DNA of 63,238 bases, counting the filler, from Octopus bimaculoides (Eukaryota): assembly GCF_001194135.2 (NCBI RefSeq). It is 5 parts of 3 records of this genome, joined end to end, with 100 filler letters (N's around TTAATTAATTAA, not from the genome) between each part and the next. Parts side by side here need not be neighbours in the genome. Positions count along the whole stretch, not along the records: positions 31,670 to 61,401 come from NC_068989.1; 4 more parts are not named here. The stretch is one strand, 5' to 3'. Of the stretch, positions 1 to 63,238 are shown piece by piece; position 1 is the first letter of the stretch; each line of letters starts with the position of its first letter. A model generated the notes under the pieces. The model saw only the letters and a list, made by a program, of their open reading frames with translations, was not told where the DNA came from and ran no database searches. Both the position numbers and the translations under genes were made by a program.

Positions 1-87
1 TTTAGCCCAGTATTTACCATGTAGGGGCTTTTCTTGCCATCGTTTTATCATGGTCCGTTGCTGTTCTAGTTTTAGTTTGGAATTCAT

Positions 88-104
88 CATCATCATCATC
101 ATCA

Positions 105-150
<46 letters not shown>

Positions 151-203
151 CATAATTGTTATTATTATTATTATCATCATCATCATCATCATCATCATTA
201 TTA

Positions 204-246
<43 letters not shown>

Positions 247-260
247 CATCATCATTATTA
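88..260. repeat. (ATC)n/(ATT)n microsatellite
   Basis: Read directly from the sequence; source of the poly-I/poly-N ORFs. Confidence 0.97.
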
Positions 261-830
261 TTTGCGGCAAAACAATCAACCATCTCTTGTATATGGATGA
301 TCTAAAACTGTATGCTAAAAATGATAAACAGCTGGAAGCATTACTACAGACATTACGTAAATTTTCGAAAGAAATGAAAACGAAATTTGGCTTAGAAAAA
401 TGTGCCAAAGCAACTTTGAAAAGAGAGAAACTAATTAGGAGTAGCAAATTTACACTAGATAAAGCAAATGAAATAAGAGAACTAGACCAAAGATAGACAT
501 ACAGATACTTAGGAATCAATGAACTAGATACGATGCAACACACACAAATGAAAGAGAAGATAAGAAAGGAATATATCATACGAGCTAGATTCGTACTGAA
601 AACAGGGCTCAATGCGAAAAACAAGATAATAGGTATCAACACTGTAGCTGTTCTAGTTATTGGTTACAGCTACAATATTCCGAACTGGACTCTAAATGAA
701 CTAATCAAAATAGAAAGGAAGCTAAGAAAAATAATAATAGGATTTAGGTTGCACCACCCAAAATCTGACATAGAAAGGCTATATATACAACGTATAGAAT
801 GTGATAGAGGCTTTATATAGCTAGAACATA
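261..830 (+). mobile_element. R4/Dong-like non-LTR retrotransposon RT fragment (5'-truncated)
   Basis: INHLLYMDDLKLYAK RT motif followed by KFGLEKCAK and HHPKSDIERLY; begins directly after an (ATC/ATT)n array. Confidence 0.85.
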
Positions 831-1089
831 ATTACAAAAAGCCATCATTAAAGAAACTAGTATGAATGAACGAGACACTCTCCCAAAAATTCTCAATTCT
901 AACCAAAACTTGAAAATAATTGGTAAAATCTGCCTTGCACTTATGGATATATTTTCAGCTAATGAAGTTGATATTACAGATCTTGACCCCCATACTATGC
1001 ATCCGTGAAAATCTCAACGATTCTATGTGGTGAAATGATTAGAAAACGACAACATTCCCACAAAAATCTTACTTGACAAGAGTGTATTC

Positions 1090-3555
1090 AACACAAAATT
1101 CAGCTACTTAAGTCTGACATAGTTTGACAAGACTATCAAACCAACAAAATCCGAAAATTAAAGAAAAAATATATGAAAACCATATAGAAACTGTCAAGCA
1201 AAAGGCATGTGCCAAAGCTGCCCGCATAGCAAGGTATGAAAAGCGCGTTAGATACTTCAAGGACAACAACATGTTCAAAAATAACCCAAAAACCTTTTAC
1301 AGGAAGATAAGGAAAACACCAGTTACAGTAAAGTCTGTCCCATCAGAAGTGCAAGAATTTTGGAATACAATTTGTGCAGAAAAGAAAACACACAATGAAA
1401 GGGCTCCTTTGATTCTTAGATTCCTCAGAAGAATAAAAGTGGGAGGGTATCAAGGTAGAGGATGTAAGATCTGCTCTCAGGAAGTCAAGCAAATGGAAAT
1501 CTCCATGAAAGGATAAAGTTCCTAACTTCTGGTTGAATGCCTTCCCAGAGAGCCATGAACTGCTAACAAAACTTTACAACAATGTTTTCCAACAACCTAG
1601 TATGATTCCTTCTTGACTAGTTAATGGTGTTACATTCCTACTTCCAAAACATGAAGAAACAAATGAACCAAATCATTACAGACCCATAACCTGCTTAACA
1701 ATAATGTACAAAATACTAATATCTGTCTTGACTGAATATACCTATAGTTTTTCAATAGAAAGTGGCATATTCCCTAATGAGCAAAAAGGATGTAAACGTG
1801 GATATTATGGTTGTAAAGATCAGCTACTCATCAATAAGATGATCTTGGAAGATTGTCACAAACGACACAAAAACGTGTCGATAGCCTGGGTAGACTAGAA
1901 AATGCTTTTGATAGTCTAGTACATTGCTGGATTAAGAAATGTCTGGAAATCCATAAAGTAGCATCTGCTCTGCGAAACTTTTTGTCTGTAAGTATGAGAT
2001 CATGGAGAACCACACTGACTTTGAACAGTGACAATGAATATCTCAATGCTGGAGATGTAAGGATTTGATGTGGCATTTTCCAGGGCTGCTCTTTATCATC
2101 ACTCCTCTTTTGTCTAGCCTTAATATCTCTCTCAAAATTGCTCGATCATGTACAATACGGCTATAAAACGTTTGATAAAAATATAAATCATCTCATTTAC
2201 ATGGATGATTTAAAGCTCTTTGCAAAAATGACCAACAACTACAGGGCTTACTAGCGATTGGTAGACAATTCAGTGATGACATCAGTTTAGCCTCGATAAA
2301 TGTGCAAAAGCTAACTTTATCAAAGGGAAAATGACAGAAACATCCAACGTTAATCTTGACTGACAAAATGTCATAAAGGAGTTAGAACCAGCGGAAAGCT
2401 ACGATATTTGAAGATGGGATATTTGAAGATGATGGAATCAAACATTCAATGATGAGGGAAAGGATCTGGAGCGAATGTTATCGTGGGGTAAGGGCAATTC
2501 TCAAAACAGCTGAATGCAAGAAACAGGATCGAAGTGGTGAATAATTTAGCCATACCGGTCGTGACTTACAGTTTAAATATCATTAACTGGTCAATTACTG
2601 AAATATGTAATCTTGACAGAAAATACGAAAATTGTTGACAATGCATAGAATGCACCACCCTAAGGCAGATATAGAACGACTTAACCTGCCAAGAAAAAGA
2701 GGGTGGCCGTGGACTTTTACAACTGGAATTAACAATGGAGATTGCCACAATTGGCCTAAACACCTGCCTGAAAAACTCTGATGACTGGATGTTAAAACTT
2801 GTCTTAAAGCATGGAAACAAGGAAGCATCATACTCAGTAACAAAACCGGCAAAGGAATATCTAAGTGAATTCGAAATACAAGTCCCAGAATTAGACGTAT
2901 TGGAAACAAGCACAGAAAAATCTAAGCGTATGAAAATATGTGCTAAAACTGCAGGCTTAGATATTCTTACTGATAAATGGAAAGAAATAGCTCTCAGTGG
3001 GAAATACCCAAAGAGAGCTAATAGCACCGATGTTGACAAAGCCCTTATGCATCAATTGTCAGAGTCTTCTGGTTTGACAAAACTCATGCCTCCTCATTGA
3101 TATGACTGTCCCAATCAGCATAAATGTATCTATCAAGACCTACCAAAAACTGAGCAAGTATAAAAATTTTGAAATAGAAATTGGCAAAATGTGGAACCTC
3201 AAGACTAAAACAATACCTGTTGTTATAGGTGCCTTAGGAATGATAGCAAAAGGGGCTGGTTGGTACCTAGCTCAGATACCAGGAAAAAATAGAAGAAATT
3301 CAAAAAATAGTGTTCATGGGAACTGCCATATCCTACGTAAAATACTGTGTATGTAATCCCAAATTTTAAAACAAACTTATAATTTTCTTAAGTTTTCTTA
3401 GACATTCTCTAGAACAATAACTTGTGCAAAACCAAATATATGACACCATAATCATGACACCAGTTTGAACTGCTAACTTGTTGTCTCTTGAGGTTTCTGA
3501 GTGAGACTTGGAGTTAACTTGTACCAATACCAAGCAAAAATTAAACATAATAACA
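1090..3555 (+). mobile_element. Degenerate R4/Dong-like non-LTR retrotransposon (RT to C-terminus; many frameshifts, internal deletion)
   Basis: RPITCL, EQKGCKRGYYGCKDQLLINK, AWVD, YMDDLKLFAK and the C-terminal 'KYK..EIEI.KMWNLKT..IPVVIGALG'; ends before a (CAT)n array. Confidence 0.85.
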
Positions 3556-3562
3556 TCATTGC

Positions 3563-3600
<38 letters not shown>

Positions 3601-5007
3601 CCATTTTCATCATGTTTGCTGTGATGATAATGATGATGATGATGATAATCTTGATGATGATGATGTAGATATCGTTATAATTATAACATCTGTTATTGTT
3701 ACTATTATTTCTATGCTAATTTCCATATAATTACTGTTATATTTATTGTTTTTCCAGCTGTTTTTTCAGTTAGTCTAGGCTGTAGCTTCCTTCTAATATT
3801 CTTTAATTGTAGGTCACTTAGCCACCGTTTACATATGATTTGGCACATTTGATGCGCCTCTCATTTGTTCAGCATCTGGAAATATGCCAAATACTTAATG
3901 ATGATGAAAGTAATAATGATGAGAATGAAACATAAGTTGAAGAAGAAGAGGGGGATTTCTAACTTACGAATATGCTCAATTTATATCAGTTTCCTTTTCT
4001 TCCTGCCAGGGAAATGTTTGTTTAATCACTATTTGCTTTGTTTGTTGTTGTCGTTGTTATTTTTACTTCTATTTGACAGAGAAAACCTATGATCAAAGGT
4101 TTTCTAGCCATGACAACCTCTGTTTATATTTAGCTTTAAACCTAGTGTATGTAAGACTACATTTTCCAAAACTCTTCGCTGTTGTGATTGAAGGGTGATT
4201 TGGCAACCATTTCTATCAGATCAGATAGTAGCACGTTGTACTCTGTCATTAGCACTCAAGGAATATGCATCGGTCGCACTATTACGTAGCAGCGGCTGCT
4301 GGATTAGCAGATTCGGTGATGAAGTGGGAAATGCCCTCCGGTAATAATTTACTTCTCTTTGCTTTCTGAATTGAATTACTGCTGTAGTCAGCTTAGCTTT
4401 AACCTTTACGGATGTATAGACAGAATAAGCATAACTAAAATACTGTGGTCGGTATAATCGACTGTTGCCATGCTCCCCACCCTGCCCACCCCAAAAGGAA
4501 AAAATGTGTGGTCTTTTGCCAAAGAAATAAATTATTATTAAGAGCAGTAGATTAGTAGAACAACTGCCTCGCAATATTTTCCATTACATTTTATATTCCG
4601 AGTTCAGACACCGCTGAAGTCAAGTTTGTCTATTATCAATGCTGGGTTGATAAGATTAGTATCAATAAAGTTTTAGGAACGATATAATCGACTGTTCTGT
4701 TCCCTACAAATTTTAATCTAGCGCCAATGCAAGAAATCATCATTGTCTAACAAAATGTCTTACAGCACATATTCTGACTCCTTCTTTATGTTCTGAGTTC
4801 AAATTATACCAAGGCCAATTTTGCTTTTACATCCTTCCAGGTTTTATAAAATAGAATACCGGTAAAAGTCTGGAGCCAATGGTATCGATTAACACCCGCT
4901 TCTCCAAATCTTAATACCTGGTACCTGAATCAACAATCCTAATGATGATGATGATGATCATCATCATCATCATCATCATCATTATTATTATTATTATTAT
5001 TATTATT

Positions 5008-5369
5008 CAGTAGTTTTATTTTTATAACGTGCTTTCACTTCACTACCGAGCGCAGCTCTGTGCGCCTTGGGTATGTGCTGTGGTTTGCTGTGGTGCTCTT
5101 ATGTTTACTGTATTGAAAGTGTTTTGCGTAGAATGTGTGCAGTACCCAGTAGTGCAATTTTCTGTATGTTATATATATTTGTAAGTCCTGGTGTTTTTGT
5201 TATGTATTTGTCTGAATATTTTTTTATTATACCTAAGGCACCTACTATGATAGGAATTGTTTCTGTTTTTAGATTCCACATTCGAGTTATCTCTATTTCC
5301 AGGTCTTTGTATTTTGAAAGTTTTTCCATTTCTTTTAGAGAAACGTTGTCATCTGCTGGTATTGAAACA
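5008..5369 (-). mobile_element. Short 5'-truncated R4/Dong-like retrotransposon 3' end inside a (TAA)n array
   Basis: Open frame EKLSKYKDLEIEITRMWNLKTETIPIIVGALG...KIALLGTAHILRKTLSIQ*, then a 3' UTR; TAA repeats abut both ends. Confidence 0.9.
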
Positions 5370-5539
5370 TTATTATTATTATTATTATTACTATTATTAT
5401 TATCATTATTATCATCATCATCATCATCGTCATCATCATTATTATTATGCAGCGAGCAGGTAGGATCGTTAACAGATGGACAAAAACTGGGATGGGATAA
5501 CGAGCAGGGTGACTACTCTTACCCAGATATGAGTCGAGA

Positions 5540-6102
5540 GAAAGCTATCCCTCAAAGGTCAGAGACAGGTGGCCAATGTGTATATCGCGTCCGTCATCTA
5601 CTATCGTTTGACCGTTTTGCTTTGTCTCGGCCATCGTCTGTTTAGATTAGAGCGTATACTCTTCCACTTCTTGTGGAAGGAACGCGACCCGATAGTCAGG
5701 CGGTTTATCTGCTATCAACACCCGCCTCACGGTGGCCTGGGCATACCGTGGTTTACGATAAACTTCACAGGCATGGAAGGGCCGTAAGCCGAGCATGTCC
5801 GAGATGCCTGTAGGTCGACGAGACAATGCTGCATGCCTTCGTCCAGTGCCCGAGCATTGCTGACCTATGGGTTTATGTCGAACACCTACTATTGCGTGTA
5901 GGACGGATCCGGCTGCCAACTGAATCTGTCATGAGGATCGTCTCGCCGCCTTCCTTTAACCGGAAAGGAAAGACTGTGCTTATATGGCTGGTGGCCATGG
6001 CGAAAGTGGTTGTAATGTGGACAAGATTGAAGGGTCTGAAGACAAACACTTTTCTCTTTGGTCAATCCCTGATGAACTTCAAGTTTCACTTGAAAAGGAA
6101 AA
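5540..6102 (+). mobile_element. Tx1/L1-clade LINE ORF2 C-terminal fragment
   Basis: 'LFHFLWK...GGLGIPW' and 'HAFVQCPSIADLW' zinc-knuckle region; internal deletion and frameshifts. Confidence 0.75.
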
Positions 6103-6179
6103 TATTATTATTATTATTATTATTGTTATTATTATTATTATCGTTATTATTGTTATTGTTATATTTATCATTATTATGC

Positions 6180-6520
6180 TGTCACATGCTACTTCAGTTA
6201 ATAGAGATGTTGCCTTGAAATTTTATGACAAGTCTCCTCAATTCTCAAGTATCTTCCTTAAAAGTTTTTTCAATGTGCAAAATTACACTTTTCTACAAGC
6301 TGGTAATACGTGTCTCAATTCAATTACCTTCAGTCTCTTCGGTAGCAGTTTGGATACTGTGCTACGTGCGCCAACCACCACAAAAACAACTGTCACCATT
6401 GTCTTCTACAATCTTTTCATCGGTTTAACTAGATTCTGATACTTCTTAATTTTCACAATGTCTTTGGTATCCACTATTATCATATGGTAAAACAAATTCT
6501 CTGATCTTACCCTTTTTTTA
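6180..6520 (-). mobile_element. Degenerate REL-endonuclease retrotransposon C-terminal fragment
   Basis: Minus-strand translation KKYQNLVKPMKRL*..VVVGARSTVSKLLPKRL resembles the KYQDL...VVIGALG pattern. Confidence 0.6.
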
Positions 6521-8870
6521 TTTTTTTTTTTACTTATTTTCGATCATTCCATCCTCTGGTTCATATTCATTCCACTTTTCTGTTATTCTGAATCCACATT
6601 CTTGATTAAAATCTTATTACACTCTTTTGCTAACACAGTCAATACCCGCACTTATACTCTTCTTTCTGCTAGCTTTACTAAATTCACTTGAGATGGTTAA
6701 CACTTTCCTCTATTTTTCTGCAGATTCTGCATTTACTCTCTCACTTTAACTAATCTTTGTCTTTTTCAAGTTCGTTATATTGCCTTGTTTCCGAGCAGTA
6801 ATTATCAGCGATTCAGGTTCTCAATTCATGTTGTTACCGATCAGCCACAATCAGCGTTCTTCACTTGCAACATATGCGATCGTCCTTCTGTTCTTAAATT
6901 CTTCTACAGTTGCAGTAACATTTTGAATGTTTCTAGCCGCAGATAATATTCTTTCTTCACTTCGCACAGCATAGCTTTTCAAACACGGTATAGCAGTACT
7001 GACAAGATATTCTTAGTTTAAAATCTTCCGCTCTTGGTAGGGAAGTAAGGAAGAAACTAATACCATTCATGACTGATGGATACCGATATTTCGAGATTTT
7101 GGTGGCACTCCTCACTCCTGAATAGGATCGGTGGAAGTGAGTTGTTTCACCTGTTTATGGCTTTCAGGTGTTTTAACACCCAGCGTAATGAGGGAATCGT
7201 CTCCTTGGCGTTATATCGCAGCGAACCGACGAACAGACAAAACACATACATTAAGTATGAGTGGTTGATAATGTTTATAACACTAGCGCTGCATTTAATT
7301 CATTACTCGATTTAATCTTATGTATGCACTGTTGTGACATACTAACAAATAGTTTTTTTTACATTATTTATATTTAGTCAGACACTGGCGATTCGATTCC
7401 TCTCCGGTTCGATTCAGATACGTGATGTTGATAAGCCACAAAAATGGCGAAATATCGGACTCTATCACACCTGAATGTTATCGGGAGCGAGTTGTCTTAC
7501 CTGTCTATGACTTTCATATACTTTAACATCCGGCGTAATGAGGGAGTCGTCCCTCAGGCGCTATTCCACAGCAAACCGGCGAACAAACAAAACACGTATA
7601 TTGAGTGTGTGCAGTCGATAATGTTTACAACACTAGCGCTGCTAGTCATTGAATGTGTGTGTGAATGTGTGAGTGTGTGTGTGTATGTATATGTATGTGT
7701 GTATTTGTGTGTATGTGTATGTGTGTGTGTGCGTCAGATGATTTGATTTCACCCTGATTTTCGCAAGCTCGTAGGGAGGCCTTGATTTTCTCAGACAGGG
7801 GAATTAACGCAAACACGAAAATGACGAAAACGAGTCTCCCTGAAAAATCTCCCTCCATATTTTCACACTTCTTTATGATTCACTACCGTATTTTAGTTCT
7901 ACTTTCCACAATCTCATTGCTTTTCCTAAAAGTTACTCATCGTTTCCTTGATACACACATAAACCACCGCCGCCACCACCGCCGCGAGTGGATCTAAGAA
8001 ACTCCAAGAGCTAAGGGTGTAGAACATTAGCGTATGATTTTCTGTGCCTTTTTTCAGAAAGCTATACAAATTAATTACGGACACCCTCCACTTTCTCTGG
8101 GCTTGTATGTTAGCACTGTCTTGCCTTTATCAACCATGCTGCTATTTTATTCTCTGTACAATCAGTAAGAAAGCGTTGTATATAACTGTATGCACTTGTA
8201 AGATTTTTAAGAGTGATACATTACCAAACTGTGAACGCAGGTGATTTCCAGTTTGGTATTGTATTGCGACGAGGAGCTGTTGCTCACTATTATAACACAC
8301 ATTACAAAGCGAAATTTGATAGGAAAACACTGGAAGAAAATACATACTTTATAGAATGCCACTCATGTATAGAAGATTAATTACGAAAATTATACTCATA
8401 TTGCGACACAATGCCAAAATTAATACTTACACACACCAAAATCTTCTGCCATTAAAAAACCGAAAGGTCAAAATTTGCCCGTGACAGACAAATCAACATA
8501 TGACTGTTGATGCATGATGCTAATGCTCAAAAAAACCTTTGGGAGGAAAATTTACAAAGATTCAGTCAGAAATAACACAATGAATCAACACAAGTGCAAA
8601 ATATATTCAATTTAATTCTTTAAAAAGGAATGTTTGAAAGTCTAGAAAATAGGATATAGATTTAAGTACTCCACTGTTCCAAACCAGCTGCTTCACGATA
8701 ACAAGAAAATACGAAAAATATAATATAAAAAAGACAAAACTGGAACATAGTCGTTTAGTTAGGGAGACATACGTGTAATATATATATACACACACACATA
8801 TATATGCACAAACGCATACACTCTCTCACACACACGTGCACACGCACACACTCACATATATATATATATA

Positions 8871-9183
8871 CGTGGCTTAGTGGTTAGGGCATTCGGCTCA
8901 CGATCATAAGGTCATAGGTTCGATTCCTGGTGACGCGTTGTGCTCCTGAGCAAAACGCTTTATTTCACGTTGCTCCAGTTCACTCAACTGGCAAAAATGG
9001 GTAGTACTTGTATTTCAAAGGGCCAGCTTTGTCACATTGTATAACGCCGAATCTCCATGAGAACTACGTTAATGATACCTGCGTCTGTGGAGTGCCCAGC
9101 CACTTCCACGTTAATTTCACGAGCAAGCTGTTCTGTTGATTGGATCAACTGGAATCCTTGTAGTTGTAACCGACGGAGTGCTA
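8871..9183 (+). mobile_element. tRNA-derived SINE related to family A
   Basis: gtggcttagtggttaggg head, ggttcgattcc B box and the shared 3' end gttaatttcacgagc...cgacggagtg; similar copies at 34583-34894 and 39345-39642 (+) and about 32150-32430 (-). Confidence 0.8.
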
Positions 9184-9191
9184 GAAGAGGA

Positions 9192-9268
<77 letters not shown>

Positions 9269-12083
9269 CATGTGTTTGTGACAGGGGAAGCTACCAGACC
9301 CACTGTTATTTTAAATTTCGGGTACATACATTCCCACACACACAATGGTTCCAATATCAATTTCAAATGAAAATTGATATTTGGATGGGACTGACATAAA
9401 TCAATCAATATCTAGCAAGGTACATTGTCATTTATTCCACTCACTATACACATAATCATACACAGACTCTCACCCTAATTCACAAGCACAAATACACACA
9501 TAACATTTTTCTTTTTTACAAACGAGAGAATTTTTTTCAATATTATCGTGCATTTTCTTTATGCATATAGTACTTGTATATGTCACTGTTCGGAATTTTA
9601 CATTTTGCAGCTGAATTCAATATGTGTGTATGGCTCTATGCACCCTTTTCCCACTTCTCATGATAACAGTCGTATGAACCGTATTAGACATTAATACAAT
9701 CTTCAGTTAACTAAATTGGGTATTTAATAAAAGGACGCTCAATAAGTATAACATTGTAATATAATAATAAAGCAACTACACCGGCCAATATAAGCAACTA
9801 ACATAATAACTAACGTGAGAGCCTCTACGGGTTGCTCGACCTTGAAATACCGGCAAAATATTCTTGAAACATATGAAACGTACAACACACAATCTTTGAA
9901 AATGAAGAGCGCATTGAATATAGCCATAGATACATATGATTGAAAAAATTGAATGGATGACTCTAAATGGAATACTATGGTCACATATCTTTACGATCAG
10001 AGCAACTAGGAAGGCAACTAAAATAACTAGAGCAGGCAGCTGATAAAGTTGTATATAAACCATATTTGAAATAGTCTGTTACAAGCCTTCTTGACCGAAA
10101 TAAAATGCTAATTGTATCATAATATTTATCGTAAACTAAGACAAGAAAAGTATACTGACCAATTGGTAGTTATATTTAGAATCAGTTCTGGAGATAAACA
10201 GGAAGAACTACTAAACGGTAAGTGATAAAGAGCATAGTTCACAAGTAATTTCACACAGCAAAATTATTTATGTAGTCAGTGTAATTATTTAGTAGTTTTT
10301 GGATGAGACATCTGATATTTAGGTTTTCAATGCGGAAGGACAAACACTTTATATAGAATTTTACAGTCACATGCTGACCCGGTAAAGATTCTGAATTCTC
10401 GGGGAGTTACTCCACCAAGTGGATGATAAGTGGTATATAGTTTAGTACTACATGGGTTACCGTGAGGGTGTATGGCCTAATGGTTAGGGTGTCGCACTCA
10501 GGATTGCGAGATCTTTGTTCCAATTCCTGGAGCGGGTTAGTGCGTTCTGTTCTTCCTATCACGTTACTCTGCGATCACTTCGACAACTCACGTGTTGTAC
10601 ACCGAGCACCTGTTCAGACAACGTTGATTTTATATGCAGCACATACATTTGATCACTATAAACAAATAATTTGTGTAGATTGTTCAGCGAGAAATTGCGT
10701 AACCATCTTTCTCGGAACACAAGAGACTACCATCCCTCTACGGGTTATAGTAAAACAGACGCAGTCTATGTTAATGTGTTACTTTGTCTTGTTTTCTATA
10801 ACATTTCCATTCATATCTAAAATGTACTCTAGGAATAGAAATTCACCCAAGTATTTCACTTGTAATTAATTATATCGAAGCAGGAAGGATGAAAAGCAAA
10901 GCTGATTTTGGCCAGATTTGAATTCGGAATGTAAAGACACGGAACTAAATATTTGAAGGTAGTTCATCCAGTGATCTACCAATTCTGCCAATCGACATAC
11001 TTACTTAATTACGTTTCATTACGGTTTGAGTTCAAATCTTGCCAGTGTTAAGTCTGCTTTTATCTTTTCAGGGCCAAATGAATAAGTACCAGTTAAGTTC
11101 TTGGAACTGATACAATCGACTGTTAAACACAAAGAAAGCTACCCGAATAGGTTTTAACTTTATGCCTGTATAAGAATTCACTAAATTTATTTAATGTATT
11201 TTTATATGTATATTTTCTAAACATCCAGTGATTCACAGAAATTGGTATTTAGGTACGATTTTATTGGAAGTTTACTTCTTGCATATGACACACAACTACA
11301 GTATCTCTAACCATATTATTAAATTTTCATGGCATTGATATCTTTCACCATAAACATTATCAGTGGAAGTTAAGTGAAAATTATTCAGCTGAAGATGCGA
11401 ATAAAATTGTGGATTCTGATCTCCAGCACAATTCATTTCTAACGTACCACTTACTGTTGCGAAATATTGATTATATTGATGTATAAGTACAGATATCTGT
11501 AAGAGCTGCATGAAAGCTCATAGACGCCAAGCCCTGAAATTTAAAAATCAGTAGAAAGGAAGACACTAGGAAATCAGTTAGAAATCTTAGACAATTTACT
11601 CCTATCATTCTATGTTGGGAGTTCAAATTCAGGCTTCGAAAGGAAATGATTTTCTATTTTATTCCTGTGCGTCAATGTAATATACTGTAATTTGATTCGA
11701 TCTATTTTAACCACCCGCTATTCTTACAAGTTTAAAGTCTTGGACAAATGTAAGAAATCAAATGGACGCAGCCGAGTGGATAAGAATTTCACTTCGCAAA
11801 CACATGGATCTATTTTCGGTCCCCCGGCACGGCAACTTGTCGAAATATCAGTCTAAAGGTCATCAATTCGCGTCATGCCGCCATCATCCTCTTGAGTATC
11901 TGAAGTGAACAGTTGTAGTGGATTAAATCGATAACATATCTAAAATATCACCAAAGTTACAATGCTGAATTTTCAACTGGAAACGTTTAAATATTGATCC
12001 CCATGATACAATAACATGACAATATTAACGGAAGTAACAATTCAAATGAACGTGAATTTTCTTCGATGTGAACTTTATTCTGA

Positions 12084-12084
12084 G

Positions 12085-12153
<69 letters not shown>

Positions 12154-12290
12154 ATGTTTTGCTCTCATTCANNNNNNNNNNNNNNNNNNNNNNNNNNNNT
12201 GATGGTGGTGGTGGTGGTGGTGGTGGTGGTGGTGGTGGCGGTGGTAGTAGTAGTAGCAGTAGTAGTAGTAGTAGTAGTAGTAGTAGTTGC
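12084..12290. repeat. (GTA)n/(GTG)n microsatellite with an internal N gap
   Basis: Read directly from the sequence. Confidence 0.95.
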
Positions 12291-12489
12291 TGATAGTTTT
12301 GTCCCTTCAGCAAAATAAGCTAATTGTTTTAATCTTCTACAGCTCAGCCATTCAGTGTTTGCAGTGAATACACATTCATTGAAAATTGAAGATAGTGAAA
12401 ACAAAGCCCTGAGACATGGTAATGCATTTCATGTTTCACATTAAGGTTAGTTAGGAAAGAAAATAAATGGAAGTCGCAGGCCATGTGCG

Positions 12490-12523
<34 letters not shown>

Positions 12524-12597
12524 TGTATGTATGTATGTATGCATGCATGTATGTATGTGTGTGTATGTGCGTATGTATATGCGTGCGTGTGTATATA

Positions 12598-12671
<74 letters not shown>

Positions 12672-13003
12672 GTGTATCTGTATAATACACATATTATTCA
12701 GGAGTAATTACGGGGACTACAGAATTCATTAATAAAATCATTTTCTCTATTTTCACTTGTTAAAATTAAGCGATAAAAATACACAACAGGCACACACACA
12801 CGCACACACTCACACAAGCACACACACACACATCACAGCACAACACAACAGAATATGAATAGTCCATTGCGTTGTATGTATCTTTTCTCTTTATGTTCCA
12901 CTAAAGAATTGGGAAAATGATTGAACTATAGAAACCTTTGTATATGAGAGACTCTATGTATACGTGTGAGTGCTGCTGTGTATGTGAGTCGGCGTCTATG
13001 AGT

Positions 13004-13606
<603 letters not shown>

Positions 13607-14401
13607 GGAAGACGACATATTCAAACAACTACTCTTTCAATCTCTTGAATAATTATTTATCAAAGAAACAATGAGGGTGGGAATTATTTGCTTAGAGCAA
13701 TCTTTTGACACAAAGGGAATGAAGTTTGGATAGGTTTATAGCTTTTAACAAATTTATTTGTATTTCATATTTAATTATTTATTCTCACATTCTTTATTTT
13801 GCGCCATTTTTGTCGTTCACCCTCTTCGTATGAAATCATGAATTTATAATTAGGTGGCGATTGTATATTTTAATATTAGTTTTCTTCATGAAAACAAAGA
13901 AACAATTTTTTCTTGTTTACAAGATTAGCTATTTTCGTGTATTGTTTTCACTGTCAATGGTTATTGTTGTTCTATAATTTTTAGTTTTTGATCATACATA
14001 TTTATAACATGCACGATGGAATTTACATCAAGCGGTTGTGAATAAATTAATATTTGTTAAAAATTTAACCCTTATAAAACATTGTCATGCACTTAAATAC
14101 ATGGCCACAAACACACACATACACTCACACGCACCATATACATGTGTATGTGTATGTGTGTGTGTGTACATTACAACAGATAAGGAACAAGCAAAACACT
14201 TGGCGTCAATCTTGAACATTTAATTTATAATATAAACATAGTGCAGAATAATTTTATTTAAAAAACACGTAAAGTCTCCTACAGCTATTTCTAGAATAGT
14301 GCAGCATATGGATCATATGATATTGAGCAAAGAATTCCACGTAAGCTAAGTATTCTGTCATCAGAGAGAGAGTGAGAGACGGAGAGACAGAGAGACAGAA
14401 A

Positions 14402-14503
<102 letters not shown>

Positions 14504-14799
14504 AGAAAGTATAGAAATGTAGAATATCCTCAATCGACGATATTCTATAGAAATGTAGAATACCATCAATCGAGAGACCAAGAAATGTCGAGGGTGAAAG
14601 ATAGATGTGTTTTGTATTTCCATGATCGAAGAGTTAATAAAATCCTAGGTAAAAGATAATGTCAGTTACCAGTTCCATAGGTGAAGTTTCGAGGAGACTT
14701 CCTGACAAAAGATGAAGGAAGATACTATAATTCCATCTTTGAATAGAGTGGAATCACCTGAATTAAATAGATTCACTTGCAGATTCTTAGATATCATGA

Positions 14800-15240
14800 T
14801 ATCTAACTCTCAAATATCATGATCGTTCGTCATGCACGAATTAAGCATTTGCATGCCGCACCCGCCAAGATACCTAATTCAGTTAATCTTTGCTTCAGAC
14901 GGGTTGGTACGAATCTTGTTGCTCCAACAATAATAATAGGTATGAAGCTGAAAGTGTATGTTGGGTGCTGGATTTGCAATCTCATCACAGATGTCTCCTT
15001 TCTCTTGTATTTTTCTAAACACATCGATATTCATAGGGCAGCTGATTTCCATTACGGCATTAAATCTGCTAGAGTTATCTCGCGTCGGTATTTCCCATTG
15101 AGGAAGACAAAAGATCCAGGAAGGCAGCGTCTGGGAATCCGACAGAGGGCAACACTTGGCAGATATGGTGTTTTTTGCAACTTTTGCCATAAGAGACATT
15201 TTTTTCTCCGCGCTAACTTCGGTAAATTTGCCATTAGAAG
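14800..15240 (-). mobile_element. Degenerate REL-endonuclease retrotransposon fragment
   Basis: 'EISCPMNIDVFRKIQEK' and 'LQIQHPTYTFSFIPIIIVGA' across frameshifts match the 43.4 kb and 62.1 kb copies. Confidence 0.7.
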
Positions 15241-15676
15241 CTGAATATGTCACATGCTTATTTTAATTAACCTGAAGTTCGCATATATATATATATATAA
15301 CACGCAAACACACGCACATACACACACACACGCACACAAACACACGTATGTACACACACCACACACAAAACACACACACACAACATATACATACACACAC
15401 ATACATACACATACACACTTCAAACTGCTAGTCACACACCTTTTTACTGACCATTCCTCTAATCACATGTGAAGAAACACAACTACACAAACGACCACCA
15501 CTACTATTACCATGCTGCTGAATTCTTCCTACAACATTAAAAGACACGATGTTCTCTCTCACACACACACATATAAAGAGCCAACACCACACAAACACCA
15601 CACACACAACACATGCATACACACACACACATACACATACACTCGATATAACACACACACACACACACAACTTTCT

Positions 15677-15719
<43 letters not shown>

Positions 15720-15905
15720 TTATTAATATTTCTAAGTCTCTCTAAAGGAGACTACGACAGCGGTACTGGAAATTAATAGTTATCGCCAAGCCAACATGGC
15801 AGTCCCAAAATTAGGACGAAAGCTGCCGTGAATTAGCTCCAAGAAGCCATCGCCTCTAGCTAGCTATGTGACACACGAAACCTGTGTCCTTTATAACCTT
15901 ATATA

Positions 15906-16005
15906 NNNNNNNNNNNNNNNNNNNNNNNNNNNNNNNNNNNNNNNNNNNNTTAATTAATTAANNNNNNNNNNNNNNNNNNNNNNNNNNNNNNNNNNNNNNN
16001 NNNNN
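15906..16005. other. Artificial scaffold linker N44-TTAATTAATTAA-N44
   Basis: Exactly 100 bp with stops in all six frames; identical linkers at 22764-22863, 31570-31669 and 61402-61501. Confidence 0.9.
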
Positions 16006-16057
<52 letters not shown>

Positions 16058-17156
16058 GTGTAAGCATATATATATACATACATTCATATATACGTATGCA
16101 TATTTGCATATGCATACAGATCTGCATAATATATTCGTATCTGTGTGTGCACGTTATTACGTAACATGTGCTTCTGTTGATGAAGAAATTATGAAGTCAA
16201 AAAATAAAATGCAAATTTCAATTTTAACAGACACATACATACACATGCTTACACACATATATTCAGTCACACACACACACACACACACACACATGTTAAT
16301 ACCCAAGAACCCAGCAACAGACTAATGTAACATCGTTTGCCTGTTACTTTTACGCGTCGTCTCCTCCCACCACCTCCACTAACACTAACAAAATATCTTC
16401 CTCCCTCCCACCACCATTCCCACATCAAGGATACAAAAAAAAGGGACAATTTTGCTGNNNNNNNNNNNNNNNNNNNNNNNNNNNNNNNNNNNNNNNNNNN
16501 NNNNNNNNNNNNNNNNNNNNNNNNNNNNNNNNNNNNNNNNNNNNNNNNNNNNNNNNNNNNNNNNNNNNNNNNNNNNNNNNNNNNNNNNNNNNNNNNNNNN
16601 NNNNNNNNNNNNNNNNNNNNNNNNNNNNNNNNNNNNNNNNNNNNNNNNNNNNNNNNNNNNNNNNNNNNNNNNNNNNNNNNNNNNNNNNNNNNNNNNNNNN
16701 NNNNNNNNNNNNNNNNNNNNNNNNNNNNNNNNNNNNNNNNNNNNNNNNNNNNNNNNNNNNNNNNNNNNNNNNNNNNNNNNNNNNNNNNNNNNNNNNNNNN
16801 NNNNNNNNNNNNNNNNNNNNNNNNNNNNNNNNNNNNNNNNNNNNNNNNNNNNNNNNNNNNNNNNNNNNNNNNNNNNNNNNNNNNNNNNNNNNNNNNNNNN
16901 NNNNNNNNNNNNNNNNNNNNNNNNNNNNNNNNNNNNNNNNNNNNNNNNNNNNNNNNNNNNNNNNNNNNNNNNNNNNNNNNNNNNNNNNNNNNNNNNNNNN
17001 NNNNNNNNNNNNNNNNNNNNNNNNNNNNNNNNNNNNNNNNNNNNNNNNNNNNNNNNNNNNNNNNNNNNNNGGCTAAGGATTTTGTCCGGCTCGGTAACGA
17101 TTCCACCAGCTTGCCGCCACATACAACAGTTTTAATGTAAGATCCCTTCTAAAGTA

Positions 17157-17395
17157 GCGAGCTGGCAGAATCGTTAGCACGCCGGGCGAAATACTTAGCG
17201 GTATTTCGTCTGCCAATACTTTCTGAGTTCAAATTCCACCGAGGTCGACTTTGCCTTTCATCCTTTCGGGGTCGATAGATTAAGTACCAGTTACGCACTG
17301 GGGTCGATGTAATCGATTTAATCCGATTGTCTGTCCTTGTTTGTCCCCTCTATGTTTAGCCCCTTGTGGACAATAAAGAAATAAGAATAGTTAGC
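17157..17395 (+). mobile_element. SINE family B (core resembles the Deu/Nin SINE domain)
   Basis: gagctggcagaatcgttagc...ttctgagttcaaattcc...gtcgactttgcctttcatcctttcggggtcgat...aagtacc; further copies at about 4.5-4.9, 10.9-11.1, 32.9-33.1, 41.0-42.2, 49.3-49.6, 51.5-51.7 and 55.0-55.4 kb. The domain name rests on recalled similarity. Confidence 0.8.
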
Positions 17396-17539
17396 ATATC
17401 GGACAACAGTTAGCATATCGGACAAAATGCTTAGCAGGTCGACAGACACAGGAGTAAAGGCACACGCACAGATACACCTCGCACTGATAAACCACACACA
17501 GACACACACAGACACTCACCCACACACATGCCACATATA

Positions 17540-18820
17540 CACGGAGATGCAGGAAATAAATAGACACCTTTAATTTTCACAATCTTTTATTTAGTATGCA
17601 AAGCGGACAATTGAAATGTAATCGATAGGTAGGACTACATACTTTAGTATTTAGTTGACATTCTCTTTGCAGTTTTTAATTCAGAAACTCTTTTTGGCAT
17701 TGAACTGATGAGTTTTGTGATTGCCTCTTGTGGAATTTCTGCCCACTTTTCACGCAGCAATCGAAACAATTCATCTTTAGATTTAGGTTTCTGTCGAGTT
17801 TTTCGTATATTTCTATCTAGTATGTTCCAAAGATTTTCAATTGGGTTTATGTCAGGAGATTGGCTCGGCCAAGGAAGCTTTATGATCCCATTTTCAGTCA
17901 GCCATTCATTGTTGATTCCTTTTCGCTGTGTGGCATGGAGCCCCTTCTTCCATGAATAAAAGCTCAATTTTCGTTAAGGTATCGTGTGAATACATCGGAA
18001 GTAGTCCTTGCTTAAGTATTTCGATGTATTTTTTAGAGTTTATGGTTCCAACACATTCGATCAGCTCAAAACGACCATTGCAGGTGACAGCTACCCATAC
18101 AATTACAGAGATACTGCCATGTTTCACAGTTGGTTAGAGTCGTTTTAAATCAATTTCTTTATTGGAAACCTCCAGACCCAAACACGTCCACTGTCTGAAA
18201 ATAAGGCAAATCTGAATTCATCTGAGAAAATCACTCTATCCCAAAATGAACTGGATTTTTCTGACATCTCCTTAGCCCATTTCTTTCTTTTTATGATATT
18301 AATTAATGGAAGGAAAGGCTTTCTTCTAGCTGCTCGTCCATAATACCCAAGCTTATGCGGATATGTAACACACGTTCTTGGACTAACTTCTAGCTGTTTA
18401 GCAATGTCAGAAGCTTTCGAACGGGGATCGTTTTCCACAATTCTCTTCAAACAGCGAAGCTTCCTTTTCGAGGGCCCAGGTCGGCCGTGACGAGAATCTG
18501 TTGATTCTTTTCCTTGGCTTTTGAATTGCACTATAATTCTATTAACAGTAGCAAGAGGAATTTGAAAATTTTCGACAATTTTTCGCTAGCTAAAACCAGC
18601 CTCACATTGCCCAAACAATATGACCTCTTTGAAAATCTGACAGTTCTGCTGAATTTTTTGTGCTTCGCATGGTTAATCTTCGCAAATGTTTAATATAATG
18701 GCACCTGGAATGAAAAAGAATAATTACATTGTAAATTCTACACCGCTGAAAACATATTAAGACCCTTAGTTCAGAAATTTTGACAATTAAAGGTGTCTAT
18801 TTACTTCCTGCATGTCTGTG
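17540..18820 (-). mobile_element. Near full-length Tc1-like DNA transposon with disrupted transposase
   Basis: Imperfect ~45-bp TIRs (CACGGAGATGCAGGAAATAAATAGACACCTTTAATT / reverse complement at 18776-18820) with TA flanks; HTH region, VIFSDE, GAPCHTAK and PWPSQSPDINPIENLW lie in three frames. Confidence 0.93.
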
Positions 18821-21344
18821 TATATGTGTATATGTATACATACATACTTACATACATACACACACAGACGCACACATACATACATACATACATACATACA
18901 TACATACATACATACATACATACATACGTACATACATACATACGTAATTACGTACGACAGACTTCCATATAGTTTCTGTCTCCGAAATTCACTCACAATG
19001 CATAAGGCATTGATCACCCTGCCCGCAGTCATAACAGAAGAGACTTGTCTAAGGTGTTGCCCAATGGAACTGAACCCGGAACCATGCGGTTACAAAGCAA
19101 GCAACTAATCCATACAGCCACGGCCGCCTTTATTGATAAACCACTCAAGCAAATAATGTGCTGAGTATTCAATAAACGCTCTATTTCTTACTTGGCATCT
19201 AGGTCCCATGGTATACCTTAATGATAAACTAATGATGACGAAACGAAATAACATGCATATAAAGGTCAAGTCAGCGATTTACTAATAATTAACCAGTTGT
19301 CGTAGAGAGATTTATGTTTCAACTCTTCTAGGGCGCTGAAGAAACAAAAGATATGAGGACTTAATGGGAATTTAATTACTGCTTTATTTAGGTATGCTTC
19401 GGTAACACTTGAAACCATAAATACCACAAATACATCCCGTTTGTGTGGATATTTTTAAAGATTTAGGACGAAGACCGATTTGCAGGTTTAATCGTAGTCG
19501 TAAGCCGCAGAAGTCTGTAGGCTTCTTGTAATAGTTTCTGCTGTAGTTTTAGAAAAAAAGAATAGATTGGTTTATAAATTAATTATAAAGCGACGGATGG
19601 AGTATTCAGGCGTGGCTGTGTGGTAAGAAGACTGCTCTCCAATCAAATGGTTCTGAATTCAGTCCCACTACGTGACACCTTGTACATGTGAATTCTACTA
19701 CAGCTTCAGGTCGACCAAAACAATGAGAACTGCTTCGGCAGACGGAAACCGAAAGAAGCCCGTCGCAGATGTTTGCGTGTGTGTACACACCTGTCTTCGT
19801 CCTTTCCTTTTTGTAAATTTTCCTCATATATATATATTGATAGGAAGGACAACAAAAGAAAGAAAGAGACCTCGATATTATGTAAATAGAGGAATTTATC
19901 TGTAAAAATATGTGACACTTATTCGGTAGCCATGATGAAACTCCGAGTTTCGGATGCCGGGGTGGGAGCCCACGCCAACATCTCTTCCATTATCCAGCCA
20001 TTGAAAATTCCTGTGAAAAATGACCGTTAAACAAAGGGAAATTACTGTGTGGTTGACCGTCATTAAGACAAAAGAGCTAATAGACCGCTAAGTAAGGGGA
20101 GGGGGTAAAAGTAAGGGAGTAGAGAAATCTATAGGTTCGCATAAGCGCACCAATCCGTACATTCACCTATATTTATATACTAAACCACCCTCGCTTTAAA
20201 TACACACATGCTCACCCACATACACACCATAAACTATACATATATGTACATATACATATATGTACATATACATATATATACACGCATATAGTGTATATAT
20301 ATATATCGCCGCCAGGAGTGCTACATCATTTGTGTGATGTGGAAAATATACCATCAGTATTGCACAAGTTGCACAATATTGCACAAAGAATACCGGACCA
20401 ACCCCCTACACCAGGATATGTCTCCAACAATAATAACTATTTACTAGAGTGGGCCATGTTAGCCATATATGACTAAAAGACTTCACAAGTTGGTACTATT
20501 AAGTTAGATATGGCCTGTGCATATACAGGCCGAAACCTATCAAAGTTATCAAAGTTATGTGTGTGTGCGTGTGTGCGTGTGTGTGTGTGTGTGTGTGCGT
20601 GCGTGCTTGTGTGTGTGTGTTTGTGTGTACACGCTTAGCAGTGTAGTACGAGGCTTTGCTTCCCAACTACATACGTCCAGGTTCAGTTACAAGTAAAGGA
20701 ATAAACGAATAAAAGAACAAAAGAATATATATGCATATGTATATATATTTACATGTGTGTGTGTGCGTGTGGGTGGGTGTGTGTGTGTGTGTATGTGTAT
20801 ACATACGCTCGTGCACACATACGCACACACATACACGCACTCAGGTATGTGCGCGCACGCACACACATACACACGCACACACATACACACACTCACAAAT
20901 ATATATATATATATAAGAATAGGGAGAGAGGAGGAGACAGACAAGAGAGACAGAGAGAAAGTAAGACATACATATACGTTTGATTAAACGGCAAATGCTG
21001 TGGTCCGTTTCTTTTACTTTACCCTTCACCCAAAATATAAGGCAGCGATCATAAAACACTGTCTCCATTGTCCTGTGAACGAAGTCTTTGCCTCTAATTT
21101 AGTTGCGTAATATTCTTGTGAATAATACACATTAATGTGGACACATATTGCCACTGCCGTGTTTTAATCTTCAATTGTTAAACACAACCGCTTTCGCGTG
21201 AGGATTGTCGTGAATCGGATTACTGAGACGTATTTCTGTTGTGAGATGTCAAATAACTCCAGCAAACAATATGCACAAAGACACACGCATTATACATTTG
21301 TGTATATATATAAGCATGCATACACAGATATACATCATTGTGTG

Positions 21345-21382
<38 letters not shown>

Positions 21383-21975
21383 NNNNNNNNNNNNNNNNNN
21401 NNNNNNNNNNNNNNNNNNNNNNNNNNNNNNNNNNNNNNNNNNNNNNNNNNNNNNNNNNNNNNNNNNNNNNNNNNNNNNNNNNNNNNNNNNNNNNNNNNNN
21501 NNNNNNNNNNNNNNNNNNNNNNNNNNNNNNNNNNNNNNNNNNNNNNNNNNNNNNNNNNNNNNNNNNNNNNNNNNNNNNNNNNNNNNNNNNNNNNNNNNNN
21601 NNNNNNNNNNNNNNNNNNNNNNNNNNNNNNNNNNNNNNNNNNNNNNNNNNNNNNNNNNNNTATATATATATATATATGTATATATATATGTATATACATA
21701 TATATATATATATACTTGCGTATGTAATGATATGTGTATGTATGTTTACATTTGTAAATATATATATTCACTTATAAACATATATATATGGATAAGTATA
21801 TATGTATGTGTGGGTGTGTGAGTGAATGCTTGTGTATATGAAGTGTGAGTGTGACGGAGAAAGAGAAATTCATTAAGTTAGTGACTCAGTCAGTATATGG
21901 GTGATATAGTTATTTGATAAGCGAAAGTGAGAGAGAAAGGGAGACAGTGAGAGGGATAGTGAGTGTGCGTGTGTT

Positions 21976-22016
<41 letters not shown>

Positions 22017-22920
22017 GTGTGTGTGTGTTAAGAAGGTCAGTAAAGAGATGAATATACATAAAGTGAGAGAAGGTGAGGGCGAAAGCGATGGATAAAAATG
22101 AACGACGTGTGAAACAATAAATTATTCTTTCAACAAACACTGACCGCTGAGAGAAACCAAACTCACCGCCATTTTCTTTTATATGTTTGCTGTTTCTTTG
22201 TTTCTCTTATTTCTTTTTTTTCTGTTTTTCCCACACATTTCGACCAAAAAGTAGTTTAGCTAATGTGTCAAGATCTAAGAAATAACCAATGCAAAAGAAA
22301 TATCGAAATACTTGGCGTGGAACAAGTAAAAACAGCAAAAACAATAATAAAACAGAACAAAAAAAATAAAGGTTCTTTTGAAATTTCACCTCCACAGACT
22401 TTCAGATGTTTATATGTTAACATTCATTGCAGAACAAAAACGTATTGTTTAACTGACAGAATAAGCCATCTTGGAATTATCTTAGGTAAACAGACATTCT
22501 ATTAATTAAATTCAGTTTCTTCTACAGACAATGTCAACACCCAACAAACTATTATTGCTTTTATTACTTCTCCTTCCTCTTCATTGTCTTGTGTTCTTTA
22601 TTTGTTTTGTTTTGTTCTGTCTTCGTGTTTTTTTTTGTTCTTTATTTCTTATATTTTATCTACTTATTGTCAGCACACCCATTCAACCTCCACGTGTCTC
22701 GCTTTCTCGTTTTGCTTTCTCTTACAATAAAGACCCACATAGACAGAAACACAGACACTAACANNNNNNNNNNNNNNNNNNNNNNNNNNNNNNNNNNNNN
22801 NNNNNNNTTAATTAATTAANNNNNNNNNNNNNNNNNNNNNNNNNNNNNNNNNNNNNNNNNNNNGTCTTTGCAGTGTCTGGGTGACCTCTTCAGTTGTTAT
22901 TATTATTATCATTATTATTA

Positions 22921-22983
<63 letters not shown>

Positions 22984-22984
22984 G

Positions 22985-23735
22985 TCTTCGGTCTTTCACA
23001 AAAGGTAGCAGACGGAAAGAAAGAAAGAAAAAAACAAAAAGGAAAGAAAAGAATTGGGGAAAAAAATGTTCAGTCAAAAAGTTATTATTTTGCAAACCCA
23101 CGTCATCCCATATTTATCTCCACCGCCGCTCATACACTCAGATCAAATCCAAAGCTCCTGCTTTTGAGGATAAGATGTATTTGTACAAACACTGGGGATA
23201 ATTGGAAACATGCAAATGTTTTTGTGCGCCATTATGTAAAGTGCTAAAGGGCGGTTATAGTGAATCAATATTAAAGGAAATCGCGTATGACATAGCTGAA
23301 ATTAATAGTGATAATCAAACTTTCACGCCTAATTTAACAGTCAGAAAAGAGCTTATGGCCGAATTCCTTTCCTGATTAACTGGTACTGAAGTCACGCTGG
23401 CATTTCAAAAGTGTTACATGGCAGTTACCAACATATTTCAAAATATCCATCAGAAATGTTATGATTTACACAGGAGACACCTGTAAAAATTCCCATTTGG
23501 TGTATGCAGCGGAATGTACCAAACACAAAATGATTTATGTTGGTTGCACAACAGAACGATTACAAAAAAGATTTAACGGACATAGGTACGACGTCAGGCA
23601 CAAGAGCAGTAGTTCCACGGAACTTGCGGAGCATTTCACATCAAACGAGTGTAAATTTGAGGGAGACCTGAAGGTGCACATTCTCAAAATATACCCTCAC
23701 TCCACCGCACTTTCAGTCCTCAAAACCCATTAGGA
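22985..23735 (+). mobile_element. Penelope-like element fragment (RT thumb plus GIY-YIG endonuclease)
   Basis: KPTSSHIYLH (RT C-terminus) and HLVYAAECTKHKMIYVGCTTERLQKRFNGHRYD (GIY-YIG); (TTA)n on both sides. Confidence 0.88.
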
Positions 23736-23763
23736 TAGATATTTATTATTATTATTATTGTTA

Positions 23764-23848
<85 letters not shown>

Positions 23849-24504
23849 CATTATTACATCTCGTGTTCATTTGATAAAAGTCGCACTCTTATTGTTTCAG
23901 AANNNNNNNNNNNNNNNNNNNNNNNNNNNNNNNNNNNNNNNNNNNNNNNNNNNNNNNNNNNNNNNNNNNNNNNNNNNNNNNNNNNNNNNNNNNNNNNNNN
24001 NNNNNNNNNNNNNNNNNNNNNNNNNNNNNNNNNNNNNNNNNNNNNNNNNNNNNNNNNNNNNNNNNNNNNNNNNNNNNNNNNNNNNNNNNNNNNNNNNNNN
24101 NNNNNNNNNNNNNNNNNNNNNNNNNNNNNNNNNNNNNNNNNNNNNNNNNNNNNNNNNNNNNNNNNNNNNNNNNNNNNNNNNNNNNNNNNNNNNNNNNNNN
24201 NNNNNNNNNNNNNNNNNNNNNNNNNNNNNNNNNNNNNNNNNNNNNNNNNNNNNNNNNNNNNNNNNNNNNNNNNNNNNNNNNNNNNNNNNNNNNNNNNNNN
24301 NNNNNNNNNNNNNNNNNNNNNNNNNNNNNNNNNNNNNNNNNNNNNNNNNNNNNNNNNNNNNNNNNNNNNNNNNNNNNNNNNNNNNNNNNNNNNNNNNNTA
24401 CTGTTGAAATATCGTTCAACTAATCAAATATCTTACAATCGAATCACGCTCTTCGTCTTCACTGTTTACCTTTGTGAAGAGTTACGTCAATCCTTTTAAA
24501 AATA

Positions 24505-24588
<84 letters not shown>

Positions 24589-26119
24589 CATTATTATTAT
24601 TATTATTATTATTATATACACACATATTTATATATATACATATATACATGCGTATATGTGTTTGCGTGTGAAAGCGTGTGCGCGTGTGTATAGCCGGACA
24701 TATACACACACGCACACACATATGATTACATCAGTGTGACTATTTATGTACGTATATTTATATGCCTGTGTACATGTATATATATGCATATATGTACATC
24801 TATCTTTTCATATAGATGTGTGTATGTGTGTGTGTATGTATTTGAATATTCTCGCGTTCGTCTGTATGCTTGAGTGCGTGTCTATGTGCTTATGAATTAG
24901 AGTGTATACAAAATTAAGGGAGACTCTAAGCATTTTTGTTCTGAATAATTTGGAATAGATTTGACAGAATAAGTAAGAAAGTAGGCCAGGCTGTCACATC
25001 GTATAATTGCAATAAATTCCTTGCATTGACGTTTTATATTCTGTTCCAAGCATAAACTTGGATATAAGTTCAGCAGAGCGCTATTAAGTAGTGAAACCTA
25101 AAGTCTTGAAAATAATAAACACTGAAAGTTTTATTAGATCACAAATTAATACAATGTATTCTATCAAAAGAACTATCTGAGCCAATAACAATTACGTAAT
25201 TTTGAAAATGAATGTTAAATTAAATGAAAAACAAGAGCACGCAAGGAGCGCAAACCTCCGATAAGGCAACGCTAACGTCCTCTCAACGATTAGCCAGAGA
25301 TGACTTTTAAAATGAGAATATTTCAAATAAACTCCACTGCTCTGACAAACGAGAATACTAAAAATGAACCCGGCTGTTCTAAAAAATTGAGTAAAAAAAA
25401 AAAAAAAGGAAAAATAATCAAGAATCCCTGTCCGGTTCGGATCGATCCCAAAGTCTAATCTTTTCGAGATAGTCACGAGGCAAAACGTCCCTGAAAGTGT
25501 CATTCGCTTTCATCCAGCGGTTCCTGAGATATTCTGTCCACAGACAAACAAACGTATAAACACTACTGAAAACAATACCTCCGCCTTAGGGAAGGCGGAG
25601 GTAACTAGAAATGTAATGAAGGCGCGTACAAGAACACCTCCAGAATTTATACAGGGGAAAGAGCCATAGCCCAGCACTAAAATCAGAAGTGCATGAGCGT
25701 GGCCGCAGGGATTAAGAATCCGAGATATATATTATTGAATATGTGTTTATTACACACACATATATATATATAGATATGACGGGCTTTTTTCAGTTTCCGT
25801 CTACCAAATCCAGTCACAGGTCTTTCGTCGAACCGAGGCTATAGTAGAAGACACTTGCCCAAGGTGCCACGCAATGAGACAAAACCCAGATCCATGTGGT
25901 TGGTAAGCAAGCTACTTAGCACACAGCCATATGGGAGCAACTGTCTTTGAAAGCTCATACTGTCGTTGAATGCTCAAAATGAGGAGTAGAAAGACAGCCG
26001 ACGACTGATGAAGTGTCCTTTCTCTGTATTTACTGGTCCTGTTTTCCATTTTGCCTCGTTTGTTTACGTGTTTCATCATATTTGCACCGTTTGTGACGCC
26101 CTGCATCCACAATATACGC

Positions 26120-26154
<35 letters not shown>

Positions 26155-26921
26155 TTATATTTTATTATATAATTGAACGCGACACATCCATTTTCAAGTA
26201 AGTTTATCTTCACTTTTTTTATACGACTCTCTACTCTATACTGTTTTCTTCCTCCATCCTTCTCTAATTCCCTTTTTCTCCTCCTCCATCCTTCGCCGTT
26301 TTCTATGTGTCACTCTTTCTCTCCCCTCTTTCTCTTTTTCTCTTATACATAGATATACATATATATATTTTTTTTATTATATATAGATATATATAATCAA
26401 TTGAAATAAATAAACAGTTCAAATAAACAGATAAAACAACTAAAAAAGAAGAGCAACAACGAACGTGAGAATGTGCACAAGTATATCAGAAGCATATTAT
26501 CTTGACGCTCGTTGAAAGGAGAGAGAAACATCGTTTCGGACATAGCTTTTCGAAGGAAAGGAGAAAGGGAAAACTCCAAAGAAGGAGGAAGAGAAGAAAT
26601 CTCCAACGGACTACGTGTAGTTACATTGCTGATATATATTGCATATATATATACATTGGATAACTTAGCAGGTTTGGCAAAAGAGACCAACAGAATAAGT
26701 ACTAGGCTTACAAAGAATAAGTCGATGCTCGAGCATGATTGCAGTCAAATGATTGAAACAAGCAAAAGAATAAAAGAATATATACATGCATGTATGTATT
26801 TGACGATATATGTGGTATTTGTTATGCTCTAGTTTTTCGAGCGATCTTTAGAGATAAACTGTAAAGAGCAACGCCCTTGTTTGCCAATTGTATTGAAAAT
26901 ATACATACATGCACAAACACA

Positions 26922-26967
<46 letters not shown>

Positions 26968-27773
26968 CACACACACACACACACACACGCACACAGAGTT
27001 TACTTCCACTAGAAGAGTTACTTAAACATGGATAACTATCGTATTAGGTGTATATATTCAATTAGATCGACAAATTCGATTTGATCGACAAGTATGTTTT
27101 TTTCTGGAATGTTAATACATATCCCTAGCAGAACAAAACATGAACGTCGATAGAGAAATATCTGTAACTCAGAAACTTAACGACACTACAGAAAAATATG
27201 TAAATTATAGTTTTCGAAACACTATCGATTCTCTCAGTAGAACAGTCTTGCAGTGACAACAGCAATACTTGTATGTAAAGGGAGAAACAAAATCCATTAT
27301 TTAAACACAATATTCTTTTCTACTCTAGGTACAAAGCCCGAATTTTTTGAGGAGGGGGCCAGTCGATTAGATCGACACCAGTACGCAACTGGTACTTAAT
27401 TTAAACACAATATTGGAAAAGAAACGCTCACACACAACATACACTAATAGATAGAATGCTTATAACCAGTTGATGAATGAAACATGTGGGAAAATATATC
27501 TCCCGATACACTGGGATTGGTCTTATTAAAAGGTACATACGTTAATTATGATATACTATGTGTTTATGTATTTTCTATGATACTCAATGTATGTATCTAT
27601 GTAAATATTTATGTCTAGATATATGTGCATATAGAACCCCCTCCTCTCTCTATCTCTCTCTCTCTCTACATGTATATGTATGTATTCAGCAATCCAAAGC
27701 CTTTTAGGAGCCTGCTAAAGTTTAACTCGCACGGAATCAAATCAAACTGTTTTAAATCATACATGTGTATGTG

Positions 27774-27809
<36 letters not shown>

Positions 27810-28203
27810 TACATACCTAAAACATACGCACGTACAGAAAGCTATATATGCTTACTTCTTTACTTTCTCTAACGAATAATTTTTAAAGTTGAGCGTTCTA
27901 CTCAAATTGAAGTTATCTCCCTTTCTCCCCTTCTACGCATATGAATCGCTGCGTTAACACGCGAGCGAGCACTCACCTTCCCCCACACATGAGCCAGTGG
28001 CTTTGTTAAACCGAATTCAATCTACTCTCCCAGAAGCTTAAACAGCACTATCGTCGCAATCCCGCACCGGTTCGCTATATCCGGCTTGATTCACAACATA
28101 TGAGCCACCTCAAGCCTATGGTGAACAAAATTTACCTACCATTCTGCGCGATTGTGTAGCGAACTAGCTAACTACTCTACTATGTCGTCATATTTGAAGT
28201 TAA

Positions 28204-28260
<57 letters not shown>

Positions 28261-29025
28261 TCTTGTATTTTGGGATGGTCTTTATTGTAGTTCTTATTTT
28301 TTAAATTCTATTTTAACTCATGACTATCGTCCGGAAATCTTTCATCACACATATNNNNNNNNNNNNNNNNNNNNNNNNNNNNNNNNNNNNNNNNNNNNNN
28401 NNNNNNNNNNNNNNNNNNNNNNNNNNNNNNNNNNNNNNNNNNNNNNNNNNNNNNNNNNNNNNNNNNNNNNNNNNNNNNNNNNNNNNNNNNNNNNNNNNNN
28501 NNNNNNNNNNNNNNNNNNNNNNNNNNNNNNNNNNNNNNNNNNNNNNNNNNNNNNNNNNNNNNNNNNNNNNNNNNNNNNNNNNNNNNNNNNNNNNNNNNNN
28601 NNNNNNNNNNNNNNNNNNNNNNNNNNNNNNNNNNNNNNNNNNNNNNNNNNNNNNNNNNNNNNNNNNNNNNNNNNNNNNNNNNNNNNNNNNNNNNNNNNNN
28701 NNNNNNNNNNNNNNNNNNNNNNNNNNNNNNNNNNNNNNNNNNNNNNNNNNNNNNNNNNNNNNNNNNNNNNNNNNNNNNNNNNNNNNNNNNNNNNNNNNNN
28801 NNNNNNNNNNNNNNNNNNNNNNNNNNNNNNNNNNNNNNNNNNNNNNNNNNNNNNNNNNNNNNNNNNNNNNNNNNATGACCCTGCAAGACTAGGTGAAAGC
28901 GCTAATTTATAAAACATGTGACTTATGAATAAAAATCTGTAAATATACAACCATCCAGACATCTGAGTACCTGATTATTATTTTTTCTAATATATAATTC
29001 CTGTACATCACCTCCAAACCTTCCA

Positions 29026-29100
<75 letters not shown>

Positions 29101-29440
29101 TGTGTGTGTGTGTGTGTGTGTTTGAAGAGAACGAGGGAGGATTATTTTTAAAAACGAACTTTTAGTGTTGATATTTCTTTCTCTTTAATGAAATCCTTGC
29201 GAATAAAAGTTTTCAACGGTCCCGAACGATGGAAGCCTAACGCTATTAGGATCCAGTATTCATTTTGAAACTAAGTACATGGTTACTCGTTTTAGTTTCG
29301 TAGTTTATTTGCACGGCTCTTGTGCTTATTTCATCGACCGAAGAAGAACTAATGCACCAACTGTGACACTGTGGGATTCCATATCAGAAAGCAAACGAAA
29401 GGAAGTGTAATTAAATATTGCAAGGAATGTAGACACTCCA

Positions 29441-29920
29441 CTGATTCTACCAAACTAACTTCCATTCCTTTGCTCCATATTCCATAAAATATGATAAGAA
29501 TACAAATAATCATGTGCATATCAGCGTTGAGTCTTAGCGAAATATATTAGAGCTGTTGAAATATTATCCATTTATTGCTTGGCACATCATAATTTCAATA
29601 GAAAAATAGATGAAAATTATTTGGGAAAGAAGAAATTTTCGTGCTAGTAGATTGCTTTTGTTTTATTCTTATAATTTATCCTCTGATTCTACCAAACTCC
29701 CTTCACTTCTTTTGCTCTGTAATCCTTAAAATATAATAGGAATACAAATAATTCTGCTCATATCAGTGATAGCTTTTAGTGAAATATATTAGAGCTGTTG
29801 AAATGCTATTCTTTCATTGCATAGCACATCATAATTTCAATAGAAAAATGGGTGAAAATTATTTGGGAAAGAAATTTTCGTGCGAATAGATTGCTTTTGT
29901 TTCATTCTAATAATTTATCA
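29441..29920. repeat. Diverged two-unit tandem repeat, unit ~242 bp
   Basis: ctgattctaccaaact...gaaatatattagagctgttgaaat...gattgcttttgttt..taatttatc occurs at 29441 and 29683. Confidence 0.9.
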
Positions 29921-30216
29921 ACGAACGTATAAGACAATTAGAGAAGGCATTTGCGACAGCTCTTCAGCAAATGACTTATTATAAATAACCCAATTTGGCA
30001 TCAATGGATGTATAAGTTACGACAGGTTTATCATTCAGCAGAAGTAAAGAAAACATAAACAAAATTAAAACCGAGCAAGAGAAACAGGATATCTTTACAT
30101 ATATTTATGTACGATTGTATGTAAATTTATACACAAATGCATACATACAAACAAATAAATACACACACATATGTGAGAGCCCAAGTTTGTGTGTACTTGT
30201 GTATATACATGCATAT

Positions 30217-30261
<45 letters not shown>

Positions 30262-30628
30262 CATATGTACGCATGTATGTATCTATCTATCTGTCTATCT
30301 ACCTATCTATCTATCTCAGCATCGGGCCGACCAAAGCCTTGTGAGTGGATTTGGTAGACGGAAACTGAAAAAGCCCGTCGTATATATGTATATGTATATG
30401 TATATATATATATGTGTGTGTTTGTGTGTCTGTGTTTGTTCCCCCACCATCGTCTGACAACCGATGCTGGTGTGTTTACGAACCCGTAACTTAGTGGTTC
30501 GGCAAAAGACACCGATAGAATAAGTACTAGGCATACTAAGAATAAATCCTTGGGTCGATTTGCTCGACTAAAGGTGGTACTCTAGCATGGCCGCAGTCAA
30601 ATGACTGAAACAAGTAAAAGAGTAAAGA

Positions 30629-30755
<127 letters not shown>

Positions 30756-31569
30756 TATATATGCATGCATATGTGTATTTCTATTCATATGTACATATCT
30801 ATTTACATACCGATGACACTATCTATCTGCCTATTTATGATTCTATTTCTCTTTGTATGTATGCATGTATATGTGTGTGTGTATGTGTGTGTGTGTTTTC
30901 ACATATATACACACATGTACACACATGTAGATACACAATTACTTACGCATGCGTGTATATATAAATAAAATAAACAAAGACAAAGACGATATGTAAGTAA
31001 AGCTAAAACGAAGAGCCAATCGGAAATGATATATCCTATATCCCTCACACATTTGTGTTTTGGATCATCAGATATTCATAAATCTATATAGATACTTTGT
31101 GCTATCGATAGCGCCACTGTACAGAAACCGTATAAGTATATACGTTACTATTAATATATCCTGTGCAGTAGAAGCCGATCCCGTAGGAAAAATTTAGTTT
31201 CTAAATATCAATAGCATACTTTTACTCGGTGTGCCTTCTGAAAGTCATTTGAGTGCTCAAAAAGCTGCAATCAAAATTTGTATATATATATATATATACG
31301 GAGAAGAAGAGAGGGAGGGAGGGAGGGAGGGAGATGAACACACGAATATCACGGGAATATTTTCTTTGATCATTTATATTCACTGAAATGAAGATAAATA
31401 GCAAGAACAATAACACCAATAGCAACAGCGGCGACGACAGTAAGAACAGCAAAAACAACATGAACATGACAGCAACCCAACACAACAGATGAGCGAACAC
31501 TATGTTAAGACGTCGATGGTATTTTTATATGTTACCTGAAAACTTCTGATTTATTTCATAAAAAGGATG

Positions 31570-31669
31570 NNNNNNNNNNNNNNNNNNNNNNNNNNNNNNN
31601 NNNNNNNNNNNNNTTAATTAATTAANNNNNNNNNNNNNNNNNNNNNNNNNNNNNNNNNNNNNNNNNNNN
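31570..31669. other. Artificial scaffold linker just downstream of the last visible exon
   Basis: Same 44N-12-44N structure. Confidence 0.9.
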
Positions 31670-31703
<34 letters not shown>

Positions 31704-32427
31704 ATAAAGGCGAGTGACTTAGTGCTTAGGGTATTTAGCTCACGTTTCTAAAGTCAAGATCGGTAATGCGTTATGTCCTCGAGAAAGAAAATGTATTCAC
31801 GGGGTGGAACCACTAAGCAGTGACGTATATAAGTGTAATGTTATTACCTGTTTGAATATTCCAGTGGCACGTTCGAACTCGTAAACAAGCCATTAACTGT
31901 GTCTTTGTCACGGAGAAAATTCCTCGCTGTAGACCGTTTGTATACAGCGTCACCTATCCATATTGTGAGATGCAAGTATTTCGGAGTGGTTACAGAAACC
32001 GGACAGTGGCGCTGCGAGCTGATACGAGAGACAATCTCTATGTTATTCCAGTCGACGTACATCGGCTGGTAGCGCTAATCGCTGGTTCACTGTAAACGAA
32101 TTACGAGGTGGGAGCGCTAAGCAATAATGTGTATAAATGCAATGTTATTATTTGGATATATAAGTATATATATATATTCTTTCTTTGTGCCCTTTTTAAA
32201 GCCTAGCCAGGTTCATGGGGTCGGCTTCCCGGTTTCAATGGCGTATGTGTTCCCCAATTGGACGGGACACCAGTCCACCGCAGCGTACTCATTTTTTCCA
32301 GATGAGTGGACTGGAGTAACGTGAAATGAAGTGTTTTACTCAAGAACACAACGCGTCGCCCGGTCCAGGAATTGAAACCACAATCTTACGATCATGATGC
32401 TGACACCCTAACCACTAAGCCACGCGC

Positions 32428-32483
<56 letters not shown>

Positions 32484-32641
32484 GATGTAAAGATACTGAA
32501 TAATAATAACGTGAAATAAAGTGTCTTGCTCAAGGACACAATGATCGTGAGCCGAATGCCCTAACCACTAAGCCACGCACCCTCACTTATGCATAATGTA
32601 TCAGTATGTTAGGAACAAATATATTTCCTAACAATAATTAC

Positions 32642-32776
32642 CTGGTCTGTAGTTTTCCTTTATCTCCAAATAATCAGAAAACACTGGAGTGTCCCAGTTT
32701 AACAGTATACTACTCTCAGAACCGTAGTTATGTACTGTGGAAGGACAACTCTTCAGGGATACTGGTGTTTTTTGAC
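32642..32776 (-). CDS. Exon 14: first half of a HYR domain, GQKTPVSLKSCPSTVHNYGSESSILLNWDTPVFSDYLEIKENYRP
   Basis: Acceptor tatttatttcag, donor GTAATT; 135 nt, phase 1 to 1; HYR pattern CP...W-x-x-P-x-F-S-D. Not in the ORF track. Confidence 0.88.
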
Positions 32777-33630
32777 CTGAAATAAATATGTTTTGACATA
32801 TAGAAAATAAAAAATGTTATTGAAATGTAATTATCATGTAATTATCATTTAGTATGAAAAGTGAAATATAATGAACATATAATAGTAATGAAGCTAACAA
32901 GAAATGTCTAATCATATTGTTATGTGTTATTAAGTCATTGAGCTGGTAGAATCGTTAGCACACCGGATGAAATGTTTAGCGGCATTTCGTCCGTCTTCAC
33001 GTTCTGAGTTCAAATTCCACCGAGAACCACTTTGCCTTTCATCCTTTCGAGTTCGATAAAATAAAGTACCAGTTGAGTACTGGGGTCGAGGCAATCGACT
33101 TATCTCCTCCTCCAAAATTTCAGGCCTTGTGCCTATAGTAGAAAGGATATTGTTATGGGTCATGTTTATTAGCATACAAACAGTAATATAGGACTTACGA
33201 GATCACACGGCTGGAAGTTATCCATATTCTCATGGTTTAAGCTCAAAATGCAAATATACCCCACTAAATAGGATGGTGGTACTTTGCAGTGTTAGCCCTT
33301 TCAGGTGCCACTAGTTCATGAGTGTAATGGAACAAAGTGAAACGAAATGGCTTGTTCAAGTACACAAAACGTCACTCCAACCGAAAATGGAACCCACGAC
33401 CTGGCTACCGTGAGTTTCACATACCATCACAAAGCCCATGGAGTATCACTGGACTAAGATATGGTATTAAAATAGAGTGACGTGTGGTGATCGAAGTAAA
33501 GAGTATACTACCGTTTTCATTATTATTTATTGATATGTTACGTACATATATTTCCCCATACATGCATGCCTACATACATACATACATACATACATGCATA
33601 CATACACACATACACACGCGCACACACACA

Positions 33631-34017
33631 TTGTTGTTGTTGGTACTCCGTCGCTTACAACGTCGAGGGTTCCAGTTGATCCGATCAACGGAACAACCTG
33701 CTCGTGAAATTAACGTGCAAGTGGCTGAACACTCCACAGACACGTGTACCCTTAACGTAGTTCTCGGGAATATTCAGCGTGACACAGTGTGACAAGGCTG
33801 ACCCTTTGAATTACAGGCACAACAGAAACAAGAAGTAAGAGTGAGAGAAAGTTGTGGTGAAAGAGTACAGCAGGGTTCGCCACCATCCCCTGCCAGAGCC
33901 TTGTGGAGCTTTAAGTGTTTTCGCTCAATAAACACTCACAACACCCGGTCTGGGAATCGAAACCCCGATCCTATGACCGCGAGTCCGCTGCCCTAACCAC
34001 TGGGCCATTGCGCCTCC
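33631..34017 (-). mobile_element. tRNA-derived SINE family A, full-length copy
   Basis: Pol III A box (tggcccagtggttagg) and B box (ggtttcgattccc), (AAC)n tail; nearly identical to the 42602 and 47057 copies. Confidence 0.88.
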
Positions 34018-34204
34018 ACTACACACACACACATATACATACATACATACATACATACATACATACATACATACATAATTTTCCGCATAGTTTCCATCTT
34101 CCAATTTGCCCACAACATCATTTACTGTAACCCAAGTTATAGTAGAAGACGCTTCTTAACTACACGACCACACGTGCACCAATTGAACAAAGGGAGTTTC
34201 TTAC

Positions 34205-34446
34205 CTGAACTTAATGGAACTATTGATGGAACTCTCTTTCTGACACCTTGAACAACCCCTTCGTTTCCCCAGCCAGACACTTGGCTGCTTAGAATTTCTT
34301 TAGGGTTAAATGCCAGCTTTGCAAGATCTGAACTCTCGAGTGATTTATTGTAAAAAAAAAGTTGACTAAGATACCCATGGAATCCTTTATTGATTACAGC
34401 TGTGTCGGTAATAGTATCAAAATAACATCCAAGTATAACGAGTAAT
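34205..34446 (-). CDS. Exon 13: LamG/pentraxin-like domain part 3, TLLVILGCYFDTITDTAVINKGFHGYLSQLFFYNKSLESSDLAKLAFNPKEILSSQVSGWGNEGVVQGVRKRVPSIVPLSS
   Basis: Acceptor tgtttcttgacag, donor GTAAGA; 242 nt, phase 2 to 1; 'LG...F-x-G-x-(L/I)S-x-x-x-x-(Y/W)N' pentraxin C-terminal pattern. Confidence 0.9.
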
Positions 34447-35758
34447 CTGTCAAGAAACAATGATTTAGCCTCAGTAATGTAGGAAATAGGGAGAAGAAAA
34501 AACAAGAAAATCAAATCTAATTCTGAAATACCAAGTGGTTTAATGGAGTTACCTTTGATTTGTCTATTCATGTATATTTGAAGGCTCGTGGCTTAATGGA
34601 TAATATATTTGGATCACGATCATATGGTCGTGTGTTCGAAAACTGGCAACACATTGTGTCTTTGAGCAAGACACTTCATTTCACTTTGCTCCAGTCCACT
34701 CAGCTGGCAAAAATATTTCAAAGGGCTAGCTTTGTCACAGTCTGTGTCACGCCGAATCGCTTTGAGAATTAAGTTAAGGGTACAAGTGTCTGTGGAGTGC
34801 TCAGCCACTTAACCACTTGCACGTTAATTTTACAAGCAGGCTGTTCCATTGATCGGATCGACTGGAACCCTCATCGTCGTAACCGATGGAGTGTCGTTAC
34901 GTATAAGTGCGCAATATTTTATATATATATATATATTTATATATATATNNNNNNNNNNNNNNNNNNNNNNTATATATATGTATATATTATTTTCTGATTT
35001 TAGACTTACTCCGGTGTTACAATAGCTGAATAGATCGGGATAATGTGGAATGAAGTGATTTGCTTAAGAACACAACACATCACTGGCATGGGAATCGAAA
35101 TCACGATCTTGCCCTAACCACTGCGCCACGAGCCTTGATCACGCACATACACTCACAAGCACGTACACACAGACATATTTAGGAAGAGAGAGAGAATGAA
35201 AGAATCATATCAGCTAATTGCCTTTGATGTACACATCAGGTGAAATGGGAGACAGAGAGGAGGTACATTACCATTGAGACGAAAATATCCTTAGAAGTAA
35301 AGAAGATCATTCAGCGTTGATGTTGAGTGATTGCGTGTGTGTTTGCGTGTCTGAGTGTATATGTGCTTGCAATGGAAAGAGGGAGTGTGTGCGTGAGAGA
35401 CAATGAGAGAGAAAGAGAGAGGGAGAGGGAGAAAGATCTTTCACTAGATATGTTTTCACGCTAGGAAGGGGAAATCCTGGTGGGGAAAAATCAGAACAAA
35501 AAACAAAGAAAAATGTTGGTAATTCTTCCGAATAACTTGCAGAAGAATGAGATTAGAGATATATGAAATAACTTACGTGGTCTCAATTTTCAAGAAAACT
35601 GCTTGCTGTGGAATTGAACAAATTAAGAGGTAATCCAGTGTCGCAACCACTTGATTACTCTCCAGCTTTGTATACCAGTAGCTTTGGATTGAATACTCCT
35701 CACAATGAGCAAAGTGCTAACTAACAGAGAGAAATCATTTATTCATAGGGTAACTTAC

Positions 35759-35995
35759 GTTTGGTTAAATGGACTTCGAATTGGTTGATTAGAAGATGCC
35801 ACCTGAAAGTTATCAACTCTCAGATCCACTTCGTTGTTTGCTGAGGATATAACCAAAGTGACCAGGTGCCATTTAGCATCATTGATTCTAGAAAACTCTA
35901 TGGTCGTCATGCTCCCATTTTCGGCGATGTAGGACATTCCTGCATTGCTTAAGCGAAACAGTATTTCCTTTTTTTCTGTACCATCTTTTTCTGAC
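35759..35995 (-). CDS. Exon 12: LamG/pentraxin-like domain part 2, KSEKDGTEKKEILFRLSNAGMSYIAENGSMTTIEFSRINDAKWHLVTLVISSANNEVDLRVDNFQVASSNQPIRSPFNQ
   Basis: Acceptor ttttattatag, donor GTAAGT; 237 nt, phase 2 to 2; INDAKWH corresponds to the LamG 'NDG-WH' motif. Confidence 0.92.
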
Positions 35996-36133
35996 CTATA
36001 ATAAAAAAATATTATTATTATTATTGTTGTTGTTATTGTCATAGTTATTATTATTATCATTATTCTTTCAATTTTGTTTCCATTTCGTGCCGAGTGTCTT
36101 CCCGACTATTAGGGCAAAGAAACTCGCCGTATA

Positions 36134-36171
36134 CATTGGTAGGTCATTAAAATAAACTCACCAGATTGTAA

Positions 36172-36264
<93 letters not shown>

Positions 36265-36864
36265 CGAGTGAGAGTGTAGCGCATGCCATTAAAGCGATAG
36301 TGGGGTAAAATATACGAAGTCCAGTATACCTATCATGACCACTTGCTATGCTCTGCTTAAATTCCTACAGACAAACTGATAAAGTAGTAGAACCGTTTTG
36401 CTACTAGCAGTCTGAAAACTTTTGTAATTTCATGCACAGACAGAACGGTCAAAACTATTGATATTGTTGGAAAAGACCAATAACAAAGTCTGTCTATTGA
36501 TTGATCCATTGTGTTCATAATATTGCGGCTAAAGAATTTGAGAAGCTTAAAAAACATAAAAATTTGCTCATTGAAATTGAAAAAATGTGGCATCTCAAGC
36601 CGGTTACAATACGAGTGATTGCAGGAACACCAGAAATGATAAAAAAAAATGTGACTGAAGATTATTTGATAATTACCCTTGACTTACCATTCCTGCAAGA
36701 AGTGCAAAAACTTGTTTTAACTGGTACATCAAACCTATTGAGAATAACATTGTCACTGTAAGAACGATGATCTTCCATGTAAATAACGTTGTTTTTTTTT
36801 TCATAACTTCATTTGATTTCGTAAATGAACAATCTGGTGTGTTTTATTTAATGACCTATCAATG
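36134..36864. mobile_element. Non-autonomous TIR element (TA-flanked, Tc1/mariner-type) with nested insertions
   Basis: CATTGGTAGGTCATTAAAATAAACTCACCAGATTG at 36134 and its near reverse complement ending at 36864, both flanked by TA. Confidence 0.75.
36420..36762 (+). mobile_element. R4/Dong-like REL C-terminal fragment nested in the TIR element
   Basis: EFEKLKKHKNLLIEIEKMWHLKPVTIRVIAG...VQKLVLTGTSNLLRITLSL*; same family as the 3.1 kb and 5.1 kb fragments. Confidence 0.8.
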
Positions 36865-37035
36865 TATACAGTAAGTTTTTTTTCCGAAAGTGGCCTCTCA
36901 ATGTATACAATAAGTTTTTGTCCAAAGACTCCCAACAACAAATGAAAACAAAATTGAAAGAACGAGAAAAGCACATGACAGCAGCAACAACAACAATACG
37001 AATACTTCTACTTGAAATAGTATACAGAGACTTAC

Positions 37036-37201
37036 TTCAACATAAAGACGTTCATAATTGTTCCAGTGTCTCCAGCACGGTCGAAGTTTATCCAGAGACT
37101 CATGGAGAAGCCCGTGCCCTCAGGCAGTAATGGTTTATTCAGGACTGCAATTCCACGTTTATCCGGAAGATAAAACCACAAATCATAATCTAAAGGAATG
37201 A
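37036..37201 (-). CDS. Exon 11: LamG/pentraxin-like domain part 1, VIPLDYDLWFYLPDKRGIAVLNKPLLPEGTGFSMSLWINFDRAGDTGTIMNVFML
   Basis: Acceptor tatttctacag, donor GTAAGT; 166 nt, phase 1 to 2; F-S-x-S-L-W pentraxin/LamG strand motif. Confidence 0.92.
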
Positions 37202-37208
37202 CTGTAGA

Positions 37209-37257
<49 letters not shown>

Positions 37258-37984
37258 GATACATACATATGCATGCGCGCGCACACACATAAACACATAT
37301 ATACACATGCAAACATAAATCTATATTGTTAACGTCATAAGAATTCAAAACTTTGAGAGGACATGAAATGATTTGATTTTAACGGTTGAACTCGAAGTAG
37401 AAAAGTTATAGAAAATAGCGTGTTAATACTAAGGCTAAGAAACACTTTGGATAGAAACATTCGAAGAGTGCTCGTCAAACTCGAAACCAAATTTTCTGTA
37501 GACATAACAGATGTTTTACCACTAGACCAGACAATATATTTCCTCTTCTACTTGTATCTGAATCACTCGAAACAGTTGCCCCCTTAACGGTAAATACCTT
37601 TCGAAAATCCAAATCTATTGTGCCACAAGGGAATGTACGATAAGAAATGGGAATCCATTGTAGTTTCATCAATGATGTAACGCAAATCCCGGACGTCATC
37701 TTCAGTGCTTTATAAAAACAACTGCCGATTTCTCTCTAATCAAACATTTCAGTCTTGGATAAAAGGAAGGATACTTTGATCATTATACTAAGAGATATAC
37801 AAAATATGGGATGATCACTCCTGGAACGTTTGCTAATCAGGAATAATTTTGGCTGTTAAACAGCAAAAAGAAAAACAAACAAACAAACAATTTACACTAC
37901 TGACACTGAAAAATAAACATCAGAATATTGAAGTAAATATTAACAATTTTTCCTCCATTATGATTTTCTCTTTCTTTTTCTTAC

Positions 37985-38089
37985 CTCTGTTATTGGATGT
38001 TGAACACTTCTTAATTGCCTTACTGGTTTGACAGTATACATTTTGCTTGCAACTTTTGTCATTTGTCTCACAGTTTTTACCAGAAAACC
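37985..38089 (-). CDS. Exon 10: end of an EGF plus an apparently truncated EGF, GFSGKNCETNDKSCKQNVYCQTSKAIKKCSTSNNR
   Basis: Acceptor ggttttcatgcag, donor GTAAGA; 105 nt, phase 1 to 1; completes the preceding EGF (CKCPT-GFSGKNC). Confidence 0.85.
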
Positions 38090-38822
38090 CTGCATGAAAA
38101 CCAAACGTTGAGATAGTTGGATTAATGAATTATTTTTAGTACCCTAAAGACAGTTATTCATAAAAAAACTCCATAAGCAAGAATGATACATTTATAAAGG
38201 ACTTGCAGTACATCTTATATTTTAAAATATGTATAATCTCATTTTAACGTTTTGATACAGCCATGCTTGAGACATACACAGACTCTATGATAACACTACC
38301 TCCAATTAAAAAATGTTTGAATTAAAATTAAAATATTTTATTATAATTCTAAAAACCTTAGTTAAAGCAAGTTCTGAACTCTATTTTAATAATGAACAAA
38401 GGAATTATTATATGAAGATATTTCTTCAAATTCTTTATTATTTTAAAAATATATTGAAACACATTTTGAAACAGAAATATAATCGCAAAATGTATGACTT
38501 ATTCCTTTCTACGCAAAAATAAATAAATAAAAAAAAAGGAATAGAAGGATGATTAACTCCGTTGATTGATTTCACTGGCATTAATATCTATTTTGTATGA
38601 ATAATATATTGGATATATTTCCTGTAGTGTGTTTCAAATCTGAAAGCAGGATTTGAGTTCATTTCTTTAAGCTCACAAAATAAAGCCAGGTTGCGTCGGT
38701 TTCCGTCTACATATACGAGTTTGTTGTTATCTTCTCAGTATTCAACTATATGTTATAGCACATTAAAAAAGATCAGGTGCCTTTCTCAGGTCCCTTGCTC
38801 AATGGCTGTGATAGCTTACAAA

Positions 38823-38873
<51 letters not shown>

Positions 38874-39344
38874 AGCTTGCTTGCTTGCTTGCTTGCACGC
38901 GCACAATGTTAAATGGTGGCAACCGAGATGCATTTCATCACACCTCACCACGAATCTCTGTTCTCCTTTAGTTCCCAGTTTCATGTCATGTATCTGAACT
39001 AATAACTTCAAGATAGTTCTTCGTAGTCCTTCCTACCAAGACGCCTATATCTCACTCAGCTCAAGCTAATTTAGTTTCCTCTCTGGTGCCTATCAAATGC
39101 AAGTTCCACAGTTATTGTAAATCAGTATTACCTCTGCCTGGAATCCTCTTATAAAACGTCTGTCTTTTGCAAATCGCCTCATAGTGGACAAAACAAGGTT
39201 TCTTTATCTTTGTGGTTTAAAATAATGGTCGTTGCTATAATCTGCGTTTCTATAACGGTCACCTTCATCCAAAGCATACGAATTTAGGTCAGATGGTAAA
39301 TATATACGTAACTTTATTATTATATTACATATCAATGTCATGAA

Positions 39345-39642
39345 GGCACATGGCTTTGTGGTGAGGGCATTTAGCACAAGATCGTAAGGTCATGAGTTCG
39401 ATTCCCGGCAGCGCGTGTTGAGTAAGACACTATATTTCACGTTGCTCCAGTCCACTCAGCTGCCAAAAATGAGTAGTACCTGTATTTCAAAGGGTTAGCT
39501 TTGTCACACTCTGTGACACGCCGAATCTCACTGAGAACTACGTCATGGGTACACGTGTCTTTGGAGTGCTCAGCCACTTGCACGTTAATTTAAGGAACAG
39601 GCTGTTATGTTGGAACCCTCGTCGTCCTAACCGACGGAGTGC
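39345..39642 (+). mobile_element. tRNA-derived SINE related to family A
   Basis: Colinear with the 8871-9183 copy. Confidence 0.8.
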
Positions 39643-40070
39643 AGGTTATATTATGAATACCTCACACAGTCACAAGAGCATGCATATGACAAATTGCTCT
39701 TGATGGTAGACTAGACCGAAGCAGAGAAAATTTTCGGTTTATGAGATATCCCTAAGCATTTGACTGATAATTCTGTCGAACCATACGAGCATGTTCATGT
39801 TGAGCTGCCTGTAACACTTATTTGGCACCGAACTTATGGTTAATTCTACTATACCGTATATTTAAATAGTTGGTAATATGAAGCAAAGTATTCTTTGGAA
39901 ATAGACTAAAATAAAAACAGCAAGTACAAAATCGTAGCTATAGCAACAAATGATATGCAAATATTCAATTACACTAGTAATAAATCATTTCTGCACATAT
40001 TAATAAGAGAAAATATAAACAAAAACAGTTGAAATTCTAAATTCAAACCACAAACTGGTTGCAATATTAC

Positions 40071-40184
40071 CTGTAGGACATTTACAGTCATAGCTATTTC
40101 CTTTAATAGTGCACTTTCCACCATTTTTGCAAACTGAATTTTTACAATAATCGACTGAAAGTTCACAGCCTACTCCAGCAAAAC
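40071..40184 (-). CDS. Exon 9 (visible): EGF, GFAGVGCELSVDYCKNSVCKNGGKCTIKGNSYDCKCPT
   Basis: Acceptor aacttttatag, donor GTAATA; 114 nt, phase 1 to 1. Confidence 0.93.
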
Positions 40185-42239
40185 CTATAAAAGTTGATAG
40201 AAATATATTATAACTTTACGATAAGAACAGAAAATTTCGCTTCANNNNNNNNNNNNNNNNNNNNNNNNNNNNNNNNNNNNNNNNNNNNNNNNNNNNNNNN
40301 NNNNNNNNNNNNNNNNNNNNNNNNNNNNNNNNNNNNNNNNNNNNGTTGTTTATACACCTGTCTTCGTCTTTTGTTTTTCTGTAAATTTGAACTACATATA
40401 TACATACGTACATACATACACTCACACGCACACACACATATACACACACACACACACACACGCACACACACTCGCACATAAAATGCGATTGCTTTATCTT
40501 CAGAGATGATTGTCATCTCCTTGTACTCGTTCATTGTTAATGGCATTTCTGACTTTCAAGCCATGACCTCTCAGTCCCATTCCAGATTTGCACGGTTTGA
40601 AGAATGGGTGACAAACGAAAGTTATAACTCACTGCGTATTTATCAAATGGTTGGGTCTGCACACGTCATTACTCTTCTATCGCCATGGGACTTTTAGTTG
40701 ATGGGATGACGAATGAGGTCACCATAAAAACACATACATACATACGTACGTACATGAATATATACATAAATACATGTATGCATACATACATATATGCATA
40801 CATATATACACACACAAACATACATACATACACACACACACATACATATATGCATACATGCATACATATCTACATACATACCTAAGGCCAGCAATTTTAA
40901 GGCGTTTAGTCGACACCGCGAAGCTTAAAGAATCATAGGTATAGTTGACTCCGGTGAGATATGAACTCGGCAAAACAAAAATAATACCAATAATAATAGG
41001 CCCGAAATTTTTGGGGAAGGTGCGAGTAGATTAGATCGACTCCAGTACACAACTGGTACTTAATTTATCGACCCTGAAAGGATGAAAGGCAAAGCCGACC
41101 TCGGTGGAATTTGAACTCAGGCGCGTGAAGTCAGACGAAATACCGCTAAGCATTCTGTCTGGTGTGCTAACGTTTCTGCCAGGTCACCGTCTTAATAATA
41201 ATAATCATAATGATGATGGTAAATGCTCTGATGCAGTACCAGGCAGTAGCCCTCATGGCTTCTGATGTTAACTGGTGGAAGTGTTATAATGTACATTGCT
41301 TTGTCTTGGTATAAAAGATGGACTACAGCAAATATTCTGCTCAATACCACAGATCTGCTTGTCAGTTGCGTGACCGTAACTAGTTGAGCATGCCTCTTAG
41401 TGGCTGACGATATGTGCATTTCTGATCATGAGTAGTAGTGGGGTGCATCATAGCCATATGTTGATAGGAATTCTTTGGTGCTTGAATAAGTCACCTCTGG
41501 AAACATTGATGTTTCGTTCAACATCCTTAAACAACCCTTATTCAGGGACCTTTTGAACGGGATGGGCTACTTGACTTGAAGAAAATTCTAACTGGGTCCC
41601 ACCTGTAAAGTCATGCGCTGTTTATCTTGATATGAGATCATCATGTCGTGCACATATGGTTGTGATGCATGTGCTTGGTGTACCCTTATCAGGCAAGTAT
41701 ACATGATGGGTATACTGGGCTTTGTATATTTTACCCCAGTGTCTCTTTGATGGCCTGCACTGCTCTCTCGCTAAATAATGATAAGTCCTAAAAGTTTTTG
41801 GCGGGAGTGAACTAGTCGACTACATTGACTCCAGTACATGACTAGTACTTATCGATCCCGAAAGAAATTTGAACTCAGAACGTAAAGACGAACAAAATGC
41901 TGCTAAACATTTCGTCCGACATACTTGTCACCTTAATATCAATAATAATAATGATCCTTTCTGCCAAAGGTACAACGCCTGAAATTTTTGCGGAAGGTGG
42001 TGCTGTCGATTTGATTGACTCCACTACTTAACTGGTACTTACTTTATCGACCCCCTAAGGCTGCGAGGTAAAGTCGACTTCGGCGGAATTTGAACTCAGA
42101 ATGTAAAGACGGACGAAATGCCGCCGAGTATTTTGTCGGATGCTCTACAATTGTGTCCGCTAACCGCCATAAACAACAAAAAACATAAAAAACAATAACA
42201 AGAACAATAATAATAAAAATAATAATAATTATATAGTAC

Positions 42240-42433
42240 CTGCAATAGAAATCTTGGAAAATATCAATGCACTGGGCATTATTTGAACACGTACTAGGTT
42301 GGCACATGCTGTCTATGTTTTCACAACGCTTGCCAGTCCAAGCAGCGGAACAGTTGCAGCTAAAGTCATTTTCTAAATCCGTACAGTTGGCACCGTGCAA
42401 ACAAGGATTACTGGCACAGTCATCTATGTTGTT
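42240..42433 (-). CDS. Exon 8: cbEGF plus EGF, NNIDDCASNPCLHGANCTDLENDFSCNCSAAWTGKRCENIDSMCQPSTCSNNAQCIDIFQDFYCR
   Basis: Acceptor ttcttccacag, donor GTACTA; 194 nt, phase 0 to 2. Confidence 0.95.
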
Positions 42434-42601
42434 CTGTGGAAGAAATATCAAAAATATATTAAAAATATATATAATTTCCCCGATTACGTAGGTTTTGATT
42501 CAGGTAACGTCAATGTTGTATTCAAACGAAATAATACCCGAAGAAAATTGATGTATAGTATCGCACCATGTATATATAGGAAGTGTATATTGTACATACG
42601 T

Positions 42602-42991
42602 GGAGGCGCAATGGCCCAGTGGTTAGGGCAGAGGACTCGCGGTCATAAGATCGCGGTTTCGATTCCCAGACTGGGCGTTGTGAGTGTTTATTGAGCGAAA
42701 ACACCTAAAGCTCCACGAGGCTCCGGCAGGGGATGGTGGCGAACCCTGCTGTACTCTTTCACCTCGACTTTTTCTCACTCTTACTTCATGTTTCTGTTGT
42801 GGCTGTAATTCAAAGGGCCAGCCTTGTCACACTGTGTCACGCTGAATATCCCCGAGAACTACGTTAAGAGTACACGTGTCCGTGGAGTGCTCAGCCACTT
42901 GCACGTTAATTTCACGAGCAGGCTGTTCCGTTGATCGGATCAACTGGAACCCTCGACGTCGTAAGCGACGGAGTGCCAACAACAACAACAA
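42602..42991 (+). mobile_element. tRNA-derived SINE family A, full-length copy
   Basis: Same head, body and (AAC)n tail as the 33631 and 47057 copies. Confidence 0.88.
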
Positions 42992-43009
42992 TATTGTACA
43001 TACATACAT

Positions 43010-43640
43010 AATCAACAAAAGAGACAGTGAACCCCTTCGAATTTCAAGAGGCAACCTTAAATGTAGATTATGTCATATTTCTGTGGAAGACCTCACACAT
43101 TTGATTAACAGCTGCTCAAAAATATCATCAAGGTGCTATCTCCCTATGCGACATGACGTTGTCGCAAGAACAATATACAATGCCATTCAGGAAAAAAGAT
43201 TGACCTGGAATAAATATAGAGAATCCCCTGTTATTGAATACGTACGCAGATACCAACACAAGGAATACTGGTAGAACCTTCCTATCAAAACATCTGTCAA
43301 GTGTGAGCACAAGCACAACAGAGCGGATATTGTTGTTTGGGACAGACAAGAGAATGGATGGCCCGTCGTAGGGGTCAGCTGTCCTGCTGATGCGAATATC
43401 TTTTTGAAAATCGAAGAGAAAGAAGATAACTATGGAAAACTGCTCCGAAACCTCCAGCTCCCGGATTACAAATTTACATTTATACTAAGAATAACTGGAG
43501 AACTTGGTTTTGTAAATAAATGCCTGACAGTCTGGATTGGTTTGGATAAAAAAAAAAAAAATCAACCGGCTAATTCGCTCATTATAAATACAACCGGTAA
43601 GCAGAACAGTAACACTATGGTAGACATTTTAAAGGTTTAA
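43010..43640 (+). mobile_element. REL-type non-LTR retrotransposon fragment (CCHC knuckle plus PD-(D/E)xK nuclease)
   Basis: KCRLCHISVEDLTHLINSC, RHDVVARTIY, HNRADIVVWD, VSCPADANI, EKEDNYGKLLRNLQL. Confidence 0.85.
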
Positions 43641-43791
43641 AATGTGACCGTTTTCGTTATCTACATTCCAAAGATGGAGTTTTGTAGCTTTGCTCGAAAC
43701 CAGCGCCTTCTTCAAAGGAAGAATTTTAAAGGATTAAATACAGTAAAGATAGATATACACCCAAAAATCTACGTACGTATATGCAAATATA

Positions 43792-43823
<32 letters not shown>

Positions 43824-44429
43824 CGGGGGCGCGCGTACACACATATTCTTTTATTCTTTTACTTGCTTGAGTTATCTGACTGCGGCGACCAAGCTGGGGC
43901 ACCGCCTTTAGTCGAAAAAAAATCGACCTCAGGACTTGTAAGCCTAGTACTTATTCTACTGATCTCTTTGGCCGAACTGCTAAGTTACAGGGACAAGCGA
44001 TAGTGGGGGAACAAGCACAAACACAAACACATACACACATATATATATATGTTTAATTCTCTATATTGAATACTCAATATTTCATATATTCAATAAGACA
44101 TTCAATATTTCATTTCATTTTACCATTTATTTTTATATTATATATTCCATATTCTATATCCCACATTAATTTTACAAGAATATAAATAAAACATAAAAAA
44201 ACTGACAGAGTTGGAACTCTTTTAAATAAAATAATATATATATATATATATATACACATACGACGAGCTTCTTCCAGTTTCCATCTACCAATTCCACTCA
44301 CAAGGCTTTGGCCGGTCCGAGGCTTTAATAGAAGACACTTGCCCACGATGCAACGCAGTGGAATTGAACCCGGAATCATGTGGTTGTGAAGCAGCATATA
44401 CTTATGTATTCATGCGCAGGCACATATAT

Positions 44430-44478
<49 letters not shown>

Positions 44479-44769
44479 TATGATATATATAAACCACAAA
44501 TCTAGTTAAAATAGCTACCCGGTGTGTCCTGGTTGAAATAATAATTTATTTCGACATTTTTCAAGTTGAGAACAAGATCGTTTATCAGTTATCGCTTGAA
44601 CTGATATGGTTTAAACAAGAGACGCCGGTAAGGAATAAAAATAAGAAGGAAAAAACAAGGGACATAATCAGCGTTACAATAATTCGAATGTCAAGCAGAC
44701 GTTGACAAGGTGTTAATGGTTTACTAAGTGTCTAGTGATCTACTTTTGAATTCCGACAAGATGTATTTC

Positions 44770-45120
44770 TTGTAATGCGGACATACAGAAAAAATCTCGT
44801 TCCTGGAATGTATGTATTTGTTTGACGTTCCTTAAGAGATATTGTTTTTCAAGAGAACATACTGAATATTCTTTTTTGATTCATTAATATAAGGTCTGGT
44901 TTTGGAGAAGATTTACCATTTGATATTGAAATTGGTGCCTTCGTCTTTAAGTTTCTAGATTAAAACTGAAAGGGTCGTTGAATGTCTCTTATCACAGGGG
45001 ATTTAAATTTTCCTTCTATGGCTCCGATAAAAAGTTTGAGCTCTGTACGACCATCGTCGTAGTTCGATGAAACCTGTCCTCTAGCACAAAAGTGCGATAT
45101 ATCTTCCGGTGTTTATGAAG
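44770..45120 (-). mobile_element. Degenerate Penelope-like GIY-YIG fragment
   Basis: Minus-strand translation across frameshifts: KLFIGAIEGKFK ... LKDEGTNFNIKW*IFSKTRPY ... CSLEKQYL. Confidence 0.7.
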
Positions 45121-45386
45121 CACCAGCTCATTCTTAGTCTACTCTAACGATTTTCTCTGGTTGGATTGAAGAATGAATCTTGCGATACTTTTCTGCGACA
45201 TTCTAATAACATGTCCGTGGTACTAGAATTGTGAACTCTCAATATAGATAAGTCGTAGCTCGACCTAGAGAGACACTCTGAACTCTCAACCACGCACTGT
45301 ATGGAATAATGCTACTTCAGAAGAATCCCATTTCGGTCGCCTGTATTCCTGACTGTACTATTAGATTATTTGAAAATAATACTTAC

Positions 45387-45517
45387 ATTGCACATTTCCC
45401 CTTTATAGCCTGGCTTACAGATACATTCGTAATCTTCTACGAGATCCTTGCATTGCATTGTACCTGTTGCATTGCATGTTGCATTGACACAGTCATTTAT
45501 ATTTGTGCAATTCTTGC
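45387..45517 (-). CDS. Exon 7: cbEGF, GKNCTNINDCVNATCNATGTMQCKDLVEDYECICKPGYKGEMCN
   Basis: Acceptor tttctcattttag, donor GTAAGT; 131 nt, phase 1 to 0, bridging exons 6 and 8 exactly. Confidence 0.94.
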
Positions 45518-45627
45518 CTAAAATGAGAAATTCAGAGACAAAGATTATATCGGAACTATGTTTCGATCAGTTATACCGTCGGTTGTCTTTTGTTTCGATA
45601 TGTATAAAAAAAGGAAGGATGACAACA

Positions 45628-45695
<68 letters not shown>

Positions 45696-46039
45696 GCATA
45701 CTCAAACACAATACGTACACACACATATATGTTGAAAACACGACTATATGTTTTTGTGTTTATCTACGAAGTGACTTCGTAGAAGATTACATTTATTTCT
45801 ACTCTTTCTTTAGGCAAAAAGATTCCTAAACTTTAAATCCAATGTGGGACTATATGCGTATTAAAGTATAAAACACCTGATGATTCGCAGTGACAAAACC
45901 GATCGAAATGCATTTTATATAAAAAAACGTAAATATATTACAAAATCCATTTTACTGGGCTAGATGGCTTATCACACTAGTATGTTGTAAAATAACATTC
46001 TAAAATAAGAGTTTAATAGTTCAAGGAAATTATGATCTT

Positions 46040-46523
46040 AATAATCCTTTCTACTGTAGGCACAAGGGCTGAAACTTTGTCGTAGGTGCTAAGTCAATTA
46101 AATGGACCCCAATATTCAGTTAGTACTTATTCTATCGACTCCAAAAGGATGAAAGGCAAAGTCGACCTCGGCGGAATTTGAAATTAGAACGTGAATGCCG
46201 GTGAAATACCGCTGAGTATTTTGCCCTGCGTGCTAACGATTCAGCCGGCACGCCGCCTTGATAATAATAATAACAATAATAATAATAATAATAATTATCC
46301 TTTCTACTAAAGTTACAAGACCTAAAAATTAGTGGGGCAGGGGTAAGTCGATTACATTGACCCTAGTGTTCCACTGGTACTTAATTTATAGACAGCGAAA
46401 GGATGGAAGACAAAGTCGTCCACGGTAGCATTTGAACTCAGAATGTAAAGACGGACGAAATGCCGCTAAGCATTTTGCTCGGCATGCTAACGAATCTGCC
46501 AGCCCACTGCTTTTGTAGTAGTA

Positions 46524-46569
<46 letters not shown>

Positions 46570-46765
46570 TCATAGTGATTTCAAATTTTTCCACAAGGTC
46601 AGCAATTTTGGGGGAGGGAGATAGTCGATTAAATCGACCCCAGCACTTGACTGGTACTTAATTTATCATTCCCGAAAGGATGAAAGGCAAAGTCGACCTC
46701 GGCAGAATTTGAACTCAGAACGTAGCGGCAGACGATATACCGCTAAGCATTTCGTTCAGCGCAAA
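46040..46765 (-). mobile_element. Three tandem SINE family B copies separated by (AAT)n
   Basis: The block aaaggatgaaaggcaaagtcgacctcggcggaatttgaactcag occurs three times with variations. Confidence 0.8.
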
Positions 46766-47056
46766 CCTTGATCTGTGACCGTGAGATGAAACTAAAACAA
46801 TTACAGCATAGAAGATTCATTTTATCCATTTGAAAACACACGGAAAGAGTTAGCAATTAACAGTGATTACGCAGTGTTAAAGTATTCGTTGCCTTGTCTG
46901 GATGTGGTCATTTACATAGTTACACTCCAACACCGATATTTTTATATTTTAAAGAAATTTTGTGAAAAAACAAAACAAAACAACAAAACAAAAATCCCAA
47001 AAAAAATCCAATACAAATCATCCTTCTCTTTTTCTGCCGTCTGTATGCAGAATAGT

Positions 47057-47446
47057 GGCGGCGCAATGGCCCAGTGGTTAGGGCAGCGGACTCGCGGTCA
47101 TAGGATTGCGGTTTCGATTCCCAGACTGGGCGTTGTGAGTGTTTATTGAGCGAAAACACCTAAAGCTCAACGAGGCTCCGGCAGGGGATGGTGGCGAACC
47201 CTGCTGTACTCTTTCATCACAACTTTTTCTCACTCTTACTTCCTGTTTCTGTTGTGGCTGTAATTCAAAGGGTCAGCCTTGTCACACTGTGTCACGCTGA
47301 ATATCCGCGAGAACTACGTTAAGGGTACACGTGTCTGTGGAGTGCTCAGCCACTTGCACATTAATTTCACGAGCAGGCTGTTCCGTTGATCGGATCAACT
47401 GGAACCCTCGACGTCGTAAGCGACGGAGGGCTAACAACAACAACAA
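47057..47446 (+). mobile_element. tRNA-derived SINE family A, full-length copy
   Basis: Same head, body and (AAC)n tail. Confidence 0.88.
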
Positions 47447-47573
47447 TGCAAAATAAGATTTTAAAAAAGGAAATCATATTGCATCTCCTATGAAGAGTGA
47501 ATGTATTGCTTGAAATAAAATGAATTAATATAGAAAAGAATTTTGTAAGCTTGAGGACTAAGGGTGAAATTAC

Positions 47574-47792
47574 CTTCGTATCCTGAGAAACAATTACACT
47601 GATAATCATTAATAAGGTTTGTGCAAGTGCCACCTTCACAAGGGTTTGGCTCGCAGTTATCATCAATCTTTTGGCAGAACTCTCCACTGTAACCATTGGT
47701 GCATGTGCACATATTTGAGTTGCACGTGCCACCATTGTAGCACTGTATTCCATCGCATGTTGTCTTGTTAAAACATTGTCTTTGGTCCATTA
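47574..47792 (-). CDS. Exon 6: last Cys of the interrupted EGF plus two EGFs, VMDQRQCFNKTTCDGIQCYNGGTCNSNMCTCTNGYSGEFCQKIDDNCEPNPCEGGTCTNLINDYQCNCFSGYE
   Basis: Acceptor tattttccag, donor GTAATT; 219 nt, phase 1 to 1. Confidence 0.95.
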
Positions 47793-48097
47793 CTGGAAAA
47801 TAAATACATTAAATAGTTGAGTAGAACATTTAAAAAAGAAAAATTATTTCACTGATTTGCGCATTACAGTCTTTGGACTGTGCAGCATTTTTGGCCAAAA
47901 ACTCGAACGGTGTTTAGTTGATGAAATCTGCCACTGTAATTATTTTAAACCTGGCATCTGTTCAATTGATCCTTTTTTGCCGAACCACTAGGCGACAGGG
48001 ACGCAGTCAAGCCAACTTTGATTGTCAAACGGCGTGACAAACACAGAGATACGTGCACATGTTTACACATATACAAACGTAAATATTCACACACACG

Positions 48098-48130
<33 letters not shown>

Positions 48131-48689
48131 TCACACACACACGCACACGCACACGCACACACACACACGCGCGTAACTACGTAAGAAACCTGTCATTTAT
48201 ACGCAAGTACAAACAATACATACACATATTTTTATATATCTACAAGCATCTTACATTGTTTCCCTAACAAATACACTCACAAATCATTGGGTGACCCAGT
48301 ATTATAATAGACGACGCTTTCCCAAGGTGACGCTCAGTGGGACTGAACCAGAAACTACCTGGTTGCCACGCACACTTCTTGACTACACAACTAGGCCTGA
48401 AAGTTTACTCTCAGTAAATCTTATTTTGTCTTAACCATTTCCTGTCCATCCTATCTTATTCTTAGAGAGAAACATTGTAAAATCCAGATACGTTGTTGTT
48501 GTTTAGCCCCAGGTTGGCCCTGGCACGAAACACCTTAACCTGATCTGGAATTGAGAAATGGATAAGTAGAAATGGTGTTGTACCTTAATATAAATAACAT
48601 AATTGAGTTCCGAGAAGTTTTCTGACGCATATTGTATGAAAGTGGTTCAGCTTCCTGGCATGACGCTGGTAGACCGTCCAGGACTCGCA

Positions 48690-49035
48690 GCCGTAAAGCA
48701 GCGTTGTGAGAACAACAGCCCAGTACACCTCGATCTTTGTAATGATGGTGATTCCCCTCCTGTTTCAGACAGAGAAAGGTGGCGATCAGCTGTTCACAAG
48801 GGTGCCAACACATGCGAGACCAATAGGATCGCTGCTCGAGAAGACAGCAGACAAACCAGGAAGAACAGAGCTAACAACCCTGTAGCAGGCGCTACCATTC
48901 CCTGTCCACACTGTAAAAAGACTCTTTCGGGCGCAGATTGGCCTCACTAGCCATCTGCAGAGTCACAAAAATAAAGCCCACCCCACCCCACCCCAGGATG
49001 ACTAGATGGTCTTCGTCGCATCGACAGACAAACTA
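48690..49035 (+). mobile_element. RTE-clade LINE 3' end
   Basis: DRERWRSAVHKG..CETNRIAA..RQTRK..TIPCPHCKKT followed by GLTSHL in a shifted frame, then a short 3' UTR. Confidence 0.8.
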
Positions 49036-49805
49036 CAAAAATTGAGTTCCACTGTGACAAGACTTATGCAAAGCTGTATCATTATAGCGGAAACGAAAGC
49101 CTTTCGGTATATGCAATTACTGATATTCCATAAAAAAAAATATAGATATAGAGTGAACTTTGTTACATAGTATACAAGGGAACTGAATGCACAAAAGAAC
49201 ACATATTGAGAGCAATGTAGGTTCGAACGAGATAAAACGAAAATAGTTCAATAAAATTAAGGTTCAGCATTTCATCTTTTCGGGATCGAGAAAACAAGTA
49301 CCATTTGAGTACTGGGAGTCAATGTAATCGATTTACCCTTTCTCCGAAATTGCTGTCCTTGTGCCAAAATTTGAAATCAATATTCGAAAACAATATGTAC
49401 GAAAAGATTTGATCCAGCAGAGTAGTTAACATGCCGGACAAAATGCCTCATGGTATTTTTTCCGCTCTGAGTTCACATACCACCGAGGTTAACTTTCTCT
49501 TCCATCTCTTCGGAGATGATAAAACAACGTACCAGTCAAATATTGGGATCGATCTAATCATCTTGTCTTTTCTCCTCAAAATCTGCGGACAATAAACCCT
49601 ACAACGGACTGGCATCCCTTTCAGAGGAATGCTGTGACATTGGTCACTTATACTCTATGGAAATCGGGTTATCGGCTTCATGACATCTGGGGTTCATGAA
49701 AAAGAAAATGTGCCGTGCTTTTGCTAATTGTTTTCGCTAATAATGCAGCCACGTGTAGATATGGATACCGTCTCGGTTTCCTCGTCCTTGAGCTAACGGA
49801 ACATC

Positions 49806-49873
49806 CATGATGTGAAAGAGGGCTGCATCATGATGTGAAAGAGGGCTGCATCATGATGTGAAAGAGGGCTGCA
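49806..49873. repeat. 23-bp minisatellite, three copies
   Basis: catgatgtgaaagagggctgcat x3, with no spacers. Confidence 0.95.
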
Positions 49874-50634
49874 CCAACCCTAGGATGGTGCTTACTACCG
49901 CCTAGCAGACTGGACCAACGTGAAATGAACTGTCTTTTGTTGAAGGACCCACATGCAGCCTGCTGTAAGGGTATTGAAATGTAAATCACTCATTTCAGTA
50001 TCCATGTTTTTACTGGTGAACTAGAATAAACGGTAAAACCCCACCTCGATCAGGAGTGACTACCTAGAAAGTTACCCTCCGAGACACAAGTCCGGGCAAG
50101 GTTGTTTAAGGAAGACTAGCAGTCGTTCATGCATATCAGCTTCCCCTCTCCACCCCACCGGTGTTATCCAAGGGAAAGGCAAAGGCTGATACAGCTTGAC
50201 ACCAGTAACGTCGCAACTCATTTCTGCAGTTGAGTGAACTGGAGCAACGTGAAATAAAGTGTCTTGCTCAAAACACTACCCGGTTCAGGAATCGAACTCA
50301 CTACCTCATGCGCCTGGGGCATTATATATCATTTCAAAGTACCTGGACTACTGGGATGTTGTAACAATTGAATAATCTGTTGACAAAATTAAAGGTGATT
50401 CGTTGTTCTTTTGAATGTAGACCATCTCAGATCAAGAAAACTGATTATCATAGACCTTACAGTTGTGATCATCAGGTTTCGTGTATCAGAGAACATAGTC
50501 ATCATTGTGGCCATGTTGTCGCTGTCTTTTTGTTGTTACTTAGATCTACGGATTATTAAAAATATTCCGACCATAGGTACTTAATTTTTTTTATTGTAAT
50601 TCACATTTAAGATTACACTTTCCAATACCCTTTT

Positions 50635-51018
50635 ACTCTTTTATTTGTTTCAGTCATTTGGCTGTGGCCATGTTAGAGCACCGCCTTTAGTAGAGCAAAT
50701 CGACCCCAGGACTTATTCTTTTGTAAGCCTAGTACTTATTCTATCGGTGTCTTTTTGCCGAAGCGCTGAGTTACGGGGACGTAAACACACCGGCATCACT
50801 TGTCAAGCGATGTTGGGGGGGGGGCAAACACAGACACTCATATATATATATATTATATATACGATGGGCTTCTTTCAGTTTCCGTCTACCAAATCCACTC
50901 ACAAGGCTTTGGTCGGCCCGAGGCTATAGTAGAAGACACTTGCCTAAGGTGTCACGCAGTGGGACTGAATCCGGAACCATGTGGTTCGTGAGCAAGCTAC
51001 TTACCACACAGCCACTCC
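50635..51018. mobile_element. Composite SINE locus (families C and D)
   Basis: Block ...cagtcatttggctgtggccatg...cttattctatcgg... plus tttcagtttccgtctaccaaatccactcacaagg...cacagccac; the pieces recur at about 19.0, 19.6, 25.8, 30.3-30.6, 43.9, 44.3 and 53.2 kb. Confidence 0.78.
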
Positions 51019-51169
51019 TACAATGTGTTCCTTTTTTGTTAAAGACAGCAGGGAATGATTTGAAGGAGATTTATAGTGAGGAATCCCTGGGAGTTCTTAT
51101 ATTCAGAAAAAAAATCCCAAACAAATTCCACATTATAGTAAAAATTAACAAATTATACAAATGGTATAC

Positions 51170-51365
51170 CTTTGTTGACGTGACACTGGAAACGTAGCTG
51201 ATACGGTGGGCAACTTGGATTACAGCTTTTATTATTTATTATGCAAGCATCACTCAGGTTAAACGACATCCCAAATTGCTGTTGCCAAAGAAAGGGAGCT
51301 CTGTCAACACGTGATCGGCACTGAGTCAGCAAAGGAACCTTTCCATTGCAAACATCGACGCCAAC
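51170..51365 (-). CDS. Exon 5: C-terminal part of WxxW domain, VGVDVCNGKVPLLTQCRSRVDRAPFLWQQQFGMSFNLSDACIINNKSCNPSCPPYQLRFQCHVNK
   Basis: Acceptor ttctatctttag, donor GTATAC; 196 nt, phase 0 to 1, stop-free; six Cys; ends C-x2-Y-x-L-R-F-x-C like mucin WxxW repeats. Not in the ORF track. Confidence 0.85.
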
Positions 51366-51882
51366 CTAAAGATAGAATAAAATTGTGTAGTATTCTACAT
51401 ATTAGATGAAAATAAAAAAAAGAAATAAGTTAAATAAAAGTAGTAGTTTTATTATTAATTATGACTTATTTAACATTATCGCCTATTAAAGAGAGGCACG
51501 AGCTCGCGGAATTGTTATGGTTCCGAACAAAACTGCTTAGCGACATTTCCTCTAGCTCTTTACGTTCTGAGTTCAAATTCCACCGTGGTCGATTTGCCTT
51601 GCATTTTTTTCGGGGTCGTTAAAATAAGTACTGGAGGTGGGGTTGATGCAATCGACTATCTCCCTCCCAACAAAATTTCAATCCTTGTGCATACAGCAGA
51701 AATAATCGTCTGTGTTTTAAGAGAATTATCGAGGCGGGTATCCTGTCCTTTTTTTTTCACATCACAAAGAATTAAGATTAACTTAAAAGACGTACATTCA
51801 AATATTCAGAGCAAATGAATTCTTTCAAAGAACGCTCTAGCAACATTTACAATGCTATTGATACTGAGCTTATTGATATCTA

Positions 51883-52102
51883 CAAGGGGGTGCTGAAAAG
51901 TTCCTGGCTTTAAGGGTGTCACGAAAAGCCTGGCTGGAGGCCCAACTTTCCGAGTGCTTTTACAGGACTTGGAAAAACTGAAGGATAGCTACAAAAAAGT
52001 GTGTAAATCTGAGAGGGACATATACGTTGAATAAAATCATAATTAATTGATCCTCCTGTATTTTCTTTTATCTAAAGCCAGGAATTTTTCAGCACACCCA
52101 TG
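51883..52102. mobile_element. Mariner-like MITE (220 bp)
   Basis: TA|CAAGGGGGTGCTGAAAAGTTCCTGGCTTTA ... TAAAGCCAGGAATTTTTCAGCACACCCATG|TA. Confidence 0.85.
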
Positions 52103-52278
52103 TATAATAAATCGATTAATGAAGAATGCAAGCAACAAATGAATATTATGAATATGATGTAATTCCTTTCAGATTACATTTACTAAAACATCTGGCACGT
52201 ATTCCCAAAGTCTAGATAAAATTACTCACACACACAAACATACACATATATTTGAGTGAATTGTTGCGGAGACACAAC

Positions 52279-52846
52279 GGATCTTTTTTAAAACGGGGGC
52301 CACATTTTTCATTAACGAAACACTTTGAAACTTGGAACACTGGTAGAATGTGTCATATAAAACATCTTTTTCTCTTAGTCTTCTTAAAAAAAAAAGAAAT
52401 CCATAAGTTATTCCATGTTAAAGTTGTCGTATTTCTGTAATTTCAACCAATCACTGACGTCCATTCAGCCGATATACATTAAGTGCCGACTACATAAACA
52501 AACGATTCTGAAACAATTAACCCTAACCCTAGGGTTAGGGTTAGGGTTAGGGTTAAAGCAAATTTAAAATGAAAAAAGCAAATAAAACGAAGGTATTGAG
52601 ATTAAATACGCTTTACACCGCTTAATCAGCCAAAGGAGTAAATATAAACAACTGAATACTTGTCAGTGATTGGTTGAAATTATCGAAATAAGACAATTTT
52701 TTACATGAAATAAATTCGAATACAAAAATATTCTTCTGTTCTATAACACAAAATAGATAAGTATACGAAGTTTGAAAGTCTTTCCGTACCAAAAACACTA
52801 CGTAAAACATTAATGAAAAATGTGGCCCCCGTTTTAAAATAGATCC
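52279..52846. mobile_element. Foldback MITE with long inverted arms, 8-bp TSD and a central telomere-repeat hairpin
   Basis: GACACAAC direct repeat at 52271-52278 and 52847-52854; TIRs begin GGATC; a second inverted pair lies at about 52405-52458 and 52662-52716. Confidence 0.85.
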
Positions 52847-53562
52847 GACACAACTAAAGTCATCTTCATTGCCATCATTGTTGTCATTTTAACATTCAGA
52901 TTTTTCATACTCACAGGGGTCGAACCGAATTTGTTGAGGCAGATTTTCTATGATCGGATACACTTCCTGTCGTTAACTTTCACACATTTCCAAGTTAGGT
53001 AATATTTCCCCATGACCAGTAGCGTTTTTCACCGACGATTGGAAAGAATGGACACCACTTGTATGTAGTGACACTCGCTTACAACTATCATATTATCATG
53101 TGTCTCAAAACAAGGAGACACTTACAAATACGAATACACACGCGTGTGTGTGTATCTATACGCTGGCCTTATTTCAGTTTTCGTTCACCAAATCCACTCA
53201 CAGTGTTTTCTCGGTCCGGGTTTACAGGAGATACATGTCAAAGGTGTTATGCGATGGGACTGAATCTGAAACCATGTGGTTGGGAAGCGAGCTTCTTAAT
53301 TACACAGTGGCATTCGCACCAGATAAAATGCATATCGTGCTTTGTACTAAACATTCATTCGTTACTGAAATTCTCACACAAATTTAACAAACAAGTTCAT
53401 CTCAAATAATGCTACGAAAAAACAAATGCACTTCACTCAGAAGAAATAAGTATGTACGCTAAGTTAGTTTTGTTTTTTAATCTTCTGGGTTACTTTTTTT
53501 TTTTTGTAAAAATGAAATAAAAGAAATTTATAATTTTGTTTTGGTTGAAACTTGAAACTTAC

Positions 53563-53636
53563 ATCACGCAAAGTCTTTACTGCATCTTCTGGTATTCTAG
53601 ATCCGTTTACAGTAAACCACGGACTCCAATAATTCT
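53563..53636 (-). CDS. Exon 4: N-terminal part of WxxW domain, ENYWSPWFTVNGSRIPEDAVKTLRD
   Basis: Acceptor taattgtttcag, donor GTAAGT; 74 nt, phase 1 to 0; W-S-P-W-F motif. Not in the ORF track. Confidence 0.85.
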
Positions 53637-54279
53637 CTGAAACAATTAATCAGAATAACTTGAACGTTTGACAGGAATATATTCTTAGATAGTAAACAAT
53701 TTTCATTAGCTATAACAATGTTATTTTTGATTTGGGAGATATAATAACAGTCAATTCAAATGAAACCTTGAATATTATTATTCCTAATTCCACTGAAACT
53801 CCGTTTGAGATTGCGGCTAGGATATTCGACTGCGTATTGTGCACTTTTTCTCACAGTTCCCCTTTCAGTTCTACACGAAAACTTCCTTCTCTATTGTTTT
53901 CTATGAAATCCTCCAGTCAATAGTATCCTATACAACAGCTCGAAAATTCAGTCGAAACATTATAGTTAAGTTACGAACCAGAAAACTATGATTTTATAAT
54001 AATGCATATCCCTGAGTAAATCTGTTAATTCTTGTTCCATTGAAACCCCACTTAGGGCCAGCGCCAAAACATTAACCTTTCTCTCAGTTCTACAGTGTGC
54101 ACTTCCCAACCAGTCATACCGTGGGAGATTCTTTCATTTTTTAAAATTCTATAACATCTTCTAGTCAACATCTCCATTGCTGCAACTCGAACAATGCTGG
54201 AAATATTACACATCAGGTCGTAAACAAGTCCTAACATTACACCTACCTTCTTTCTTCCGAGAATGACCTCACTGTCTTT

Positions 54280-54455
54280 ATTATTGTCATCTCTTTTTCT
54301 CACAGGTTTTGTTGGAGTTCATGGAGTCTTACCTGCGTAGCGGGCTTGCTACCTGCAGCCTACGGTATCATACTATTTATTCTTTCCGCTATCTAATACT
54401 TTCCTGATTATTCTGGCCGTGCTACATGGAATTAATCGTTTAGTCCCTTCTTGCG
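54280..54455 (-). mobile_element. Short 3' end of a REL retrotransposon next to (AAT)n
   Basis: 'STARIIRKVLDS' matches the 'LGTAxILRKxL' terminus of the other copies. Confidence 0.55.
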
Positions 54456-56290
54456 TAATTTCATTATTATTATTTTTATTATTATTATTATTTTTATTAT
54501 TGCTATTGTTGTTGTTGTTTTTAATTGGATCAAGAAATTTTGTTTCAGTTATTTGGGTGCTGCTGATCATCTAGTTTAGCTTACGCCTAGCACCAGCTCT
54601 ACCCCAGCCATACTCCAGAAGAGGGAAGAGCAACGTAGAAACTGAAAGGATATTTTAATTAAGCTTATTGATGTTGAGAATTGGAAAGTTTGGTTATTAT
54701 ATATTATATGATATATCGTATGACCAAACAACATTGCTGTTTCCTTTATCGTAATACGACATAAACAAAATGGACATTTTCAATAGATATGAAAGAAAAA
54801 AAACAACACAACACAACACTGAAAGAATTTCAATTCATTGTAGGGAGACATGAAGCTGAATAAAAAATAGAAAAAGTGTCTCTTATTTTCCTGTGGGAAA
54901 ATATCTAACAATATCACTTTCTGGATAATCTTTCGCATTTTAGGCACGAAATTAGCTATTTTGTATAGAGGGGGTAAACCGCTTATATCGACCAGTATTT
55001 GACTGGTACGTTATTTTATCGACACTGAAAGGTTGAAAGGTAAAGTTGACCACTCTGGGATTTGAAGTCAGGAAATAAAGAGTTGGAAGAAATTCCGCTA
55101 AACATTATGTCTAACGCGATAACGGTTCTACCATGTAAACACCTTATTATTAAGTGTAATAATCATTTCTAATATAGGTAACACATTTGGAGAAGGAAGA
55201 GTTTGTCGATTACAGTGAGCCAAGTCTTTAACTGGTATTTTATTTTGTTAATCACAAAAAGATGAAGGGCAAAGTTACTTAGCGAAATTTGAACGTAGAA
55301 TATGAAGAACCGGAACAAATAAAGTTAGGTATCGTATCTGACACTCTACCGATTCTGTCAACCAACTGGCTCCCAACTGTTATGCATAAAATATTGCAGA
55401 AGGACAAATTTTGGCAGTACATGGTGCCCATTTTAATAACTTAGTCAAAATCTAAATTGAGAATCAGTAAAGATGAAGTTATATTTTATTTTGGCCCATA
55501 CATACGCGTAGTGAATATGGACTGTCTCCACCACCACCACCACCACCACTACTACTACTGTCCGGAACCTAGTTAACTCAGTAGTCTTTGCTTTTGTTTA
55601 TTAGGAAATAAAACTAAATTTTAAAGTTAAATAAAGATAATTATTTTAAAGCAAGTTTAAGAATAACGACAATATATTTTACTGACGAGAGAAGACTCAA
55701 CCTTGAAAGCAGAGTCAAATTTGTTATATCAGGCGAAAGTCCCCATTAAGAGAACGACTTTTATAAAAACGTTAAATTTATGCTTGCAGCATTTCCATAA
55801 TTTTTGAGACTAGTGTATATGTATTTACCTGTTGGATTTTGGCAATGTTTGGTGAATGTTTCACAGCAAGCATCGTTACTGGTGTTGACTTTACCATTGA
55901 AAAAGTAGCAGTTTTTTGTGTCGTTGTCAAATGTTACTGACTGGCATTGACTGTCGTTGAGACATGCGCTAGTACAATCCTTTGAGGATGCAGCAGCTAC
56001 TGTTTTATAAGAATTTGAAACCTCGTTCCTTGTACTGGATTCATAGGAGAGCTGACAGACCTCGGCTAAAATATTAAAATGGAGAGAGGATCATTAAAAA
56101 ATCGCATTGTATATAAACATACATATATCGAAATGTAAATGTATCCGTCGGTTTCAAGGTTGAGTATTTCAGATTCTGTCGGCCGATTTTTGTCTGGAAA
56201 TAGCAACGAAGTGTGCACGCTGACCAACTGTTCTATCAATAATAAGGACACAAGTTCGAGGGCCTAGACACACATACACATATGCATACA

Positions 56291-56529
56291 TATATATTAG
56301 AAAAAATAAGGTACTCAGATAACTGGATGGTTGTACATTTACAGATTTTTATTAATATGTCATATGTTTTTATAAATTACCGCTTGCATCTATTCTTGTA
56401 GATTCTCCAGAGAATCTACAAGATCAGATGCAAGCGCTAATTTATAGAAAAAATTGACATATTAATAAAAATCTGTAAATGTACAACCATCCAGATATTT
56501 AAGTACCTTATTATTTTTTCTAATATATA
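56291..56529. repeat. ~240-bp inverted repeat, probably a Penelope-related tail-to-tail duplication
   Basis: The arms pair almost throughout, with a 4-nt loop at 56407-56410; the right arm and its flank recur at 28895-29015. Confidence 0.8.
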
Positions 56530-56560
56530 ATTCCTGTACATCACCTCCAAAGTTTCTCAT

Positions 56561-56595
<35 letters not shown>

Positions 56596-56843
56596 CACAC
56601 ACATATATGTATATATATACAAATAAAAGGATAAAAGATTATTAATTTATCAATAAATTAATAATTTCTACCAAGCCCTTAGGTATGTAAACACCATTAT
56701 CGGTGAAGAACTTATTTAAAAGTTCTTATACGTTTATAAACATAATTAAGGGTGATCCCCGTTGCTGATCCCTTAATTATGTTTATTTATATATATATAC
56801 ATACATACATACATGCATACACTTACATACATATATATGTGTA

Positions 56844-56895
<52 letters not shown>

Positions 56896-57300
56896 CATAC
56901 ATATATATGCATACATATATATACATATATATATACATACATAACATTCATATACATACATATATATATACATATATGTACACATACATAACATTCATAT
57001 ACATGCATGCACATATATACAAACATGCATACATATATATGTATATATACATACATATATATATATATGCATACATACATATATATACATAGATATATAT
57101 ACATACATACAAACATACATATATATATATATACATACATACATACATGCATACACTTACATACATATATATGTGTATGTGTGTGTCTATATATATATAT
57201 ATAGACATACACACACAGGCAGACAAATCTTGTATGCGTTTATTACTAAGCGTTAGAATAAATTTATGATGAAAATAGCGTACTAAACTAGTAGTCTTAC

Positions 57301-57510
57301 CGTATGTATAATCTTCGTGACAACTGCATATGCTGTCCATTGCTTCTTCGTTAACAATACAAACGTTTCCGTGACACTTTGATACATTGCACGGATTCTC
57401 TCTGACGCTGCATGTTTTTCCAGACAACCCGCTTGGGCACTGACACTCAAAACCACCAACTAAATCAGTGCAATTTCCGTTAAAAAGACATGGAGAGCTT
57501 GCACAATCGT
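57301..57510 (-). CDS. Exon 3: calcium-binding EGF plus the first five Cys of the next [73 protein letters not shown]
   Basis: Acceptor accctttcag, donor GTAAGA; 210 nt, phase 1 to 1; cbEGF consensus D-D-C...C-x-D-x4-F-x-C. Confidence 0.95.
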
Positions 57511-57980
57511 CTGAAAGGGTAACAAACGTAAGTGGTAATAAGAAAAAGAAAAACCCCAAAGAAATATAGAGATTTAATTATTCTTGTTCAAATTTGGCTG
57601 CGTATATTGAACAGGACACCTAAACAAAGTATTCAATATTAAACGTTTTAATACATGATGAGGACTCTTGTATTTAACAAACATTTTTATTGCCACGTTG
57701 GAAAAAAAAAGGCACCTCACGTTAACTATATGGCTTTCAAAGATGTTTGTTTTATGAGGTAACACTGCCCACTACGCTTTCACGGCAACCAGGGAAAAGT
57801 AAGGCAACAAATTACGCTAAGCAGAAACTGAAGCCAGTTGATTCAATTGCCTGCCTCGCCCTGTGACTTAATCACTCGTAGGTATTTACACAGGAACACT
57901 AAATGTATGTTTATTAAACAATTAGTTACTAAGTCTGTTTACATATTCAATCTGAAATATGATGTGACTGTTACACACAT

Positions 57981-58280
57981 ACATGAAGACTGTCCAAAAA
58001 GAAAATGAACTTTTAAAACGGTACGTCATTCGGTCGGAGCAGCGTGCATGCGATTGCAGTGGATGGGTAGCCTCGACCTCAGTTTAATAAGAGCCACCTC
58101 AGGTAGTAATTATTATAGAAGTGGTAAAGCGAGGGTATGTGTAGTACATTGGGTGATCTGTCTCAAGTTTAACAACGTGGGACTTGGAAGAGCAATGAGT
58201 TCGTGTAGAATTCTGTCTTAAATTTCGAAAAAGCAAAACGAGAACATCCTTTAAAACTTTTACAAAGACTTTTTTCTAAT
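57981..58280 (+). mobile_element. Mariner 5' fragment
   Basis: TIR-like start (tacatgaagactgtccaaaaag) and a degenerate N-terminus EQ*VRVEFCLKF. Confidence 0.55.
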
Positions 58281-58289
58281 GTTGCATCA

Positions 58290-58792
58290 AACCTATGGAG
58301 AGGACTGTTCGAATCGTGCGCAATGGCATGATTGGTACCAACTATTTTGACATAGTAAAAGAGCTACTGACATCATTCCAAGGCCTTGAAATGCAATATG
58401 AGCTTAAAAATCCACTTCTTGAACTCTCACTTGGACGTTTTCTCTGCAAATCTTGGAGCTGTCAGAGACGAGGACGGCGAAATGTTTCACCGGGACATTC
58501 TGAATATGGAAACCTGATACCAAGGAAAGTGGAGCTCTTCTCTGTTGGCTGATTATTGTTGGTCATTAAAAACGGACGTTCCAGAAGCTAAATACAGTCG
58601 AAAATCATACGCCTCAACGTTTTAAAGGCAAGTTTCCTAGTAATATTAGCCCAATTTTTGAATTTATGAAATATAATTGTTTAACAGTTTACATATGCTA
58701 TCACAGGAAAACTATGATTTATAGAAAAAATCGGAAAACATATTTGAATTCTGTAGATAAAATGCTATTAAGTTCACCTACTTTTGTTAGTG
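58290..58792 (+). mobile_element. DNA transposase C-terminal fragment, CMC-Chapaev3-like
   Basis: CNMSLKIHFLNSHLDVFSANLGAVRDEDGEMFHRDILNMET*YQGKWSSSLLADYCWSLK; the family assignment comes from my memory of this motif. Confidence 0.7.
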
Positions 58793-59113
58793 GTACAGAA
58801 TTTTTCATTAATTCTGTTGACCAATTATAATTGTCAGCCTTATTTCTGCATTAATATAGTACATTTATTGTCTAATTTAATTACTCTGTCAAATAAAAAT
58901 CATGCCTGATAGAAAACTTCTAAAAACAGATTCGAAATCTGCATTAAAAGTACTATAAAGTTCGTTTTCTTTAGTTTATGGGAGAGCAAAACGCTCGAAT
59001 TTTGTTCACCAGTGTAATTTATTTGTTCCACAAGTAAAAACCCCAAAACATAAAAAAACTAACAAAAAGCAAAAGACCAACAAAAATAATACAAAATGAA
59101 ACAATATATTTAC

Positions 59114-59247
59114 CAATATTGCTTTCACATTTCTCCCCTGTAAACCCGGGTAGACAGTTGCATTTAGCGCGTTCATTACCAAGATCCTCGCAACTAGAAG
59201 CATTTTGGCAAGGGTTTGCGCTACACGGCAAAACACGGGTATCACAA
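59114..59247 (-). CDS. Exon 2: EGF repeat, CDTRVLPCSANPCQNASSCEDLGNERAKCNCLPGFTGEKCESNI
   Basis: Acceptor ttttattccag, donor GTAAAT; 134 nt, phase 2 to 1, in frame with both neighbours. Confidence 0.94.
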
Positions 59248-60817
59248 CTGGAATAAAAAGTAAAAAAAAAAATAACATTTTATATATGTAATTCATGACT
59301 CCTCCCTTCACCATCTCTCTCTCTCTCTGCACACACACGTATTTATGACTGAGTAACATAAACATAATTTACACTAAACAAAAAACCCATTTTGTTATGT
59401 GTAGTGCCCTTGTACGTCACATAACTTAATGGTTCGACAAATACATACAGAGAAAAATAAGTATAAGACTGAAACAAAGACTTAGGGGTTGATACGATTG
59501 AATAAAACATCTTTAAGGGATTTAATTGGTCATATCCACTTTGGTGGTAGACTTCATTCGTCGCTTGGTTCAGTGTCACTACATGCCACGTTGACTGCCT
59601 TTAGCGGAGTTCATTGTTAGAAGAGTTAGAGTCATATCTCCTTCCCTCCTTGGAGTCATGCAGGCCCTGTAGAGAGTCATGAAAGTGTCTTCCCTCCTGA
59701 CTATAAAACCCCTGTAATTATACGCATTTTCCAATGACTGAAACTCGTAAAAGAATTAAAAAATTATGATACTTTGTGCTACATCATGTATCCTTAAAAC
59801 ATTTTAAAATCTCATTGTATCAAAAAAAGACTAATATTTTATCAATCCACAAAGTCCCTATGTTCTGGTGCCAATCTCTAGCTTTTATACTACTAAGCAG
59901 ATTAAAGTCGAACTTCTGGGACATTGATCTGCAACAGGTAATCATTGTCATTGTTTGATTCCAAGTTCACTCTGATTGAGAAGACCTATGTTCAGAGGCA
60001 TTCTAACCATGACAACTATCTTCGACTTGCTAGAAATAAAAGCCAATTTTTCAGCAGAATCTTTTTGTTATTTCTTACAAGTTAAGCGATAACACAGAAG
60101 CCAACATTGTTGGTGAGGTTGCTATTTTGACTGTAGAAAGAACTGAACTCGGAACGAATTAATTATAAAATATAACGAATTAATCATAAAATCTTCGTCA
60201 CTGCTCGGAGGGTCACTTGTTTCTCCCCTGTTGTATCTATTTACAGTTAAGTAGACTATACCATTTGAGGAGGAAAGGCATTACTCATGACACTTTACAT
60301 GGCCTCTGACACTCCGATGGTGGCGACGGAAAGGAAGACATCCTCAAGCCAGATGCCAAGCCTGAGTTCTTTCTGCAGAATGGACTCTGCTGAAGGTATC
60401 CAAGGTGGCAGCTGGTGGTGTCAAAGAAGGCATACAGTGTCGCTGGTCCAGCGCCTTGGATTAGCACTTTTTAAAATCGATCCTAGAAGGATGAAAGGCA
60501 AAGGCTACGTTGGCAGATTTGAACTCAAAGCGGAGAGAATCAGATCATATGCCACGAAACACTCTCCCCAACGCTCTAACGAGTCTGCCTATGCAAGCGC
60601 ATCGTGACCAGTGATGTATAACATCCTCTTATAATCTACTTGATCAGGTGATTATATATATATATATATACATATATGATTATTTTATCGGTCCCGTACA
60701 AGTACCAGATTTTTAAAAAATAAATATTTGTTCGACTAAACCCTTCAAGGCCGTGCCCCTGCATAGCCGCTGTCCAGTAAGTGAAGTGAAGCAAGTAAGT
60801 GATTAAAAAAAACATAC

Positions 60818-60947
60818 TGGTCGCCAGAGAATCCACTTGGACAATGACATTCATTCGAATTCAACTTGTTGATACATATTCCGTTGTTTAAGCATAAGCC
60901 AGATGTACAAGTTTTCTGGATAATTTCACACTGTGTTCCATTGGTTC
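60818..60947 (-). CDS. Exon 1 (visible): EGF repeat, GTNGTQCEIIQKTCTSGLCLNNGICINKLNSNECHCPSGFSGDH
   Basis: Acceptor tttctaccag, donor GTATGT; 130 nt, phase 1 to 2; EGF cysteine spacing. Confidence 0.92.
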
Positions 60948-62016
60948 CTGGTAGAAAGTATAAAATTATTAAAAAATACATAGATACATCCCAGTTCGAT
61001 TCAGCAGTCCCTTGTGTATGTACACACACACACACACGCATATCTATATATATGACTTCAAATTTGCAACCCGTGGTGAGGCAAAAGGTCAGGAGTTCTG
61101 GGGCCGTTGGGTGCATAAAACTACCTCTTAATTACCATATGTATATATATGTCTGCCTGTCTGTTTGTCTGTCTGTCTGTCTATATATATATATATGGGA
61201 GAATATACAAAAAATAACAACAGACGAGGACAGGTGGTGTAAATAACAAAAGTATATATTAGTATGACGCTCGGGAATACGGAAAGTCTTTGACGTTTCG
61301 AGCTACGCTCTTCAACAGAAAGAATACGGAGACAAGGAGAAAAACACGGAGAAAAAAAATTGAATAGTGTTCAGTCAACGGTCAATCATAATATATATAT
61401 ANNNNNNNNNNNNNNNNNNNNNNNNNNNNNNNNNNNNNNNNNNNNTTAATTAATTAANNNNNNNNNNNNNNNNNNNNNNNNNNNNNNNNNNNNNNNNNNN
61501 NACACAAATCCCACAGCTATGTTTATCACGAAACCCTTCTGTGAGAATTCGCTTGTCTATGTTCTTCTAAAAGAGGTGAGGTTATTTCAAAACCGATAGA
61601 ATAAGTACCAGATTTTTAAGATACAAGTACAGGGGTCGATGAGTTCCACAAAACCCTTCGTCAAGACCGGACCCTAGCATGCCTGCGGTCTAAGAAGTGA
61701 AACAAGCGAACGATATAAGATTTTCTCGTGCACCAAACAATTCATTGTGCTCCCGCTTTTTTCTGACGATTGTATCAACTCCAACGTGCCACCAGCTTTA
61801 TATTATACCCTTGACTATGCCATGGACACCCCCCCCCCCAAAAAAAAAAACATATACATACATATATGTACACTTACATACTACCACATAGGTAAAGTCC
61901 TACGTGGTAATATCCGCATATATATAAGCTGGCACAAACGCACGTACTTGTATGCGGACCTATTTGAATACTTTATTTGTGTATATGTACTTATTATCAT
62001 AACCATCGCCACGACT

Positions 62017-62055
<39 letters not shown>

Positions 62056-62094
62056 CATACATACATACATACATACATACATACATACATAGCT

Positions 62095-62385
62095 GAAGAT
62101 CAGTGAAAAAGAGAACACCTATGCTGAACTATTGAGAAATCTGCAGTTACTCTTTCCAAATTACAAGTTCAGGTTTATACCTGTAATTATTGGGATTATA
62201 AGATATGTATCACACTGCCTAAGTACTAATCGTGAGAAATTAGGCTTCTCAAAACTAGAAAGGAAAAAGCTAATTCGAAGGCTACAGATCCAATCCATCA
62301 CTGGAACTGTAAAAATCTGTAAAACTTGCCAGAAGTTTATCATTCAAATATATATAAGCATGTCTAGATATGTAACTATATGAAT
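62095..62385 (+). mobile_element. REL retrotransposon C-terminal fragment
   Basis: EKENTYAELLRNLQLLFPNYKFRFIPVIIG...LQIQSITGTVKICKT; same family as 43.4 kb and 14.9 kb. Confidence 0.8.
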
Positions 62386-62652
62386 GAGAATGCATACATA
62401 CATACATACATACATACATACATACATACATACGTGCATACCCTGTTGTTGATGTTAAAATTCCAATGAAGAAACCTTGGATCTAGGTTAGAAACCGGTT
62501 CTTTCTCTATTGGCAAGAAATCTTGCAATAAACTGAATAATGACATACATACATATATGCATACACCATCATAATCATCGTCGTCATCTCATAACAACTG
62601 TAATAGTAGCAAGAACGGCAAAAATTTTATTCCTCTTAGCTCCTTCTCTCTT

Positions 62653-62692
<40 letters not shown>

Positions 62693-63198
62693 GGTGTGTG
62701 TGTATATGTGTGAATGCGTGTGTATGAGGACACACACACAAATATATGTATTAAACATGTATATACATACATACTTTTGTGTGTTTATGTTTGTCAGTGT
62801 ATACGTACACACAGCTGCTAGATTGATAGGTAGATAGATGACTGAATATACAGACCGAAATACAGACAGATAAATAGATAGATAGATAGATTATATCATA
62901 GATTATCACATTATTATAATATGATATATCATATATTACATTATCATTATATTACATTATCATCATATTATATTATATTTAATTCTGTCTTTAATTTCTG
63001 AATCATAAAATATTCGGTATTTTACCGACAAAACGGAAACCGATGTATGGTAGTTTTCTTGGAAAGGTCACAGTAAATCATTTAAACTATTTATCCATAA
63101 CTTCATTACTGGGAGTAAGTAATTAATAATCAATAATATATACGCATCCATATACATACATGAATATATATATATAAATATATATATATATACATACA

Positions 63199-63238
<40 letters not shown>

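What the first reader, a model, noticed from the sequence alone, without database searches (positions are those of the whole stretch)
47574..57510. A frame-neutral two-exon WxxW (mucin/CILP-type) domain sits inside the last loop of an EGF repeat
Seen: exon 57510-57301 ends after EGF Cys5 (..[11 protein letters not shown]), and the missing Cys6 starts exon 47792 (VMDQRQC). Between them lie exons 53636-53563 and 51365-51170 (74+196 = 270 nt, phases 1-0-1), encoding W-S-P-W-F ... C...P...QCR ... C ... C-x2-Y-x-L-R-F-x-C. Known: this pattern resembles the Cys-rich WxxW repeat (Pfam Mucin2_WxxW) of MUC2/MUC5/CILP, and I do not recall it in the EGF array of uif-type proteins. Inference: this is either a domain inserted within an EGF loop by exon shuffling, or a splice switch. 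Skipping both exons gives an intact EGF (C5-x12-C6); including them displays a 90-aa WxxW module from the loop, which could change adhesion or matrix binding.
Basis: partly seen in the sequence, partly recalled or inferred. Interest (0 to 1): 0.82.

Follow-up and report, generated by a model that had tools for sequence, protein, structure and literature searches.

The report
PAN plus WxxW domains splitting an EGF

Summary
The piece is Octopus bimaculoides LOC106868257 (XP_052826892.1, 3176 aa), minus strand. It is a uif/SVEP1-like mosaic protein. A fifth exon was missed: 56065-55829 (237 nt, phase 1-1). It lies between 57301 and 53636, is in the RefSeq protein and encodes a PAN/apple domain (Pfam 30.1 bits against cutoff 21.4; confident AF2 fold; Foldseek hits to HGF-N and factor XI apple).

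The order is therefore EGF (five Cys) - PAN - WxxW - 'QRQC' - EGF.

The cassette is a divergent WxxW/CysD domain. Pfam PF13330 aligns full-length at 18.6 bits in Octopus (below cutoff 22.4) and 23.1 bits in Argonauta (above). hhalign against solved mucin CysDs gives 90.6% probability. It keeps six of the eight core mucin cysteines and lacks the GDxE calcium motif.

The same exons occur in Argonauta, a cuttlefish and other contigs. A bivalve gene model has EGF-PAN-'GQC'-EGF without the cassette.

Whether PAN+WxxW sits inside the EGF Cys5-Cys6 loop (favoured, about 0.6-0.65) or follows a closed EGF is unresolved.

No evidence for exon skipping was found, and none could be sought with these tools. 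Modest interest.

The parts
57301..57510 (-). Exon, 210 nt, phase 1-1. It encodes one complete EGF (DCASSPC...GKTC) plus the first five cysteines of the next EGF ([13 protein letters not shown]...[11 protein letters not shown]). This is the N-terminal part of the split EGF.
   Evidence: Pfam EGF hit. The junctions are identical to XP_052826892.1.
55829..56065 (-). It encodes a PAN/apple domain (AEVCQLS...KHCQNPT; P0010 residues 1942-2020). It includes the cephalopod-only CC pair (DACC).
   Evidence: Pfam PAN_1 30.1 bits against cutoff 21.4. AF2 pLDDT 75-91 for residues 41-111 of the modelled segment. Foldseek hits to HGF N domain, factor XI/prekallikrein apple, TgMIC4 and Eimeria PAN. A profile search hits PDB apple/PAN chains and aligns the AEVC cysteine to the first Cys of factor XI apple-4.
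53563..53636 (-). WxxW cassette exon 1, 74 nt, phase 1-0. It encodes (E)NYWSPWFTVNGSRIPEDAVKTLRD and carries the W-S-P-W motif.
   Evidence: A homologous exon with the same boundaries is at L001 7720-7797 and L002 34-108.
51170..51365 (-). WxxW cassette exon 2, 196 nt, phase 0-1. It encodes VGVDVCNGKVPLLTQCRS...SCPPYQLRFQCHVNK, with six cysteines.
   Evidence: Homologous exons are in P0005, P0008 and P0141 (loci L001-L005). Pfam PF13330. hhalign.
47574..47792 (-). Exon, 219 nt, phase 1-1. It starts with VMDQRQC (an invariant cysteine and the candidate Cys6 of the split EGF). It continues with a complete EGF, then a second EGF as far as ..CNCFSGYE, again cut by a phase-1 intron inside the Cys5-Cys6 loop.
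   Evidence: The QC cysteine is invariant in Octopus, Argonauta, L001 and the bivalve. Five residues separate it from the next cysteine, like Cys6->Cys1 elsewhere in the array.
59114..59247 (-). Upstream EGF exon of the same gene (context).
45387..45517 (-). Downstream EGF exon of the same gene (context). It begins (G)KNC, the tail of the EGF split at 47574.

Best explanation
The region is part of a giant secreted or membrane mosaic protein, LOC106868257. The domains detected are LDLa, CUB, sushi, calcium-binding EGF, HYR, ephrin-receptor-like repeats, an EGF array, laminin-G and further ephrin-receptor-like repeats. The N-terminus looks like a C-type lectin to the eye, but no profile scored it.

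In the middle of the EGF array, three consecutive exons form a 507-nt, phase 1-1, frame-neutral block. One exon encodes a PAN/apple domain. Two exons encode a cysteine-reduced, divergent WxxW/CysD domain. The block lies in an intron position that cuts an EGF repeat between Cys5 and the end of its last loop.

The most likely history has two steps.
1. A symmetrical 1-1 PAN exon was shuffled into a phase-1 intron inside an EGF Cys5-Cys6 loop. This state is seen in the bivalve model.
2. A 1-0/0-1 WxxW exon pair was added into the phase-1 intron just downstream of the PAN exon. This happened before octopods and decapods split.

The most likely topology is nested. The apple-type first and last cysteines (AEVC and KHC) pin the PAN termini together. 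EGF Cys5 pairs with the invariant cysteine of QRQC. PAN and WxxW are then both displayed from the last EGF loop.

Functionally, I infer a constitutive pair of binding modules on a rigid EGF stalk. PAN/apple domains bind protein or carbohydrate. CysD-type domains make non-covalent cross-links, and the W-S-P-W motif is a possible C-mannosylation site.

What is shown and what is inferred:
- Shown: exon structure, domain identities, conservation.
- Inferred: order of the two insertions, disulfide topology, function.
For: Exons, phases and identity to the RefSeq protein:
-.

PAN/apple identity:
-.

WxxW/CysD identity:
-.

Conservation in coleoids:
- Argonauta hians P0003 has the same EGF-PAN-WxxW-QC-EGF order.
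- L001 carries the PAN exon, both WxxW exons and an EGF exon starting 'VMQNNQC', in the same order.
- Protein P0008 lies on Logan contigs. One is from run ERR12945500, which is Acanthosepion esculentum reads.
- All six cassette cysteines and both tryptophans are invariant.

Bivalve comparison:
- Sinanodonta P0124 has ..CSCSIPYETKYLNVC[PAN]TIGCSNVDSGQCQLIDSC.. with no cassette and no CC pair.

For the nested topology:
- The AEVC cysteine aligns to the first Cys of factor XI apple-4.
- In the Argonauta Pfam hit, the last PAN_1 model position falls on the KYC cysteine. I take this to correspond to the apple last Cys.
- QRQC is followed by the next cysteine after 5 residues, as Cys6->Cys1 is in the rest of the array (5-6 residues in 31 of 33 cases). 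Canonical Cys5-Cys6 spacing is 8 in 28 of 33 cases and never 9.
- P0124 has a second PAN flanked by an unmistakable split EGF: CTCPTDSKC...YKNCDLLFVGNRCE.
- Other EGFs of this gene are cut by introns in the same loop, at 47574 (CNCFSGYE|GKNC) and at 60818.
Against: - The AEVC cysteine lies 9 residues after Cys5, close to the canonical 8. The exon boundary (YTY|AEVC) mirrors CFSGYE|GKNC. A serial topology (EGF closed by AEVC, PAN with only two core disulfides, KHC paired with QRQC) fits the sequence about as well.
- The cephalopod-only CC pair has no assigned partner in the nested model.
- AF2 gave no usable model for the EGF half or the WxxW part (pLDDT below 50; mean 34), so neither the CysD fold nor any disulfide is shown.
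- The Octopus cassette itself scores below the Pfam cutoff. The cuttlefish cassette gets no Pfam hit.
- 'Absent in bivalves' rests on one imperfect gene model. A predictor could have skipped a frame-neutral cassette, and the genomic DNA could not be fetched.
Confidence: 0.7

Rival explanations
1. Serial, not nested. The EGF is closed by the AEVC cysteine at the start of the PAN exon. PAN and WxxW are then ordinary beads on a string between two complete EGFs. The KHC and QRQC cysteines form a separate disulfide that closes a loop around the WxxW domain only.
For: - Cys5-x9-Cys is near the canonical x8.
- The intron position and the 4-residue tail 'AEVC' mirror 'GKNC' after the intron at 47574.
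- Many PAN domains (HGF N, plasminogen) have only the two core disulfides (established knowledge). The top Foldseek hits include HGF N.
Against: - A spacing of 9 is not seen in any canonical EGF of the three orthologues, and the bivalve spacing is 12.
- The AEVC cysteine aligns to the first Cys of factor XI apple-4.
- QRQC sits at the Cys6->Cys1 distance from the next EGF.
- The paralogous bivalve PAN is clearly nested in an EGF.
Confidence: 0.33
2. The two WxxW exons (or all three exons) form an alternatively spliced cassette that switches an adhesion or matrix-binding module on and off.
For: - Skipping 270, 237 or 507 nt keeps the frame.
- The form without the cassette equals the bivalve architecture, so it should fold.
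Against: - Both Octopus protein models in the databases and the Argonauta model include all exons.
- RefSeq lists the protein without an isoform label.
- All splice sites are ordinary strong AG/GT sites.
- Symmetrical phase is expected from exon shuffling alone.
- No transcript evidence could be examined.
Confidence: 0.12
3. The cassette is not homologous to mucin CysD/WxxW domains. It would be a cephalopod-specific cysteine-rich module that shares a WxxW motif and a Y-x-L-R-F-x-C tail by convergence.
For: - phmmer against 1.84 billion representative proteins found only cephalopod-type sequences plus repeat artefacts, and no mucin or CILP.
- PDB sequence searches found no CysD.
- The Octopus Pfam score is below the cutoff.
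- Mucin Cys1, Cys8 and the GDxE calcium motif are missing.
- AF2 could not fold it.
Against: - Full-length Pfam alignments in the same register for three species, one above the cutoff.
- hhalign 90.6% probability over 79 columns, roughly 10 standard deviations above a column-shuffle null.
- Matching order of W-x-x-W, C..P...C-R, two middle cysteines and C-x2-Y-x-[LIV]-R-x-x-C.
Confidence: 0.15
4. The PAN+WxxW block is ancestral to molluscs. The WxxW part was lost in the bivalve, or merely left out of its gene model.
For: - P0124 is a partial, visibly imperfect model with apparent intron read-through.
- A frame-neutral cassette is easily skipped by predictors.
- CysD domains are reported in lophotrochozoan mucin-like proteins, so the module was available early (PMC4948705).
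Against: - The bivalve PAN exon also lacks the CC pair that accompanies the cassette in all three cephalopod sequences that cover the PAN exon (Octopus, Argonauta, L001).
- No bivalve or gastropod sequence matched the cassette among 1.84 billion representatives.
Confidence: 0.25

Closest known systems
Mucin CysD domains (Pfam PF13330 Mucin2_WxxW; solved for MUC2 CysD1 6tm6, MUC5AC 8ov0 and 8qtb, MUC5B 8oer)
   Same: - About 90 aa.
- W-[ST]-x-W near the N-terminus.
- C-x4-P-x4-C-R, two middle cysteines, and C-x2-Y-x-[LIV]-R-x-x-C at the end.
- Full-length Pfam alignment, and hhalign 90.6%.
- Placed as an isolated globular module between other elements of an extracellular protein.
   Different: - Only six of the eight core cysteines. 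The cysteine just before WxxW and the second cysteine of the terminal CC are absent.
- The invariant G-D-x-E/T calcium-site motif of the mucin domains is absent.
- It is not flanked by PTS mucin repeats. It sits between a PAN domain and an EGF.
- The sequence is so diverged that single-sequence searches do not connect it.
- The fold is not verified.
Apple/PAN domains (Pfam PF00024; factor XI and prekallikrein apple domains, HGF N domain, apicomplexan MIC apple domains)
   Same: - The core C-x3-C-x5-C...C pattern.
- Pfam score above the cutoff.
- Confident AF2 fold superposing at 2-3 A on these structures.
- Outer cysteines at apple-like positions.
   Different: - Encoded by a single 1-1 exon inside an EGF array.
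- Cephalopod copies carry an extra CC pair.
- Probably nested in an EGF loop rather than in tandem.
Drosophila Uninflatable (Uif) and vertebrate SVEP1-type mosaic proteins
   Same: - A very large extracellular protein combining CUB, sushi/CCP, HYR and a long EGF array. The N-terminus also looks like a C-type lectin to the eye, though no profile scored it (Uif domains as listed in PMC3340373).
- A UniRef fragment of this gene is named SVEP1.
   Different: - The published Uif description lists FA58C domains and no PAN, WxxW, LDLa or ephrin-receptor-like repeats.
- The Octopus protein has no FA58C hit but has LDLa, many ephrin-receptor-like repeats and laminin-G.
- Orthology was not tested here.

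Membership tests
Mucin2_WxxW / CysD (PF13330) | Score at or above Pfam's gathering cutoff (22.4 bits) | tested here: inconclusive
   Scores were Octopus cassette 18.6 bits (E 0.0032), Argonauta orthologue 23.1 bits (E 1.2e-4, above cutoff), L001 15.3 bits, cuttlefish none and majority consensus 21.4 bits. All hits cover model positions 1-88/88. The Octopus hit drops out of the list when scanned inside a 181-aa context.
Mucin2_WxxW / CysD (PF13330) | Profile-level similarity to solved CysD domains | tested here: met
   hhalign of four cephalopod cassettes against four PDB CysDs gave probability 90.6%, E 1.3e-6 and 79 columns. The local rerun scored 35.9, against 11.6 +/- 2.5 (maximum 23.7) for 200 column shuffles.
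Mucin2_WxxW / CysD (PF13330) | WxxW (C-mannosylation-type) motif at the N-terminus | tested here: met
   The motif is WSPW, WTPW, WTPW and WTPW in the four cephalopod sequences. Both Trp are invariant. Actual mannosylation cannot be tested here.
Mucin2_WxxW / CysD (PF13330) | Full cysteine set of the mucin domain (ten Cys and five disulfides in MUC2 CysD, PMC3195396; eight within the core aligned here) | tested here: not met
   There are six cysteines. The Cys before WxxW and the second Cys of the terminal CC are replaced. Three local pairs remain possible.
Mucin2_WxxW / CysD (PF13330) | Calcium-binding G-D-x-E/T segment (two Ca2+ in the MUC2 CysD1 crystal, PMC7599080) | tested here: not met
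   G19, D20 and T23 are invariant in the mucin set. They align to IPEDAV, TPAETL, EPQAVR and KPLEVQ in cephalopods.
Mucin2_WxxW / CysD (PF13330) | Small beta-sandwich fold with a Trp ladder | tested here: inconclusive
   AF2 with 5-6 sequences gave pLDDT 30-44 in context and a mean of 34 in isolation. No fold comparison is meaningful.
PAN/apple (PF00024) | Pfam cutoff and PAN fold | tested here: met
   30.1 bits against cutoff 21.4. AF2 pLDDT 75-91. Foldseek hits to HGF N, factor XI and prekallikrein apple, TgMIC4 and Eimeria PAN over about 79 columns at 2-3 A. PDB profile hits down to E 3e-6.
PAN/apple (PF00024) | Apple-type outer disulfide joining the first and last cysteines | not testable with these tools
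   The positions fit. The AEVC Cys aligns to the first Cys of factor XI apple-4. In the Argonauta hit the last PAN_1 model position falls on the KYC cysteine. The bond itself needs chemistry or coordinates.
EGF-like domain with a nested insertion | Cys5 bonded to a Cys6 that lies after the inserted domain(s) | not testable with these tools
   Only indirect evidence is available: spacing statistics, invariance of the QC cysteine, and the paralogous bivalve PAN flanked by ..CTCPT and LFVGNRCE. The rival partner AEVC is not excluded.
Alternatively spliced cassette exon | Frame-preserving length | tested here: met
   270 nt for the WxxW pair, 237 nt for PAN and 507 nt for all three.
Alternatively spliced cassette exon | Transcripts with and without the exon(s) | not testable with these tools
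   Only inclusion forms exist among the database proteins. No RNA-seq access.
Uninflatable (uif) orthologue | Orthology and shared architecture, including FA58C domains | not tested
   Domain lists overlap but differ. No Uif sequence was compared.

The most novel reading that the evidence does not exclude
Two whole globular domains, an apple/PAN domain and a cysteine-reduced CysD/WxxW domain, are displayed together from the Cys5-Cys6 loop of a single EGF repeat. The loop would be closed by a disulfide spanning about 180 residues. It would have been built by two successive exon-shuffling events into the same phase-1 intron: PAN first, as in bivalves, then WxxW in the cephalopod stem. That would be a clean, datable example of stepwise nested domain insertion in an EGF, and of a CysD domain recruited outside mucins into a uif/SVEP1-like adhesion protein.
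Probability: 0.5. Interest if true: 0.45.

Novelty: new variant of a known kind. Interest (0 to 1): 0.3.

Why it matters
If the nested reading holds, this locus shows how phase-1 introns inside EGF loops can accept whole domains one after another without breaking the host repeat. The intermediate state is still visible in a bivalve.

It also extends the CysD/WxxW domain to a six-cysteine form without the calcium motif, in a non-mucin adhesion protein of cephalopods. That bears on what the minimal CysD fold needs.

It does not open a long-standing question. The gene is annotated, both domains are known kinds, and exon shuffling of 1-1 modules is textbook.

Tried and rejected
- **Word-indexed protein searches.** The 232-aa reader peptide found one generic EGF protein. 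A 710-aa EGF-PAN-WxxW-EGF-LamG query was swamped by Jagged, Delta, Crumbs and fibropellin, and returned nothing longer than about 1250 aa, so no full-length orthologues. A profile of the cassette found only three ORF fragments.
- **Bacterial hits.** The phmmer hits P0004, P0006 and P0009 are sums over Ig_7 or TPR repeats and are not homologues.
- **PDB sequence searches.** Searches with the Octopus cassette, the Argonauta cassette and a four-sequence profile gave no CysD hit. Real CysD sequences were obtained only by querying with a remembered MUC5AC CysD sequence, which matched 8ov0 almost exactly.
- **AlphaFold2.** The 282-aa segment was confident only for PAN. The isolated 119-aa WxxW region had mean pLDDT 34. 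No coordinates are returned, so cysteine distances could not be read.
- **Bivalve genomic DNA.** DNA of P0124 was wanted to look for unannotated cassette exons. It was not retrievable because the gene spans 145 kb.
- **Thrombospondin type-1 repeat.** WSPW prompted this reading, but no CSxxCG follows and there is no Pfam hit. Rejected.
- **Duplicated or mutually exclusive copies.** None of the cassette or PAN exon exist in the introns.
- **Upstream split-EGF exon in L001.** Not present in the 1.6 kb available.
- **Literature.** No paper was found that describes PAN or WxxW domains in Uif-type proteins.

Full report
**What the window is.** The piece 31670-61401 carries, on the minus strand, part of Octopus bimaculoides LOC106868257. 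Its cluster holds RefSeq XP_052826892.1, 'uncharacterized protein LOC106868257', 3176 aa (P0010). Pfam on P0010 finds LDLa, CUB, sushi, calcium-binding EGF, HYR, many ephrin-receptor-like repeats, eleven or more EGFs and laminin-G. This is a uif/SVEP1-like mosaic. Published Uif has CLECT, CUB, CCP, FA58C, HYR and 18 EGFs, with no PAN or WxxW mentioned (PMC3340373). Orthology to uif was not tested.

**Checking the observation.**
- Their boundaries, AG/GT sites and lengths are exact.
- A brute-force spliced translation reproduces P0010 residues 1784-2595 from the window, with every junction GT-AG.
- Phases are: 57510-57301, 1-1; 53636-53563, 1-0; 51365-51170, 0-1; 47792-47574, 1-1.

The annotated protein, however, has 79 more residues between ..[11 protein letters not shown] and ENYWSPWF. 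It is 237 nt, phase 1-1, with ttttag|CC..ACAG|gtaaat.

**The missed exon is a PAN/apple domain.**
- Pfam PAN_1 scores 30.1 bits against a cutoff of 21.4.
- AlphaFold2 is confident only for this part of a 282-aa segment, with pLDDT 75-91 for residues 41-111.
- Foldseek places that part on HGF N domains, factor XI and prekallikrein apple domains, and apicomplexan apple/PAN modules, over about 79 columns at 2-3 A.
- A five-sequence profile hits the same PDB families by sequence. It aligns the conserved cysteine of 'AEVC' to the first cysteine of factor XI apple-4.

**Is the cassette a WxxW domain?** Single-sequence evidence is thin.
- PF13330 scores 18.6 bits for Octopus (cutoff 22.4), although it is full-length at 1-88/88.
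- There is nothing in the PDB by sequence.
- No mucin or CILP appears among 1.84 billion representatives.

Three further lines raise it to a well-supported remote homology.
- The bare cassettes of the orthologues hit the same family in the same register. Argonauta scores 23.1 bits (above the cutoff), L001 15.3 bits and the consensus 21.4 bits. The cuttlefish sequence gets no hit.
- I retrieved four genuine CysD sequences from PDB chains 8ov0, 8oer, 6tm6 and 8qtb and aligned them. The cephalopod profile aligns to this mucin profile with hhalign probability 90.6% and E 1.3e-6 over 79 columns.
- A null of 200 column shuffles gave scores of 11.6 +/- 2.5 with a maximum of 23.7, against 35.9 for the real alignment.

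The domain is a stripped variant.
- It keeps six of the eight core mucin cysteines.
- It lacks the cysteine before WxxW and the second of the terminal CC.
- It lacks the invariant G-D-x-E/T calcium motif (calcium sites and fold are described in PMC7599080; the ten cysteines are described in PMC3195396).
- The fold could not be checked, because AF2 on the isolated region gave a mean pLDDT of 34.

**Conservation.**
- Argonauta hians GAB1603456.1 (P0003) has the same ..CSCQEEYTYAEVC[PAN]..YWTPW[WxxW]..QC-EGF order.
- A 100-kb ENA contig (L001) has, in order, the PAN exon, WxxW exon 1 (DNFWTPWYS..), WxxW exon 2 and an EGF exon starting 'VMQNNQC', with identical exon splits.
- Short Logan contigs L002-L005 carry one or both cassette exons.
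- One of those runs, ERR12945500, is Acanthosepion esculentum reads (bioRxiv 10.1101/2025.04.22.649952; taxonomy).
- The block therefore predates the octopod-decapod split. Both tryptophans and all six cysteines are invariant.

**The bivalve intermediate.** A partial Sinanodonta woodiana orthologue (P0124) reads ..ARCSCSIPYETKYLNVC[PAN]YYTIGCSNVDSGQCQLIDSC-EGF...
- The alignment puts its TIGC on the cephalopod KHC, and its GQC on QRQC.
- It has no cassette, and none of the CC pair that the three cephalopod sequences covering the PAN exon carry.
- This suggests PAN was there first and the WxxW exon pair was added later, into the phase-1 intron after the PAN exon.
- The caveat is that this is one imperfect gene model, and its DNA could not be fetched.

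**Is anything 'inside an EGF loop'?** Seven cysteines outside the canonical set are invariant. In the numbering of the 282-aa segment (P0010 1906-2187) they are C40 (AEVC), the four PAN-core cysteines, C111 (KHC) and C212 (QRQC). EGF Cys5 is C30. Two pairings are possible.
- Nested: C30-C212 and C40-C111.
- Serial: C30-C40 and C111-C212.

Evidence for the nested pairing:
- C40 and C111 occupy the apple first and last cysteine positions.
- C212 is 5 residues from the next EGF's Cys1, the normal Cys6->Cys1 distance. Cys5-Cys6 is 8 residues in 28 of 33 canonical EGFs of the three proteins and never 9.
- P0124 has a second PAN flanked by obvious EGF halves, CTCPTDSKC...YKNCDLLFVGNRCE.
- Other EGFs of this gene are cut by introns in the same loop.

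Evidence for the serial pairing:
- AEVC is only one residue off the canonical spacing.
- It follows the intron exactly as GKNC does at 47574.

I put nested at roughly 0.6-0.65.

**Splice switch.** Skipping 270, 237 or 507 nt keeps the frame. That is also what exon shuffling of 1-1 modules predicts. All database models include the exons, and no duplicated alternative exons exist. Transcript data could not be examined, so the idea is untested but has no positive support.

**Mechanism (inferred).** I read this as a constitutive pair of binding modules held on an EGF stalk.
- PAN/apple domains bind protein or carbohydrate.
- CysD domains make non-covalent contacts in mucins (PMC3195396, PMC7599080).
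- W-S-P-W is a candidate C-mannosylation site.
- With the calcium motif and two cysteines missing, binding properties may differ from those of mucin CysDs.

**Verdict.** This is a real, conserved, correctly annotated piece of domain shuffling. It is a new architectural variant of known domains, of modest interest.

Noticed in passing
window 40071-40344 (minus strand): RefSeq joins 42240->40213 and reads 'FYC|SYNIFLSTFIG FAGVGCELS'. The exon start lies 32 nt from the assembly gap 40245-40344. A stronger acceptor, ttttatag|GTTTTGCTGGAGTAGGCTGT, at about 40184 would give the usual EGF tail (G)FAGVGCE. Argonauta has about 45 extra residues here (SCKFNTYGQQCESSLSLCKFANPC...). The Octopus model probably runs into intron and lacks exon sequence lost in the gap.
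   Followed up: partly
window 33631-34021, 42600-42988, 47053-47443: There are three copies (94-96% identical) of a roughly 390-nt interspersed repeat in introns, one in the opposite orientation to the other two. The copy at 47053-47443 starts about 130 nt beyond the donor of exon 47792-47574. ARAGORN found no tRNA-like head.
   Followed up: partly
window 56739-57277: A long TA/CA-rich microsatellite block begins about 25 nt 3' of the donor of exon 57510-57301. Similar blocks lie at 40706-40880 and elsewhere. They create long spurious ORFs rich in C, Y and I.
   Followed up: no
P0124 (Sinanodonta woodiana) residues about 195-300: A second, upstream PAN domain is flanked by the two halves of an EGF (..VQCTCPTDSKC[PAN]YKNCDLLFVGNRCEIDYINEC). 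This is the clearest case of a PAN nested in an EGF Cys5-Cys6 loop. Octopus and Argonauta have no PAN at that position.
   Followed up: partly
L001 11716-11760: The EGF exon after the cassette starts 'VMQNNQCEKK'. It then needs a 1-nt correction in a run of nine A to continue as ..KSACYDIHCENGGKC. This is either a homopolymer assembly error or a disabled copy.
   Followed up: no
P0003 (Argonauta hians) residues about 1975-2000: A linker with a run of eight glutamines (..QANTSLTQQQQQQQQC) separates the end of the WxxW domain from the conserved cysteine. In Octopus the linker is 10 residues (HVNKVMDQRQ). The linker length is clearly free to vary.
   Followed up: no
P0010 residues about 1270-1335 (outside the window): The RefSeq protein contains '[64 protein letters not shown]'. 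This looks like translated microsatellite. The older model P0002 lacks it, so it is probably a model artefact.
   Followed up: no
(proteins P0004, P0006, P0009): Bacterial proteins reached E 1e-4 to 1e-11 against the 90-aa cassette only by summing many weak matches to their own Ig_7 or TPR repeats. This is a warning about multi-repeat hits in the representative search.
   Followed up: yes
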